From NCBI GenBank assembly GCA_963796275.1, contig CAWCKY010000007.1, forward strand, positions 352,001 to 416,000: DNA of 64,000 nt, given 5' to 3'. Below are positions 1 through 64,000 of the stretch, piece after piece. The stretch is from an uncultured Acidobacteriota bacterium (lineage in GTDB: Bacteria > Acidobacteriota > Blastocatellia > RBC074). A program made the translations under genes and the position numbers. Numbering within the stretch: position 1 is the stretch's first letter; every line of letters begins with the position of its first letter. Below the pieces are notes generated by a model. The model worked only from the letters and a program-made list of their open reading frames with translations, was not told the origin of the DNA and did no database searches.

Positions 1-428
1 AGCAGATCGTGCGCGGCGCAGGCGCGGTCAACGGAACCAACGAACTGCTGTTGGACGCGGCGGTGCGAGCGGCGGCGGCGAGCGGCAGCTGTTATCTCAC
101 CCTCGGTCTGTCGCCGCTCTCAAAACGAGGAGCAACACCGTCAGATTCCAATCCGCTCTGGCTGCGGATGCTGCTGACCTGGATGCGCGCTCATGGCAGG
201 CGATTCTATAACTTCGAAGGCGTGGATGCCTTCAAGGCGAAGTTCCAGCCAGATCGGTGGGAACCGGTCTATGCTATCGCCAATGAGCCGCGATTTTCAC
301 CGGATATGCTGTACGCTATCGCTGCCGCTTTCACCCAGGGGCGCCCTGTGAGTGCGGTTACCATTGCTCTTTGGCGTGCGCTTCGTCAGGAAGTTGAATG
401 GCTAGTGCAAAGAGAGATGCATATCTGA
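1..428 (+). CDS. C-terminal part of a DUF2156 / aminoacyl-phosphatidylglycerol synthase (MprF C-terminal-like) domain protein, 5' end outside window
   Basis: Motifs YLTLGLSPL and FYNFEGVDAFKAKFQPDRWEPVY match the aaPG synthase/DUF2156 C-terminus; the frame is open from the window edge. Confidence 0.8.
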   Translation, partial: QIVRGAGAVNGTNELLLDAAVRAAAASGSCYLTLGLSPLSKRGATPSDSNPLWLRMLLTWMRAHGRRFYNFEGVDAFKAKFQPDRWEPVYAIANEPRFSPDMLYAIAAAFTQGRPVSAVTIALWRALRQEVEWLVQREMHI

Positions 429-447
429 GTTTTGAGCGAGCTGAACC

Positions 448-1362
448 TCACAACTTATCGGTAATTCTTGCCGGATTCCTAAACCGGATCCTTGCAGCGA
501 TGGCCGCGGCAAAACGATCGGCGGCGCCGGCCGCGTGACCGAGGAACAGAACAGGCTCGGTGAGCTCAATCTCGATCAGGACTGGGGCGCCCTCCGGCCC
601 GGGCAGCAGGTCTACTCTGGCGTAGAGCAATCTTTCGGGACCTCCAGGAACAGCGGCGAGTACCTGTTCCGCAAGTGCCGACTGCGCTCTGGTTGGGCGT
701 TGGATTCGCAGGCCGGCCTCCCAGTCGTGCTGGAACCTGCGGTCTAGGCCGGTGTCCGGCCCGTCGAGAACGGCCCTCCTGCGCATCGCGTGGCTGAACG
801 CGCCGCCAACATAGACGAGAGATGTCTCCCCTTCAGTGTCAACTCCGGCAAGATAAGGCTGCACCATCACAGTTCGTCCGGCCAGCTGCAGGCGTCTGAC
901 GTGGTCAACGGCTAAGCCGCGCTGGCTGCCGTCGTCCAATCTATAGCGGCCCGTGTCCAGGCTGGCCAGGCTCACAGCCGGCTTAACAACCCACTCACCA
1001 TTCGTCGGGAATGTCCATGGCTGTTCCGGTTGTAACCAGATTGTTTGAACGACCGGCACCCCTGAGCCGGCGAGCTCCTGCAGATAGCGCTTGTCGGTAT
1101 TCCATTCAATCACATCTGCCGGATTCGCCAATCGGGGAACGCGATTCGCCCACGCGAGGAACTCCGAGCGCCGGTGTATGTAGTCCCAGGGACTGCGCAC
1201 GACGGTCAGGTCGAAGACAGACCAGTCGATATTCGGGTCGTCCCAGACGGCCGGCATAGCCGAGATGCCCAGTGCGGCGAGCGGATCGACCAGCAGCCTG
1301 GTGTCGGAGTCCAGCTCGGGGACCTCCCGGCACGTCACCAGCGCGATCATTGGTGTAGTCAA
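448..1362 (-). CDS. ATP-grasp ligase (RimK / glutathione synthetase-like)
   Basis: WNTDKRYL, WVVKPAVS, VMVQPYL, YARVDL and LIEIELTEP ATP-grasp motifs. Confidence 0.85.
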   Translation of the reverse strand: MTTPMIALVTCREVPELDSDTRLLVDPLAALGISAMPAVWDDPNIDWSVFDLTVVRSPWDYIHRRSEFLAWANRVPRLANPADVIEWNTDKRYLQELAGSGVPVVQTIWLQPEQPWTFPTNGEWVVKPAVSLASLDTGRYRLDDGSQRGLAVDHVRRLQLAGRTVMVQPYLAGVDTEGETSLVYVGGAFSHAMRRRAVLDGPDTGLDRRFQHDWEAGLRIQRPTRAQSALAEQVLAAVPGGPERLLYARVDLLPGPEGAPVLIEIELTEPVLFLGHAAGAADRFAAAIAARIRFRNPARITDKL

Positions 1363-1561
1363 TCTTGAACGGTCTCCTTACCCCTGAGTATTTGTGGAAA
1401 AGGCCTAAGGTACCTTTTGCGGCTTGCTCTCGCAAGCGAAGGGAGATGGATAATTATCCTCTAGCATGAGAGTTCTCCGGACGATCTTCCACAGGATGCG
1501 AATTGTTTCTTAATCACGGGTTTCGTCCGTCACTTAAGGGTTCGCGCTGCAATGCGACATT

Positions 1562-2305
1562 TCACTCAGTGGCCCCGCTCAAGATTCCGATCGTTCGTGC
1601 GTCGAACTTATACTCGATCGGATCGATCGGCGTCATTCCCCGGTCTCTGTCGTACTCCGCCGGGACGTACTGCAGCGAACGCGATGGAGTAAGACAGGCG
1701 AAGACCATACCAACTGTCATCGGTTTCGTGCCACCGGTAAAATCCGCGATGATCTCTTCTTCGGCCAGCCCGTCGAGTTGCTCGGCATAAATCCGGTCGA
1801 CTGTTTCTTTAGTCTTGATCAAATCCCACTCTTCACTGAGCGGAACGATAGAGATCTGGACGCCGGATTTTTTGTATTCGGTGACTATCTGTGCCGCCCG
1901 CGCCTGGGCTTCCTGGGTCGCTATCAACCAGAGCCTTTTCAGCGTTTCATGATGATAGGCAATAGCCCTGTCCAGATGTGCGCGTTGGGTCAGGCTGACA
2001 AATGCGATCAGGCCTTTACGCGGCGCAGGATTGGGTTTATCGAGAAACCGGTATACGTTACGGGACGTTAGCATGGCTCGGAAGACGCCCGCCGCATAGA
2101 TCGCTGTTACTATCAAAAACAGAATCACGCTCGAAACGATAAATATCACCCAAAGTCCCACCCGTTGCTCACCGATATAGGATTTGAGCAGATCACTGGC
2201 CATATTTCCCATCACAGCCACTAAAACGGCTCCCGATAGAAATAAGATGGGGAAGCGAGGGCTGAAAAGGAGTTCGAAGGTATTGCTTGTTTTACGTTTC
2301 GACAT
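1562..2305 (-). CDS. Membrane-anchored CARF-domain protein (Cam1-like architecture)
   Basis: Two N-terminal hydrophobic segments, then KGLIAFVS (CARF beta1) and IIADFTGGTKPMTVGMVFA (CARF DxTGGxK motif). Confidence 0.8.
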   Translation of the reverse strand: MSKRKTSNTFELLFSPRFPILFLSGAVLVAVMGNMASDLLKSYIGEQRVGLWVIFIVSSVILFLIVTAIYAAGVFRAMLTSRNVYRFLDKPNPAPRKGLIAFVSLTQRAHLDRAIAYHHETLKRLWLIATQEAQARAAQIVTEYKKSGVQISIVPLSEEWDLIKTKETVDRIYAEQLDGLAEEEIIADFTGGTKPMTVGMVFACLTPSRSLQYVPAEYDRDRGMTPIDPIEYKFDARTIGILSGATE

Positions 2306-2361
2306 GTTTAGCTTCGAGAGTGAGCTTGCGGGTTACTCGTAACTAGAGACGATTTTTACCG

Positions 2362-4011
2362 TTATTCCATGCGCTTGATGACCGACCCATTCAACCCCGC
2401 TTTTATCGCGCCGTCTTCAAAGGCTACACGCCCGTTGATAATGACCGACCTGATCCCCTTCGCCTCGCGTCGCGGGTTTTTAAAACTCGCTCGATCATCG
2501 AGCTGGTCATGATCGAAGAGAACTATATCGGCAAATGCCCCGGGTCTGATTACGCCGCGGTCCTTCAATCCGAAAATCTGCGCTGGATAAGCGGTCATCT
2601 TGCGGACGGCCTCTTCAAGAGTGAGTGTTCTATCCTGGTCGACAAATTTGGAGATGATGCGCGGGAATGCCCCATATGCCGCCGGATGCGGCAATCCGCG
2701 ACCATAGTCTTCGGCGTCCGTACAAAAAGCGCTCAGTCGGTGGCTTGCGTATTTGGCGAGCAGGTTGCGGTCTTTGCGTTCGCCTGTGACTTCGAAGATG
2801 AGCATCGATACCTGTCCGCGTTCTTCGACGATCAGATCGGCGATCGCATCGAAAGGCGTCTTCCCCGTGAGTTCAGCAAGCTCCGCCAGGCTGCAATTCT
2901 CGTACGCCTTGTTCCGCCGGCTCTCGACGTAGCCGATATAGATCGCGTCCCAACCCGTCGCTTTGACCAGGTTGTGCGGCCAGCCGCCCGCGCGCCACGG
3001 CGGCCAGGAGGGCTTTTTGCTCGCGATCTCGGCTTCCATCCTTTTCCGCGTTTTGATGTCCTGCAATCGTTCGATCAACCGATCGACGCCGCCTTCGAGA
3101 GCCCACGGCGGATAGATCGCGATCATCATCGTGGCCGCGGCGGTGTAAGGGAACATATCGAAGCTCACTCGCACGCCTGCACGCTCGGCCTCCTCTTCCA
3201 ATGCCAGCACTCGGTCGATCTTCTGCCAGTGACCGCGCCCGACGGCTTCGTTGTGCGAATGATGGATGCGCACGCCCGTCTCACGACCGACCTCGAGCAG
3301 TTCATTCACGGCGGGGATCAATGTCTCGCTCGAACCGCGTATGTGGCTCGTATAGATGCCGCCGAATCCGGCGACGACGCGCGCGAGGTCTTTCAGTTCG
3401 TTCGTGTCCGCATACATTCCCGGGGGATAGATCAATCCGGTTGAAAGGCCGAGAGCGCCGTCTTTCATCGATCGCTCGACCATCGCCCGCATTTTTTTCA
3501 TCTGGGATTTCGACGGAGCGCCTTTCGCCAGACCCATGGCCGAGATGCGGATCGGCCCGTGCGGTGCCAGCATGGCGATGTTGAGCGTAAGACCGTTGCT
3601 CTCGAGTTGATCGAGGTATTCGCCGACCGTCCGCCAGTTCCACTCGATCTGCCGCGGCGTCATCCATGCGTTGATCGCGCGAAGCAATGCTTCGGCTTGC
3701 GAGCCGGCGAGAGGCGCGCAGCCGAGACCGCAATTGCCGATGATAGTCGTGGTGATACCCTGACCGAGTTTGCATCGCATCAATCGGGATTGCTGCTTCG
3801 GATGAAGAGGCATAATGAGATCCGCGTGTGAATGCGGATCGATAATACCGGGAATGACCGTGAGATCTTTTGCTTTGATGACCTTCCCGGCTACGCCAGG
3901 GAATTGCCCGATGGCAACTATGCGATTGTTGTTGATGGCGAGATCAGCTCGGTAGGCGGGTTGACCGGTTCCGTCAATGATCCGACCGTTTCGTATTAAA
4001 ATATCGAACAT
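2362..4011 (-). CDS. N-acyl-D-amino-acid deacylase (D-aminoacylase, amidohydrolase family)
   Basis: ILIRNGRIIDGTG, PGIIDPHSHAD, GLSTGLIYPPG, HPAAYGAFPR, GVIRPGAFADIVLFD. Confidence 0.9.
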   Translation of the reverse strand: MFDILIRNGRIIDGTGQPAYRADLAINNNRIVAIGQFPGVAGKVIKAKDLTVIPGIIDPHSHADLIMPLHPKQQSRLMRCKLGQGITTTIIGNCGLGCAPLAGSQAEALLRAINAWMTPRQIEWNWRTVGEYLDQLESNGLTLNIAMLAPHGPIRISAMGLAKGAPSKSQMKKMRAMVERSMKDGALGLSTGLIYPPGMYADTNELKDLARVVAGFGGIYTSHIRGSSETLIPAVNELLEVGRETGVRIHHSHNEAVGRGHWQKIDRVLALEEEAERAGVRVSFDMFPYTAAATMMIAIYPPWALEGGVDRLIERLQDIKTRKRMEAEIASKKPSWPPWRAGGWPHNLVKATGWDAIYIGYVESRRNKAYENCSLAELAELTGKTPFDAIADLIVEERGQVSMLIFEVTGERKDRNLLAKYASHRLSAFCTDAEDYGRGLPHPAAYGAFPRIISKFVDQDRTLTLEEAVRKMTAYPAQIFGLKDRGVIRPGAFADIVLFDHDQLDDRASFKNPRREAKGIRSVIINGRVAFEDGAIKAGLNGSVIKRME

Positions 4012-4433
4012 TCTATACTTTGGGCCTGCACCCGCTTACTAAATTTTGCGCTTCTCTTCGTTTAAACCCCCGGATGTAAGCCTGATCAGAAATCTCACAA
4101 CAGAGTGCCGAGTCAAAAACGAATAGATCTATCGAGATGTGTGAGATGTCTAAATCGATCGCTCAGATGCGGAGGCATATCTCACTTCGCCGGCAGTATC
4201 GCCGAAATCGGGTCAATCCGGCAACAATCTGGAACCTCCCGTCTCCATAGAGAAAACGGGCCACTTGTATAATCCCGTGAAATTGACTAACCTCGATGCG
4301 CAAGAGCCAATCTTCCCCCACCTTGCTCGCAAAATCGGAGTGTACAATCCTCAATCTCATTCAGCAATTTGCTCCGAATCCGCGATTTCCGACAATACTA
4401 TTTAATTGACAACAACTAAGGAGGCTACATATC

Positions 4434-7286
4434 GTGAGTGATCACTTAAGGGTGTTTAAACTAAAGGGGTGGATTTTCGCATTATGGGCTATTATTTGCG
4501 TATTGTTAGTAATAGCCGCTGATCCAACTTCCTCAACCGCTACCTTTAGCGCTTCATCGGAAGTAAGTACTTATGTCGAGTTTGAAAGTGGTCAGGTGCG
4601 CCCGCTCGCAATATCACCGGACGGTACGAAGTTGTTTGCGGTCAATACTCCCGATAATACTTTGGAGATCTTCAATATTAGCTCCAAGGGACTCGCGTTA
4701 CAGGCACGCGTCCCGGTGGGTCTCGAGCCGGTGGCAGTCGCCGCGCGCAACGATCACGAGGTCTGGGTAGTCAATCATCTGTCAGACAGCGTGAGTGTCG
4801 TGAGCCTAACGCACACGCCGCGCGTGATCCGCACTCTGCTGGTTGGCGACGAACCGCGCGATATCGTCTTCGCCGGATTCCCATCCCGCGCGTTCATCAC
4901 GACAGCGCATCGCGGCCAGCAACGCACAGACTCGTCTATTGCCGGCGTTCCCGGCGCCGGCGATCCGCAGCTCACCACGCCCGGCATCGGGCGCGCGGAC
5001 GTTTGGGTCTTCAATCCCGCCCAATTGGGGGCGGCATTCGGCGGAAGGCCCGCCAGAATTATGTCATTCTTCACCGATACGCCGCGGGCTCTGGCGGTCA
5101 GTCCCGATAAGCGAACGGTCTACGTGGCCGGGTTCAAAACCGGCAATCAGACGACAACTGTTGCCGAGGGGATGCTGTGTGAGGGTTTCGATCCGCACAC
5201 CCCATGTACATCCGAGGATGGCTCGACCAGTCCGGGCGGCAATCCGGGGCCGGCCACTAACTTCCAAGGTGCGCAAGCGCCGGAGGTCGGCCTGATCGTC
5301 AAATTCAATAACGTCACCCAGCAGTGGGAAGACGAACTGGGCCGCAACTGGAATCACGCGGTTCGCTTCAGCCTGCCAGATCATGATGTTTTCGCCGTCA
5401 ACGCCGATACGCTGACGCAGACGGCGACCTTCTCGCACGTGGGGACGACGCTGTTCAATATGGTAACGAACCCGGCGACAGGCAAGCTCTATGTCTCGAA
5501 CACAGAAGCCTTCAACCATGTCCGGTTCGAAGGCCCTGGTAATTTCGGCGGGAGCACCGTACAGGGGCACCTGGCTGAAACGCGCATCACCGTGATCTCC
5601 GATGAGACGGTCGTGCCGCGACATCTCAACAAACACATCGACTACACCAAGCTCGCGGTCGATCCGGGTTTCGACCCGACGGCCAAGAACCACAGCCTGT
5701 CGACGCCGCTCGAGATGGCGGTGACGAGCGATGGAGATACGCTCTATCTCGCGGCGTTCGGATCGAGCAAGATTGGAGTGTTCGACACGACGGCCCTGGA
5801 GAACGACACCTTCGATCCGAGAAGCATCAGCGCGAATTACATCACGGTCAGCGGCGGCGGTCCGAGCGGGATGGTGCTGGACGAGGCGAAGGGGCGGCTG
5901 TATGTGATGACTCGTTTCGACAACTCGGTGAAGGTGATCGATCTGGCATCGAAGCGGGAGATTGCTCAATCGGGGCTGCCCAATCCGGAACCGGCATCGG
6001 TGGTTGCGGGCCGGCCGCTGCTCTATGACGCGACGCGATTCTCGGGCAACGGCGAGGCGTCGTGCGCGAGCTGCCATATCTTCGGAGATATGGACGACCT
6101 CGCATGGGATCTCGGTAATCCCGATGAGGTAGTTACGAAAAACCCGATACCCATCAATTTCGGGATTCTTTTCATGCTGGGGCTGCCGACCGGGTTAGAT
6201 GCGCCGATTAACGGCACTGGTACGGTCGACGACTTCCATCCGATGAAGGGGCCGATGACGACGCAGACGCTGCGCGGCCTGCGAACCGCGGGAGCTATGC
6301 ACTGGCGCGGCGATCGCGCCAACGGGGTCTTCGGTATCGACCCGGTCGACGCCGAGCTGTCGTTCAATAACTTTCTCGTCGCGTTCGACGGTCTCATAGG
6401 GAGCCCCGGCCTGCCGTCTGCTGCCGAGATGCAGAAGTTCACCGACTTCCAGTTACAGGTCCTGCCGCCGCCCAATCCGGTGCGCCGGCTCGACAACTCC
6501 TTAACCCCATCACAGCAACGCGGCCGGGATTTCTATATCGGATCGCGACCCGCCGACGGCGTCATTATCCCCAATGTATTCGAGCTTGCATTCAGCTGTA
6601 ACGGCTGCCATGTGCTGGATCCGGGTCAGGGCTTCTTCGGTACAGGCCGCAATGCGAGTTTTGAAAACGAGACCCAGATCGTAAAGATCCCACACCTGCG
6701 TAACCAGTACGCAAAGGCGGGTATGTTTGGCCATCCGAAAGTGGACTTCTTCGACGCGCCTAATAGCGGATTTACGGGCGAACAGATCCGCGGCTTCGGC
6801 TTTTTGCACGACGGCTCGACCGATACTCTCTTCCGCTTTCTCACCGCAACCGTATTTCGCCCGAATCCAAACACCGGCTTCCCTCAGATAAACCCGGACG
6901 CTACCAGAGCAGATGTCGAGCAGTTCCTGCTCGCATTCGACAGCGATCTCGCGCCGATCGTCGGGCAACAGGTGACGTTGAGCTATGCCAATCTCCTGAC
7001 GGCAGGGCAGCGCATCGATTTGCTAATCCGAAGGGCGGAAGCGCAGTTCATTTCGAAATCGCTGGGCGGCGCGGTGCGAGAGTGTGACCTGGTGGCTAAT
7101 GTCGCGCTGGGTGGCAGCATCAGGAGATTCATCTATGATCCGGGCGCCCGGAAATTCATTTCAGAAGATGGCAGGCTCCGCCTCCCGGATATCGCATTGC
7201 GCATACTCGCGCTGGTACCGGGACAGGAGGTGACCTATACCTGCCTGCCGCCGGGATCGGGGGCGCGCATCACCGGTACCGATTAA
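4434..7286 (+). CDS. Secreted YVTN/YncE beta-propeller protein with two c-type heme sites (cytochrome c peroxidase-like C-terminus)
   Basis: Signal peptide, propeller repeats (VPVGLEPVAVA, LLVGDEPRDI), CASCH and CNGCH; AAGGAGG RBS upstream of the GTG. Confidence 0.8.
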   Translation: MSDHLRVFKLKGWIFALWAIICVLLVIAADPTSSTATFSASSEVSTYVEFESGQVRPLAISPDGTKLFAVNTPDNTLEIFNISSKGLALQARVPVGLEPVAVAARNDHEVWVVNHLSDSVSVVSLTHTPRVIRTLLVGDEPRDIVFAGFPSRAFITTAHRGQQRTDSSIAGVPGAGDPQLTTPGIGRADVWVFNPAQLGAAFGGRPARIMSFFTDTPRALAVSPDKRTVYVAGFKTGNQTTTVAEGMLCEGFDPHTPCTSEDGSTSPGGNPGPATNFQGAQAPEVGLIVKFNNVTQQWEDELGRNWNHAVRFSLPDHDVFAVNADTLTQTATFSHVGTTLFNMVTNPATGKLYVSNTEAFNHVRFEGPGNFGGSTVQGHLAETRITVISDETVVPRHLNKHIDYTKLAVDPGFDPTAKNHSLSTPLEMAVTSDGDTLYLAAFGSSKIGVFDTTALENDTFDPRSISANYITVSGGGPSGMVLDEAKGRLYVMTRFDNSVKVIDLASKREIAQSGLPNPEPASVVAGRPLLYDATRFSGNGEASCASCHIFGDMDDLAWDLGNPDEVVTKNPIPINFGILFMLGLPTGLDAPINGTGTVDDFHPMKGPMTTQTLRGLRTAGAMHWRGDRANGVFGIDPVDAELSFNNFLVAFDGLIGSPGLPSAAEMQKFTDFQLQVLPPPNPVRRLDNSLTPSQQRGRDFYIGSRPADGVIIPNVFELAFSCNGCHVLDPGQGFFGTGRNASFENETQIVKIPHLRNQYAKAGMFGHPKVDFFDAPNSGFTGEQIRGFGFLHDGSTDTLFRFLTATVFRPNPNTGFPQINPDATRADVEQFLLAFDSDLAPIVGQQVTLSYANLLTAGQRIDLLIRRAEAQFISKSLGGAVRECDLVANVALGGSIRRFIYDPGARKFISEDGRLRLPDIALRILALVPGQEVTYTCLPPGSGARITGTD

Positions 7287-7292
7287 CAATAA

Positions 7293-7373
7293 AATAGTTT
7301 TCAGTTTTCAGTTTTCAGACTTCGATAACGCAGTCAGTAACTGGAAACTGAAAACTAAAAACTGAAAACTATT
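7293..7373. repeat. Palindrome with (TTTTCAG)n / (CTGAAAA)n heptamer arms between convergent genes; possible bidirectional terminator
   Basis: agttttcagttttcagttttcag ... ctggaaactgaaaactaaaaactgaaaact. Confidence 0.8.
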
Positions 7374-9198
7374 ATTGCGGCCCGGGGGTAGCGGTAGCGA
7401 TTGGCAGCGGCTTACTTTCACTCACCCCGCTACCCTCTTTTACAATATGAAGCTGATTGATGGCGACATTAGCTAACTTATCGACCTTGCCGCTGGGCCA
7501 TTCAATATCGACCCGCTCGATCCTTTCGACCAGTCCCAGTCCGAACGTGACGGGCAGTTCGCTCTGCGAGCAGTAGCTCGATCCGCTCCGCACCATCTGC
7601 CACTGCTTTGCGCCTCCAACGGGATAGATCGTGATCTTCGCGCCGATGCCGTCACGGTTCGATTTAGCACCTATCGTTCTGAATTTGACGAAGCGGTTTT
7701 GATTGCCGCCATCGTTGCGCAGGAGATATGCCGGGCCGCCGTTGGTTGTGACCAGGATGTCCGGGTCGCCATCGTTATCGTAATCGCCATAAGCGGCACC
7801 GCGCGCAACGATCGCCCGGGCGAATGGTTTGCCGGCTTTACGCGTGACTTCGGTGAATTTCCGTTTGCCCTCGTTGCGGAATATTTGCGGGCGCTGCGCG
7901 TAGGTGATCTTCGGCTGCACTTTATTGATATCGTCGGCTACGTGGCCGTTGGCCATGAAAATATCCGGCAGCCCATCGAGATTGTAATCGAAGAAGAATG
8001 TGGCGAAGGTCAGCGAGAGCTGCGTATCGCGGCCGACATTCGATGACGGCGCTTCGTCGATGAAGAGGCCCTGGCCCTGGTTGTGGAAGATGGCGAGCAT
8101 TTCGTTGGAGAAGTTGCCGACTATTATGCTCGGATTGCCCGATCCGTCGATATCTGCAGCGTCTGTTCCCATCCCGCCCCGCGCTTTGCCTTCTTCGCTG
8201 AATGCGACTCCTGAGGTTACTGCTTCGTCGCTGAATGTCCCGTTGCCGTTGTTCTTCCAGAGTTTGTTCGGCTGCGTGTCGTTGGCGACGAATATATCCG
8301 GCCAGCCATCGCGGTTGTAATCGAGGATGGTGACACCCAGAGATTTACCGGGCGGGTCTTCGATCATCCCAGCTTTTTCCGTCACGTCGACAAATTTGCC
8401 GCCGGCATTATGATAGAGGCGGGAGTTCTGGCCTTTGTACTTTTCGGGAGTGCAGTAGCTCTTGTTCGTGCCGTCGAGTGCGCAAAATGCGTCAGTTTCC
8501 GGCGACCATTCGACATAGTTGCAGAGGTATAAATCCAGTTTTCCGTCTTTGTCATAATCGACAAATGCAGCCGACGATGAAAAATATGGGGGGCCGGCCA
8601 ATCCGGTCTTCGTCGTCGAATCGGAGAATTTGCCGTTGCCGAGGTTGCGAAACAGACGATTCTGTCCGAGCGCCGTAACGAATAGATCATCCCAGCCGTC
8701 GTTGTCGTAATCGCCTACTGCTACGCCCTGTCCATATATCTGTTTCGCCAGACCCGACTGAGATGTGACATCGCTGAAAGTTCCGTTTTGATTATTGTGA
8801 TAGAGCGCCATGAACGAACGGCGTTTTTTCGGAGCTTCTTCAAAATCCATACTGTTAATCAGAAGGATGTCCTGCCAGCCGTCATTGTCATAGTCGATGA
8901 AGGCGCAGCCGGAGCCGTTGGTCTCGGGTAGATATTTTTTACCGAACGCTCCGTTGTTGTGGCGGAAACGAATGCCGGCCTGCTGTGTGACATCGGTGAA
9001 TTCGATGGGCGTAAATTTTGCCGGGTCCAGCGGTGTTGGCGATGGTGAGGACGATGCCGGCGGTGTCGAACTGGCTACTGTCTGCGGCGGCGTCGCATTT
9101 GATTGCGCATTATTCGAGTGTTGTTGGTGGCAGGCAGTAGTGAGTATTAACAAAAAGATAGGGCAGAGCGAAAAATAACGTACAACCGTATGCATCAT
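7372..9198 (-). CDS. CRTAC1-family lipoprotein (FG-GAP repeats plus ASPIC/UnbV domain)
   Basis: Lipobox LTTAC; repeated DYDNDG motifs; C-terminal NRDGIGAKI...GSSYCSQSELPVTFGLG...IEWPSG. Confidence 0.9.
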   Translation of the reverse strand: MMHTVVRYFSLCPIFLLILTTACHQQHSNNAQSNATPPQTVASSTPPASSSPSPTPLDPAKFTPIEFTDVTQQAGIRFRHNNGAFGKKYLPETNGSGCAFIDYDNDGWQDILLINSMDFEEAPKKRRSFMALYHNNQNGTFSDVTSQSGLAKQIYGQGVAVGDYDNDGWDDLFVTALGQNRLFRNLGNGKFSDSTTKTGLAGPPYFSSSAAFVDYDKDGKLDLYLCNYVEWSPETDAFCALDGTNKSYCTPEKYKGQNSRLYHNAGGKFVDVTEKAGMIEDPPGKSLGVTILDYNRDGWPDIFVANDTQPNKLWKNNGNGTFSDEAVTSGVAFSEEGKARGGMGTDAADIDGSGNPSIIVGNFSNEMLAIFHNQGQGLFIDEAPSSNVGRDTQLSLTFATFFFDYNLDGLPDIFMANGHVADDINKVQPKITYAQRPQIFRNEGKRKFTEVTRKAGKPFARAIVARGAAYGDYDNDGDPDILVTTNGGPAYLLRNDGGNQNRFVKFRTIGAKSNRDGIGAKITIYPVGGAKQWQMVRSGSSYCSQSELPVTFGLGLVERIERVDIEWPSGKVDKLANVAINQLHIVKEGSGVSESKPLPIATATPGPQ

Positions 9199-9284
9199 AA
9201 ATTGTGTTATCGAGGTTAATCGAGAGACCTAGATAACTGAAGACAGTGCAATTTAAAGTTGGTTATTATCAACAGATTCTGATT

Positions 9285-9443
9285 GACTCCGGAGGAGCCC
9301 GATGTATATAGCCTTCGATTACCCAAGTCTCACAAGCTCCGGAGGAGCGATATACAGACATTCATTCATTCATATGTCGCTCCTGCTGAGCTTGTGAGAT
9401 GTGGGAGAACGAGTTCTATAAACATCCCGCGCCGATGGCGCTC
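9285..9443. repeat. REP/REPIN-like nested palindromic element
   Basis: cacaagctccggaggagcgatata pairs imperfectly with tatgtcgctcctgctgagcttgtg; outer gatgtatatag pairs with ctataaacatc. Confidence 0.65.
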
Positions 9444-9542
9444 AGGACCGATATCGTTGATTCAATGATCTTTTATTTGCACACTCTTCAGATAACTATA
9501 ACTCAATACATCCAACCGTCTGAATGCTCCTGGCCCATTCTC

Positions 9543-10559
9543 TTATTGAATGGAGATGTTTTTGATCGACAGAGGAATGAATCTTCGATCGATCAGGTCC
9601 TTCATTTCGATCGGTCTCTCCAGGATGCCCGCCTTGAGCGCCATATCGTGAATCTGCTGCAACTCTTCATCGGTCGGCGTCAGCATTCGATAGCTTACAC
9701 GGTCAGGAGGTTGCGTCAGCACATATCGTACGACTTTTTCATCCTGGCGAAAATAGGGGGCAGCGACCCTGGCTGCTTCGATACGATGTGTCTCCGCCCA
9801 CTCGCCGCTCTCGGCAATGCTGCGCACCAGGTCGCGCATTAGATCAGGGCGCTCATTTATCAGCTTCTCGGTGGCAACCAGAACGCAGGAGATGAACCTC
9901 GGCCAGATGTCCTTGGCGTGATAGAGCACGCGACCGCTGCCGTCGAGTTCCGCCTTGGCGGCGTGAGGCTCGCCGATAAAGTATGCGTCGATGGCTCTGG
10001 CTGCCAGCGCGCCCGGCATATCGGGCGGCGGCATCTCGACGAACCTGATCTCATCTTCTTTTACGCCCTGGTTTTCCATCAGCTTGCGAATGACGAGATT
10101 TTGATTGCTGTATTTCGAGGGTATGGCAAATGTCTTCCCGCGCAGATCGCGCAGGTCTTTGGCCGGAAGGTCCTTACGCACGATAACTGTGGATCCGTCG
10201 CGATGGCCCAGATACAGTATCTTCACGGGCACGCCCTGTTCGCGCAGTTTCATGGCGAGCGGCGCGATCATAAATGTCGCCTGCAGTCGACCACCCTTAA
10301 TCGACTCGACGATCGTGGGGAAATCGGTAAATCTCATCGACTCGAACCGAGTCGTCGCGCTGGTGCGGGTCGCAAAATCCGTCACCGGACACGTGAGATG
10401 TCAGGTGACCGGCAGGAAACCCACGCTGAGTTGCTCGCGCGGACTGTCGACCCTGCTCGATGTTTGTTCTACCTGCCACGGTTTGTACCGTAGCACCCCC
10501 AATACGATGATTGCCAGGATCGTGCCAATGACGATGCGTATAATCGGTGAATGAAACAT
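9543..10559 (-). CDS. ABC transporter substrate-binding protein (NrtA/SsuA/NMT1-like) with in-frame UGA at 10403-10401, probable selenocysteine (GFLPVT-U-HLTC)
   Basis: ORFs 10401..10604 and 9543..10385 are in the same frame and separated only by TGA CAT CTC ACG TGT CCG; ATG at 10559 precedes a TM anchor; lies in an operon with an ABC ATPase and permease. Confidence 0.85.
10377..10390 (-). promoter_or_regulatory. Candidate bacterial SECIS apical stem-loop
   Basis: GUCCG-GUGA-CGGAU on the mRNA strand; the loop starts with G at the 16th nt after the UGA. Confidence 0.55.
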
Positions 10560-10562
10560 AAA

Positions 10563-10655
10563 TAATTGATTATTGATAATTGATAATTGATAGTTGAAAT
10601 ACACTGTGGCAACAATTTAACCGAATCATCAATCATCCATTATCCATTATCAATT
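10563..10655 (+). repeat. Dispersed palindromic element, (TGATAAT)n arms with conserved core, copy 1
   Basis: ttgataattgataattgatagttgaaatacactgtggcaacaatttaaccgaatcatcaatcatccattatccattatcaatt. Confidence 0.85.
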
Positions 10656-11370
10656 CTCTTTCGAGACCCAGTTCTGTCAATATTCGATGTACGGCTTCGA
10701 CGACTTCCGGATGGGTCAGGTTGCGGGGTCGCGGTTCAAACAACCGCATCTCGCTGCGGACCTTCGCCGGACGTTCGGATAAAACGATGACTCGGTCGGC
10801 CAGTTGCGCGGCCTCTTCGATGTCGTGCGTCACGAGCACCACGGTGCGCGGGTGCTCGTCCAGCATACGCGCAAGTTCCTGGCGCATGCGCAACCGCGTC
10901 AGGTAATCGAGCGCGGAGAATGGTTCGTCGAGCAGCAGGACGTCCGTGTCGCCCGCCAATGCGCGCGCGATCTCGACTCTCTGCCGCATTCCGCCAGAGA
11001 GTTTGTGCGGGTGATGATTTTCGAAACCTTCGAGCCTGATCAATGCGATGAACTCGCTCAACTGGCGTTCGATTTCACGCTCATCCTTCAGATGTCTGAG
11101 ACCCAGCGCGATGTTTTCACTTACAGTCAGCCAGGGGAAAAGCCCGTCATTTTGATAGACCATCCGCATTCTTCCGGTGCGCGTGAGCTTGCCCGAGGAT
11201 GGATCGTCGAAGCCGGAGAGCAGGTTGAGCAGGGTCGTTTTGCCGCAGCCCGACGGCCCGACGACCGCGACGAATTCACCCCGCGCGATCTCGATATCAA
11301 GCGGCAGGATCACTTCGACTGCGCCGAAACTTCGCGTTACCTTATCCAATTGAAAGATGATATCTGTCAT
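10633..11370 (-). CDS. ABC transporter ATP-binding protein (SsuB/TauB/NrtD-like)
   Basis: Walker A GPSGCGKT, LSGGMRQR, LLLDEPFSALD, VTHDIEEA. Confidence 0.95.
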   Translation of the reverse strand: MTDIIFQLDKVTRSFGAVEVILPLDIEIARGEFVAVVGPSGCGKTTLLNLLSGFDDPSSGKLTRTGRMRMVYQNDGLFPWLTVSENIALGLRHLKDEREIERQLSEFIALIRLEGFENHHPHKLSGGMRQRVEIARALAGDTDVLLLDEPFSALDYLTRLRMRQELARMLDEHPRTVVLVTHDIEEAAQLADRVIVLSERPAKVRSEMRLFEPRPRNLTHPEVVEAVHRILTELGLERELIMDNG

Positions 11371-11378
11371 CTCATTTA

Positions 11379-12153
11379 TTATCTCTCATATCCCCATCGC
11401 ACGCTCTCGATCTTCATCAATTGTACGAGAAGTCGGTCGATCACCACACCGATGATACCGATGACGATCATTCCGACGACGAGCAGGTCCATCCTCAGTC
11501 CATTGCGCGCATCCCAGATGGCGAATCCCAGCCCATCGCGGCCTGCTATCATCTCGGCCGCGACCACAACGAGCCACGATAGTCCGGCGGTAACCCGCAA
11601 GGTGGTGATCACCTGCGGCGATATGGCGGGCAACGTCACCTGAATGAGCAACTCGAAGCCCTCGATACCGTAATCCCGCGCTACCCGGAAATAGACATTC
11701 GGGATGCTCGCGACTGCCGAGATGGTGGCCAGGACGATCGGGAAGAATGAGCGCCATGAAGATCAGGAAGATGGCGGGTTTATCGCCGATGCCGAACCAC
11801 AGGATCGCGAACGGAATCCAGGCGAGAGGCGAGAGGTTACGAAAAAAATTGATCGCCGGAAGCATCGCAGTCCGCGCGCGCGCGCGCTGGCCGAGCCACA
11901 AGCCAAGAGGAATGCCGGCGCCGGTAGCGAGAGCGAACCCTGCGGTCACTCGGAAGAGCGAAGCGACCACGTCATTGTACAGCCGCCCGCTCCCAACCTC
12001 TTCGCGGAATCCCTTCGCCACCGAGATCGGTGACGGAAAGATCGAGTCGGGAAAGAGGCGAAGCCAGGCCAACAGCCACCAGATTGCAATAATGATCGAA
12101 GCCACCAGAAGTGGTAACAACCGAGTTCTATCGGATACTGTAGTAGAAGTCAT
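11379..12153 (-). CDS. ABC transporter permease (SsuC/TauC-like) with an apparent +1 frameshift near 11751
   Basis: Removing one base at atg gcg [c] tca ttc joins IFLIFMA to SFFPIVLATISAVASIPNVY...VVVAAEMIAG; either an assembly indel or a pseudogene. Confidence 0.8.
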
Positions 12154-12400
12154 CTTATCCAGCCCTTTTAATTAATAATATATATGAGGCAAAAAGGGCA
12201 AAATGAGGAAAAAATGATTTTATTTGCTTTTACTCTATTTTCCCTGTTTCTCCCTCTCTCATGCAGAAATTTTGAGTCTATTCGTAAAATTCCCTTCGAT
12301 TTACATTCATTAATAAGCGAAAATATAATTTGAGTTATTACTGGCCGGAGGGATTGCCTTCGATTAAGACGCTACCGGAAGTATTAAGAGGAAAACTCAT

Positions 12401-12643
12401 ATGACGCCTGATGAATTGATTGAAAACCAAAGAACGATGCTCAGTTTTATGGCGCGCATCGAAGCCAACCAGGGTAAGCTCGATAGCGTGATTGCCAATC
12501 AAACTACAATCATTGAGAATCAAAATTTAATCAGAGCGAACCAGGAGAAACTGGATAAGCTGTTAGCCAATCAGGAGGTAATCCAGGCAAATCAGGCCAA
12601 AATATTGGCCAATCAAGCGGAGATTATTTCCCTGCTTGGATAG
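12401..12643 (+). CDS. Small heptad-repeat (IxxNQxx) coiled-coil protein
   Basis: Eight NQ-containing repeats in 80 aa; GAGGA RBS upstream. Confidence 0.75.
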   Translation: MTPDELIENQRTMLSFMARIEANQGKLDSVIANQTTIIENQNLIRANQEKLDKLLANQEVIQANQAKILANQAEIISLLG

Positions 12644-12746
12644 GGTTAATTCTTCAATCTCCGGATTGGTCTAATTGTATTGCTGATCGGCATGCCTAAG
12701 CGGCACTCGGCAGCTTAACAATTTACTGCCAATAATTCGTGAAGTA

Positions 12747-14090
12747 ATGATTGTAACAACTCAGCCGCGCAAGGAGCTCAAGCGACAACTCGGTCTAAGA
12801 GCGGCCACGGCAGTGGTGATCGGCGAGGTGATCGCCGTCGGCATCTTTCTCACCCCGGCCGGCATGGCGAAATCGCTCGGTTCTCCCATGTGGTTACTAA
12901 TAGTTTGGTTGGTGATGGGATTGATGGCTCTTTGCGGTGCGCTCTGTTATGGCGAGCTGGCCGCGCGTTTTCCCGAAGCGGGTGGAGGTTATGTTTACCT
13001 GCGCGAGGCTTACGGGCAGAAATTGGCATTTCTATATGGCTGGAAATGTTTTCTGGTAATGGATCCGGGAATCACGGCTGCACTGGCGGTCGGACTTTCC
13101 GGTTATCTAAGCTATCTCGTCACCCTCCCGCCCTTTGGCATAAAGTTATTCATCGTCGGAATAATCTGTGCGATTGCAGTCGTGAATATTTACGGTGTGC
13201 GGCTCGGATCTCGGTTGATGCAGTGTATTACAGCGGTCAAACTCGGCTCGCTGGCGCTAATCGTATTGTGGGCGGTTATTTCAAGACCCGGTAGCATGTC
13301 ACATTTCACGCCATTCCTCTCTCAGCGAACGGGCTCCGAGCCTCTGGTTACTGCCCTCGCGGGTGCCCTGGTAGCCGGGTTCTTCTCATTCGGCGGCTGG
13401 TGGGACCTGAGCAAGCTCGGGGGTGAGGTTCGCGATCCCGTGCACACCTTACCGCGCGCGATGGCCATCGGCGTGCTGGCTGTAACCGCCGTTTATGTAC
13501 TGACCAGCGCAGTCTTCCTATACCTCGTTCCATTGGAGCGCGTAACTTCGGGTGAGACGTTCGCGGCGCAGGCTGGCGAGGCGCTTTTCGGCTCCGCCGG
13601 CGGATGGGTCTTTTCGCTCATCGTGATAGTGTCGATTTTTGGCAGCCTGGCCGGCTTTATGATGGCGGCGCCGCGCGTCTACTACGCGATGGCTCGTGAC
13701 GGAGTTTTTTTCGACTTCGTCTCCGCCGTACATCCGCGCTTCGGCACGCCCGTGCGCGCGATAGTCTTGCAGGTCGTGATGGCGCTGCTACTGGTAACGT
13801 TGGGCACTTTCGAAAATATCATAGCTTACTTCATCTTTGTGACAGTGCTCTTCATCGGTCTTACCGTCGCCGCTGTTTTCATCCTGCGCCGTCGCCACGG
13901 TAATTTATCGCAATACCGCATCGTCGGTTATCCGTTGACGCCGTCATTTTTTCTGCTACTGGTGACAATCCTCCTGGTTCTGCTCGGCGCTAACAGTACC
14001 CGACAGGCCGTACTCGGGTTGGGGGTAGTTGCTCTGGGGGTGCCTGTTTATCATCTGTTTTTTCAGCGGCAGTCACGTACCGACGAATGA
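12747..14090 (+). CDS. APC-family amino acid permease
   Basis: VIAVGIFLTP, ALCYGELAARFPEAGGGYVYL, PRVYYAMARDG; about 12 TM segments. Confidence 0.92.
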   Translation: MIVTTQPRKELKRQLGLRAATAVVIGEVIAVGIFLTPAGMAKSLGSPMWLLIVWLVMGLMALCGALCYGELAARFPEAGGGYVYLREAYGQKLAFLYGWKCFLVMDPGITAALAVGLSGYLSYLVTLPPFGIKLFIVGIICAIAVVNIYGVRLGSRLMQCITAVKLGSLALIVLWAVISRPGSMSHFTPFLSQRTGSEPLVTALAGALVAGFFSFGGWWDLSKLGGEVRDPVHTLPRAMAIGVLAVTAVYVLTSAVFLYLVPLERVTSGETFAAQAGEALFGSAGGWVFSLIVIVSIFGSLAGFMMAAPRVYYAMARDGVFFDFVSAVHPRFGTPVRAIVLQVVMALLLVTLGTFENIIAYFIFVTVLFIGLTVAAVFILRRRHGNLSQYRIVGYPLTPSFFLLLVTILLVLLGANSTRQAVLGLGVVALGVPVYHLFFQRQSRTDE

Positions 14091-14252
14091 GCTTAGAAAT
14101 TATACCGGAGGATTAAGTGCGCTTGCGGGCGGCCGGGTTTGATGATAGAGGGATATGGCAGATCACACTCAATGCCTCGTGTTCAGTAACATAAACGCCT
14201 CGCCGGCGCTTCGGGAATGGGCCGCGAATGATGGCCCGCGATAAATTGGAGA

Positions 14253-17200
14253 ATGATCACGAACAAATTCCAGATTTCAATCCTCAAATTTGAGATAACA
14301 CTCATCCTGATACTAGCCGTCACACTGGCAGGTTGTAACGGCAGGGGAAACCTTCCCGATCCCTCCTCGAGAGAATATCGCGATGCCGTCTCGGCCTTCT
14401 ATGTCGGTTTGGGCGCTTTGCAGGCGACCGACGATATACGCGCTAAGCAACGGCTCACGCGATTCACCGAGCTCGCACCGGGGGAGCCGGCCGGTTGGGT
14501 AAATCTGGGTGTACTTGCGCTGAGGCAGCAGGAGTTCGACGCGGCATATGAAAACCTCGAAAAGGCGCGCGCGATAGTCCCCGATGACAGCCGCATCGAG
14601 GGGATGCTCGGCCTGGTCGAAACGAAGCGCGGCAGATTTGCCGAAGCGATCGCGCATCTGCGCAAGGCGGTCGAGCTCGACCAGAAGAATTTGAAGGCGA
14701 TCTATGGGCTCGCGCAGGAGATCGAGCGGCAGGGCGCTGAGAACAGCGAAGTGGAAGTGCAGAATTTGATCGAGAAGATCCTACAAGTCCAGCCTGACAA
14801 TCTGGCGGCGCAGCTTGAATCGATTCGCATTGCCGCGAAACGCGGCGACGCAGAAACGGCTAAGCGAATCGTCGGGGGCATCGGCCAGAAGGCATCGGAC
14901 TGGCCACCGGAGATCGTTGCACAATTGAATGCATTGCAGGCGGCTGTCAATGGCCCGAATGTGCGGGCCGCCGCAACCCAGGTGGCTTTTTTGCGAAATG
15001 TTCTGGTGCGCTTACCCGATTATCGCCAAAGTCTGGCGGCGATCAGAAATCCGACCGAAGAGACGGGCGAACCGTTTGATAGGTTTTTGAAGTTGGCCTC
15101 GCCGAAGCTCGAGGCTGCCCCGCCGGATGAGGGATTAGCTTTCAACGCAGAGCCGATTGATGCCGGTGAAGGGAAGTGGGCCATGGTCGGAGCGATAACG
15201 CTCGACAGCGATGGCCCGCCTGTGGCCTTCACCGTCGATCAGCGAAATGTGCGAATAGGCGGCCAGTCGCTCACATTTCCGACCGGCGGAGAGATGATTA
15301 ATTCGAATGCGGTGGCGGGGATCGATTACGACTACGATTTCAAAACCGACCTGGCGGCGGCTGGCAGAGGCGGTTTCAAGCTCTACCGTCAGGAATCCCG
15401 CGATAAATTTATCGATGTTACGGCCCGGATGGGTTTGCCGCCGGCGCTGACGAACGCCGCTTATGACGGCGTATGGGCGGCGGATATCGACCTCGATGGA
15501 GATCTCGATATCGTGCTCGGTGCTGTCGCCGGCCAGCCGCCTGTGTTCAGGAATAACGGCGACGGAACGTTCAAGGAGTTGCGGCCATTCGCCGGGAGCG
15601 AAGGGCTGCGTGGCTTCGTCTATGCGGACTTTGATGGCGACGGCGATCCGGACGCGGCTCTGCTCGATGCCAATGCAAGATTGAAATTTTTCAGCAATGA
15701 ACGGCTCGGAGTTTTTCGCGAACGGGCCTTGCCGCCAAACATCGAGTCGATCAGCGCCCTTGACGTGGCTGACATAAACGGCGATGGCGTTCTAGATCTG
15801 CTTCTGCTGGATTTCAACCTGGCGGTGAAGCGTATCTCCGACAAAGGCGCGGGTGAAGGATGGGAGATAGTTGATGTCTTTGGGAGGCAAGCGGATGGCG
15901 CCACCGTGCCTCCGTCGCCGGGTTCGGTGAAGCTAGTCTCGGGCGATTTCGATAACAACGGATTGCTGGACCTGGCATTCGGCGGATTTATCTGGCTCAA
16001 CGGATCACCAGGAAAGAACCCGCGCCGGATCGATACGGGAAATACGACCGCCACTTCCTCGGCGGATCTAACCGGAGACGGGCGTCTCGATTTGCTGGCG
16101 ATGAATGCGGAGCGACGGCCGGTCAGACTCATCAACCGGGGCACTAAGGACTACCACTGGCAAGTCATCCGCCCGCGCGCCGCCAAATCCACAGGCGACC
16201 AGCGCATCAACTCATTCGGCATCGGTGGGGAGATCGAAATCCGCGCCGGACTGCTCTTCCAGAAACAGGTCATCGATTCTCCTCTGGTTCATTTCGGTTT
16301 GGGCGAGCAAACGCAGACTGACGTTGCGCGCTTCATCTGGCCGAACGGTTCCATTCAGGGCGAATTCGAATTGAAAGCCGATCAGGCGGTGCTGGCCGAG
16401 CAGCGATTGAAGGGCTCGTGTCCATGGCTCTTCGCCTGGAATGGCAGGTCGATGGAGTTCGTCAAGGACTGCGCGCCCTGGAGTCCGGCATTGGGTCTGA
16501 ACATAAACGCGCAGGTTACCGCCGGCATACAACAGACTGAAGAATGGATGAAGATTCGCGGCGACCAGCTCGCGCCACGCGATGGGTATTACGATCTGCG
16601 CGTCACCGCGGAATTGTGGGAGACCTACTATATCGATCATTATTCGCTCGTTGTGGTAGATCATCCGGCAGAAACTGAAATTTTCGCCGATGAGCGTTTC
16701 TCCATCCCTCCGCCCGAATTGAAACTCTACGCGACATCCAGACCCAGACCTTTCAGCCGGGCCGTCGATGACAACGGGCAGGATGTGACCGCCGTGGTCG
16801 GTGCATTGGACGAGAAATACCTCGATACATTCGGGCGCGGGCGCTATCAGGGGCTAACGCGCGATCACTACGTCGAACTCGCATTGCCCGATGAGGCTCC
16901 GCGCGCGGGCCGCCTTTGGTTGATCGCGCATGGTTTCGTGCATCCGACCGATACCACCGTCAATATGGCGATGAGCCAGCCCTACGATTACGTCCCCCCG
17001 AAAGGGCTGAGCCTCGAAGCGCCCGATGGCAAGGGCGGGTGGCGCGTCGTCGACCCCAACATCGGCTTTCCCGCGGGCAAGAAGAAGACGATGCTCATCG
17101 ATTTGACGAAAGTCATGACGCTCGACTCGCCGCGCCGCATTCGCCTGCGAACGAATATGGAGGTCTACTGGGATAAGCTGGAATGGGCGGAGGGCCTGCC

Positions 17201-17717
17201 GGAAGCGCAATTCAAAACGCAACGGTTCAATGCCGAAACGGCAGAGTTGCGTTTTCGCGGATACTCGGTGGTGGCGAGGGCCGACGATTCATCGCCTGAG
17301 TTGCCCGATTACAACCGGCTGGAATTCACCGGGCAGAAGTGGCGCGATATGATCGGTTACTTTACTCGTTACGGGGATATCCGCGAGTTGCTCGAAAAAG
17401 TCGATGACCGGATGGTATTCACCAATGCAGGCGATGAAGTGAGATTGCGCTTCAAAGCAGTGGCTGATCCGCCTGCCGGCTGGACGCGCGATTACGTGAT
17501 GATCGGTAACGGCTGGATCAAAGATGGTGATTACAATTCGACTTTCTCGAAGACGGTTCTGCCATTGCCCGATGCGAAGATGCGGGAATACACTAAACCT
17601 CCCTCGCGTTTGGAAGATGATCCGGTCTATCAGCGCCACGCACGCGACTGGCAGGAGTTTCATACACGATATGTGTCGCCAGATCGGTTCCGGAACGCGA
17701 TGAAACCATTAGATTAA
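14253..17717 (+). CDS. Large TPR + FG-GAP + ASPIC/UnbV lipoprotein
   Basis: Lipobox LAGC, N-terminal TPRs, DxDxDG repeats, VHFGLG, KGSCPWLFAWNG. Confidence 0.85.
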   Translation: MITNKFQISILKFEITLILILAVTLAGCNGRGNLPDPSSREYRDAVSAFYVGLGALQATDDIRAKQRLTRFTELAPGEPAGWVNLGVLALRQQEFDAAYENLEKARAIVPDDSRIEGMLGLVETKRGRFAEAIAHLRKAVELDQKNLKAIYGLAQEIERQGAENSEVEVQNLIEKILQVQPDNLAAQLESIRIAAKRGDAETAKRIVGGIGQKASDWPPEIVAQLNALQAAVNGPNVRAAATQVAFLRNVLVRLPDYRQSLAAIRNPTEETGEPFDRFLKLASPKLEAAPPDEGLAFNAEPIDAGEGKWAMVGAITLDSDGPPVAFTVDQRNVRIGGQSLTFPTGGEMINSNAVAGIDYDYDFKTDLAAAGRGGFKLYRQESRDKFIDVTARMGLPPALTNAAYDGVWAADIDLDGDLDIVLGAVAGQPPVFRNNGDGTFKELRPFAGSEGLRGFVYADFDGDGDPDAALLDANARLKFFSNERLGVFRERALPPNIESISALDVADINGDGVLDLLLLDFNLAVKRISDKGAGEGWEIVDVFGRQADGATVPPSPGSVKLVSGDFDNNGLLDLAFGGFIWLNGSPGKNPRRIDTGNTTATSSADLTGDGRLDLLAMNAERRPVRLINRGTKDYHWQVIRPRAAKSTGDQRINSFGIGGEIEIRAGLLFQKQVIDSPLVHFGLGEQTQTDVARFIWPNGSIQGEFELKADQAVLAEQRLKGSCPWLFAWNGRSMEFVKDCAPWSPALGLNINAQVTAGIQQTEEWMKIRGDQLAPRDGYYDLRVTAELWETYYIDHYSLVVVDHPAETEIFADERFSIPPPELKLYATSRPRPFSRAVDDNGQDVTAVVGALDEKYLDTFGRGRYQGLTRDHYVELALPDEAPRAGRLWLIAHGFVHPTDTTVNMAMSQPYDYVPPKGLSLEAPDGKGGWRVVDPNIGFPAGKKKTMLIDLTKVMTLDSPRRIRLRTNMEVYWDKLEWAEGLPEAQFKTQRFNAETAELRFRGYSVVARADDSSPELPDYNRLEFTGQKWRDMIGYFTRYGDIRELLEKVDDRMVFTNAGDEVRLRFKAVADPPAGWTRDYVMIGNGWIKDGDYNSTFSKTVLPLPDAKMREYTKPPSRLEDDPVYQRHARDWQEFHTRYVSPDRFRNAMKPLD

Positions 17718-17807
17718 TGGATAATTGATAATGGATAATTGATAATTCGTATAAACTGAGGCAACAATCTAACCGAATTATCAATTATCAATTATCCAAT
17801 TATCTAT
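17715..17807 (+). repeat. Dispersed (TGATAAT)n-arm palindromic element, copy 2
   Basis: Core ttcgtataaactgaggcaacaatctaaccgaa flanked by inverted heptamer arms. Confidence 0.85.
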
Positions 17808-17818
17808 TCCCCATATAT

Positions 17819-19615
17819 ATGAATAATCGCATCACACGAATCGTACTGATAATTTTCTTTATCGCGCTGCTGGCCACGCCGCTCATCATCAAGCAGCTGA
17901 ACGCGCGTAACGAAATAGCCCGGTCTTCAATTGATCCGGCCACCGCGCTGTCTCGCTACGGGTTTTATATGGAAGAGTCGGCGAAATCCGCCGGCATAGA
18001 GTTTAATCATCAGGCGCCGACCTTCGATGCGAAGCTCAGTCATATAATGACGCAGGTCGCAGTCGTCGGCGCGGCCGTCTCGGTGGTGGATTTCGATCGT
18101 GATGGCTGGAACGACTTTTACGTCACCAACAGCGGCGAAGGCAGCAGGAACGCGCTTTATCGCAACCTGGGCAAAGGCGTATTCAAAGATGTCGCGGGAG
18201 AAGCCGGGGTGGCCGAGCTGAACAGCCGCGAGCTGGGGGTTTCGATGGGCGCGGTGTGGGGTGATTACGATAACGATGGATACGAGGACCTGTTCTTATA
18301 CCGCTGGGGGCGGCCCGAGTTGTTTCACAACGCCGAGGGGAAGCGGTTTACGCGAGTGACGGAGGCGGCTGGATTTCCCCAATGGATCAACGCCGGCACC
18401 GCCATCTGGTTCGATTACGACCGCGACGGAAAGCTCGATCTGTTCATCGGCGGCTACTATTCCGAAAAGGTAGACCTCTGGCGGCTCACGGACACCAAAA
18501 TGATGCCCGAGAGCTTCGAGTATGCGAACAACGGCGGTCGCAAATATCTTTACCGCAATCTGGGCGGGGGGAAGTTTGAAGAAGTGGGAGAGAAGTTAGG
18601 CCTCAAATCGACACGCTGGTCGTTCGCGGCGGTCGCGGCCGATCTGCGGGGCACGGGTTATCCCGATCTCTTCGTCGCCAACGATTACGGCGTCTCTGAA
18701 CTGTTCTTCAACGACGGCGGAAAGCGATTTCGCGAAGTGGGAGGAGCGACGGGAGTAGGTTATTCGCCGAAGAGCGGAATGAATGCGAGCGTGGGTGATG
18801 TTTTGAACCGCGGCCATTTTGCCATCTATGTTTCGAACATCAGCGAAGAGGGAATACTGCTGCAGGGCAACAATCTCTGGGTACCGCGTGAGGGAACTTC
18901 GGGCGACGATATCAAATACGACAACCTGGCGCGTGATATGGGCGTCGAGCTGGGGAAATGGAGTTTCGGCGCGCAATTTGGCGATTTGAATAATGACGGC
19001 AAGCTCGACCTCTATTTGGTCAACGGGTATGTTTCGGCTGACCGCGACAACACCTACTGGTACGATTTCTCGAAAGTAGCCGGCGGTAACAAATCTATTA
19101 TCTCCGATGCGAAGAACTGGCCGCCGATGGATGGCCGGAGCCTCGCCGGTTACCAGCAGAAGCGCGTGTGGATCAACGACGGTGCGGGAAAATTCAACGA
19201 GGTAGCGCAGGCCGTAGGCGTGACCGATGTATACGATGGACGCTCGGTTGCGCTGGCGGATTTCGGCAATCGCGGCGTGCTCGATGCCGTGACAGCGAAC
19301 CAGCGCGGGCCGGTGCTCTATTATCGCAACACGGTCGATCCTGGAAATAATTGGATAGACCTCGAGCTTGAAGGAACGACCAGCAACCGGAGCGCCATTG
19401 GCGCCCAGGTGCGCGTTTTTTGGAATGGGCAGACGCAGATTCAGGAAGTCGCAGGCGGCAGCGGGTTCTGCGCGCAGAATCAACGCCGATTACATTTCGG
19501 CCTGGGCAAGGGGGCGCAGCTCGAGAAGGTTGAGATTCGCTGGCCGTCGGGTAAAATACAGACTCTTTCCGCCCTTGAGCTAAACAAAGTCCATCGTTTG
19601 AAGGAGCCGGTGTAG
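17819..19615 (+). CDS. CRTAC1-family protein (FG-GAP plus ASPIC/UnbV)
   Basis: DFDRDG/DYDNDG repeats; NRSAIGAQV...GSGFCAQNQRRLHFGLG...IRWPSG. Confidence 0.9.
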   Translation: MNNRITRIVLIIFFIALLATPLIIKQLNARNEIARSSIDPATALSRYGFYMEESAKSAGIEFNHQAPTFDAKLSHIMTQVAVVGAAVSVVDFDRDGWNDFYVTNSGEGSRNALYRNLGKGVFKDVAGEAGVAELNSRELGVSMGAVWGDYDNDGYEDLFLYRWGRPELFHNAEGKRFTRVTEAAGFPQWINAGTAIWFDYDRDGKLDLFIGGYYSEKVDLWRLTDTKMMPESFEYANNGGRKYLYRNLGGGKFEEVGEKLGLKSTRWSFAAVAADLRGTGYPDLFVANDYGVSELFFNDGGKRFREVGGATGVGYSPKSGMNASVGDVLNRGHFAIYVSNISEEGILLQGNNLWVPREGTSGDDIKYDNLARDMGVELGKWSFGAQFGDLNNDGKLDLYLVNGYVSADRDNTYWYDFSKVAGGNKSIISDAKNWPPMDGRSLAGYQQKRVWINDGAGKFNEVAQAVGVTDVYDGRSVALADFGNRGVLDAVTANQRGPVLYYRNTVDPGNNWIDLELEGTTSNRSAIGAQVRVFWNGQTQIQEVAGGSGFCAQNQRRLHFGLGKGAQLEKVEIRWPSGKIQTLSALELNKVHRLKEPV

Positions 19616-19619
19616 GAGT

Positions 19620-20474
19620 ATGACACCAGAAGTCAGTGCATCAACGGCGGCGCCACACGCGCCGTATTCGACCCTGATCAGGGCGTTCAAGAAGTTCTTC
19701 AGTTTCGAGAATCGTTATCTAGCGCCGGCGCTGGTGACGGTAATCCTGCTCATAGGTCAACTCACCTTCGGATTTCTGGAGAGCTATTGGAAGACTGCGC
19801 TCGCGATCGCTACGGCGATTGGGCTCGAATTTCTACTGGGCCGCCTCTTCTGGGGCAAGTGGCCTCATCCGGCGAGCGCTTACATCTCCGGCATCAGCGT
19901 CGGGATGCTGGTGCGGTCGCCCGCGATCTGGCCTTATGCGCTGTGCAGTTTGATATCGATCACCTCGAAATATGTCCTGCGCGTAAAGGACCGTCACATC
20001 TGGAATCCATCGAATTTCGGCATTTGCGCCATGTTGTTCCTGGCCCCTTTCAGCGTGGCGGGTCTGAGCATTCAGTGGGGCAACGAGCTCTGGCCAATGG
20101 CGGTTGTCTGGGCGCTGGGATCCGTCATCATCTATCGTCTCAAACGATTTCACATCTGCGCGACTTACGTCATCTCGTTTATCGCCCTTGCGTATGTGCG
20201 CAGTATATTTACGGGCCACCCGTTCCTGGCGGAAGTAGCGCCGATCACCGGCCCGATGTATCAGCTCTTCGTTTTCTTTATGATCACCGATCCGAAGACG
20301 ACGGTGCAGAGCAAATGGGGGCAATGTGTGGTGGCATTCTGCGTCGCGCTTGCTGAAATGGTCCTGCGGCTGAATCAGAGTGTACACGCGCCCTACTACG
20401 CGCTCTTCATAGTCGGGCCGGCGGCGAACCTGATCGAGATAATGTGGAAATCGCGCAAGAATCGCGCGCGGTGA
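19620..20474 (+). CDS. RnfD/NqrB-like (UnbU-like) integral membrane protein
   Basis: SKYVLR...HIWNPSNFG and FFMITDPKT motifs; polytopic membrane protein. Confidence 0.75.
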   Translation: MTPEVSASTAAPHAPYSTLIRAFKKFFSFENRYLAPALVTVILLIGQLTFGFLESYWKTALAIATAIGLEFLLGRLFWGKWPHPASAYISGISVGMLVRSPAIWPYALCSLISITSKYVLRVKDRHIWNPSNFGICAMLFLAPFSVAGLSIQWGNELWPMAVVWALGSVIIYRLKRFHICATYVISFIALAYVRSIFTGHPFLAEVAPITGPMYQLFVFFMITDPKTTVQSKWGQCVVAFCVALAEMVLRLNQSVHAPYYALFIVGPAANLIEIMWKSRKNRAR

Positions 20475-20479
20475 GACCT

Positions 20480-20591
20480 GGAAGGCATAAAAATCAGTAC
20501 CGCTAGCAGTAGCGAGCGAGTATTCGGCCAAGCAGATATACGGTAGGAACCTCGCTCGCTACCGCTCGCGGTACTGATTTTTTATGCTTCC
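20480..20591. repeat. REP-like inverted doublet (CAGTACCGC..GTAGCGAGCGAG family), copy 1
   Basis: Arms of about 40 bp: aaatcagtaccgctagcagtagcgagcgag / ctcgctcgctaccgctcgcggtactgattt. Confidence 0.8.
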
Positions 20592-20625
20592 ATAAATCGA
20601 TCGCCGTTAAATAAGGAGAACTCGC

Positions 20626-21699
20626 ATGATCGTTACCGGAGGTGCTGGTTTCATCGGAGCCAACTTCGTGAATCGGGTGCTCGCCCATACGGATTCGAAG
20701 ATCGTCATCATCGATAAGCTCACTTACGCGGGCAACCTCGCCAACCTTGAAGAATCGCTCAAGGACCCGCGCGTCCATTTTATCCAAGCCGACATCGCCG
20801 ATTATGATGCGATCGACGCGGTCTTCCGCGAACGCCAGCCACTTGCGCTCGTTAATTTCGCCGCCGAAAGCCACGTCGACCGATCGATCGACGACCCGAG
20901 TCCGTTCATCGAGACCAATATCGTCGGTACCTTTGTGCTTCTCGAAGTCGCGCGCCGGTACTTTGCGAATTTGAAAGACGATGCGAGGCGCGCCTTCCGC
21001 TTCCTGCACGTCTCGACCGATGAGGTGTACGGCACCTTGGGCGAGGCAGGCGCGTTCTGCGAAACAACTCCTTATGCTCCGAACTCACCTTATGCGGCTT
21101 CCAAGGCTTCTGCGGATCATCTCGTGCGCGCCTATCATGAGACGTACGGCCTGCCCGCGATCGTCACCAACTGTTCGAACAATTACGGTCCTTACCAGTT
21201 CCCGGAGAAACTGATTCCTTTGATGGTCCTCAACGCGATCGAAGGCAAGCCGCTTCCCATTTACGGAGACGGCGGAAATGTGCGCGATTGGCTCTATGTC
21301 GAGGACCACTGTGCGGGCGTTCTGCTCGCATTACGAAATGGCAAGCCGGGAGAGAAGTACAACATCGGCGGCGGCAATGAACGCACGAACCTACAGATCG
21401 TCGATCTCATTTGCGGGGAGATCGAAAAGCTCTTACCTGCTGCTGATAATTCCCTCTTGAGCGGGCAGGGTAAGAGTAGTTATTTCGAGTTGAAGTCTTT
21501 CGTATCCGATCGACCCGGGCACGACCGTCGTTATGCGATCGATGCGGCGAAGATCCGCCATGATCTGGGCTGGACGCCTGCCTACGATTTTGAATCGGGA
21601 TTGGCCAGAACAATTGACTGGTACTGCAAGAATCGCGCGTGGTGTAAGAACGCGTTGACAGGCAAGTATGAACGGGAACGGCTAGGACTGAGTAATTGA
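20626..21699 (+). CDS. rfbB: dTDP-glucose 4,6-dehydratase
   Basis: TGGAGFIG, FAAESHVDRSI, HVSTDEVYG, YAASKA, DRPGHDRRYAID. Confidence 0.97.
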   Translation: MIVTGGAGFIGANFVNRVLAHTDSKIVIIDKLTYAGNLANLEESLKDPRVHFIQADIADYDAIDAVFRERQPLALVNFAAESHVDRSIDDPSPFIETNIVGTFVLLEVARRYFANLKDDARRAFRFLHVSTDEVYGTLGEAGAFCETTPYAPNSPYAASKASADHLVRAYHETYGLPAIVTNCSNNYGPYQFPEKLIPLMVLNAIEGKPLPIYGDGGNVRDWLYVEDHCAGVLLALRNGKPGEKYNIGGGNERTNLQIVDLICGEIEKLLPAADNSLLSGQGKSSYFELKSFVSDRPGHDRRYAIDAAKIRHDLGWTPAYDFESGLARTIDWYCKNRAWCKNALTGKYERERLGLSN

Positions 21700-21799
21700 T
21701 AATGGATAATTGATAATGGATAATTCGTAAATACTGTAGCAACAATTTATCCGATAAATCAATTATCAATTACCCATTATCAATTATCAATTATCAATT
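21693..21799 (+). repeat. Dispersed (TGATAAT)n-arm palindromic element, copy 3
   Basis: Core ttcgtaaatactgtagcaacaatttatccga; fills the whole rfbB-rfbA spacer. Confidence 0.85.
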
Positions 21800-22675
21800 A
21801 TGAAAGGTATTATCCTCGCGGGTGGTTCAGGCACGCGGCTCTATCCGATAACCATGGCGGTCAGCAAGCAATTGCTGCCCGTATACGACAAACCGATGAT
21901 CTATTACCCGCTCTCGACCTTGATGTTGGCGGGTATTCGCGAAATCCTGATCATCACAACCCCGCAGGATCAAGCGCAATTTAAGCGCTTGCTCGCTGAT
22001 GGCTCGCAATTCGGTCTGCGCCTCGATTATGGTGTGCAACCCAGCCCGGACGGATTGGCCCAGGCATTCATTATCGGTCGTGAGTTTGTAGGAGCCGATA
22101 ATGTAGCGCTCATACTGGGCGACAATATTTTTTACGGTCACGGATTACCTGATGATTTGCGCCGGGCGGCGGAGCGCAGCGCAGGCGCCACTGTCTTCGC
22201 CTACCAGGTTCGCGATCCCGAGCGATACGGCGTAGTCGAATTCGATGAGAACTCCCGCGCCATCAGCCTGGAGGAAAAACCGCAGAAGCCGCGATCGCAT
22301 TGGGCGGTAACGGGGCTGTATTTCTATGACAATCGGGTCATTGAGATCGCGCGCGATCTGAAACCTTCCGCCCGCGGTGAACTCGAGATCACAGATGTCA
22401 ATCGCATTTATCTAGGATGGAACGCGCTGCACGTTGAGAAGTTCGGCCGTGGCATCGCGTGGTTGGATACTGGAACGCATGAATCATTGCAGCAGGCGTC
22501 CAGTTTCATTCAAGTCCTGCAGGAGCGGCAGGGGCTGATGGCTTCCTGTCTGGAGGAGATCGCTTACAAGATGGGGTATATTACGGCGAGCGATGTCATG
22601 CGGATCGCCGAGCCGATGAAAAAGAACGAATATGGGCAATACTTGCTAAGCATGCTTGAACAGGAGGGAGAGTGA
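21800..22675 (+). CDS. rfbA: Glucose-1-phosphate thymidylyltransferase
   Basis: [43 protein letters not shown]. Confidence 0.97.
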
Positions 22676-23253
22676 AGTTCATTCCGACCGAATTGCCGGG
22701 CGTGATAATTGTCGAGCCGCAAGTCTACCGGGACGAACGCGGATTCTTTCTCGAAACGTATCAGAGGGAGGAGTATTGCGCGGGTGATATCAATGCGGTT
22801 TTCGTTCAGGACAATCATTCGCGATCGGTACGCGGCACGCTGCGAGGGCTGCACGCGCAGCTGCACCGCCCGCAAGGGAAATTGATCAGAGTGATAGAGG
22901 GCGAGGTCTTTGATGTGGCGGTCGACATCCGCCGCGGCTCGCCAACATTCGGTCACTGGATCGGCGTCTGGCTTTCGTCGGAGAACTTCAGACAGCTATA
23001 CGTCCCACCGGGATTCGCCCACGGGTTTTGTGTGGCGAGCGAGATCGCGCAGGTCGAATATAAATGCAGCGACTATTACGATCCGGCGAGCGAAATCAGC
23101 GTGCAATGGAACGATCCGGAGATCGGTATTCAGTGGCCGAATGATCTGGTTGCCACGCCCATACTCTCGAAGAAAGATATAGCGGCCAAACCATTGCGCG
23201 AGCTGATGGATGTATTGCCGCAATTTGATAACGAGTCGCGTAGCGGCGACTGA
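22672..23253 (+). CDS. rfbC: dTDP-4-dehydrorhamnose 3,5-epimerase
   Basis: [26 protein letters not shown]. Confidence 0.96.
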
Positions 23254-23314
23254 TCATAGACAGGCCTTAGTGGTTTTGGCTACGCGGCTGGAATAGTAAC
23301 GGGACAAGCTCCAT

Positions 23315-23617
23315 ATGAGCGAAGCAAATAGCAGCGAGATGACAATGGATGACTGGCGTCGCAGGATTGATGCGATCGATCTGCAGTTGGTCGAACTCTT
23401 CAATGAGCGAACAAAGTGTGCCATCGAGATCGGCCACATCAAAAAACGGCTCGGGCTGGAGATATACTCGCCCGGGCGCGAAGCCCAGGTCCTCGCCAAT
23501 GTCACCGCGGCCAATGCAGGCCCGCTCGATGCGGAAGCGATCAGGCGATTGTTCGAACGTGTTATCGACGAAGCGCGGCGCATCGAGAGGATTGAAGCGG
23601 AGAAAAATGAAATATGA
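23315..23617 (+). CDS. Chorismate mutase (AroQ type)
   Basis: WRRRIDAIDLQLVELFNER, IGHIKK, PGREAQV. Confidence 0.9.
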   Translation: MSEANSSEMTMDDWRRRIDAIDLQLVELFNERTKCAIEIGHIKKRLGLEIYSPGREAQVLANVTAANAGPLDAEAIRRLFERVIDEARRIERIEAEKNEI

Positions 23618-24620
23618 TCATTGTGATGGAAGAGAATGCGACCGAAGAGCAGATCGTCAAAGTGGTGGATCGCCTGGTCAACCTCGGATTCGATATTCAT
23701 CGGTCTACTGGCGCGCGCTATACGATCCTCGGCGCAGTCGGGTCGCGCCTCGCGGATACCCTCTCACTGGAATTGCTCGAGGGCGTGAATCAAGTCGTGC
23801 GCGTGAGCTCCTCATACAAGCTCGCAGCGCGCGCCTTCAATCCGGCTGGAACATCGATCAAAGTCAATGACATCACAATCGGCGACGATCGGGTCGTCGT
23901 CATGGCCGGTCCCGGAGTCGTCGAAAGCCGGGAACAGATAGAAATAATAGCCGGTGCGCTGGCCGGGCATGGCGTGCAGGTATTGTGCGGCGGCGCGTTC
24001 AGATCGAGTGCCGATCCCTTCGGATTCCAAGGGTTGGGAGAAGAGGGCTTGCGCCTTTTGCGTGAAGTCGCAGACAACTATCACATGCTCACAGTCTCCG
24101 AGGTCACGGACGGGGCGCAGCTCAACCTCTTCACCAAATTCGTCGATCTCATCCAGGTAGGCGCACGCAACATGCAAAACTTTCCGTTGCTCAAGGAGCT
24201 GTCGAAAATCGACAAACCTGTCATCCTCACGCGCGGCGCGTCGTCGACGATCGAAGAGACGCTGATGTCGGCGGACTACCTCATGACCGGGGGCAATCAT
24301 CAAGTGATCATCTGCGAAAGCGGCATCCGGACGTTCGAAACCTACACCAGCCGCACGCTGGACGTCTCCGCCATCCCAGTCTTTAAAAAACTCTCGCACT
24401 TGCCGGTCATCGCCGACCCGTGTCGCGGCACAGGCAGGCGCGACAAGGCCCCGCCGATGGCCCGCGCAGTTGTTGCAGCGGGGGCCGACGGATTGCTCAT
24501 CGAAGTCCATCACGATCCGGAGCGCGCGCTCTGCGATGCGGCGCAATCGCTCACGCTCGAGCAGTTTCATCTTCTGGCCGGGCAGTTGCGCTTGACCGCT
24601 GCGGCGGTGGAGAGATCTCT

Positions 24621-24624
<4 letters not shown>
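23614..24624 (+). CDS. aroF: DAHP synthase I-beta homolog with N-terminal regulatory domain; active-site residues largely substituted (probable pseudoenzyme)
   Basis: Fold motifs are kept (FQGLG, QVGARNMQNF, GIRTFE, IEVH), but GPC>GPG, LRGG>LCGG, KPRTS>RSSAD, LKRG>LTRG, CERG>CESG and DPSH>DPCR. Confidence 0.85.
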
Positions 24625-25520
<896 letters not shown>

Positions 25521-25562
25521 CCTCGAACCGATACTCCAATAGAAAACGTAGGGGGACATAAG

Positions 25563-26525
25563 ATGAGTCTGCCGGAACGGTTGCCTAACTTCGCTGAATT
25601 ACCAATCAAACCAGATTATCCGCCGCATTCCGCCTGGGGCGTATTCGGCGATGATGATCAAATCGGTACCTTGAATCTGCTTACTCCTGAACGCGTGACC
25701 GCAGCCGCTCGGCTGGTGCAAACGGGAGAGGTCTTCGCCTTGAACTGGGAATTGGAAAAGCCGTATCCGCCGTTATTCAACCGGGGGACGATGGCCCACA
25801 CGATCAACCGGCGGCGCAAGAACGTATTCGATGACGTTTACGATAATTTCAACACGCAATCGTCATCGCAATGGGATGGCCTGAGGCATTACGGACACCG
25901 GCATTATGGATTTTACAACGGCGTGACCGAATCGCAGATCAGCGGCACAGGGGAACCGCGCAACGGGATCGAACATTGGGCGCGGCGTGGTATCGCAGGG
26001 CGGGGCGTCCTTATAGATTTTCAGCGGTTTGCAGCACACAGCGGGATTCCGTTTGCCCCGGGTGAGCGCTACGGTATCACCGCTGAGCAATTGCAGGCGG
26101 CGGCGGATTGGCAGGGGACTCGCTTTCAACCAGGGGATATCCTGATTATGCGCACGGGATGGATCGAATGGTACAACTCATTGAATGAAGAACAGAGAAC
26201 ACAACTCGCGCAACCCGGCGCATTGCAGGTAGGCGGTTTGGAGCAATGTGAAGATTCATTGCGTTTTCTCTGGGACAATCATTTCGCTGCGATCGCGAGT
26301 GACAATCCTCCGTTTGAAGCCGTTCCGCCCGCCGATCCGGAAGAAGGACTGATGCACGGGACGATCATCGGTTTGTGGGGGATGCCCATCGGCGAGATGT
26401 TCCAGTTGGATCCGCTGGCTGCCGCCTGCGTTGCCGATCGACGCTACGAGTTCTTTTTAACCGCCGCGCCGCTCAATAAACTCGGGGGCGTCGCCTCGCC
26501 GCCGAATGCATTGGCGATCAAATGA
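25563..26525 (+). CDS. Cyclase family protein (kynurenine formamidase-like)
   Basis: WGVFGDDDQIGTLNLL, SQWDGLRH, GIAGRGVLID, GGVASPPNALAI. Confidence 0.88.
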   Translation: MSLPERLPNFAELPIKPDYPPHSAWGVFGDDDQIGTLNLLTPERVTAAARLVQTGEVFALNWELEKPYPPLFNRGTMAHTINRRRKNVFDDVYDNFNTQSSSQWDGLRHYGHRHYGFYNGVTESQISGTGEPRNGIEHWARRGIAGRGVLIDFQRFAAHSGIPFAPGERYGITAEQLQAAADWQGTRFQPGDILIMRTGWIEWYNSLNEEQRTQLAQPGALQVGGLEQCEDSLRFLWDNHFAAIASDNPPFEAVPPADPEEGLMHGTIIGLWGMPIGEMFQLDPLAAACVADRRYEFFLTAAPLNKLGGVASPPNALAIK

Positions 26526-26629
26526 ATTGATAATTGATAATTGATAGTTCGTATACAATGAGGCAACAATTTATACGGACTATCAACTATCAGCTATTAA
26601 CTCTCAACTACCTAACTATCAACTATCAA
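26525..26629 (+). repeat. Dispersed (TGATAAT)n-arm palindromic element, copy 4; right arm interrupted by the IS tandem and resuming at about 28642-28650
   Basis: Core ttcgtatacaatgaggcaacaatttatacgga; ctatcaa repeats, then ttatcaatt after the IS. Confidence 0.8.
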
Positions 26630-26630
26630 C

Positions 26631-27614
26631 GCGCGGGGCGAGTTGGGCGCCCTCGCTTCATACGCAACGAGTCAAACCCAGTCAGAGCGCCGTGGATGTC
26701 GCAGTAAGGCAAGCCAGTTGGATCGCCGAGCAGCTGACGGCAGAGACGAGCCCCGAGATAGCTCTGGACGGCAGCTATGGCAATCTCAAATTCTTTCGTG
26801 GGATACGCGGCGTGAGAAGTTTTGCGACGGCCCGAATGCGAAATGATAGGGCGCTCTACCAAATCCCGCAGACACCCGCTGAAGGCGAACCGATGAAGCC
26901 TGGACGTCCACCCAAATATGGCCAGGAATTCCGCTTCGCTGACCCCCAGACTTGGCCGACACCGGATGAAGTCCTCGAGTTTGAAAACGCGCAATATGGG
27001 CGTGTCCGTCTGCAATTGTGGTCAACCTTACGATTCCGGACGAAAAAGAATGAGATTGTTGATATCCCCGCCGTTGTCCGCTCGCAGATTCATTTGGAGA
27101 GGGACCAGCCGCCCGCACCGCATTGGTACGGAGTACATAATGGGACGACAGAAGAGACCACTCTGGGTCGCGTCTTTGAGTGCATCACGCATCGTTGGCC
27201 GATAGAGCCCGCCAACCGATTTCGCAAAGAAAGACTCTACGCCGAGCTGCCGAAAGTGCGACAAGCCGAGGCCAGCGATCTCTGGCTTCAGCTTCTACAA
27301 GTCATCGAGTGGCAACTTTACCTCTGGCATCCGGCGGCGAATGATGCTCATCTGCCGTGGCAAAAGCCTCTTGCTCTCGAGCAATTGACGCCCGGCAGAG
27401 TGATCCGCTCGCTGAGTGAGAATTTAAAACGAGTAGGCACGCCGGTTTCGGCTGTGCTACCACGAGGAAAATCTCCAGGCTGGCCTTCAGGCCGAGTCCG
27501 GACAGCGCCAACGACCTACCTTCTTGAGTCGATGAAGCGTAAAAAGGCGCTAGAAATGTCAAAGAACGAATGAAACAAATGAAATGTTGAACGAAAGTAG
27601 CTCTTTTCAACCTG
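26631..27614 (+). mobile_element. Defective IS701-like (DDE) element, copy 1: C-terminal transposase portion plus right end, no left end
   Basis: IALDGSYG, RGRPPKYG-like GRPPKYG, HRWPIEPANRFRKERL, RGKSPGWPSG; near-identical to the copy 1022 bp downstream. Confidence 0.8.
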
Positions 27615-27623
27615 ATGGATAGT

Positions 27624-28636
27624 CAGGTTTTGGGAGTCGCTTTCGTCAAGCAGCGCGGGGCGAGTTGGGCGCCCTCGCTTCATACGCAACGAGTCAAACC
27701 CAGTCAGAGCGCCGTGGATGTCGCAGTAAGGCAAGCCAGTTGGATCGCCGAGCAGCTGACGGCAGAGACGAGCCCCGAGATAGCTCTGGACGGCAGCTAT
27801 GGCAATCTCAAATTCTTTCGTGGGATACGCGGCGTGAGAAGTTTTGCGACGGCCCGAATGCGAAATGATAGGGTGCTCTACCAAATCCCGCAGACACCCG
27901 CTGAAGGCGAACCGATGAAGCCTGGACGTCCACCCAAATATGGCCAGGAATTCCGCTTCGCTGACCCCCAGACTTGGCCGACACCGGATGAAGTCCTCGA
28001 GTTTGAAAACGCGCAATATGGGCGTGTCCGTCTGCAATTGTGGTCAACCTTACGATTCCGGACGAAAAAGAATGAGATTGTTGATATCCCCGCCGTTGTC
28101 CGCTCGCAGATTCATTTGGAGAGGGACCAGCCGCCCGCACCGCATTGGTACGGAGTACATAATGGGACGACAGAAGAGACCACTCTGGGTCGCGTCTTTG
28201 AGTGCATCACGCATCGTTGGCCGATAGAGCCCGCCAACCGATTTCGCAAAGAAAGACTCTACGCCGAGCTGCCGAAAGTGCGACAAGCCGAGGCCAGCGA
28301 TCTCTGGCTTCAGCTTCTACAAGTCATCGAGTGGCAACTTTACCTCTGGCATCCGGCGGCGAATGATGCTCATCTGCCGTGGCAAAAGCCTCTTGCTCTC
28401 GAGCAATTGACGCCCGGCAGAGTGATCCGCTCGCTGAGTGAGAATTTAAAACGAGTAGGCACGCCGGTTTCGGCTGTGCTACCACGAGGAAAATCTCCAG
28501 GCTGGCCTTCAGGCCGAGTCCGGACAGCGCCAACGACCTACCTTCTTGAGTCGATGAAGCGTAAAAAGGCGCTAGAAATGTCAAAGAACGAATGAAACAA
28601 ATGAAATGTTGAACGAAAGTAGCTCTTTTCAACCTG
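27624..28636 (+). mobile_element. Defective IS701-like element, copy 2, with imperfect terminal IRs (CAGGTT...AACCTG) and an N-terminally deleted transposase
   Basis: Left end tcaggttttgggagtcgctttcgtcaa resembles the reverse complement of the right end (tcaggttgaaaagagctactttcgttcaa); one substitution seen versus copy 1 (26852 C / 27874 T). Confidence 0.8.
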
Positions 28637-28779
28637 ATGGATTATCAATTTGGTCTTTTTCGGAAGAATGTTGTATTCTTGGCCGAACTCAATATTCAAT
28701 CTGCAATCAAAGTAATAGATGAAGTGAGCGCTACTTCAATGGCGCATGCCAGTCTGGCAAAACCAATATTCACTTCCTG

Positions 28780-31700
28780 ATGACTGTGTTGTCTGCACTG
28801 CAAGGTAAGAGGAAAATGATGCTCGACCAAGTCTTCACAATCTTGCGGAATCGGAAGCGATGTATTCGCTGCGGCAAAATTGCTTTCGCGCTGCTCGTCT
28901 GCATCGTTGCGATGAGCATTGCCGGTTATAACCGGGCCATCGGTATAACCGAAGAGAACCGGGTGCAATCCAACCCAAAGGCGATATTTCAACAATATTG
29001 CCTGATGTGTCATAGCAACTCTGCGTCCAAGGCGGGAATCAACCTCGAACAAATGACCGCGCAGTTTTCAATCGCCGAAAATTTTCAACATTGGGAGAAG
29101 GTTGCGGCGGCCATTGAGCAGAAGCTCATGCCGCCCAAGGCTATGCCTCAGCCGACCGATGAGGAACGCGGTCAGGCTATAGCGTGGATCCAGACGGAGC
29201 TGAGTACTTACGCGAATAAACACGACGGCGATCCCGGACAGGTCACCATCCGGCGGCTGACCAGCGGCGAGTACGCATACACGATCAAAGATTTGACCGG
29301 CCTTGATCTGAAACTCGGGATCGACTCCACGAGCGATTCAGCAGGCGGAGAGGGGTTTACCAATTTCGGTGACGTCCAATTCATGCAGGATGCCAATCTC
29401 GAGCGTTACCTCGAGGCGGCCAAGGTCATCGCAGATCACGCCGTTATCGGATCCGGGCCCCTCGAATTTTTTTCGCATCCGGGCAAGACCGGCTTCGAAC
29501 TTTCGGCGATCGCGCGCATCCGAGATATTTATACCGCCAACGGCTTACGAACAGTCTCAGCCGAAGGCGGCAGGCCGTTCGGATTGGAGAAGTATGGGAA
29601 GGCTTTGTACGTCGCCTGGCGATATAGGCACCGCGCAGCGCTGGGTGAGGCCAATATAACTTTGAAGGATTTGGCTGATGGCGAGGGCATTACTGCGCGC
29701 TTCGCCCAGCACATATGGCAGGTGGTGAATAAATCTGCGCCAGGTTATCCCGCATCAGAAGTGGTTTCGCGGTGGCGAAAGTTGCCGGCTCCCGTTGCCG
29801 GAAAAGACGATGCCGGCAAAGAAACGGAAATCGCTGCGGTGCGTTCCGGATGCGACGATATACAGAAATATCTGATCACCTGGCCGAGCTGGCTGTTCGC
29901 GCGGGGCGACCTGGCAGCTGGCGGCGCGGGTGACGAGAGCCCGCTCGAATTCAGCGACCGTACGCTCAAAGTCAAGCCCATTCATCGCTTCGCCTACGTC
30001 AGAGGCGGCGGCCGTGGTCCGGTCCAGCCGGGCCCCGCGAAAATTTATTTGAATGTCGCTCCAGTCAATCCCGCGATGGGTGAGAAGCCCGTTGTCATCT
30101 GGCGGAACCTCACCATCGGTTTCCGCCCTCTTAAGCCGCGCGTGCAAGTGAAGGCCGGGGAATCTGCAGTGGTCCTGGCAGAAGATGCGCAAGCTTTGGC
30201 CAACCTGCGGCGCGGAATTCTCCCGCCCGGGCAGAGACAAGCCCTGAGGGCGGTGGTGAATGAAGAGACCGCCAGGGTACTCAAGTTCGGGAAGAGCCCG
30301 GACGGCACTTCTATCGGCCCAGACGATTTTGCGACGGAAGGGTCGTTAATGTTCGAGGTGCCGATGCCTGAAGGGCCGGGCCGATTTAGCTTGAACCTGC
30401 AGGTCAACGCTGAGCTTGGCGGAAATCGTAATCAGGTCGTCCGCATAGTGATCTCTGACCGAGCAGATGGGATGACCAGGGGACAGCCAACGCGCGCGCT
30501 CCTGGGAGACATGAAGAGCCCGGCCTATCGAGCCTTCAAGGCCGGTGTGATGGAATTCGCCTCGCTCCTGCCGCCGAATTCGCACGGTGAACCCGCGCCG
30601 GCGGATAAGGATCCGGTCCCAGATCCGTTCGACAATACTTACAATGTTCCCGAACACGACGAGTTCATTCAAAAAGTTAAATATCATCGGGACGACCGAT
30701 TTCTGGTAGAGAACCTGATCGATGAGACCACTCGTAAGCGGCTCGATCACGCCTGGAATGATCTTTATGCTTCATTCGAATACCACGATAATTACCTGCG
30801 GCTGCTCGGAAAACATTTCGCATATGACCTGAAGGAGCGGGGAATCGCGGACATGGACAAATCTCGGATCGATGCTTTGCCCGCCGAGATGAGAAAGTAT
30901 GTGCGTCCTTTACGCGCCCATTACGACGCAGTGCTCGCCGCGCAGAAAGCTGCCCGGCCGGAGCATGTTTTGGACTGCCTGGAGTTTGCGGCTCAGGCAT
31001 GGCGCCATCCTCTGACTGAAAACGAGAAGGTGAGCCTGAGGTCGTTTTATGAGAAAACAATCACAGCTGATCCCGATCATCCGAAAGCGATCCGGGCGCT
31101 GTTGGCCCGAATAATGATCGCGCCTCAATTCCTTTATCGCGTCGAACAGGGGGCGGGAGCATCTCACGCCATACCGGCATCGACCAGGGTGGAGGAGGAA
31201 AAGACAGTCAGAGCGCTCTCGGATTGGGAGGTGGCCGGCCGCCTAAGTTATTTTCTCTGGTCTTCCATCCCCGATGCCGAACTGAGGCGCGCGGCTGGAG
31301 CTGGGGAGTTGAGCACAACTGATGGGATCAAGGCACAGGTGCAGCGGATGCTGGCCGACCCGAAGGCGCGGCGGATGGCGACGGAATTTTTCGGCCAGTG
31401 GCTCGGCTTCTATCATTTTGACGACTATAAGGGCGTCGACACGAGCCGCTTTCCCGAGTTCACGGATGCGGTGAAAGATGCCATGTATGACGAGGCGGTC
31501 TCGTTCTTCGAGCACGTGATCCGCAAAGGCCGACCGATCAGCGAGATTCTTTTCGCCGACTACACCTTCCTGAACAAAGACCTGGCCAGATTTTATGGAG
31601 TGAAGAAGGAGCTCGGTGAAAATGCGGAACTGGTAGAGGGAGCGGGAACTTTTCACAGGGGCGGCCTGTTGCGCCTGGGGGCTGTCTTGACGGCTACATC

Positions 31701-32298
31701 CGCGCCACTGCGGACCAGTCCGGTGAAACGCGGCGACTGGGTTTTGCGTCGTGTATTGGGGACCGCGGTGCCGCCTCCGCCAGCCGATGCCGGATCGATC
31801 CCGGCGGATGACAAGTTATTTGGTGGCTTATCTGTGAAAGCGCGGCTGGAGAAGCACAAGCGGATTGCATCGTGTGCTAACTGCCATACCCGCATCGATC
31901 CGTTCGGATTTTCGCTGGAGCATTACGATCCGACCGGGCGCTGGCGCGATCGATATACCGACGGAAAAGATATCGATGACGTGGCGGAGATGAGGGATAA
32001 GACGCAGATAGCCGGCGTTGACGGGCTTCTCAACTATATGCGGACGAAAGATGGTCAGGTTCGCCGGACGTTATCTTATAAAATGGTGGGATATGCGCTG
32101 GGACGGTCGATCCAGTTGTCCGACATGCCGCTTATCGATCGCATGGTGAAAGCCGGCGGTGACGCTACCTTCTCGCGACTCGCGATGGAGATCGCCACCA
32201 GCAGGCAATTCCGCAATCGTCTAGGGCGTAAAGGAGAAGCGACGCCAGTGAAGAAGCAAAGAATCGCGCATGTCGTGAATAACGCCCCGCGCGACTGA
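28780..32298 (+). CDS. DUF1592/DUF1588/DUF1587 planctomycete-type cytochrome c domain protein (true start probably 28816 or later)
   Basis: [48 protein letters not shown]. Confidence 0.88.
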
Positions 32299-32401
32299 AA
32301 CCGGCGCCTGGGGCGAATCATCAGCAGGTTAGACGACCTGCGGTACATTTTGCGAGGAAAATTCCATTGTCGCGTTACGATGCGCTTTTCAGAGGAGAAC
32401 G

Positions 32402-33760
32402 ATGAACAATACGAAACAGACATCGCGGCGTCACTTTTTGCGGGGTGTTGGAGTCGCTCTGGCATTGCCATGGATGGAATCGCTTCCGCTCCTGGCGCAA
32501 GAGAGCAAACAAGCGTCCACTCTGGCAAGCAATGCCGGCAAGCCGCCGCTGCGATTCGCTCACATCTTCTTCTCCAACGGCGTCGAACCCGCTCACTGGT
32601 GGGCGAAGGGCCGCGGCGCTTCCATGGAGTTCGGGGCAGCCGCCCAACCGCTCGCCCCAATTCGCGAGGACCTGGTCTTCCTGCGCGGGCTATACAATCA
32701 GAAAGCATTCTCATCCACCAGCCCTCACCTTGGCCGGATGAATCTGCTCTCCGGGGCGACGGTCAGTTTGGACCCGAAAGTCATACGTGTTGGAACATCA
32801 TTCGATCAGGTGTTGGCCCAGCGCATCGGGAACCGCACCCAGTTGCCGTTTATGACGCTTGGAATCGAGCCGAATGAGTTGCGGCTTGAAGACGGGTTGT
32901 CGATGATCTACGGTTCGTCCATCTCGTGGGTCTCTCCCACCAAACCCGCTACCAAGGAGATCTATCCGTCGCGGACTTTCGACCAACTGGTCGGTGATGG
33001 GAAGGGCCGGAATCTCGACCGGAGTATCCTCGATGCCGTTCTAGCAGAGGCGCACACGCTCCAGCCGAAGGTCAGCGCGGGGGATCGCAAGAAACTCGAC
33101 GAATACCTGGAGTCCGTCCGCGATATAGAGAAGCGTCTTGACCACGCATCCAGGGAAGAGCGCATGGAAGGTTGGCGTCCCACACTGCAACAGCCGAATA
33201 TGCCGCGTCCGGGAGACGCGGTTCCACAGAATATTCCGGAGCATATAAAGTTGATGCTCGACCTGATTGTCCTCGCGTTCCAGATGGACAAGACGCGTGT
33301 GATCACGCTGATGCTTAATAACGATCTGTCGCAGATGAACTTCAAGTTCCTGGACGGGGTGCGGGGTGCTCTGCACCTGGACCTGACTCATAACGGCAAA
33401 GCCCCCGAACTTGAAGCGATGTACCTGAAGACCAACCAGTTCCACGTGGAGCAGTTCACTTACCTCGTCAAACGGCTGAAGGAGATAGACGAGGGCGGAA
33501 CGTCGCTGCTCGACAACTCGATATTGATGTTCGCCTCCAGCCTCTTCGACGGTGACGCCCATAGCGCCGATCAACTGCCGATCGTTCTCGCCGGACGCGC
33601 CGGCGGCGCCGTGCAGACCGGAAGAATAGTGGACTACCTCGATAAGGGCGACGATAACCGCCGCGCCTGCAGCCTCTACCTGTCACTCATGGATTTGATG
33701 GGCCTGCGCCTGGAGAGTTTCGGCGATACCGATAAGCGGCTGGCAGGACTATTTAATTGA
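32402..33760 (+). CDS. DUF1552 domain protein (Tat-type signal)
   Basis: [45 protein letters not shown]; usual partner of DUF1592 proteins. Confidence 0.9.
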
Positions 33761-33838
33761 TAGTTGATAGTTTAGTTGATAGGTCGTATACACTGTGGCA
33801 ACAACTTATACGAATTATCAATTATCAATTATCAATTA
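33754..33838 (+). repeat. Dispersed (TGATAAT)n-arm palindromic element, copy 5, between convergent genes
   Basis: Core gtcgtatacactgtggcaacaacttatacgaa; the arms contain both stop codons. Confidence 0.85.
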
Positions 33839-35418
33839 TAAGTAATGGCCCCGACGATGAACATCTCTTTGCCTTTCGATCTTGGATCTGCGTCATCTCT
33901 CGTTACTATTCTTACCGTATGCAGCCCTGGTTTTAGTCCATAGATGTGCCATAACGAGTCGTCGTTGGTTCGCTCGACGATGTAGAAGTCGAGCTCGCCT
34001 GCCTTCTTACCATCTAAATAGACATCGGCTCGGCCGCCTTTCTGCGAATGCGGCCCGACCAGAACCACCGCCGTGCCGGAAAAGCTGATCGTCGCTTCGG
34101 CGCCCGCGCTTTGGGTCATCTTTCCCTGGAGCTCTGTGCGATACTCGATCTTACCCTTTAGATCGGACCAGTCGCCTTTCCAACTCCACGCCGCATCGCC
34201 AGCGCCGATAATCTTCTGTGGCGTGCCCATACTCCATTGCTCCAGCTTGGCGGGTTTCGGGGCTTGATACGGGATGACAATCTCGGTGCCGGTTACTTCG
34301 CCGCCGACACTCTTGATCACTTTGAATGCTCGCTCCAGAGTTGACTGGTTGATTGTATTGAACGAGTAGTTGGTATAGGAGAATGTCTTATCTGCGATGG
34401 CGGGTATCCCGCTCTTCCACTCGTCGGGAATTTTGGCATAGCCTAACATAACCCCTAGAATGCCGGCCGCGCTTGCCGGATTACAATCCGAGTCCTGCCC
34501 GGCACGCACAGATATCTCCATCGTCTTCGAAAAATCGCCCTTGCCATAAAGCATGCCGAGCACGATATAGGCGCCGTTGAGCCTGGCATCGATATTAAAC
34601 GGCTGGAGCGCTCCCCCCGTACACGAATCGTCTTTATCCCACTTGTTCTGTATCAATTGCCAGGTCTTTCTCCAGTCATCCGGCTGTTGCTCCGACCATT
34701 TGATTACATCGCGGATGATCCGGGCGTATCCGCTTTCCGCCGGAATAGTCGCCAGACCATGCTCAACTACTCGCTTCACCTCCGTTTCGAAATAGGCTGC
34801 GGCGTACATCCCTGAAACGAACATGCCTCCGTAGAGGCCGTCGCCATAGTTCATGACACGCCCGACGCGGTCACAATACTTATTTGATTCCTGCGGTATT
34901 CCCGGAGTCATCAAACCGATAAAATCAGCTTCGATTTGAAAGTCGATATCGTTGGCGTGGATGTTGTACTTCGGGTGTCCAGACATCGGAGACTTTATGC
35001 CGCTGTTCAATAGTCGACGCGCCGCCGCGTTGGCATGCCAGAGACTATACTTCGTGTTCTTGAAGGCCTCCCCGTAATCTTCGGTTGTGGCGTCAAGGCC
35101 GAGTCGATCCATCACTTCGGCGAAAGTCATGTCAACGTAAAGATCATCCTGCTTGATGGCGTTCGCTATTCTCTCGGGTCCCCACGTCATGAAATTATGC
35201 AGGTTATCTTCTATGATTTTTCCGTTCGACCTGAATTCGGTCGGGGCGCCGAACGAGACGCCGATCATCTGTCCGGCCCACCCGCCGCGGATCTTGTCCT
35301 CCAGTACCTGGCGTGAGATCTTTCGTTCATGCCCATTCTGCCCCTTCTGCGCCAGCGAATTGCAACTGAGGACAATGGTGGTGAAAAGAAATATTGTCGT
35401 TATCTTCTGCTTACACAT
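33832..35418 (-). CDS. Secreted ADP-ribosylglycohydrolase family protein with C-terminal beta-sandwich domain
   Basis: DKIRGGWAGQMIG, QDDLYVD, IDFQIEAD, GQDSDCN; AGGAGG RBS before the ATG at 35418. Confidence 0.88.
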   Translation of the reverse strand: MCKQKITTIFLFTTIVLSCNSLAQKGQNGHERKISRQVLEDKIRGGWAGQMIGVSFGAPTEFRSNGKIIEDNLHNFMTWGPERIANAIKQDDLYVDMTFAEVMDRLGLDATTEDYGEAFKNTKYSLWHANAAARRLLNSGIKSPMSGHPKYNIHANDIDFQIEADFIGLMTPGIPQESNKYCDRVGRVMNYGDGLYGGMFVSGMYAAAYFETEVKRVVEHGLATIPAESGYARIIRDVIKWSEQQPDDWRKTWQLIQNKWDKDDSCTGGALQPFNIDARLNGAYIVLGMLYGKGDFSKTMEISVRAGQDSDCNPASAAGILGVMLGYAKIPDEWKSGIPAIADKTFSYTNYSFNTINQSTLERAFKVIKSVGGEVTGTEIVIPYQAPKPAKLEQWSMGTPQKIIGAGDAAWSWKGDWSDLKGKIEYRTELQGKMTQSAGAEATISFSGTAVVLVGPHSQKGGRADVYLDGKKAGELDFYIVERTNDDSLWHIYGLKPGLHTVRIVTRDDADPRSKGKEMFIVGAITYN

Positions 35419-35605
35419 TTTGGTCCTCCTTAGAAATAGACGGGATTTCAGGATTTTCAGGATTATAAGGAACGTGTTGAATCTTGGAAAATCCGGCAAA
35501 TCTATTCCGAGACCTTCGCTTAGAAAGGTAGTTTAAGACTTAACTGCGCGACTCTCGGTTCCCTGGCTTCGGTAATTCGACTGAACTGACTATCTCCGCT
35601 CGTGC

Positions 35606-35619
35606 TGAAACCGGTGTCA
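35606..35619. promoter_or_regulatory. Candidate LacI-family operator
   Basis: TGAAACCGGTGTCA, a near-perfect palindrome with central CG, upstream of the ribose operon. Confidence 0.6.
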
Positions 35620-35623
35620 ATAG

Positions 35624-35902
35624 CCTCCGACCGCAGTTTTTTTCGCCAACAACCTCATGACGCTCGGAGCCCTGCAGGCTATCCACGAACGCGGGCTTTC
35701 AATCCCCGCTGAAATCGGCATAATCAGTTTCGCTGACATGTCGTGGGCGATCTCACTTCAACCGCGTTGACTGCCGTCGCCCATCCTACATACGAAATGG
35801 GAGCCACAGCCGCGGAATTGTTGCTGGCACGAATGCGCAGCCCGAACGCTCCGTCCGTCGTGTCGTCCTCAAAACCGAGCTGATGATCAGGGCTTATTGC
35901 GG
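35624..35902 (+). pseudogene. C-terminal remnant of a LacI-family repressor (RbsR-like); HTH missing, frameshifted
   Basis: Translates as PTAVFFANNLMTLGALQAIHERGLSIPAEIGIISFADMSWA...LTAVAHPTYEMGATAAELLL...VVLKTELMIR across frame changes. Confidence 0.8.
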
Positions 35903-35913
35903 GAAAACGAGCG

Positions 35914-36873
35914 ATGCGGAAACTTCACACCTTTGAGATAGCTACCATAATTTTAATAGCCTTTGCGATGGGATTTGCCGGTTGCACGCGCCAACCTGTT
36001 GCGCCGGATAAGCCGCGCATAGCGCTCATTATGAAATCGCTCGCCAACGAGTTCTTCCAGACGATGGAGAATGGTGCCAGGGCTCACCAGAGGGAGAACG
36101 CAAGCGAGTACGAGCTGATCGCCAACGGTACCAAAGATGAGCAGGACGTGAGCAGGCAGATCGATCTGGTCGAACAGATGATCGCGCAGCGCGTCGCCGC
36201 GATAGTGATCGCTCCGGCCGATTCGAAGTCGCTGGTAGCAGTCTGTAAAAGAGCGCTGGATGCCGGCATTCCCGTCGTCAACATCGATAACAAATTTGAT
36301 GCCTCCGTTCTCGCCGATAAAGGGGTGAATATCCCATTCGTCGGCCCCGATAATCGCAAGGGCGCCAGGCTCGCGGGCGAGTACTTGGCGAGGCGGTTGA
36401 AACCGGGTGACCAGGTGGCTGTTATCGAAGGGGCACCCAATGCTTTCAACGGTGTCCAACGCCGGTTGGGTTTCGAGGATGCCATGAAGACTTCCCGCAT
36501 CGAGATCGCCAGCTCACAGTCCGGTTATTGGGAGACATCCCCGGCCAATCAGGTAGCTTCATCGATCATCACTGAGCAGCCGGATCTGAAGGCTATTCTT
36601 TGCGCCAATGATAATATGGCGCTGGGAGCGGTCGCAGCTCTCAGAGCGGCGGGGAGGTCGAAAGATGTCTTGGTCATCGGCTTTGATAATATCTCCGCCA
36701 TACAGCAATTGATCAAAGACGGGCAGATTTTGGCGACGGTAGATCAGCACGCCGACCTGTTGGCCGTCTACGGCATCGAGTATGCCCTGAAGATCATCGA
36801 GAACGGGGGCAGTAGCGCTCCCGCTGATCGCGAAACGCCCGTCGACCTGATCACATCTGAAAACCTGAAGTAA
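35914..36873 (+). CDS. rbsB: Ribose-type sugar ABC transporter substrate-binding lipoprotein
   Basis: Lipobox FAGC, KSLANEFF, VGPDNRKGA, CANDNMALGA. Confidence 0.85.
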   Translation: MRKLHTFEIATIILIAFAMGFAGCTRQPVAPDKPRIALIMKSLANEFFQTMENGARAHQRENASEYELIANGTKDEQDVSRQIDLVEQMIAQRVAAIVIAPADSKSLVAVCKRALDAGIPVVNIDNKFDASVLADKGVNIPFVGPDNRKGARLAGEYLARRLKPGDQVAVIEGAPNAFNGVQRRLGFEDAMKTSRIEIASSQSGYWETSPANQVASSIITEQPDLKAILCANDNMALGAVAALRAAGRSKDVLVIGFDNISAIQQLIKDGQILATVDQHADLLAVYGIEYALKIIENGGSSAPADRETPVDLITSENLK

Positions 36874-36914
36874 GCAGCCCTGAAAAAATCTTGCGATTTT
36901 TTCATTTATCGTTT

Positions 36915-36987
36915 TTCATTGTTCATTTTAGATTTGTCATTGGGTTCGCCCCGGTTCTTCAATGACAGATGTAAAATGAACAATGAA
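36915..36987. repeat. Palindrome with CATT/AATG-containing heptamer arms in the rbsB-rbsA spacer
   Basis: ttcattgttcattttagatttgtcattg / caatgacagatgtaaaatgaacaatgaa. Confidence 0.75.
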
Positions 36988-36996
36988 CAATTAACA

Positions 36997-38532
36997 ATGA
37001 CACCAGCTCTTCTCCAAATCTCGGGCCTGAATAAATCTTTCTCAGCTTCCGTTAAAGCCCTCTCGGGCGTCGATTTTGATCTGAAGGCGCGCGAGATTCA
37101 CGCGATCGTCGGCGAAAATGGAGCGGGGAAGAGCACTCTATCGCGCATCATCGCTGGTATTGAGCAACCCGATGCGGGAGAGATGCGATTGCGGGGACAA
37201 CTCTTTTCACCCGCGAGCAGAGCCGACGCGGATCGCAGCGGCGTCCGAATGGTGATGCAGGAGCTCAACCTGATCGGGACTCTCACCATCGCCGAATCGA
37301 TCTTCATCGATCGAATGCCGCACCGATATGGCGTGATCGATTATCGCCGGCTGAACAGAGAGGCCAGAGAGGTGATGGAACATATCGGGCTGGGCGCGCT
37401 CGATCCTGCTCGACAGGTGCAATATCTCGGTGTCGGTCAGCAGCAGATGGTCGAAATAGCCGCCGGTCTTTCGCGCCGATGCGAGGTGCTCATTCTTGAC
37501 GAGCCGACAGCCGCACTCACCGGCATCGAGATCGACCTGCTCTTTCATCAGATCGAAAAACTGAAGGCCGCCGGCGTCAGCATCATTTATATCTCGCACC
37601 GGATGGAGGAGGTCCAACGGATCGCCGACCGCATCACGGTGTTGCGGGACGGGAAAATAGTCGCCACGCATCCCGCGCGGGAGGTCACAATCGATGTCAT
37701 CATCAAAGAGATGGTGGGGCGCGAGCTGAGTAGACTTCGCCCGCCTGTTGCCGGGCCGAAAGGAGATATCGCTCTGCGCGTCAGAGGGCTCAGCAGCGGA
37801 GAGAGGGTCAGGGATGTCAGCTTCGATCTGCACAGGGGAGAGATACTCGGATTCGCCGGTCTGATGGGCTCGGGACGCACTGAGACGATGCGCGCCATCT
37901 TCGGCGCCGACCGCGCGGAGGACGGTTGCATCTATCTCGGTAACTCGGAAACGCCGCTCAGGATACGCGGGCCGCGCGATGCCGTTCGCGCCGGCATTGC
38001 GCTGCTGACCGAGAATCGCAAAGAACAGGGTTTGCTTCTATCTCTCTCTCTGCGAGCCAACATCACGCTCGCGCGGCTTAAATATCTGGTCCGGTTCGGC
38101 TGGTTGAAACCCAGTATGGAGCGAGCGGTGGCGGGACGTTTAGCCATAAATTTAGGGGTGCGCGCCGCTTCGATTGAACAAAAGGCCAGTGAACTTTCGG
38201 GAGGGAATCAGCAGAAGATAGTCATAGCCAGATGGTTATTCCGCGATTCGGACATCCTCATCTTCGATGAGCCCACCCGCGGGATCGACATCGGGGCGAA
38301 GTTCGAGATATACCGGATGCTCCGAGAGTTGACGGAGAGAGGGAAGGCGATCATCGTCGTCTCCTCGGAGCTTCAGGAATTGATCGGCATCTGCGACCGC
38401 ATTGCAGTGATGTCGGCCGGCCGGTTAGCTGCGATCGTCGAGCGCGACCGATTCGATCAGGACGGCATAATGGTGCTAGCCCTGAGCGGATACATCGATA
38501 GCGGAAGGAATGCGAATGCGAGAGAAAGCTGA
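36997..38532 (+). CDS. rbsA: Sugar ABC transporter ATP-binding protein (two ABC domains)
   Basis: GENGAGKST, LDEPTAAL, LSGGNQQK, FDEPTRGIDIGAK. Confidence 0.9.
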   Translation: MTPALLQISGLNKSFSASVKALSGVDFDLKAREIHAIVGENGAGKSTLSRIIAGIEQPDAGEMRLRGQLFSPASRADADRSGVRMVMQELNLIGTLTIAESIFIDRMPHRYGVIDYRRLNREAREVMEHIGLGALDPARQVQYLGVGQQQMVEIAAGLSRRCEVLILDEPTAALTGIEIDLLFHQIEKLKAAGVSIIYISHRMEEVQRIADRITVLRDGKIVATHPAREVTIDVIIKEMVGRELSRLRPPVAGPKGDIALRVRGLSSGERVRDVSFDLHRGEILGFAGLMGSGRTETMRAIFGADRAEDGCIYLGNSETPLRIRGPRDAVRAGIALLTENRKEQGLLLSLSLRANITLARLKYLVRFGWLKPSMERAVAGRLAINLGVRAASIEQKASELSGGNQQKIVIARWLFRDSDILIFDEPTRGIDIGAKFEIYRMLRELTERGKAIIVVSSELQELIGICDRIAVMSAGRLAAIVERDRFDQDGIMVLALSGYIDSGRNANARES

Positions 38533-39544
38533 TCTTGGAGAAAGGGAAGAGTTGAATCTGCCTGATGCGCCGGCGGGGGCGTTGGAGATTCCTGTCGATC
38601 GCAAGAGTCTTCTCAAGGCGATCCTCGCCGACTATCTGGGGATGGTGCTGGTTCTCTTAGGATTGATCCTCGTATTCAGTCTGATCACGAACCACTTCTT
38701 CACGCTGACCACGTTCAGAACGATAGCCAACCAGATTCCCGATGCGATCATAATCGCCACGGGTATGACCTTCGTCCTGATCATCGCGGGCATCGATCTC
38801 TCGGTCGGGTCCGTGCTCGCATTATCGAGCACCGTACTCGGCGTCTGTCTGGTGGACCTCAAGCTGCCCCTGCCGATAGCGATAGCCGCCTGTCTATGCA
38901 CAGGTCTGATCTGCGGCGCAGTGAACGGGCTGGTCGTGTCGCGCTGGGCGCTCCCTTCGTTCATCGTTACTTTGGGTATGCTGGAGATCGCCCGCGGGGC
39001 GGCATACCTGACGACGAACTCTCAGACGAAATATATCGGGCCGGCGATCGAATCGATCTCCGAGACATCGATGTACGGCCTCTCGCTCCCATTCCTCGTC
39101 GCCTTACTCATCGTTCTCGCCGGACAGTTCGTTCTATCCCGCACTCTCTTCGGACGATACATGATAGCCGTCGGGACCAATGAAGAGGCGGTGCGTCTGT
39201 CGGGGATCGACCCTCGTCCGATAAAGATTGCCGTTTTTTCGCTCTGTAGTTTACTGGCATCAGTGGCCGCAGTAATTCACAGCTCGCGGCTCTCATCCGC
39301 AGATCCTAACGCCGGAGCAGCCTTTGAATTGCAAGCGATCGCTGCTGTGGTGATCGGAGGCACGAGCCTCATGGGCGGGCGCGGGTCGGTCGTCAGCTCC
39401 TTCTTCGGCGTGCTGATTATCGCCGTTCTCGGTACGGGACTCGCCCAGGTCGGCGCGCAAGAGCCGACTAAAAGATTGGTCACGGGCTGCGTGATCGTCG
39501 CCGCCGTGATTCTGGATTATTACCGGAACCGCTTGAACAAATGA
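38510..39544 (+). CDS. rbsC: Sugar ABC transporter permease
   Basis: GIDLSVGS, PSFIVTLG, FELQAIAAVVIGGTSLMGGRG. Confidence 0.9.
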   Translation: MRMREKADLGEREELNLPDAPAGALEIPVDRKSLLKAILADYLGMVLVLLGLILVFSLITNHFFTLTTFRTIANQIPDAIIIATGMTFVLIIAGIDLSVGSVLALSSTVLGVCLVDLKLPLPIAIAACLCTGLICGAVNGLVVSRWALPSFIVTLGMLEIARGAAYLTTNSQTKYIGPAIESISETSMYGLSLPFLVALLIVLAGQFVLSRTLFGRYMIAVGTNEEAVRLSGIDPRPIKIAVFSLCSLLASVAAVIHSSRLSSADPNAGAAFELQAIAAVVIGGTSLMGGRGSVVSSFFGVLIIAVLGTGLAQVGAQEPTKRLVTGCVIVAAVILDYYRNRLNK

Positions 39545-39548
39545 AAAT

Positions 39549-40526
39549 ATGAACACACAAATTGTGGTGGTGGGCAGTTTGAACGCCGATTACGTCATAA
39601 AGCTACCTCGGGTTCCCTTGCCGGGTGAGACTGTGACTGGAAGTAACTTTGATATCTACCCGGGAGGGAAGGGAGCCAACCAGGCATTTGCCGCGGCCAG
39701 GCTCGGCAGTCGCGTTTCGATGGTGGGGCAGGTCGGTAATGATTTGCATGCCGACGAGCTCAAAGGAAACCTCGAAAGCGCCGGAGTCGATACCACCTAT
39801 CTTCAGCGCGACACAAATGTCGCAAGCGGCATCGCGTTCATCTCCATAGATAGTAATGGCCAGAATCAGATTATTATCGTGCCCGGAGCAAATGGCACAT
39901 TTAGCGCTGAACGCCTGTCCACGTGTCAAGAATTGATCGCCGGCGCGCGCGTCGTCCTGCTGCAATTGGAAATCCCGATGGGCACCGTTCTCGCCGCCGC
40001 CCGATACGCCAAACGCGGGGGAGAGGAGCAAGCGATCGTCATCCTCGACCCGGCGCCCGCACAGGCGATTCCCGACGAGCTTCTCACGCTGGTGGATTAC
40101 ATCACTCCCAACGAGACCGAGCTCGCGATGCTGAATGGTGTCACACGCGAGGGCAATCTTGATCGCAATGAAGCTTCGCAGTTGGCACGCCGGTTGTTAT
40201 CGCGAGGAGCGAAGCGAGTGATCGTCAAATTAGGATCGCAGGGCGCTTTGCTGGTGGAAGAAGACTCTGAGCACTTTTGGCCGCCGGTGTCCGTTGTAGC
40301 GGTCGATACGACGGCCGCCGGCGACGCGTTCAACGCCGCTTTGGCCGTCGCGCTGGCAAAAGAGAAATCCGAGGTTGAGGCGGGAGAGTTCGCCGTAGTG
40401 GCAGCGGCATATTCAGTCACGCGCAAAGGCGCGCAGCCTAGCATGCCGACCTTGCCGGAGATTGAGAGTCTGTTGCGGGATGAATCACCACAAAAATCAC
40501 AAAAGGAACAAAAAGCGCAAAGTTGA
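39549..40526 (+). CDS. rbsK: Ribokinase
   Basis: VVVGSLNAD, GGKGANQA, TPNETE, DTTAAGDAF. Confidence 0.95.
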   Translation: MNTQIVVVGSLNADYVIKLPRVPLPGETVTGSNFDIYPGGKGANQAFAAARLGSRVSMVGQVGNDLHADELKGNLESAGVDTTYLQRDTNVASGIAFISIDSNGQNQIIIVPGANGTFSAERLSTCQELIAGARVVLLQLEIPMGTVLAAARYAKRGGEEQAIVILDPAPAQAIPDELLTLVDYITPNETELAMLNGVTREGNLDRNEASQLARRLLSRGAKRVIVKLGSQGALLVEEDSEHFWPPVSVVAVDTTAAGDAFNAALAVALAKEKSEVEAGEFAVVAAAYSVTRKGAQPSMPTLPEIESLLRDESPQKSQKEQKAQS

Positions 40527-40644
40527 CTGCTTTGTGCCTTTGCAGCCTCTATCTGTTGCTCGATCGATACGACGGGTGTACGCTGGGCGAGTTTCGGCGA
40601 TGCCGACAAGCATCTTGCGGGGCTCTTATCGAGGTTGTGCAGCA

Positions 40645-42273
40645 ATGCGTCCTATCATCGCGTTGATAATCCTACTACTCGCCGCGTTGCCCGATCAGAT
40701 CGACCGTGCCGGCAGCGCCAAACCGATCTCCGCCGAAGTCGTCGTTTACGGCGGCACAAGCGCTGGGGTAATCGCTGCCGTTCAAGTCGCACGAATGGGC
40801 AAGTCTGTGGCCCTGATCGAACCGGGGCAGCACATCGGTGGGATGAGCGTTGAGGGGCTGGGCGGCTCCGATATCGATAACCATCAGGAGTTTCAGAACA
40901 GTCCGGCAGTGGGTGGTCTCGCACTGGAGTTTTATCGGCGCGTCAGCAGGCGTTACGGACGTTTGGAGAGGTTCGAAAAAGCGGTAGCCGCCCGGGCCAA
41001 AGAACCGTCGCTCTGGCGCTTTGAGCCGTCCGTCGCCGAAGCGGTATTCAACGAACTGGTTAGAGAACACGGCGTGCGGGTTTTCCTCAATCACCAGCTG
41101 TCTGAAGTAAAAGGCGTTGAGAAAGATGCCAAAACAAGACGTGTGGTAGCTATCCGCTGTAAGAATGGCGTGGAGTTTCGCTCATCCGTCTTCATTGACG
41201 CGACGTATGAAGGCGATCTGTTGGCGGGTGCCGGCATCAGCACCGTCATCGGGCGTGAGGGCAACTCGAAATACGGCGAGACGAAGAACGGTATTGGCGG
41301 CGAGAACACATATCGCCAGTTCGAAGTACGAGTCGACCCATACCGCATCCCCGGCGATCCGCGCAGTGGCTTAATCCCGACGATTCAGGATGAGCCGCTC
41401 GGCACGCCGGGCGAAGGCGATCATCGGATTCAGGCATATTGCTTCCGCTTGTGTCTGACGAAAATTCCGGCCAATCGCATCCCATTCTCCAAACCCGATA
41501 ACTTCGACACGGAACAATACGAAATCTACCGTCGATATGCCAAAGCCGGCGGAAGGCTGTGGAGACCGAACGCATCGTTGCCCAACGGTAAGACCGATCA
41601 GGGTAGTTGGCACGATCTGTCGGCCAATCTCTACGGAATGAACCACGCTTATCCGGGTGGCAGTTACGCCACACGCGAACGCATCTACCGCGAACACCTG
41701 ACGTTCACGCAAGGGCTGTGTTGGTTCCTGGCCAATGATCCCGAACTGCCGGAAGACGTGCGTCGCGAATGGGCGCAGTGGGGGCTGTGCAAGGATGAGT
41801 TTGAGGACAATGGCGGTTGGCCGCGCCGGTTCTATGTGCGCGATGCGCGCCGGATGGTGAGCGATTACATCATCACTGAACATCATACGCGCAAGACGAA
41901 TCAGGTTGCGGTGGCTGATCCGGTTGCCGTCGCCTTCTGGCCGCCCGATACGCATCACGTGAGACGCATCGTCCGCGACGGCGCGGCTTATAACGAAGGT
42001 TTCGTTTTCGGCGGCGACGACTGGTCGCCGTTCGGCGTGTCGTATCGCGCGCTCGTGCCCCGCGCATCGGAGTGCGTGAACCTGTTGACGCCGACCTGCC
42101 TGTCGTCAAGTCACGTCGGTTACGGCGCGATCAGACTGGAATGGACCTTTATGGCGCTCGGTCAATCGGCGGCGACTGCGGCGTGTCTCGCCATCGATGA
42201 CAACGTGCCGGTGCAACAGGTGAAGTACGCGAAATTGCGCGCGCGATTGCTGGCGGATAAACAGGTGCTATAA
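40645..42273 (+). CDS. Secreted FAD-dependent oxidoreductase
   Basis: VVVYGGTSAG, FIDATYEGDL, QAYCFRLCLT, YVRDARRM, GAIRLEWTFMALGQSAATAA. Confidence 0.88.
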   Translation: MRPIIALIILLLAALPDQIDRAGSAKPISAEVVVYGGTSAGVIAAVQVARMGKSVALIEPGQHIGGMSVEGLGGSDIDNHQEFQNSPAVGGLALEFYRRVSRRYGRLERFEKAVAARAKEPSLWRFEPSVAEAVFNELVREHGVRVFLNHQLSEVKGVEKDAKTRRVVAIRCKNGVEFRSSVFIDATYEGDLLAGAGISTVIGREGNSKYGETKNGIGGENTYRQFEVRVDPYRIPGDPRSGLIPTIQDEPLGTPGEGDHRIQAYCFRLCLTKIPANRIPFSKPDNFDTEQYEIYRRYAKAGGRLWRPNASLPNGKTDQGSWHDLSANLYGMNHAYPGGSYATRERIYREHLTFTQGLCWFLANDPELPEDVRREWAQWGLCKDEFEDNGGWPRRFYVRDARRMVSDYIITEHHTRKTNQVAVADPVAVAFWPPDTHHVRRIVRDGAAYNEGFVFGGDDWSPFGVSYRALVPRASECVNLLTPTCLSSSHVGYGAIRLEWTFMALGQSAATAACLAIDDNVPVQQVKYAKLRARLLADKQVL

Positions 42274-42428
42274 GCGAGTCGGCACCTACTGGTGCCTCAG
42301 CGCCACCAATTGCTTCTCCTCCCAGAAGCTGGCTTATACTTGGCGCTTCCGAAAGAGCCAATTCTTGTGTTGGCGATAGGGAAAATGACGAAAGTCAGTA
42401 CTTCAACCCTCGAAGAAAAGGGGTCTCA

Positions 42429-43907
42429 ATGCGGGTGTATTTAATCGGCCTGTTGACGCTATCGGCGGTGTGCTGTTTTCATATCCTGGCTCAGCCGGAG
42501 ACTCTGAATAAGCTCAACTCCGACAGTGTGGATGCATTTCTGCGGGGTCAAATGCAGAAACGCCGGATACCGGGGCTTCAGTTAGCTGTCGTCCGGCATG
42601 GGAAGATTGTCAAGCTCGGCGCATATGGCCTGGCCAATGTCCAGGACTCGATTTCAGTGACCGATCAGACCCGCTTTACGATTAACTCCATCACCAAGGC
42701 CTTTACTGGAGTCGCAATCATGCAATTGGTTGAGGCCGGAAGACTGGACCTCGAGGCACCGGTGTCGCGCTATCTCGATGTCCTGCCTGCTGCATGGCAA
42801 ACCGTATCGATAAGGCAATTACTTACCCACACCTCGGGTCTCCCCAGTGGCGACAATGAGAAGGACGGATACGAGGCATTCTGGGCGAAGTTGCAGACCC
42901 TGCCGATTGAGTTTGCGCCGGGGGAACAATTTAGATATAACTCGACCAACTATTTCTTGTTGGGGCGGATAATCGACAAACTCAGTGGACAACCCTTCAC
43001 CCAATTCATTACGGAGCGGCAGCTGCGCCTTGCAGGGATGCCGCTGACCGTGTTCGGCGATTTTCACGATATAGTGCGGAAGAGCGCGCGCGGGTACACT
43101 TTTTTACGAAATGTTGGCGGAGCGCTACGCAGCACAGATGAGCTCAGCAACGTTTTTGAGGAGTTTCCACCGTTTATGCGAACATCGGCTGGAATGATCG
43201 CAACGGCGGAGGAGATGGCGCGCTGGATCATAGCATTGCAGGGGAACAGACTTCTTAAAGAGAAGACCAGCCTCGCGATGCTCTGGACGCCGGGGAAACT
43301 CAACGATGGGTCATCACCTCGATGGTACCGGCTTCTCAACGGGTATGCCCTCGGCTGGCCAATGGTGATACGCGCCGAACATCGTGCAGTAGCTGCGGTC
43401 GGCGGAATACGCTCTGCGATTTTCATCTATCCCGATGATGATCTGGCGGTCGTGATTCTTACCAACCTGCAGGGAGCCTTTCCTGAGTCATTCATTGATG
43501 AAGTTGCAGCATACTACATTCCGGATATGCGCGCGTCCACTGGGTTTGGGTTGCCCTTATCAGTCAAGGTGATCCACGCTGAACTAGTTAAACGAGGCTT
43601 TGAACAGGCATCCGAAGCGGTCAATGAAGCGAAAAAGAAAGACGCAGCGTTCCAGCTTCCTGAAGCGGACGTGAATGCATGGGGATACCGCTTATTGGAA
43701 CGAGTGCAAACGAAAGAGGCCATTGTAGTCTTCAATCTGAACGTCAGCCTCTATCCTGAAAGTTCGAATACCTACGACAGCTTGGCCGATGGTTACTTAG
43801 CTTCCGGCAATAAGGCGCTTGCTATCGAGAACTACAAACGTTCCCTCGAGTTGAATCCGCAGAACACTCATGCTGTAGAGCTCTTAAAGGAACTTGAGCG
43901 CAAATGA
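42429..43907 (+). CDS. Serine hydrolase (class C beta-lactamase-like) with C-terminal TPR
   Basis: SITK (SxxK), LLTHTSG, FRYNSTNY; TPR NTYDSLADGY. Confidence 0.9.
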   Translation: MRVYLIGLLTLSAVCCFHILAQPETLNKLNSDSVDAFLRGQMQKRRIPGLQLAVVRHGKIVKLGAYGLANVQDSISVTDQTRFTINSITKAFTGVAIMQLVEAGRLDLEAPVSRYLDVLPAAWQTVSIRQLLTHTSGLPSGDNEKDGYEAFWAKLQTLPIEFAPGEQFRYNSTNYFLLGRIIDKLSGQPFTQFITERQLRLAGMPLTVFGDFHDIVRKSARGYTFLRNVGGALRSTDELSNVFEEFPPFMRTSAGMIATAEEMARWIIALQGNRLLKEKTSLAMLWTPGKLNDGSSPRWYRLLNGYALGWPMVIRAEHRAVAAVGGIRSAIFIYPDDDLAVVILTNLQGAFPESFIDEVAAYYIPDMRASTGFGLPLSVKVIHAELVKRGFEQASEAVNEAKKKDAAFQLPEADVNAWGYRLLERVQTKEAIVVFNLNVSLYPESSNTYDSLADGYLASGNKALAIENYKRSLELNPQNTHAVELLKELERK

Positions 43908-43966
43908 GCCAGGCAGGGTTACGGCTTTTACATTGCCCACTAACAGACGGCCAAACGTAAACAAGC

Positions 43967-44160
43967 TCACCCTTCTCCGGCGTCCTGTTCTGAAACACAG
44001 GCTTCATTAATTCCACCACAGATCGGATAAACTACCTGCATCGGACTCTCCTTTCGGTCGGGCGGGACAGTCTTCAAGTTATGAAGAATCTGCCTTGGTT
44101 GCTCCCGCACATGCGCGGCCAGATGAGGTGGTGCTAGGCGAGGATATCTGATCGGACTCC
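43967..44160 (-). mobile_element. Possible IS110-family remnant (upstream non-coding end plus first codons of the transposase)
   Basis: GAAAGGAG RBS then ATG at 44041 giving MQVVYPICGGI...ACV, similar to IS110 N-termini of the MxVVYxxCxG(I/L)DVH type; then degenerate. Confidence 0.4.
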
Positions 44161-44253
44161 CTATTTCATCGCCTACCTGTGGACAATACAATGGAAGCAG
44201 GGTATCTTCTTTGTAATGTCCAATGGAACATACGAAAGAGGCTGGAGGTAGCG

Positions 44254-46863
44254 ATGATTCAATATTTGCGCGCCTTGGTGGCGAAATTTCGCAGATCATT
44301 GGGAGATCGAAGAGCAGAGCGAGAGCTCGACGACGAGATCGAATTGCATTTGCGCCTGCTGGCCGAGCGGCATGTTCGCCTGGGGATGACCGAGGCCGAG
44401 GCAGCTATTGCCGCACGCCGCCAGTTCGGTAACATCACAATGTTGCAGGAGGCCGGTCGCGAGATGCGTGGAATAAGTTTGATCGAGACGCTCTTTCAGG
44501 ATATGCGGTACGCCCTGTGGATGCTGAGGAGAAATCCGGGCTTCACTTTTGTCGCCGTTCTCACGTTGGCGCTTGGCATCGGCGCCAACAGCGCGATCTT
44601 CAGCGTTGTGAATGCGGTGTTGCTCAAGCCTCTGCCTTACTATGATCCGCAGCAACTGGTCTTCGTCGCAAAAGCATACAAGGGAGAGGAGCGACCCGAC
44701 GCCGACGATTATCTTCGCTGGCAGGCGGAGTCTAAGGTTTTTGACCATCTGGCCGCGGTCGCATCGTGGCGCATATATATGACTGGACTAGGCAAACCGG
44801 AGCGGCTCGATTCCGTTAGAGTCACAGCCAGCTTGTTCCCAGCGCTTGGCGTCGCACCTCAGTTGGGGCGGGCGTTTACCCCGGAAGAGGATCGACCAGG
44901 AGGCGCTCGCGTGGCGATCCTGAGTCACGCTCTCTGGAAGCGACGCTTCGGCGGTGATCCGGCTATCATCGGCCGATCGTTGACGCTCGACAGAGAAAGC
45001 CGGCAGGTTATCGGCGTGATGCCGCCCGGTTTCAAGTTCATTCACACTGCTGATGTGTGGCTGCCGCTTGCGCTCAATGAAAAGAGCAATATCCACATCA
45101 ATAACGTAGTTGGTCGGCTTAAGCCCGGGGTTTCCATCGAGCAGGCGCGGTTGGATTTGGACTCTATTTTGCAGCGCCTCAAACAAACCAATGCGGAATT
45201 GACCGATTCGGAAGACCTTACCGGCGTGCAGTTCAGAGTGACCCCGATGGGCGAAAGGCTGGTCGGCCATATGCAGCGCGGATTGCTGGTGCTTTTCGGT
45301 GCAGTGGCGTTTGTATTGCTTATCGCTTGCGCCAATGTAGCGAATCTGATGTTGGCGCGCGCACGCGTACGACAAAAAGAGATGGCGATTCGTGCCGCGA
45401 TAGGCGCAAGCCGTGGACGGCTGATGAGGCAGATGCTGACTGAGAGCATGTTGCTGGCTCTCGTCGGTGGCATGACCGGATTGTTGCTGGCGCTCCTGTG
45501 CATCAAAGCTCTGGTCGCGTTCGCTCCCGATGACCTGGCTCAAGTCAGAGAGAGCAGCATTGATGGCGCGGTTCTCAGCTTCACCTTCCTCGCTTCGCTA
45601 CTGACCGGCGTCGTGGCGGGCGTCATCCCCGCGCTGCACGCATCGCGGATCGATCTCAACGAGAGCTTGAAAGAAGGCGCTCGCAACGCTGCATTCTCAA
45701 AGCGCGGGAGCGCGCAGCGAGTTGCGCCGGCTTTGGTAATCGGCGAGTTGGCGTTGACGCTGGCTCTGCTTGCCGGCGCAGGTTTGTTGATCAAGAGCTT
45801 CCTGCGAGTGCGCGCGGTCGAACCTGGTTACCAGCCGGAGAATTTGCTGACGATGATGATACCGCTCAACTTCGCCAAATATCCGCAAGGATCAACGCAA
45901 CAGAGGTTCTTCTACCAGGATCTGCTCGCACGCATCAAGAGCCTACCCGGCGTGAAGGATGCGGCGATCGGGCCTCTTCCACTGACCGGTCTGAGGAGGA
46001 TCGTCCGCCGCCCGCCTGAACCCAATTCGCAGAAACGTTCGATCGAGCGGAACGACGTCAGCCCTGAATATTTTCAGACAATGGGGATACAGTTGCGCGC
46101 GGGTCGCAATTTAACGGAACGTGACAACAAGAATACGCAGACCGTCCTTATCGTTAACGAAACACTGGCTCGTTACCACTTCCCGGGGGAAGACCCAATT
46201 GGCAAACCTCTCCATAATATGGGGACCATCGTCGGCGTTGTGGCTGACGTGAAACGCTTCGGGTTGGAAGCTGAAACGCAATCGGAATGTTATCACTCAT
46301 ACCTCCAGTGTGAAAAAATGTATGAGGAACAGGAGCTGGTAGTACGCACAGCGGGCGATCCCCTGAAATGGGCGTCTGCCGTGCGCCAGCAGGTCTGGGC
46401 GATCGATGCAGACCAGCCCGTTGAGAGCATGATGTCGATGGAGCAGCGCCTGGCCGAATCTGTTGCGCCGCGGCGTTTTCAGATGCTGCTCTTCGGGACC
46501 TTCGCCGCCCTGGCGCTCGTCATCGCGACGGTCGGAATTTATGGCGTCATCTCGTACGCCGTCAGCCAAAGAACCCATGAGCTCGGCATTCGGATGGCTC
46601 TGGGCGCGCAGGCTGGCGATGTGCTGCGGATGGTGGTATGGCGGGGAATACGATTGGCGTTGATCGGCGTGGCGCTGGGATTGGCGGCGGCGCTCGCGCT
46701 AACTCGGGTCATGGAAAATCTGCTCTTCCGAGTGAGCGCGACCGATCCGGCAACCTTCGCCTTCATCGCACTGCTACTGGTCGGTATCGTGCTTATCGCG
46801 AGCTACATCCCCGCACGGCGCGCGACGAAGGTCGACCCGCTACAGGCTCTTCGCCACGAATGA
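44254..46863 (+). CDS. ADOP-family duplicated ABC permease (MacB/FtsX-like)
   Basis: [58 protein letters not shown]. Confidence 0.92.
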   Translation: MIQYLRALVAKFRRSLGDRRAERELDDEIELHLRLLAERHVRLGMTEAEAAIAARRQFGNITMLQEAGREMRGISLIETLFQDMRYALWMLRRNPGFTFVAVLTLALGIGANSAIFSVVNAVLLKPLPYYDPQQLVFVAKAYKGEERPDADDYLRWQAESKVFDHLAAVASWRIYMTGLGKPERLDSVRVTASLFPALGVAPQLGRAFTPEEDRPGGARVAILSHALWKRRFGGDPAIIGRSLTLDRESRQVIGVMPPGFKFIHTADVWLPLALNEKSNIHINNVVGRLKPGVSIEQARLDLDSILQRLKQTNAELTDSEDLTGVQFRVTPMGERLVGHMQRGLLVLFGAVAFVLLIACANVANLMLARARVRQKEMAIRAAIGASRGRLMRQMLTESMLLALVGGMTGLLLALLCIKALVAFAPDDLAQVRESSIDGAVLSFTFLASLLTGVVAGVIPALHASRIDLNESLKEGARNAAFSKRGSAQRVAPALVIGELALTLALLAGAGLLIKSFLRVRAVEPGYQPENLLTMMIPLNFAKYPQGSTQQRFFYQDLLARIKSLPGVKDAAIGPLPLTGLRRIVRRPPEPNSQKRSIERNDVSPEYFQTMGIQLRAGRNLTERDNKNTQTVLIVNETLARYHFPGEDPIGKPLHNMGTIVGVVADVKRFGLEAETQSECYHSYLQCEKMYEEQELVVRTAGDPLKWASAVRQQVWAIDADQPVESMMSMEQRLAESVAPRRFQMLLFGTFAALALVIATVGIYGVISYAVSQRTHELGIRMALGAQAGDVLRMVVWRGIRLALIGVALGLAAALALTRVMENLLFRVSATDPATFAFIALLLVGIVLIASYIPARRATKVDPLQALRHE

Positions 46864-46980
46864 TTAACCCAACGGCTTTACTTTGCCGACTGACAGACGC
46901 CCGCACGGGGGCTTCCAGCGTGAAGAGTATTGCCGCTGGTGTTTGCGAGATGCCTAACCCACACAATCCAACAGGATCAG

Positions 46981-47015
46981 GAAAACTAAACTAAAAACTA
47001 AAAAACTGAAAACTT
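46981..47015. repeat. Short (CTAAAAA/CTGAAAA)n heptamer tract
   Basis: gaaaactaaactaaaaactaaaaaactgaaaact; same unit as the 7293 element. Confidence 0.6.
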
Positions 47016-48255
47016 AAAATATTCCCCCGCGTTCGGCGATCAGACGCATCGCGGGCCTACTCACGAACTCCTGTTCGTGAAACTGCTCGCCCCATGCCAA
47101 CGGCGTGACGTCGTGGAATTCGTGCATCGCCTCGTCCCCGACGAACCGCATGAGCTTCCGCAGCGACGCGCGAACGTTCGGATCGGCTCCGTGGTCCAAC
47201 AGCAGCCGGGCGAAGTCGTCGTGATTCCGCAGGCGGATGGGTTGCGCCACCACACACCCGAAGAGCGCGGTGTGACCGCCGAATCCCTCCGCATCGACCG
47301 CGGCTTTCGCGTTCACGTCCATTCCGCGCTCGATCAGCCACCGTGCGATCTCCATTTCATCATTGTCGACGCACAGGTGTAGCAGCGTTGCGCCCGCCAG
47401 CGGAGTGGTGTGCAGCGCCAGCGTTTCGTCGGTGTGGCAACCCAGCTCGGGCGGATAGATATCCTGATGTGAAAAGGTCCGGGCGAGCAGACCGGAATCG
47501 AGCTGCAGATGCTTCTCGAGTAAATCGATCCGGCCTCGGTGTACTGCCATTGGCGGCGTGTCCGGCATCTCGATGCCGTGCTGAGCGAAGAGCTCAAGGC
47601 ACCAGTGCTTTCCTTCCGGGTTGCGGCAATATGTTTCGAGCACCATAGCTACGGGCGCACGCCGATCTCCCAGCCCGTCGCTGATCTCCGCTCCCAGCTC
47701 GAGTAGAAGCGCCAGCCCTGAACCGCTCTGCGTTTCAGCCGGACCCATCACCGAATCGAGAACGGGACGGGCTCCCATCTCATGCAACTGGCGGGCGGTG
47801 TCGAGCTTACCCTGCAGGCAAGCACGGTCGAATGCGAACTGTAAATCTTCCGCGCCCAGGTCGCGCAGCAGCGCGATGATCCGGTCGCGCCCCAGATTGG
47901 CGGCATACGACATCGGTGGCCCCCAGTTACCCTTCACGCCACGCGCATCTTCGTGCAGCAGCCGAGGATGCTTTAATACCAGTTCGCGGACGGTGTCGGC
48001 GTCATCGCGCCAGATCGCGTCGGTCATTCGGCAGGCGAGCACGAGGCGCGGCCAGCTCGGCAGGCCGTAGCTGCGTGCGAGCGCCAGCTGCGCATCGGCG
48101 AGCTTTGCAGCGACCGGGTCTTTTTTCTTGGGATGATTTTTTTGCAATTCTGCGGTCGCAGCAGGATCACCCCGCCTGATACCGCGGAGCAGGTCTTTAG
48201 CCTGTTGCTTGAGTTGATCGAGGTTGGGACGGACGGGAAAGTGACGATCGGCCAT
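47014..48255 (-). CDS. Ankyrin-repeat protein with N-terminal PNLxQLKxQAKxLL domain
   Basis: PNLDQLKQQAKDLL...AQLALARSYGLPSWPRL; ankyrin motifs GATLLH, GHTALF, ARLLLDHGADPN. Confidence 0.88.
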   Translation of the reverse strand: MADRHFPVRPNLDQLKQQAKDLLRGIRRGDPAATAELQKNHPKKKDPVAAKLADAQLALARSYGLPSWPRLVLACRMTDAIWRDDADTVRELVLKHPRLLHEDARGVKGNWGPPMSYAANLGRDRIIALLRDLGAEDLQFAFDRACLQGKLDTARQLHEMGARPVLDSVMGPAETQSGSGLALLLELGAEISDGLGDRRAPVAMVLETYCRNPEGKHWCLELFAQHGIEMPDTPPMAVHRGRIDLLEKHLQLDSGLLARTFSHQDIYPPELGCHTDETLALHTTPLAGATLLHLCVDNDEMEIARWLIERGMDVNAKAAVDAEGFGGHTALFGCVVAQPIRLRNHDDFARLLLDHGADPNVRASLRKLMRFVGDEAMHEFHDVTPLAWGEQFHEQEFVSRPAMRLIAERGGIF

Positions 48256-48390
48256 GACGGACCTCCTTCGCGGTCAAGCCCGGGTCCGCTGGCATCGGGC
48301 GAAAAGGAGGTTCGCGTGAACCATGCATCGGAAATGTCGATCAGGTGGACTCGGTCCTCTCCGCGGACTGGTGGCGTCCTGCACGCCCAG
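48256..48390 (-). ncRNA. Candidate structured cis-regulatory 5' leader of the ankyrin gene
   Basis: Several stems, including ACCUCCUU pairing with the AAGGAGGU RBS, GGCGU/ACGCC, GUCCGC/GCGGAC, GCCCG/CGGGC and GGUUC/GAACC. Confidence 0.55.
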
Positions 48391-48395
48391 GCAGC

Positions 48396-48424
48396 AGAAT
48401 ACTTTCGTCTATCTCGAGGGTCAA
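48396..48424 (-). promoter_or_regulatory. sigma70-type promoter for the ankyrin gene
   Basis: TTGACC-N17-TATTCT on the minus strand. Confidence 0.65.
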
Positions 48425-48789
48425 GATCAATAGGCCATATTCTCCGCTAACTGTTAATTCTGACAGTTTCAGCCGATTCTTACCGGAAGTAGACTCTTAA
48501 GTGAAATCTGTTTATGCGTTGGTTAATCAAACGGGGAGCGGAGAAAAGTCCTTGAAGCGGAATTGGGCGTATACCCGTACGGGCGCGTACATTGTCAGCA
48601 ATTGGATTTCAGCTATTGATATGCGATGGCTTCGAAAGCGCGGTTGCCAATTGCAAAGATGAGAGAGGCGCCTGCTCAGGGAATATGAATTCGGGTTAGC
48701 TTCTCCGCTTCCGTGCATTGAAGAGGCGAAGCGCGCCCTCTTGCTTCTCGTGGCTTTGATAAATGCCTACTTCCAAGGAGAGATGAATA

Positions 48790-49545
48790 TTGAGTTCACT
48801 GGCTATGAGTGGGATCGTATTCGGGTGCGTCTTCGGAGGTGCGGTATTAGGAATGTTGCTCCGCAAAGTTATTCCCGAGCATCACCTGAGCACAGAATCG
48901 AAGGATATCGTGAAGCTGTCGATGGGATTGGTCGGGACGATGGCCGCACTTGTCATCGGTCTCCTAACCGCTTCGGCAAAAGGTTCTTACGAAGCACAGA
49001 GGGCGGAATTTATACAGATGTCGGCCGAAATCATCTTGCTCGACCGCGCCCTGGCAAATTATGGACCGGAGACAAAAGATGCGCGTGATCTACTCCGTAG
49101 CCAGGTCATCAAAGTGCTTGACCGGATTGAACCCAAGAAAGGTTATCGATCTCCTCGGTCGGAACAGCTGCCCGGAGGCGAAATACTCTATGACAATATC
49201 CAGAAACTCTCACCTCTGAACGAAGAGCAGCGCGACCTTCGGGCTAGTGCGCTCAGAATCATCGTTGACATCGCACGAACACGCTGGTTGTTGTTCGCGC
49301 AGCATCTGGACAGGTCGCTTCCAATGCCATTTCTCGTGGTGCTGGTTTTCTGGCTGGCCATCATACTGGGCAGCTTCGGGCTTTTTGCGCCGGGTAATAC
49401 AACTGTTATCGCTGCATTATTTATTTGTGCCCTGTCGGTTTCGGGCGCCATCTTCTTAATCTTGGAATTAGATAGTCCATTCGAGGGGGTGGTTCATTTC
49501 AGCACTGCTCCACTGCGCAACGCCCTTGCGATTCTCGGGAATTAG
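48790..49545 (+). CDS. DUF4239 / bestrophin-like membrane protein
   Basis: GTMAALVIGLLTASAK, LDRALANYGPE, AIFLILELDSPFEG. Confidence 0.75.
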   Translation: MSSLAMSGIVFGCVFGGAVLGMLLRKVIPEHHLSTESKDIVKLSMGLVGTMAALVIGLLTASAKGSYEAQRAEFIQMSAEIILLDRALANYGPETKDARDLLRSQVIKVLDRIEPKKGYRSPRSEQLPGGEILYDNIQKLSPLNEEQRDLRASALRIIVDIARTRWLLFAQHLDRSLPMPFLVVLVFWLAIILGSFGLFAPGNTTVIAALFICALSVSGAIFLILELDSPFEGVVHFSTAPLRNALAILGN

Positions 49546-49625
49546 CGGATGGCGAACAACATCCGCGCGCCGTAACGCAGGCCTTTGAATGCTGTCTGAT
49601 AAGTCCTCCGATTTGGCGGCTGCCT

Positions 49626-49660
49626 ATGGAGTGCGGTAGCTTGCTTGCTACCGCTTTGGT
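49626..49660. repeat. Short REP-like hairpin (TGGAGTGCGG..GCTTT type)
   Basis: tggagtgcggtagcttgcttgctaccgctttgg. Confidence 0.5.
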
Positions 49661-49795
49661 AGTCCTTTGCGCTGCAATTGGCATCGAGTCAGCATGGCCG
49701 AGTAAGGTGCGCTCTCTGATCGTTTCGTCCTCCCACATAATACCGACTCACTAACAGTCCGAGGAAGAGAAAATCAATAAAATAAGCCTGCCATC

Positions 49796-49844
49796 TTGAC
49801 TCGACTATATACCCATATAGAATCCTGACTAGATAGAATCCTAT
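49796..49844 (+). promoter_or_regulatory. sigma70-type promoter with overlapping candidate PadR operators
   Basis: TTGACT-N16-TAGAAT; repeated atagaatcct and palindrome ATAG-aatc-CTAT. Confidence 0.55.
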
Positions 49845-49864
49845 CAAATGATGTTCATAAGGAG

Positions 49865-50197
49865 GTGCCAATGGGGAAGGGGTTTCTCACCTATTCGACG
49901 GCGGTCATCCTGCAGGCTGTGTCAAACGGTTACCTGTACGGGTTCGACATTATCGATATCACGGGGTTGCCGGGCGGGACGGTCTACCCGGCGCTGCGGC
50001 GGTTGGAGGACGCGGGGTATCTCTCTTCGAAGTGGGAGGACCAGCGTATTGCGCAGGCGGAGCCGCGACCGCCGCGCAAGTATTACGAGCTGACGCGCGA
50101 TGGGCGTGAAGCATTGGCCGAAGCGGTCAAACGCTACCGGCAGTTGGAGCAGGTGCAACTGAGGAAAGATCGCGAAGGGAAACCCTCGCGCGCGTGA
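49865..50197 (+). CDS. PadR-family transcriptional regulator
   Basis: [25 protein letters not shown]. Confidence 0.93.
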
Positions 50198-50414
50198 GGC
50201 CAAGATCGTGGGTATGTTAACTCGTTGCAAACGACTATTGGCCAATATCACAAGGGGCGATCTAGCTGGTGTTGTTCGTTAGCGCATGCCTCTATAAATC
50301 GTCACATCCGGTTTTGGGATTCGGCTTTCCCAGAAACGCACACCCGAAAGGGATCGCCATCGCCCGACACGCAATTTAAATCACTTGATCCCAACAGTTA
50401 GTTCCAAACCTCAG

Positions 50415-50430
50415 CGGCACGGCGTTTGAT
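50415..50430 (+). promoter_or_regulatory. Candidate sigma54 (-24/-12) promoter
   Basis: CGGCAC-ggcgt-TTGAT, a variant -12 box; AT-rich IHF-like tract taaatcacttga upstream. Confidence 0.45.
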
Positions 50431-50518
50431 TATTCAATTTTCCAGTAGATATCTCGCAGTATCCGATCATCGCTCGATTCAGTCACAAAAGGAGTCCTTG
50501 GAGGAATTTGGAGGAATT

Positions 50519-52970
<2,452 letters not shown>

Positions 52971-52971
52971 C

Positions 52972-53035
52972 GAAATTTGAGATTTGAGTTTTGAGAGATT
53001 GATTTCGTCCTTCTCAAATCGAGTATCTCAATTTT
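52972..53035. repeat. Degenerate palindrome with (TTTGAGA)n heptamer arms
   Basis: aaatttgagatttgagttttgagaga ... tctcaaatcgagtatctcaatttt. Confidence 0.55.
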
Positions 53036-53039
53036 CAAC

Positions 53040-53164
53040 GCGACTGATCCGCTGAGGTTTGCAGTGATAGCGTTCCTGCTTGCCGTTGTAGCCTTGCTGG
53101 CCTGCTGGATTCCAGCGTGACTTGCGACGAAAGTTGAACGATAGCCGCTCTACACCGCGACTGA
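53040..53164 (+). pseudogene. Decayed C-terminal fragment of an ADOP permease
   Basis: [32 protein letters not shown]...ALHRD*. Confidence 0.75.
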
Positions 53165-53295
53165 CTTTGTATGAGACAGTTATCTATTTGACTGTCACAT
53201 AAAATGTCACCACGGGTGTCAGAGCGGCAATCTCAGAAACGCGCCCTGTTGACTTAAATGTGTGTAAAGGTGTGGTCTCCGCGCCCCGGATCAAA

Positions 53296-53311
53296 TGGAA
53301 CACAAATTGCT
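53296..53311 (+). promoter_or_regulatory. sigma54 (-24/-12) promoter
   Basis: TGGAAC-acaaa-TTGCT with exact GG-N10-GC spacing; repeated TGTCA boxes 80-130 bp upstream. Confidence 0.65.
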
Positions 53312-53377
53312 TACTCAATTTCGATTCTAAACTCCCTAGAAAATTGATTGAGGTTGTTTCACTTTTCCTCTCATTTT

Positions 53378-53607
53378 ACCGGACTTTCCCGCAGGGTGCA
53401 TAGGTCAGCCGTTTGGTGATTGGTGATATCAGGGAAGGTGACTTCGAATTCGCTTTAGCGTCCTTACAGCCTTGGCTTCAGCTGCCAATCGTCAGGCGAT
53501 GGCTCAAGCCACGTAAACAAGCCAGTAACGGCTGGCTTGAATGCGTATCTCGAAATGCAAAGGGTTGGTTAAACGGCTGATCTCTGAGCCCTGCAGGAAA
53601 GTCCGGT
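53378..53607 (+). ncRNA. Candidate structured non-coding RNA (or MITE) closed by a 37-bp imperfect inverted repeat
   Basis: accggactttcccgcagggtgcataggtcagccgttt / aaacggctgatctctgagccctgcaggaaagtccggt; internal hairpins; no ORF in the track. Confidence 0.5.
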
Positions 53608-53687
53608 GATTGTGTTTGATTGCTGAGGCGATTCAGGATGGTGCTGCTAGCGAATGATCGGCGTGAATAATCAGCATTCTACGTCTC

Positions 53688-54821
53688 TCAAGCGCTGCCA
53701 CTCTTTGCCCGCCCAGGAAGTGTGAACCGGAAGGTTGAGCCAACGCCTTCCTCACTTTCAACAGTCACCTTTCCGCCATGCGCCTCGACAAACGTCTTCA
53801 CGATGGCGAGACCCAGGCCCGTTCCACCTTCCCTTTCCGGATCGGTCTCTAGCTTGTCGAAGACTTTTTCTAGCCGGTCTTCTGGGATTCCAGCGCCATT
53901 GTCTCTGACCCAGCACTCGATGTCGCTTTCCGCTCCGACTTCTCGCACCCCGATGACGACTTCGCCGCGCGGGGTATACTTAATCGCATTCGCGATCAAG
54001 TTCTGAAATACACGCTTCAGTAAACTCGCGTCGGCGTAAACGGTTAGATCCTTGGGGACCTCGTTGATAAGTTGCGTGCTGGAGGTCCCGGCCACAGGAT
54101 GCAGATCGTAGATAAGGGCCTCGACCAGCGGCCATAAATCGAACTCACGGCGCTCCAATTTGATGCCGGTCTCAGTTTGGATGTGATCGCTCTCTTTTAG
54201 GACCTTATCAACCAACGCTTGAAGACGCTGCACGTTACGGTGGAGTATCTTTAGCATCTGAGTAGTTTCAGCGCTGTCGCCCTGCCCATGAAAAGTGGTT
54301 TGCAGGACATTCACGCCAAGGGTGATAGCATTGAGCGGACTGCGTAGATCGTGCGCTACAAATGCCAAATACTCTTCACGGCGCCGCTGCATTCCGAGCG
54401 CTTGCTGAGTGGCAAATGTCTGGACGGCCAATCCGATCGCCTCGTCCAGGACGCGATTCAAGATATGAAATGCCTTGCCTGCCAGGCTGAGGCCATTATT
54501 TTCGGCGAGATCGTAGATGCAGCTACGAAGGATGTTGTACTCCGCTACGACCTCGACGATGTTGAAGCCATCTTGAAACCTCTGCATGCCGTGGGCCGGC
54601 GGGCTGCCTTCCAGAAGCGCCTCCGGGATCGTTTGGTCAGACACTAAGCGGAATGCGTCGACCAATTCATCAAGGAGAGGTGGAACATGATCGTTCAACG
54701 CGGGTGTGTCGAGATCCTTCGCTGATGGGAGGTTCCGCACTTGCCCCCTCCATTGAGAAAGCAAAGTATCGCGCTCACGCCGGATGAGCGCTGCCAATTC
54801 GTTGAGATTTTGAAAACTCAT
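53688..54821 (-). CDS. Cytoplasmic sensor histidine kinase with RsbRD_N-like N-terminal domain
   Basis: HDLRSPL H-box, NLIANAIKY, DNGAGI, GTGLGL; N-terminal LNDHVPPLLDEL...HGMQRFQDGF. Confidence 0.92.
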   Translation of the reverse strand: MSFQNLNELAALIRRERDTLLSQWRGQVRNLPSAKDLDTPALNDHVPPLLDELVDAFRLVSDQTIPEALLEGSPPAHGMQRFQDGFNIVEVVAEYNILRSCIYDLAENNGLSLAGKAFHILNRVLDEAIGLAVQTFATQQALGMQRRREEYLAFVAHDLRSPLNAITLGVNVLQTTFHGQGDSAETTQMLKILHRNVQRLQALVDKVLKESDHIQTETGIKLERREFDLWPLVEALIYDLHPVAGTSSTQLINEVPKDLTVYADASLLKRVFQNLIANAIKYTPRGEVVIGVREVGAESDIECWVRDNGAGIPEDRLEKVFDKLETDPEREGGTGLGLAIVKTFVEAHGGKVTVESEEGVGSTFRFTLPGRAKSGSA

Positions 54822-54965
54822 TATTCATACCTGATTTCGATCTCAGTGCCATCTATTTAAGTATATCATTAAAAAAAACTCCTGTTCCTGCTCATCCACT
54901 TTTGCCCGGCAACTTAACTGCCATTCCGCACTTCTGCGCACAATTTGGCTTGACCCCCTCCTCGT

Positions 54966-55017
54966 ATTCAGCTATGTAGTAATCTATGGCTGGCAATAGA
55001 TCACTACATAGCTGAAT
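54966..55017. promoter_or_regulatory. Long palindrome over the padR promoter; candidate PadR operator pair
   Basis: attcagctatgtagtaatctat-N8-atagatcactacatagctgaat (22-bp arms, 1 mismatch); TTGACC at 54950. Confidence 0.65.
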
Positions 55018-55044
55018 TGAATAGCCAAAAATGGGGGATAGAAC

Positions 55045-55371
55045 GTGGACTACGGGATAAAGCTCGGCTACACGACGGCGGTCATCTTGCAGGCGTTGGC
55101 CAATGGATATCAATACGGGTTCGACATAATCGACGTCACGGGGTTGCCCAGCGGTACGGTCTATCCGGCCCTGCGCAGATTCGAGGAAGCGAGGGTAGTG
55201 ACGTCACGCTGGGAGGAGGAGGATGTGGCTGAGCGCGAGCAGCGTTCGCCGCGGCGTTACTACGAGTTGACCAAAATGGGCCACGCGGCGCTGGCCGATG
55301 CGCGCAAGAGGTATCGCGCGTTGGAGAATCTCTTCGTCGGCGCGAAGAAGCCGAAACCGTCGGACGCATAG
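55045..55371 (+). CDS. PadR-family transcriptional regulator (paralog of 49865)
   Basis: [30 protein letters not shown]. Confidence 0.93.
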   Translation: MDYGIKLGYTTAVILQALANGYQYGFDIIDVTGLPSGTVYPALRRFEEARVVTSRWEEEDVAEREQRSPRRYYELTKMGHAALADARKRYRALENLFVGAKKPKPSDA

Positions 55372-55395
55372 GCGAGACTGCCGCGAGAGGGAATC

Positions 55396-58141
55396 ATGCA
55401 GGATCGGAAAAGAGAACGTTCCACATCATTGGCGCAGCGCCTGATCGCCTTGATCGGCGTGATCGTGCCGCGCCGCTTCCGGACCAGATTTCGCCGGGAG
55501 TGGGAGGCGGAATTGGAATACCGGGAAGCGCTGCTGGCGAGATGGGACAGGCTCGATTTGCGCGGCAAACTTAACTTGCTGTGGCGCAGTCTGGGTGCGC
55601 TCTGGGATGCGCTCTGGTTACAACAACTGCGATGGGAGGACGAAATGATTCAGGATTTGCGTTTTGGCGTAAGAATGCTGCTCAAAAACAAAGCCTTCAC
55701 TGCGGTGGCCGCGCTCAGCCTGGCGCTCGGAATCGGGGCTAACACGGCGATCTTCAGTCTGATGGATGCGGCGCTTCTCAAAATGTTGCCAGTCAAAAAT
55801 CCCGAACAGTTGGTTTTTCTCGAAAGAGCCGGCATTACAGGAAACTTCAAACGCACGAGCGAACTCTCCCATGCATTTTTCGAGAAGTTGCGCGCGCAGC
55901 GCGAGGTGCTGTCCGGGGTCTGCACCTTTATTGGTAGCTCGCGCCTGAATGTAGTGGTGGATGGGCAGGCTGATGTCGCCGATGTGCAGGGGGTTTCCGG
56001 GGACTTTTATAAGGTGCTCGGGGTCAACGCGATGCTGGGCAGAGTTTTTACCGATGACGATGACAAAGTTCCTGGTGGACATCCGGTCGCCGTCGTCAGT
56101 TACAACTACTGGCAGCAGCGATTTGCGGGCGATCCGGCCATTGTCGGCAAGAGCATCGCGGTGAGTGGTCACCCTTTTACAATCATTGGCGTGGCGCCGC
56201 CAGATTTTTTCGGCGTCAGGGTTGGCGAATCGCCTGCTCTTTGGACGCCGATAATGATGTACGCGCAACTGAGGCCGGGCGAATCGATCGAGGAGTACTT
56301 CAAATATCCATTGTGGCACGTGCTGGCGCGCTTGAAGCCTGGGGTTACTGAACAACGGGCGAGCGCCGTGCTTTCCGGACTCTTCCAACAATCGCAGCTG
56401 GAGGAGCACGGGCCCCAACTGTCGCCGGAAAGGCTGCAGTCTCTGCGCCGGCAAAGTATTGCGCTGAAACCGGCGAGTCAGGGTTTATCGAGTTTGCGCG
56501 CGCAGTTTTCCGAACCTTTGCGCATCCTGACGGCGGTGGTCGGACTGATTCTTCTGATCGCCTGCGCCAATGTTGCCAATCTGTTGTTGGCTCGCGCGAC
56601 CGCGCGCAAGAAAGAGATTGCCGTCCGGTTGGCCCTCGGAGCCGGCCGTTTACGGCTCATCCGTCAATTGCTGACCGAGAAGCATGCTGCTTGCGCTGGC
56701 AGGCGGCGCGTTGGGACTGCTCTTCGCCTGGTGGGGCAGCGGCTTTTTATTAGCGCTGGTCGGGAGCGGTCACGACCCAGTTTTCCTCAAACTGACGCTC
56801 GACGGGCGCGTGCTCGGCTTTACCGCGGCGGTTTCCTTGCTGGCCGGCATCATTTTTGGTCTGACGCCAGCGTGGGGGGCTACGCGCGTTGACTTGACTC
56901 CCGTGCTCAAGGACAGCGGCCGCAGTTCGGGCGGCGGTTCGCGTCTGAGTTTGGGCAAAGCACTTGTAGTCGCGCAAATCACTTTGTCTTTGTTGTTGCT
57001 GATCGGCGCGGGACTCTTCGTGCGCAGTTTAGAAAAATTGAAGAGTCTGGATGCGGGACTCAATCAGGAGAACGTACTGCTCCTCTCGACCGATCCCCGG
57101 CTTATTGGATATCAGGGAAGACAGATCGCCGAGCTCTATCAGCGCATGCTCGAACGGATCAAAGCAATTCCCGGCGTGCGCTCTGCGAGCTTTTCACGTC
57201 AGGGACTGTTGAGTGGACGCGGGTCCATGGCGGGGGGCAGTGTTTATGTGCGGGGGCACCAAGCGCGCCAGCATGAGAACACGCTCAAGGGAGCGCCTTC
57301 CAATACTACGCCGATCTGCGAAGCAGGACCGGAATATTTTGAAACCGTGGGGATGACGATTCTGCGCGGGCGAGGTTTTACCGCGCAGGATAACCGGAAT
57401 GCGCCGCCTGTAGCCGTCGTCAACGAGACATTCGCGAGCCACTACTTTGGCGGCGAAGACCCGCTGGGCCAGCGCTTCAGTTTTGGCCCGAATAACTATG
57501 AAATCGAAATCATCGGCGTCGTCAAGGACGCGAAGTACGATAACTTGCGCGAACAGGCGCTGCCCACGTATTACACTTCCTATCTTCAATATTCCGCTGA
57601 GCGTGAGACGACCTTTCAAATCCGCACTGCGGCCGATCCGATCAGCGTCATCGCGACCGTTCGGCAAGCGGTACAAGAGATTGATGCCAACCTGCCCCTC
57701 TATAACATCAAAACGCTGGCCATGCAGATCGATGAGTCTCTTGTACAGGAGCGTCTGATCGGCACGCTCTCCAGCTTCTTCGGCCTGCTCTCATTGTTGC
57801 TGGCTGCCGTCGGTCTGTACGGGGTCATAGCTTATGCCGTGAGTCAGCGGACGCGTGAGATCGGAATCCGCATGGCGCTTGGCGCGGAGCGGCGCGCCGT
57901 CTTGAGAATGGTATTGCGCCAAGGAATGAAGATGGTTTTGCTTGGGGTCGGTCTCGGCCTCGCCGTGTCGCTCGCGGTTACGCGCATCATCGCCAGCCAA
58001 CTCTTCGGCATAACGGCTACTGATCCGGTGACTTTCATCGGCGCGCCATTATTATTGCTGATGGTGGCGCTGTTGGCTTGCTTCGTACCTGCTCGGAGGG
58101 CCACCAAAGTGGATCCGCTGGTCGCGCTTCGTCACGAATGA
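55396..58141 (+). CDS. ADOP-family ABC permease with an apparent +1 frameshift at about 56680
   Basis: ctg acc gag [a] agc atg restores LLTESMLL and joins ORFs 55396..56892 and 56684..58141. Confidence 0.85.
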
Positions 58142-58155
58142 AGGGCAACAAACCG

Positions 58156-60909
58156 ATGGCTGATTCGACAAACACAACCAGGTTTCGTTTTTGGCGCTGG
58201 CTGATCCGATTCATCGGGGTGATCGTGCCGCGCCGCTTCCGCGCCCGCTTTCGCCAGGAGTGGGAAGCGGAGCTGGAATATCGCGAAGAGCTGCTGGCCA
58301 GATGGGACCGGCTCGATTGACGAAGCAAACTTGAATTGCTGTGGCGGAGTCTGGGGGCGTTCTGGGATGCGATCTGGCTGCAGCAACTGCGATGGGAAGA
58401 TGAAATGATTCAAGACTTGCGTTTTGGAGTGCGAATGCTGTTCAAGCACAAAGGCTTCACTGCCATAGCTGTGCTGACGTTGGCGCTCGGAATAGGCGCA
58501 AACACCGCAATTTTCAGTGTCGTAAACGCGCTGATGCTGCGTCCGTTGCCTGTTAAGGACCCGGACGAATTGGTGCTGATAGCCAGTGTCAACGGCACCG
58601 GCCCTGAAAACAGGTTCTCCTATCCCTTGTACGAACAGCTTCGCGCCGGCAGCCATTATTTCTCCGGATTCTTCGCCGCCTCGAATGTCTCCAAGCGTTA
58701 TCTGAAGGCCAGCGGAGCAGAGGCGGAGCTTATTCGCACCCAGGAGGTAACGGGCAACTTTTTCTCGCTGCTCGGTGTCTCGGCCACGCTCGGTCGAACG
58801 ATCGCGCCCGAGGATGATCGGCCCGGCAGTCCGCAACGGGTCGCGGTTATTAGCTACAGCTTCTGGCATCGACGGTTTGGCGCTGATCCGGCAGTGGTCG
58901 GAAAGACTATCATCGTTGAAGAGAATGTCCCGTTGACCATCGTCGGTGTCGCCCCACCCAGTTTCTTTGGTGTTGAACCGGGTCAGCATCCGGACCTCTG
59001 GTGGCCATTGCAGACGATCTTGCAGGCCGTTCCAGACCAATCGAGACAGGTACTAAATCAAGATGGAAACTGGTGGTTGCACTTGATGGGGCGCCTGCCT
59101 GCCGGCGTGAACCGAGCTCAGGTGCGGGCAGAGCTCGACGTGATCTTTCAGCGCCACTGGGCAGAGTTCATTAAGCCGAAGGCGTCCTACTGGGACGAGA
59201 AATTACGCCAAGCCCTCTCTGATCGAAAGCTCGAATTGCAGCCGGGGGCTGCCGGATATACCGGACTGCGGGACCAGTTCCGCCAGTCGCTCATTCTCTT
59301 GATGGTAGCGGTCGGGCTGGTGTTGTTGATCGCGTGCGCGAATGTCGCCAGTCTAATGCTCGCGCGCGCCGCTGCACGGCGACGGGAGTTCACTGTGCGG
59401 AGCGCCCTGGGCGCTGGACGCCTTCGGCTTGTGCGACAGCTGTTGACCGAAAGCATGCTGCTCGCGGCGCTCGGGGGCTCGCTGGGGATAGTATTGGCTC
59501 AATGTGGAACGCAGGCGTTGCTGACCTTTATGCGGCTGCAGGCCGATCCCATCGCCTTTAACGTGGCGCCCGATGCACGTGTGTTGTCATTCACTCTTGC
59601 GGCGTCGCTGATGACCGGGCTGCTCTTCGGTTTGGCGCCTACGATACATAGCAGCCGGCTCGATCTAACTTCAGCGCTCAAAGGAGCGACAGGTAGTGTC
59701 GCTGGAAACGCAATGGGGCAAAGACTCAACCAGGCGCTGGTCGTAACGCAGGTGGCGTTCTCTGTGATACTGCTCGTCTGCGCCGGATTGTTTGTCCGCA
59801 CGTTACAGAAACTCAGAGCATCAGACGCCGGGTTCGACCGCGAGAACGTTGTTGTGTTCGACCTTGATTTTACCCGGAGAGTCGATGCCGCACGCCGCGC
59901 AACACTATATAAAGATCTATCGGTGCGGCTGGAGACTCTGCCCGGTGTCCGCGCGACTGGAATGTCCTCATCCTTCGTTCTAGGAGACGCATTCGAACGG
60001 CATATGGTTCGCGTGGAAGGCGACCAGGAACGTCCAGGCGAAGACCACTGCAACGAATTCATGATCAGCTCCCGGTTCTTCGAGACGACCGGAACTACTC
60101 TCTTGAATGGCCGTAGCTTCGGGGCGGAAGATGAAAGACCTGCCGAATTGTCGAAAGCTGATGCTCCGGTTGCAGCTGTGATCAACCAGGCGATGGCCCG
60201 GCGTTACTTCGGCGATGCCAACCCGCTGGGCCGCCATTTCTATTGCAGGTATGAGCCGGAGTTGAAGTTCGAGATTGTGGGAGTGGTGAAGGACGTAAGA
60301 TACAAGTCTCTTCGTAGTCAGTCGTCGCCGGCCTACTACAAACCTTTCTTCCAGGACCAGAAGCACAATATGGAGATGACCTTCGCGATACGGACGATGA
60401 GCGATTCCGGAGCGCTGGTCGCGAGCCTCCGTCGCATCGCTCGAGAGATTGATCCAACCATACAGGTGCGAGACGTACGCAGCCTCACTGATGTGGTGAA
60501 TACTTCGTTGCACAAGGAGCGGGTCGTCGCGCAGCTTGGCGGCTTTTTCAGCCTCTTCGCGCTGGCGCTCGCGTGCCTGGGGCTCTACGGCGTGTTGTCA
60601 TTTGCCGTGGTTCAACGCACTCGCGAGCTCGGTGTGCGCATCGCTCTCGGCGCGCATAGGGGAGATGTGCTGGCCCTCGTGATAAACCAGGGATTGAAGC
60701 TGTCTGTGCTGGGATTGGCGCTTGGCCTCGTTGCGGCGCTGGTGATGACGCGCTTCATTGAAAGCCTGCTCTATGGCGTGACAGCGACCGACCCGGTGGT
60801 GTTCGTTGGTGTTTCTTCGCTGCTGCTGGTGGTTGCGGTGCTGGCGAGCTGGCTGCCGGCGCGCCGCGCCACGAAGCTTGATCCGATGACTGTGCTCCGA
60901 CACGACTGA
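58156..60909 (+). CDS. ADOP-family ABC permease with an in-frame TGA at 58318-58320 (nonsense in the leader domain; re-initiation at MIQDLRFG possible)
   Basis: [18 protein letters not shown] versus paralog [19 protein letters not shown]; the rest is intact to DPMTVLRHD. Confidence 0.85.
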
Positions 60910-60914
60910 AGCAA

Positions 60915-61051
60915 ATGGCCGGCTCTACACAACCAACACAATTTCGGTTCTGGCGCTGGCTGATTCGGTTTATCGGCGTGGTCGTGCCGCCTATATTCCG
61001 GCACGCCGCGCCGCGCGCGTGGATCCATTGGCGGCGCTCAGGTACGAGTAG
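60915..61051 (+). pseudogene. Collapsed ADOP permease: about 25 N-terminal codons fused out of frame to about 21 C-terminal codons
   Basis: [25 protein letters not shown] joined to [20 protein letters not shown]. Confidence 0.85.
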
Positions 61052-61071
61052 GGCGGGGAACCCGGTGGTCA

Positions 61072-62301
61072 TTATTCAGCTGATCGCCGAGACACCACCT
61101 CGACCGCATAAACGTGTTTCGGTCCGTGCATATTCGAGCGGAAAACGATCCACTTCATGTCGGGCGTGAATGTCACGTTCGGTTCCAGGCTGTAATCATG
61201 GTTGGCTAGATTGACCAGCTTCTCGACCTTGAGCGCGCCGTTCTGCGGTTTGAAGAGATATATCCACTGACCGTTGCCGGGGGCGGCGACGCTGCGCGGC
61301 CCGCCGCCGTCTCCTGCGAAAAGCTTATCGTTCGGCGCGGCGTTGAAGTGCACCGACCAGTGCTCGCGCTCGACTTTGTAACGAATCTTCTCGCCCGTGG
61401 CCAGGACCATGCCCGCCAGCCAGAACACCTTGCTCTTCGGGGTCTGCAGATCGTACCAGATGGTGCGGCCGTCGGCGCTGAAGAATTCGTGGCCGGCGAT
61501 CTCCATATCCATCGTGCGCGTGTGAATCTTGCGCAGCCCCGTGTTATCGGTGCGAATCGTCCAGATGCGATCGACTTTGTGCCAGGGACCCTCGTGGCAG
61601 AACATGAGCAGCCCCGGATCGACCGGCGAAAACTGAATGTGGTTGAGCCAGTCGGTCGCGTGATGAAACGTCTTCACCTCGCCGCTCTTGATATTGATCG
61701 TATAAAGAGCCATCGGCAGCCGTGCCGCCAGCCTCCGTTCCATCATCTCGCCCTTCCCCGGATAGCTGTCGGCGCGCCCGCCCGGAGTGGCGCTCGCCGG
61801 CGGAGGTGGAGCGTTTTCGACGCGGCCCTGGATAAAGCTGCCGGCCAGCAGCGTCTCGTCCGCATTGACCGCGAACCCCGAACCGGTGCGCAATTCCGGT
61901 CTATTCACGATGGCTCGGGTCTCGCGAGTATCGAGGTGTGTGACATAAGCTGTCCCGTCCTTGAGGTAGAAGACCTGCCGAGTCTTTCTCCCGACGACCA
62001 GGTGGCTGGCGCGGCCTTCGACTACCTGTTCGACCTTGCGCGTCTTGAGGTCAATCGTGGAGATGCCGCCGGGCGTCGTGATCACCATCTTGTCGCCCTC
62101 AGCCGTGTAGGGGTTCTGGTGAAAGTAGAGGCTGGCGCTGCCAGGTTCGCGAGTGAGGCGAATTACGCGGTGACCGGTCGCCGGATCGACCCATTCGATA
62201 GGCGGCTCCTTTTCAACCTGCTTTGGTTGGTCTGCGTTCTGCCCCCAGACGGCAGCGGCGAGAAGCAGCGTGATACTCAGGCCTCGAGCGATAGAAATCA
62301 T
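61072..62301 (-). CDS. Oligogalacturonate lyase family beta-propeller protein
   Basis: DPATGHRVIRLT, LYFHQNPYT, WLNHIQFSP, FCHEGPW, GHEFF. Confidence 0.88.
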   Translation of the reverse strand: MISIARGLSITLLLAAAVWGQNADQPKQVEKEPPIEWVDPATGHRVIRLTREPGSASLYFHQNPYTAEGDKMVITTPGGISTIDLKTRKVEQVVEGRASHLVVGRKTRQVFYLKDGTAYVTHLDTRETRAIVNRPELRTGSGFAVNADETLLAGSFIQGRVENAPPPPASATPGGRADSYPGKGEMMERRLAARLPMALYTINIKSGEVKTFHHATDWLNHIQFSPVDPGLLMFCHEGPWHKVDRIWTIRTDNTGLRKIHTRTMDMEIAGHEFFSADGRTIWYDLQTPKSKVFWLAGMVLATGEKIRYKVEREHWSVHFNAAPNDKLFAGDGGGPRSVAAPGNGQWIYLFKPQNGALKVEKLVNLANHDYSLEPNVTFTPDMKWIVFRSNMHGPKHVYAVEVVSRRSAE

Positions 62302-62351
62302 GTCATTCCTCCTGATCCGACATTTAATCGTGGAATATTTTTCCCCAGATT

Positions 62352-62452
62352 TAAGAGAAAATCAGTACCGCGAGCGGTAGCGAGCGAGTTTCCTTCAACG
62401 ACCGCTTGAGAGAGACTCGCTCGCTACCGCTCGCGGTACTGATTCTCTCTTA
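62352..62452. repeat. REP-like inverted doublet, copy 2 (same family as 20480)
   Basis: aatcagtaccgcgagcggtagcgagcgagt / actcgctcgctaccgctcgcggtactgatt. Confidence 0.8.
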
Positions 62453-62479
62453 TTCCCCCGGTGCTGTAAATTTCCGACC

Positions 62480-64000
62480 TCAGAAACTCAACTTCAGCGC
62501 GAACTGTAGCACCCTGGTGTCTCTGGTCGCTGTCACCTTACCGAAATTGTCCAAGGTGGGGTTTACTCTGGTCGTGTTGGTATTGATTGTTGTGACAAAA
62601 CCTGTGAAGACCGGGCGATTGAAGACGTTGAATGCTTCGGACCTGAACTGCAGCTTGACCCCTTCCTTGAGCGTGAAGTTCTTATAGAGCGCCAGATCCC
62701 ATTTGTTGACGCTCGGTCCGCGCATACTGTTGCGCCCCATAGATCCGAATGTCCCGCTTCTGGGGCGCCGGAAAGCGAGAATATTGAAGAATTGATCCGC
62801 GGTGCCCGGCCCTTCCGTATTGTAGATGACGTCGGGACGCTGATTTTGAACGGGCCCTACGCCTGCGACATCATCGTTCATAACTACGTCGAACGGGGTT
62901 CCCGACCACAAGCGCCCGATTCCCGAGAACTGCCATCCGTTAAGTAAACCGCCGGCGAATCCTCCGCCGACCAATTTCGGCAGGTACCAGATGAAGTTGG
63001 TCGTGAAGATATGCGTACGATCGAAATCTGATCGCCCGCGTTCCATCCTCGCATCTAAGCCGTTGGGCGGTACGTCCGTCGCATTGCGTTCGCTCGAAGA
63101 ATTGTCGATCGACTTCGAGTAGGTATATGCAACGCCCAGATTCACATTGTCCTTCAGTCTTTGATCGAACTTGGTTTGCAGCGAATGATAATTGCTAGAA
63201 GCCGAGCTCTGCCTTTGCGTTATGTTGCCCCAACCCAGATAAGGCCGCATTGAATTGAGCAGATTTGCGTTTGTAACCAGCGCGAGATTGGGTGCGGGCG
63301 TGTTTATATTCAGTGGTCTCATCAGGTGCGACCCCGATGAGCCGACATAGCTGACGTTCAGAATCGTAGAGTTTCTGAGCTCATGCTGGATGCCCAGACT
63401 CCACTGATTGATGGTCGCCGCCTTCATATTCATATCCAGCGCAGTCAAATTGGGCGATGCCAGACCTTCGACCCCGTCTCCCGGATTGGCCATAGTGGGA
63501 GTGTTAATAGTCACCGATCTCGAATTAGGGAGGTTGTCGAATGAACTGTTGATGTATGTCCCGATCAATGGCCGCGAATAATAGATGCCGTATCCTGCGC
63601 GAACTACCCACTTTCTGGCTCCGAACGGTACCCAGGCGAAGCCTATGCGCGGCCCCCACAGATCGGTGTTGTCTTTCGTCACTCTATCGCCATAAGGAGA
63701 ATTGTTCCCGGCGATGATGACGCCGTTCAACAGATCTCCGGTTCCTGTCGCGATGCGGCCGTTTGTCCTGCTCACTTGCGGAGCTTTCGCTGGGTCCCAT
63801 GCCGAAGGCATAAAATTGGTCGCTACATTATCGATATCCCACGGATTGAAATATGCGGCGTAGCGCAAACCTATGTTGATCGTGAAATTCGGGGTGGCCT
63901 TAAAATCATCCTGTGCGAAGGCTTCAAAGGCTGCGAACCTGGTATGCGCAACGACAGTATGTTCCGCTTCCGCATAGGTATTCACAAGGCCTAAAAGCAT
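62480..64000 (-). CDS. TonB-dependent receptor (Oar-like, acidobacterial type), C-terminal part; 5' end outside window
   Basis: FAQDDFK, GPRIGFAW, GRNSMRGP, QFRSEAFNVFN, RVLQFALKLSF with terminal Phe. Confidence 0.92.
   Translation of the reverse strand: MLLGLVNTYAEAEHTVVAHTRFAAFEAFAQDDFKATPNFTINIGLRYAAYFNPWDIDNVATNFMPSAWDPAKAPQVSRTNGRIATGTGDLLNGVIIAGNNSPYGDRVTKDNTDLWGPRIGFAWVPFGARKWVVRAGYGIYYSRPLIGTYINSSFDNLPNSRSVTINTPTMANPGDGVEGLASPNLTALDMNMKAATINQWSLGIQHELRNSTILNVSYVGSSGSHLMRPLNINTPAPNLALVTNANLLNSMRPYLGWGNITQRQSSASSNYHSLQTKFDQRLKDNVNLGVAYTYSKSIDNSSSERNATDVPPNGLDARMERGRSDFDRTHIFTTNFIWYLPKLVGGGFAGGLLNGWQFSGIGRLWSGTPFDVVMNDDVAGVGPVQNQRPDVIYNTEGPGTADQFFNILAFRRPRSGTFGSMGRNSMRGPSVNKWDLALYKNFTLKEGVKLQFRSEAFNVFNRPVFTGFVTTINTNTTRVNPTLDNFGKVTATRDTRVLQFALKLSF

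What the first reader, a model, noticed from the sequence alone, without database searches (positions are those of the whole stretch)
9543..10559. Hidden selenoprotein: ABC binding protein with in-frame UGA in a U-x-x-x-C motif
Seen: the ORF track splits this gene in two, but both parts are in frame and read GGT TTC CTG CCG GTC ACC TGA CAT CTC ACG TGT CCG, giving GFLPVT-U-HLT-C-P. The upstream part supplies the membrane anchor and first beta-strand that the 280-aa part lacks; read-through gives 338 aa. The UGA falls in the N-terminal ligand-binding loop region of NrtA/SsuA-type proteins, four residues before a Cys. Known: UGA encodes Sec when followed by a SECIS, and Sec-containing ABC binding proteins have been reported in other lineages, so the family may not be wholly new. 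Inference: a Sec/Cys pair binds a soft metal or forms a covalent or redox link to the substrate, which is unusual chemistry for an importer.
Basis: partly seen in the sequence, partly recalled or inferred. Interest (0 to 1): 0.85.

Follow-up and report, generated by a model that had tools for sequence, protein, structure and literature searches.

The report
Selenocysteine in a transporter binding protein
The apparent stop codon inside this soil bacterium's nutrient-uptake binding protein very probably encodes selenocysteine, in a widespread protein family that the selenoprotein catalogues I searched do not list and that gene callers cut short.

Summary
Window 10559..9543 (minus strand) is one 338-codon frame with a single TGA at codon 53, in the motif GFLPVT-U-HLT-C-P.

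The selenocysteine (Sec) reading holds.
- In 184 related loci from three searches, this codon is TGA in 43, TGC or TGT in 141, and nothing else.
- Only the TGA forms keep two hairpins just downstream. They show suppressed synonymous change and 4 compensatory base pairs.
- The second hairpin has the same G-U-U apex as the selD hairpin of this genome.
- The genome holds selA, selB, selD, tRNA-Sec and a Sec-type fdhA.

The protein is a membrane-anchored, SsuA/NrtA-fold binding protein of a three-gene ABC importer. Its closest solved structure is the zinc-bound S. aureus protein 3UN6.

Sec sits where relatives carry Asp, His or Cys, alongside near-invariant His119 and Cys225. I therefore infer that it ligates a metal in the binding cleft. 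That part is not shown, and the substrate is unknown.

It is not SaoX or SaoB, the published Sec-containing binding proteins. TGA forms occur in Pyrinomonadaceae-type Acidobacteriota and in Planctomycetota.

In this assembly the adjacent permease gene carries a one-base frameshift, probably an assembly error.

The parts
9543..10559 (-). Gene for the 338-aa Sec-containing substrate-binding protein (NMT1_2 / SsuA-NrtA fold); ATG at 10559, stop at 9545..9543
   Evidence: translation. (PF13379, 97.9 bits). (TIGR01728, 130 bits, below its cut-off of 163.5). (AlphaFold2 model, pLDDT 93.4). (3UN6, 274.6 bits).
10485..10547 (-). N-terminal hydrophobic helix (residues 5-25), a membrane anchor or uncleaved signal. 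It lies upstream of the TGA.
   Evidence: helix 5-25; sequence. The 280-aa ORF lacks it.
10401..10403 (-). Codon 53, TGA, read as selenocysteine
   Evidence: the aligned codon is TGA in 43 of 184 related loci and TGC/TGT in the other 141.
10389..10391 (-). Codon 57, TGT (Cys), the C of the U-x-x-x-C motif. It is invariant in every close relative looked at.
   Evidence: motif HLTCP in all rows. Cys57 occurs only in rows without Cys224.
10356..10393 (-). Hairpin 1 of the Sec-insertion element, at +11 to +48 counting the U of UGA as +1; 12 base pairs. Probably a structured spacer.
   Evidence: Pairs 21-39 (GC to CG in 4 distinct sequences) and 24-37 (GC to UA in 1) are compensatory.
10338..10354 (-). 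Hairpin 2 of the Sec-insertion element, at +50 to +66; 7 base pairs with a G-U-U apex. Probably the SelB-binding hairpin.
   Evidence: pairs 50-66 and 52-64 are compensatory; the selD hairpin of this genome has the same CAG-GUU-CUG type of apex; the fdhA apex is CCA-GUC-UGG.
10633..11370 (-). ABC transporter ATP-binding subunit, 245 aa
   Evidence: PF00005, 109 bits. (nearest named families PotA, SaoA and NrtCD types, all below cut-off). Same position in 7 of 7 orthologous loci.
11379..12153 (-). ABC transporter permease, broken in this assembly by one extra base near 11751. The N-terminal half reads in the frame of 12153; the C-terminal half reads in the frame that ends at 11381..11379.
   Evidence: contigs of relatives in X2, X4 and X5 lack one base at 11751. 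Intact orthologs hit PF00528.
14253..20474 (+). Three genes that sit directly upstream of the ABC genes, on the same strand, in relatives: TPR + FG-GAP protein (14253..17717), FG-GAP + UnbV_ASPIC protein (17819..19615), and an RnfD-like membrane protein (19620..20474). In this genome they are on the other strand, separated by an amino-acid permease gene (12747..14090).
   Evidence: window; same six-gene order in 6 of 6 long Pyrinomonadaceae-type loci. TPR/FG-GAP or ASPIC genes lie next to the transporter in 3 of 10 loci of the distant subfamily.

Best explanation
Window 10559..9543 (minus strand) is a single gene for a 338-residue, membrane-anchored substrate-binding protein. It belongs to a NitT/TauT-type ABC importer encoded in the order permease, ATPase, binding protein.

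Codon 53 (UGA) is decoded as selenocysteine. A two-hairpin element follows it on the mRNA: a 38-nt hairpin at +11 to +48, then a 17-nt hairpin at +50 to +66. The G-U-U apex of the second hairpin matches the selD Sec-insertion hairpin of the same genome. I infer that the second hairpin binds SelB and that the first is a folded spacer that brings it near the UGA.

Sec stands at the tip of the first strand, in the loop that lines the ligand cleft. In the wider 3UN6-like clade this position is Asp, His or Cys and is accompanied by near-invariant His119 and Cys225. I therefore infer that Sec53, with Cys57, His119 and Cys225, ligates a metal ion in the cleft. That metal could be a zinc-type centre that captures the real substrate, or a soft metal that is itself the cargo.

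Shown here: one gene, the Sec/Cys alternation, the conserved RNA structure, the Sec machinery, the fold and the operon. Inferred: the roles of the two hairpins, the metal ligation, and direction of transport. The substrate is unknown.

My odds are about 0.93 that this is a real selenoprotein and about 0.5 that Sec acts as a metal ligand.
For: 1. One frame with a single TGA.

2. Sec/Cys alternation at the aligned codon.
- Own family of genomes: 9 TGA and 15 TGY in 24 loci from 23 of 87 genomes.
- Metagenome contigs: 19 TGA and 61 TGY in 80 loci.
- A subfamily that is 46-50% identical, labelled mostly Planctomycetota and Verrucomicrobiota: 15 TGA and 65 TGY in 80 loci. The TGA forms carry Gemmataceae, Isosphaeraceae, Planctomyces and similar labels.
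- No other residue appears in these 184 loci.

3. RNA element.
- Among the 9 genomic TGA forms, synonymous difference falls to 0.11-0.20 in the 10-codon windows starting at codons 0 to +15 after UGA, against about 0.45 gene-wide. The Cys forms stay at 0.33-0.44 in the same windows.
- The 19 metagenomic TGA forms keep 17-19 of the 19 pairs (mean 18.8). The 61 Cys forms keep 9-19 (mean 13.0).
- On all 28 TGA forms (18 distinct), 98.5% of cells are paired and 4 pairs change on both sides. 0 of 500 shuffles reach this, and slid controls give 19-43% paired.
- Apex triloops in this genome: binding-protein hairpin 2 has GUU at +57..59, selD has GUU at +37..39, and fdhA has GUC at +23..25.
- The Planctomycete TGA forms carry a different long hairpin starting about +13.

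4. Sec machinery in this genome: selA 559.8 bits, selB 335.9, selD 358.7 (itself with 1 TGA), tRNA-Sec 62.6, all above cut-off. fdhA has 1 TGA in the motif ARL-U-HGP. selA is above cut-off in 81 of 87 genomes of the family, including all 9 with the TGA form.

5. Fold and site.
- AlphaFold2 model, pLDDT 93.4.
- Best solved relative is 3UN6, titled as zinc-bound: profile E 8.8e-81, Foldseek E 3.6e-27. It has His at the Sec position.
- In 52 aligned rows, position 53 is D in 18, H in 12, C in 10, other in 4 and gap in 8. His119 is present in 47 of 52 and Cys225 in 42 of 52. Cys57 occurs in 7 rows, none of which has Cys224. The pair Cys224-Cys225 occurs in 22 rows, none of which has Cys57.
- PMC13592312 (passages read) models 3UN6-like binding proteins as binding zinc or another metal through two Cys and one or two His.

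6. Operon: permease and ATPase are adjacent in 7 of 7 orthologous loci.
Against: - There is no experimental evidence of selenium in the protein.
- No Rfam family, including the SECIS families, matched window 9000..13000 at E <= 1, apart from weak chance-level hits.
- The 71-nt stretch around the UGA folds no better than shuffles (z = -0.27).
- If hairpin 2 is the SelB site, its apex lies 54 nt after the UGA, against 34 nt in selD and 20 nt in fdhA of this genome. That is unusually far.
- I held no model coordinates, so the proximity of residues 53, 57, 119 and 225 was not measured. The zinc ligands of 3UN6 were not inspected.
- One cluster representative (P0124, 63% identical) shows Gly at the position, in VTGHLTCP (1 of the 89 representatives aligned across the site).
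- The permease gene of this very operon is frameshifted in this assembly, so the system could be inactive in this strain.
- selA is present in nearly all genomes of the family, so its co-occurrence with TGA forms does not discriminate.
Confidence: 0.8

Rival explanations
1. It is a real selenoprotein, but Sec53 and Cys57 form a redox-active selenylsulfide pair. The pair would capture or reduce a thiol, disulfide, persulfide or selenium compound covalently before hand-over to the permease, or would act catalytically as the N-terminal Cys does in the SBP-fold enzyme DszB. It would not ligate a metal.
For: - The U-x-x-x-C motif with both residues invariant resembles the Sec/Cys redox pairs of most known selenoproteins. 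This is established knowledge; the review PMC13188914 lists mostly UxxC and CxxU motifs (passages).
- Residue 57 starts helix 56-66 and residue 53 lies in the turn just before it, so the two side chains could be near each other.
- DszB structures with a C27S mutant appear among the fold matches (ranks 40 and 46). This shows that the fold can carry a reactive N-terminal Cys.
Against: - In relatives, position 53 is Asp (18 of 52 rows) or His (12 of 52), which are not redox residues, while His119 and Cys225 stay conserved. That pattern fits a metal site better.
- The nearest solved structure is titled as zinc-bound.
- The residue-level match to DszB Cys27 was not established. The profile match to DszB covers only residues 185-332.
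Confidence: 0.2
2. The UGA is read through or recoded by something other than Sec-tRNA, for example near-cognate Trp or Cys insertion. The conserved hairpins would then serve read-through or regulation.
For: The hairpins match no curated SECIS model, and the spacing to hairpin 2 is long.
Against: - The only alternative residue in 184 loci is Cys.
- The full Sec machinery is present.
- The apex of hairpin 2 matches that of the selD Sec hairpin in the same genome.
- TGA otherwise ends genes in this window; for example, the N-terminal frame of the permease gene ends on TGA at 11388.
Confidence: 0.03
3. The TGA is a true stop. The gene would then be a pseudogene, a sequencing error, or two separate genes: a 52-residue peptide and a 280-residue protein starting at the GTG at 10385.
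For: - This assembly does contain indel errors. Its tuf gene on contig 6 is split over three frames, and the neighbouring permease gene has a one-base insertion.
- Public gene calls give the 280-aa form: P0034, P0101 and P0115.
Against: - The same TGA recurs in 42 other loci from two phyla, with the reading frame conserved on both sides from residue 1.
- A 280-aa product would lack the anchor and the first strand of the fold.
- The near-identical contig of run X1 carries the same base.
- Synonymous-site conservation downstream is specific to the TGA forms.
Confidence: 0.02

Closest known systems
SaoX (NCBIfam NF040735), the extra binding protein of the SAO locus of anaerobes (Haft and Gwadz, bioRxiv 10.1101/2022.07.06.499078; abstract and sections 15-17 read)
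   Same: - It is an SsuA/NMT1-like binding protein of a NitT/TauT-type ABC system.
- It has conserved Cys residues predicted to converge on a metal site.
- A few members carry Sec.
- The nearest or near-top named NCBIfam families for this operon's subunits are also Sao models: SaoP for the permease (top hit) and SaoA for the ATPase (second to PotA).
   Different: - The score is 64.6 bits against a cut-off of 300.
- The paper places Sec of SaoX at 191-192 (TU). Here it is residue 53, in U-x-x-x-C.
- None of the other SAO genes (MerB-like SaoL, SaoC, SaoT, SaoD, SaoE) appeared in the Pfam scans of the neighbourhoods.
- The hosts are soil Acidobacteriota and Planctomycetota, not anaerobic Clostridia, spirochetes or deltaproteobacteria.
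SaoB (NF040727), the Sec-containing binding protein of the SAO ABC transporter
   Same: It is an ABC substrate-binding protein whose Sec, next to Cys, is predicted to line the binding pocket. Gene callers truncate or split it at the UGA.
   Different: - There is no NCBIfam match at E <= 0.01.
- It has a CU dipeptide, not U-x-x-x-C.
- The paper relates it to a different branch of binding proteins (structures 3VVE, 4ZV2).
PDB 3UN6, ligand-binding component of an ABC import system of Staphylococcus aureus with zinc bound (function unknown)
   Same: - It is the closest solved relative: 274.6 bits over residues 30-333 and Foldseek E 3.6e-27.
- It shares the GH(R/H) motif and the Cys at position 225.
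   Different: - It has His where this protein has Sec (ITH versus VTU).
- It has Cys-Cys at 224-225 and no Cys57 (alignment).
- It is not a selenoprotein.
Binding proteins encoded next to clade B carbon-monoxide dehydrogenases (PMC13592312 and PMC6344411; passages read)
   Same: They are 3UN6-like NitT/TauT binding proteins, modelled with a metal held by two Cys and one or two His. Their substrate is also unknown.
   Different: No CODH gene lies near this locus or its relatives. No Sec is reported for them in the passages I read.
Sec-containing BtuF-type cobalamin-binding protein (listed in the table of review PMC13188914 with motif CxxU; passage read)
   Same: It is a periplasmic binding protein of an ABC importer that carries Sec.
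   Different: It belongs to a different fold class of binding proteins (cd01144) and has a different motif. I did not compare it here.

Membership tests
Bacterial selenoprotein (UGA decoded as Sec) | In-frame UGA that aligns with Cys in homologs, with conservation on both sides | tested here: met
   43 TGA, 141 TGC/TGT and 0 other in 184 loci. Frames are continuous from residue 1.
Bacterial selenoprotein (UGA decoded as Sec) | Stem-loop (SECIS) immediately downstream of the UGA, within the coding region | tested here: met
   Two hairpins at +11..48 and +50..66, with 98.5% of cells paired and 4 compensatory pairs on 28 TGA forms. They are kept in TGA forms and eroded in Cys forms. The apex resembles that of selD in the same genome. 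No curated Rfam SECIS model matched.
Bacterial selenoprotein (UGA decoded as Sec) | selA, selB, selD and tRNA-Sec in the genome | tested here: met
   All four are above the curated cut-offs.
Bacterial selenoprotein (UGA decoded as Sec) | Selenium shown in the protein | not testable with these tools
   This needs 75Se labelling or mass spectrometry.
SaoX (NF040735) | Score at or above the curated cut-off of 300 bits | tested here: not met
   64.6 bits.
SaoX (NF040735) | Encoded in the nine-gene SAO locus, together with the MerB-like SaoL and the other SAO genes | tested here: not met
   Neighbours are FG-GAP/ASPIC, TPR and RnfD-like proteins and an amino-acid permease. No SAO-type family turned up.
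SaoB (NF040727) | Match to the family model; CU motif | tested here: not met
   The family is not among the 8 NCBIfam families with E <= 0.01. The motif here is U-x-x-x-C.
SsuA family, aliphatic sulfonate binding proteins (TIGR01728) | Score at or above the cut-off of 163.5 bits | tested here: not met
   130 bits. It shares the fold but is not a member.
NMT1_2 (PF13379) / class F binding-protein fold | Pfam gathering score; two-lobe fold matching SsuA, TauA and NrtA | tested here: met
   97.9 bits against a cut-off of 24.7. Foldseek matches to SsuA, TauA, NrtA and CmpA have E values from 1e-13 to 1e-19.
3UN6-like binding proteins with a metal site | Conserved His (position 119) and Cys (position 225), plus a third ligand after strand 1 | tested here: met
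   H119 and C225 are present. The position-53 column holds D, H or C/U. Alignment to 3UN6.
3UN6-like binding proteins with a metal site | Metal actually bound by these residues | not testable with these tools
   No coordinates of the model or of 3UN6 were available, and there are no metal analyses.
Binding-protein-dependent ABC importer | Adjacent permease (BPD_transp_1) and ATPase (ABC_tran) genes | tested here: met
   The permease is frameshifted in this assembly only.

The most novel reading that the evidence does not exclude
This would be the founding example of an unrecognised, ancient selenoprotein family of ABC-importer binding proteins in aerobic soil Acidobacteriota and Planctomycetota. 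Its Sec-Cys-His-Cys site would be the substrate site itself, making the transporter a dedicated high-affinity uptake system for a chalcophile element. That element could be a soft metal such as copper, or selenium or sulfide species (the 2026 review states that no specific selenium importer is known in prokaryotes). The transporter would work together with the FG-GAP/ASPIC, TPR and RnfD-like proteins encoded beside it. Its Sec-insertion signal, a structured 38-nt spacer hairpin followed by a distal SelB hairpin 54 nt from the UGA, would extend the accepted spacing rules for bacterial SECIS elements.
Probability: 0.1. Interest if true: 0.85.

Novelty: new variant of a known kind. Interest (0 to 1): 0.6.

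Why it matters
Selenoproteins are nearly all redox enzymes. Sec in transporter subunits was first proposed only in 2022, and then for strict anaerobes.

This case puts Sec in the ligand cleft of an extracytoplasmic binding protein in aerobic soil phyla. About a quarter of the family members sampled use TGA, and the Sec/Cys state changes at least 14 times on a 103-sequence tree.

Three practical consequences follow.
- Gene callers truncate these genes to about 280 residues without a signal anchor, as in P0034, P0101 and P0115. Annotations and selenoproteome counts for soil bacteria are therefore wrong at this gene.
- The paired natural Sec and Cys forms offer a ready-made experiment on what Sec adds at a binding site.
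- The two-hairpin element with its distal apex tests search tools that require the apex close to the UGA. I recall a range of 16-37 nt from the bSECISearch model; no call checked this.

If the metal-site reading holds, this is a new use of selenium in solute capture.

Tried and rejected
- The small hairpin that includes the UGA itself (GUCACC...GGUGAC) is rejected as the SECIS. It folds no better than shuffles (z = -0.27), it is broken in two TGA forms (L033 and L035 have GUGACC), and it arises from the invariant PVT...PVT codons.
- The Rfam scan of window 9000..13000 at E <= 1 found no SECIS family and no riboswitch that could name the substrate. It gave only chance-level miRNA-like hits on two palindromic stretches and one weak tmRNA_permuted hit.
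- selA co-occurrence: selA is present in 81 of 87 genomes of the family. It is compatible with the Sec reading but does not separate TGA forms from Cys forms.
- Sequencing runs: no RNA holder is listed, so nothing can be said on expression. All runs laid were contigs, so depth and ends say nothing. X1 has no contig across 11684..11774, so the permease frameshift could not be checked in the near-identical run.
- NCBIfam gave no informative name for the FG-GAP/ASPIC, TPR and RnfD-like neighbours.
- The search of earlier findings by place and with the window protein returned nothing.
- Literature searches and term look-ups in the 2026 review found no report of this family. The terms UxxxC, NMT1, PF13379 and PF09084 each had 0 occurrences, and 'ABC transporter' appeared only for SaoX, SaoB and SaoP. 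Subscription papers and bioRxiv supplements were not visible and may list it.
- I did not fetch a SaoX sequence, so the residue-level relation between Sec53 here and the Cys/Sec positions of SaoX is open.
- I could not measure distances in the model because no coordinates were available in the script box.
Full report
**Observation.** translates window 10559..9543 on the minus strand as one frame of 338 codons. It has a single internal stop, TGA at codon 53 (window 10403..10401), in ...SVGFLPVT-U-HLT-C-PVTDF... Every part of the description is correct.

**What the protein is.**
- Pfam gives NMT1_2 (97.9 bits) and NMT1.
- The best NCBIfam hit is the SsuA family at 130 bits, below its cut-off of 163.5. 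SaoX scores 64.6 against a cut-off of 300.
- The AlphaFold2 model built on 81 sequences is confident: mean pLDDT 93.4, with helix 5-25, a low-confidence linker, and then the two-lobe binding-protein fold starting with strand 42-48.
- The closest solved relative by profile (8.8e-81) and by fold (3.6e-27) is 3UN6, a Staphylococcus aureus ABC binding component crystallised with zinc. SsuA, TauA, NrtA, CmpA and the regulatory domains of NrtC/CmpC follow.
- Directly upstream on the same strand lie an ABC ATPase (10633..11370) and a permease (11379..12153). The same three genes lie together in 7 of 7 orthologous loci.
- Names that public sources give to full-length relatives place the organism among Blastocatellia / Pyrinomonadaceae (Acidobacteriota).

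**Is the TGA a selenocysteine codon?**

*Machinery.* The genome (9.46 Mb, 7 contigs) has selA (559.8 bits), selB (335.9), selD (358.7, itself with an in-frame TGA) and tRNA-Sec (62.6), all above their curated cut-offs. It also has a formate dehydrogenase with TGA in ARL-U-HGP.

*Homologs.*

| Search | Loci | TGA | TGC/TGT |
|---|---|---|---|
| 87 genomes of the same family (23 carry the gene) | 24 (includes a 48%-identical paralog and a partial copy) | 9 | 15 |
| Metagenome contigs | 80 | 19 | 61 |
| Subfamily 46-50% identical, found by aligning N-terminally truncated cluster representatives | 80 species genomes | 15 | 65 |
| Total | 184 | 43 | 141 |

No other codon occurs at the site, and HLTCP is invariant. 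In the distant subfamily the records are labelled mostly Planctomycetota and Verrucomicrobiota. All its TGA forms sit in records labelled Gemmataceae, Isosphaeraceae, Planctomyces and the like, plus two whose labels look like binning errors. One exception appeared among cluster representatives: P0124 has Gly in VTGHLTCP (1 of the 89 representatives aligned across the site).

*RNA.*
- Among the 9 genomic TGA forms, synonymous difference drops to 0.11-0.20 in the 10-codon windows starting at codons 0 to +15 after the UGA, from about 0.45 elsewhere. The 13 Cys forms show 0.33-0.44 there. I left out the partial L046 and the paralog L047.
- The constrained stretch folds into two hairpins, at +11..48 and +50..66.
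- On all 28 TGA forms of this branch (18 distinct), 98.5% of cells pair and four pairs change on both sides: 21-39, 24-37, 50-66 and 52-64. 0 of 500 shuffles reach these values, and slid controls pair 19-43%.
- The metagenomic TGA forms keep 17-19 of 19 pairs. The Cys forms keep 9-19, mean 13.0. The few Cys forms that keep all pairs are close kin of TGA forms.
- Hairpin 2 ends in a G-U-U triloop. The hairpin after the selD UGA of this genome also ends in GUU, at +37..39. The fdhA hairpin ends in GUC, at +23..25.
- I therefore read hairpin 2 as the SelB-binding hairpin and hairpin 1 as a conserved folded spacer. This is inference.
- The Planctomycete TGA forms carry a different long hairpin from about +13.

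*Points against.* No Rfam SECIS model matched. The local fold is no more stable than shuffles. The 54-nt distance to the apex is long.

*Base call.* A contig of run X1, near-identical to the window, covers 10183..10592, and no difference is listed at the codon.

**Evolution.** I built a DNA tree of 103 orthologs with the codon and the element masked. None of the 80 metagenome rows was dropped; only the partial L046 was. The tree needs at least 14 changes between Sec and Cys, and at least 11 are forced by well-supported branches. The same two-hairpin element is shared by distant TGA forms. Repeated Sec-to-Cys replacement from a Sec ancestor is therefore more economical than repeated gain. The tree alone cannot give the direction.

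**How it may work.**
- Position 53 lies just after strand 1, in the loop that lines the cleft in this fold class. This is established for SsuA and NrtA. The model has strand 42-48, a turn at 52-54 and helix 56-66.
- In 52 aligned rows of the wider clade, the position is Asp in 18, His in 12, Cys in 10, other in 4 and gap in 8.
- His119 is kept in 47 of 52 rows and Cys225 in 42 of 52.
- Cys57 (7 rows) never coincides with Cys224. The Cys224-Cys225 pair (22 rows) never coincides with Cys57.
- 3UN6 has His, His and Cys-Cys at these places and is titled as zinc-bound.
- A 2026 paper models 3UN6-like binding proteins as holding a metal with two Cys and one or two His, and notes a likeness to beta-carbonic-anhydrase sites (PMC13592312, passages).

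The most economical reading is that Sec53 is a ligand of this cleft metal, with Cys57 replacing Cys224. I could not measure distances or inspect the 3UN6 ligands, so this stands at about even odds. The main rival is a redox or covalent Sec53-Cys57 pair. The substrate is unknown, and no riboswitch or regulator names it.

**Comparison with what is known.**
- Haft and Gwadz (preprint; abstract and sections 15-17 read) described SaoB (CU motif), SaoX (rarely Sec, TU at 191-192) and the permease SaoP in a nine-gene locus of anaerobes. They stated that no earlier Sec-containing ABC binding protein was known.
- The table of the 2026 review lists SaoX, SaoB, SaoP and a BtuF-type protein. It has no entry with UxxxC, NMT1, PF13379 or PF09084 (passages).
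- This protein fails the SaoX and SaoB models, has Sec at another site, lacks the SAO neighbours, and lives in other phyla.
- My four literature searches found no report of it. Unseen subscription papers or supplements could hold one.
- Within this scan, an earlier unchecked note (e1-1246637) describes what is probably the same broad family in another genome. Notes e1-5229109 and e1-5229110 link a related Sec binding protein to copper genes. I saw no copper genes in the 16 neighbourhoods scanned.

**Surroundings.**
- In 6 of 6 long Pyrinomonadaceae-type loci the gene order is: TPR + FG-GAP (about 1170 aa), FG-GAP + UnbV_ASPIC (about 600 aa), RnfD-like membrane protein (about 290 aa), permease, ATPase, binding protein.
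- In the window the first three genes lie at 14253..20474 on the other strand.
- TPR/FG-GAP or ASPIC genes also flank the transporter in 3 of 10 loci of the distant subfamily.

**Permease frameshift.** The window's permease gene has one extra base near 11751.
- All 7 orthologs read through in one frame.
- Contigs of relatives in three runs lack that base.
- The tuf gene on contig 6 of this assembly is split over three frames, so indel errors are present and the frameshift is probably an artefact.

**Verdict.** It is a new family within a recently described kind. It occurs in at least two phyla and is routinely mis-annotated. Its chemistry and substrate are inferred, not shown.

Noticed in passing
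window 11379-12153 (minus strand), break near 11751: The ABC permease gene is frameshifted by one extra base, in the context ATGGCGCTCATTC. All 7 orthologous loci and contigs of relatives in three runs lack that base. The near-identical run X1 has no contig across the site.
   Followed up: yes
L005 (G000 contig 6, about 1279100-1280300, minus strand): An EF-Tu (tuf) gene is split over three reading frames with at least four frame changes. This indicates indel errors in the assembly.
   Followed up: partly
window 14253-20474 and 7372-9198; loci L048-L053: Genes for a TPR + FG-GAP protein, an FG-GAP + UnbV_ASPIC protein and an RnfD-like membrane protein are conserved next to this transporter: collinear in 6 of 6 long loci, rearranged in the window. 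Three of those six loci continue with Asn-synthase-like and FAD/halogenase-like genes, with a weak radical-SAM hit between them in one. Function unknown.
   Followed up: partly
window 9300-9420: A long imperfect palindrome lies in the 345-nt gap after the binding-protein gene. The only Rfam hits are weak miRNA-like ones at 9319-9410, on both strands. It may be a terminator or a small repeat element.
   Followed up: no
window 10560-10632: An AT-rich run of 7-base repeats (ATCAATT-like) lies between the ATPase and binding-protein genes. It draws very high depth from unrelated metagenome contigs, and X1 shows a 7-base insertion behind 10634.
   Followed up: no
L011 (G000 contig 7: 302299-303228) and L134 (contig 6: 913900-916929): selD itself has an in-frame TGA (VDCAG-U-ASK) about 50 kb upstream of the window. 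A formate dehydrogenase alpha subunit has TGA in ARL-U-HGP. Both are followed by hairpins with G-U-U/C apex loops.
   Followed up: partly
L149: 1433-1771: In a Planctomyces-labelled genome, a 112-aa ORF matching only the C-terminal part of the iodothyronine-deiodinase family lies upstream of the Sec-form binding-protein gene. It may be another selenoprotein gene cut at its UGA.
   Followed up: no
protein P0124 (cluster representative, 63% identical): It has Gly at the Sec/Cys position in an otherwise intact VTGHLTCP motif. This is the only non-Cys, non-TGA case seen among close relatives. Its DNA was not examined.
   Followed up: no
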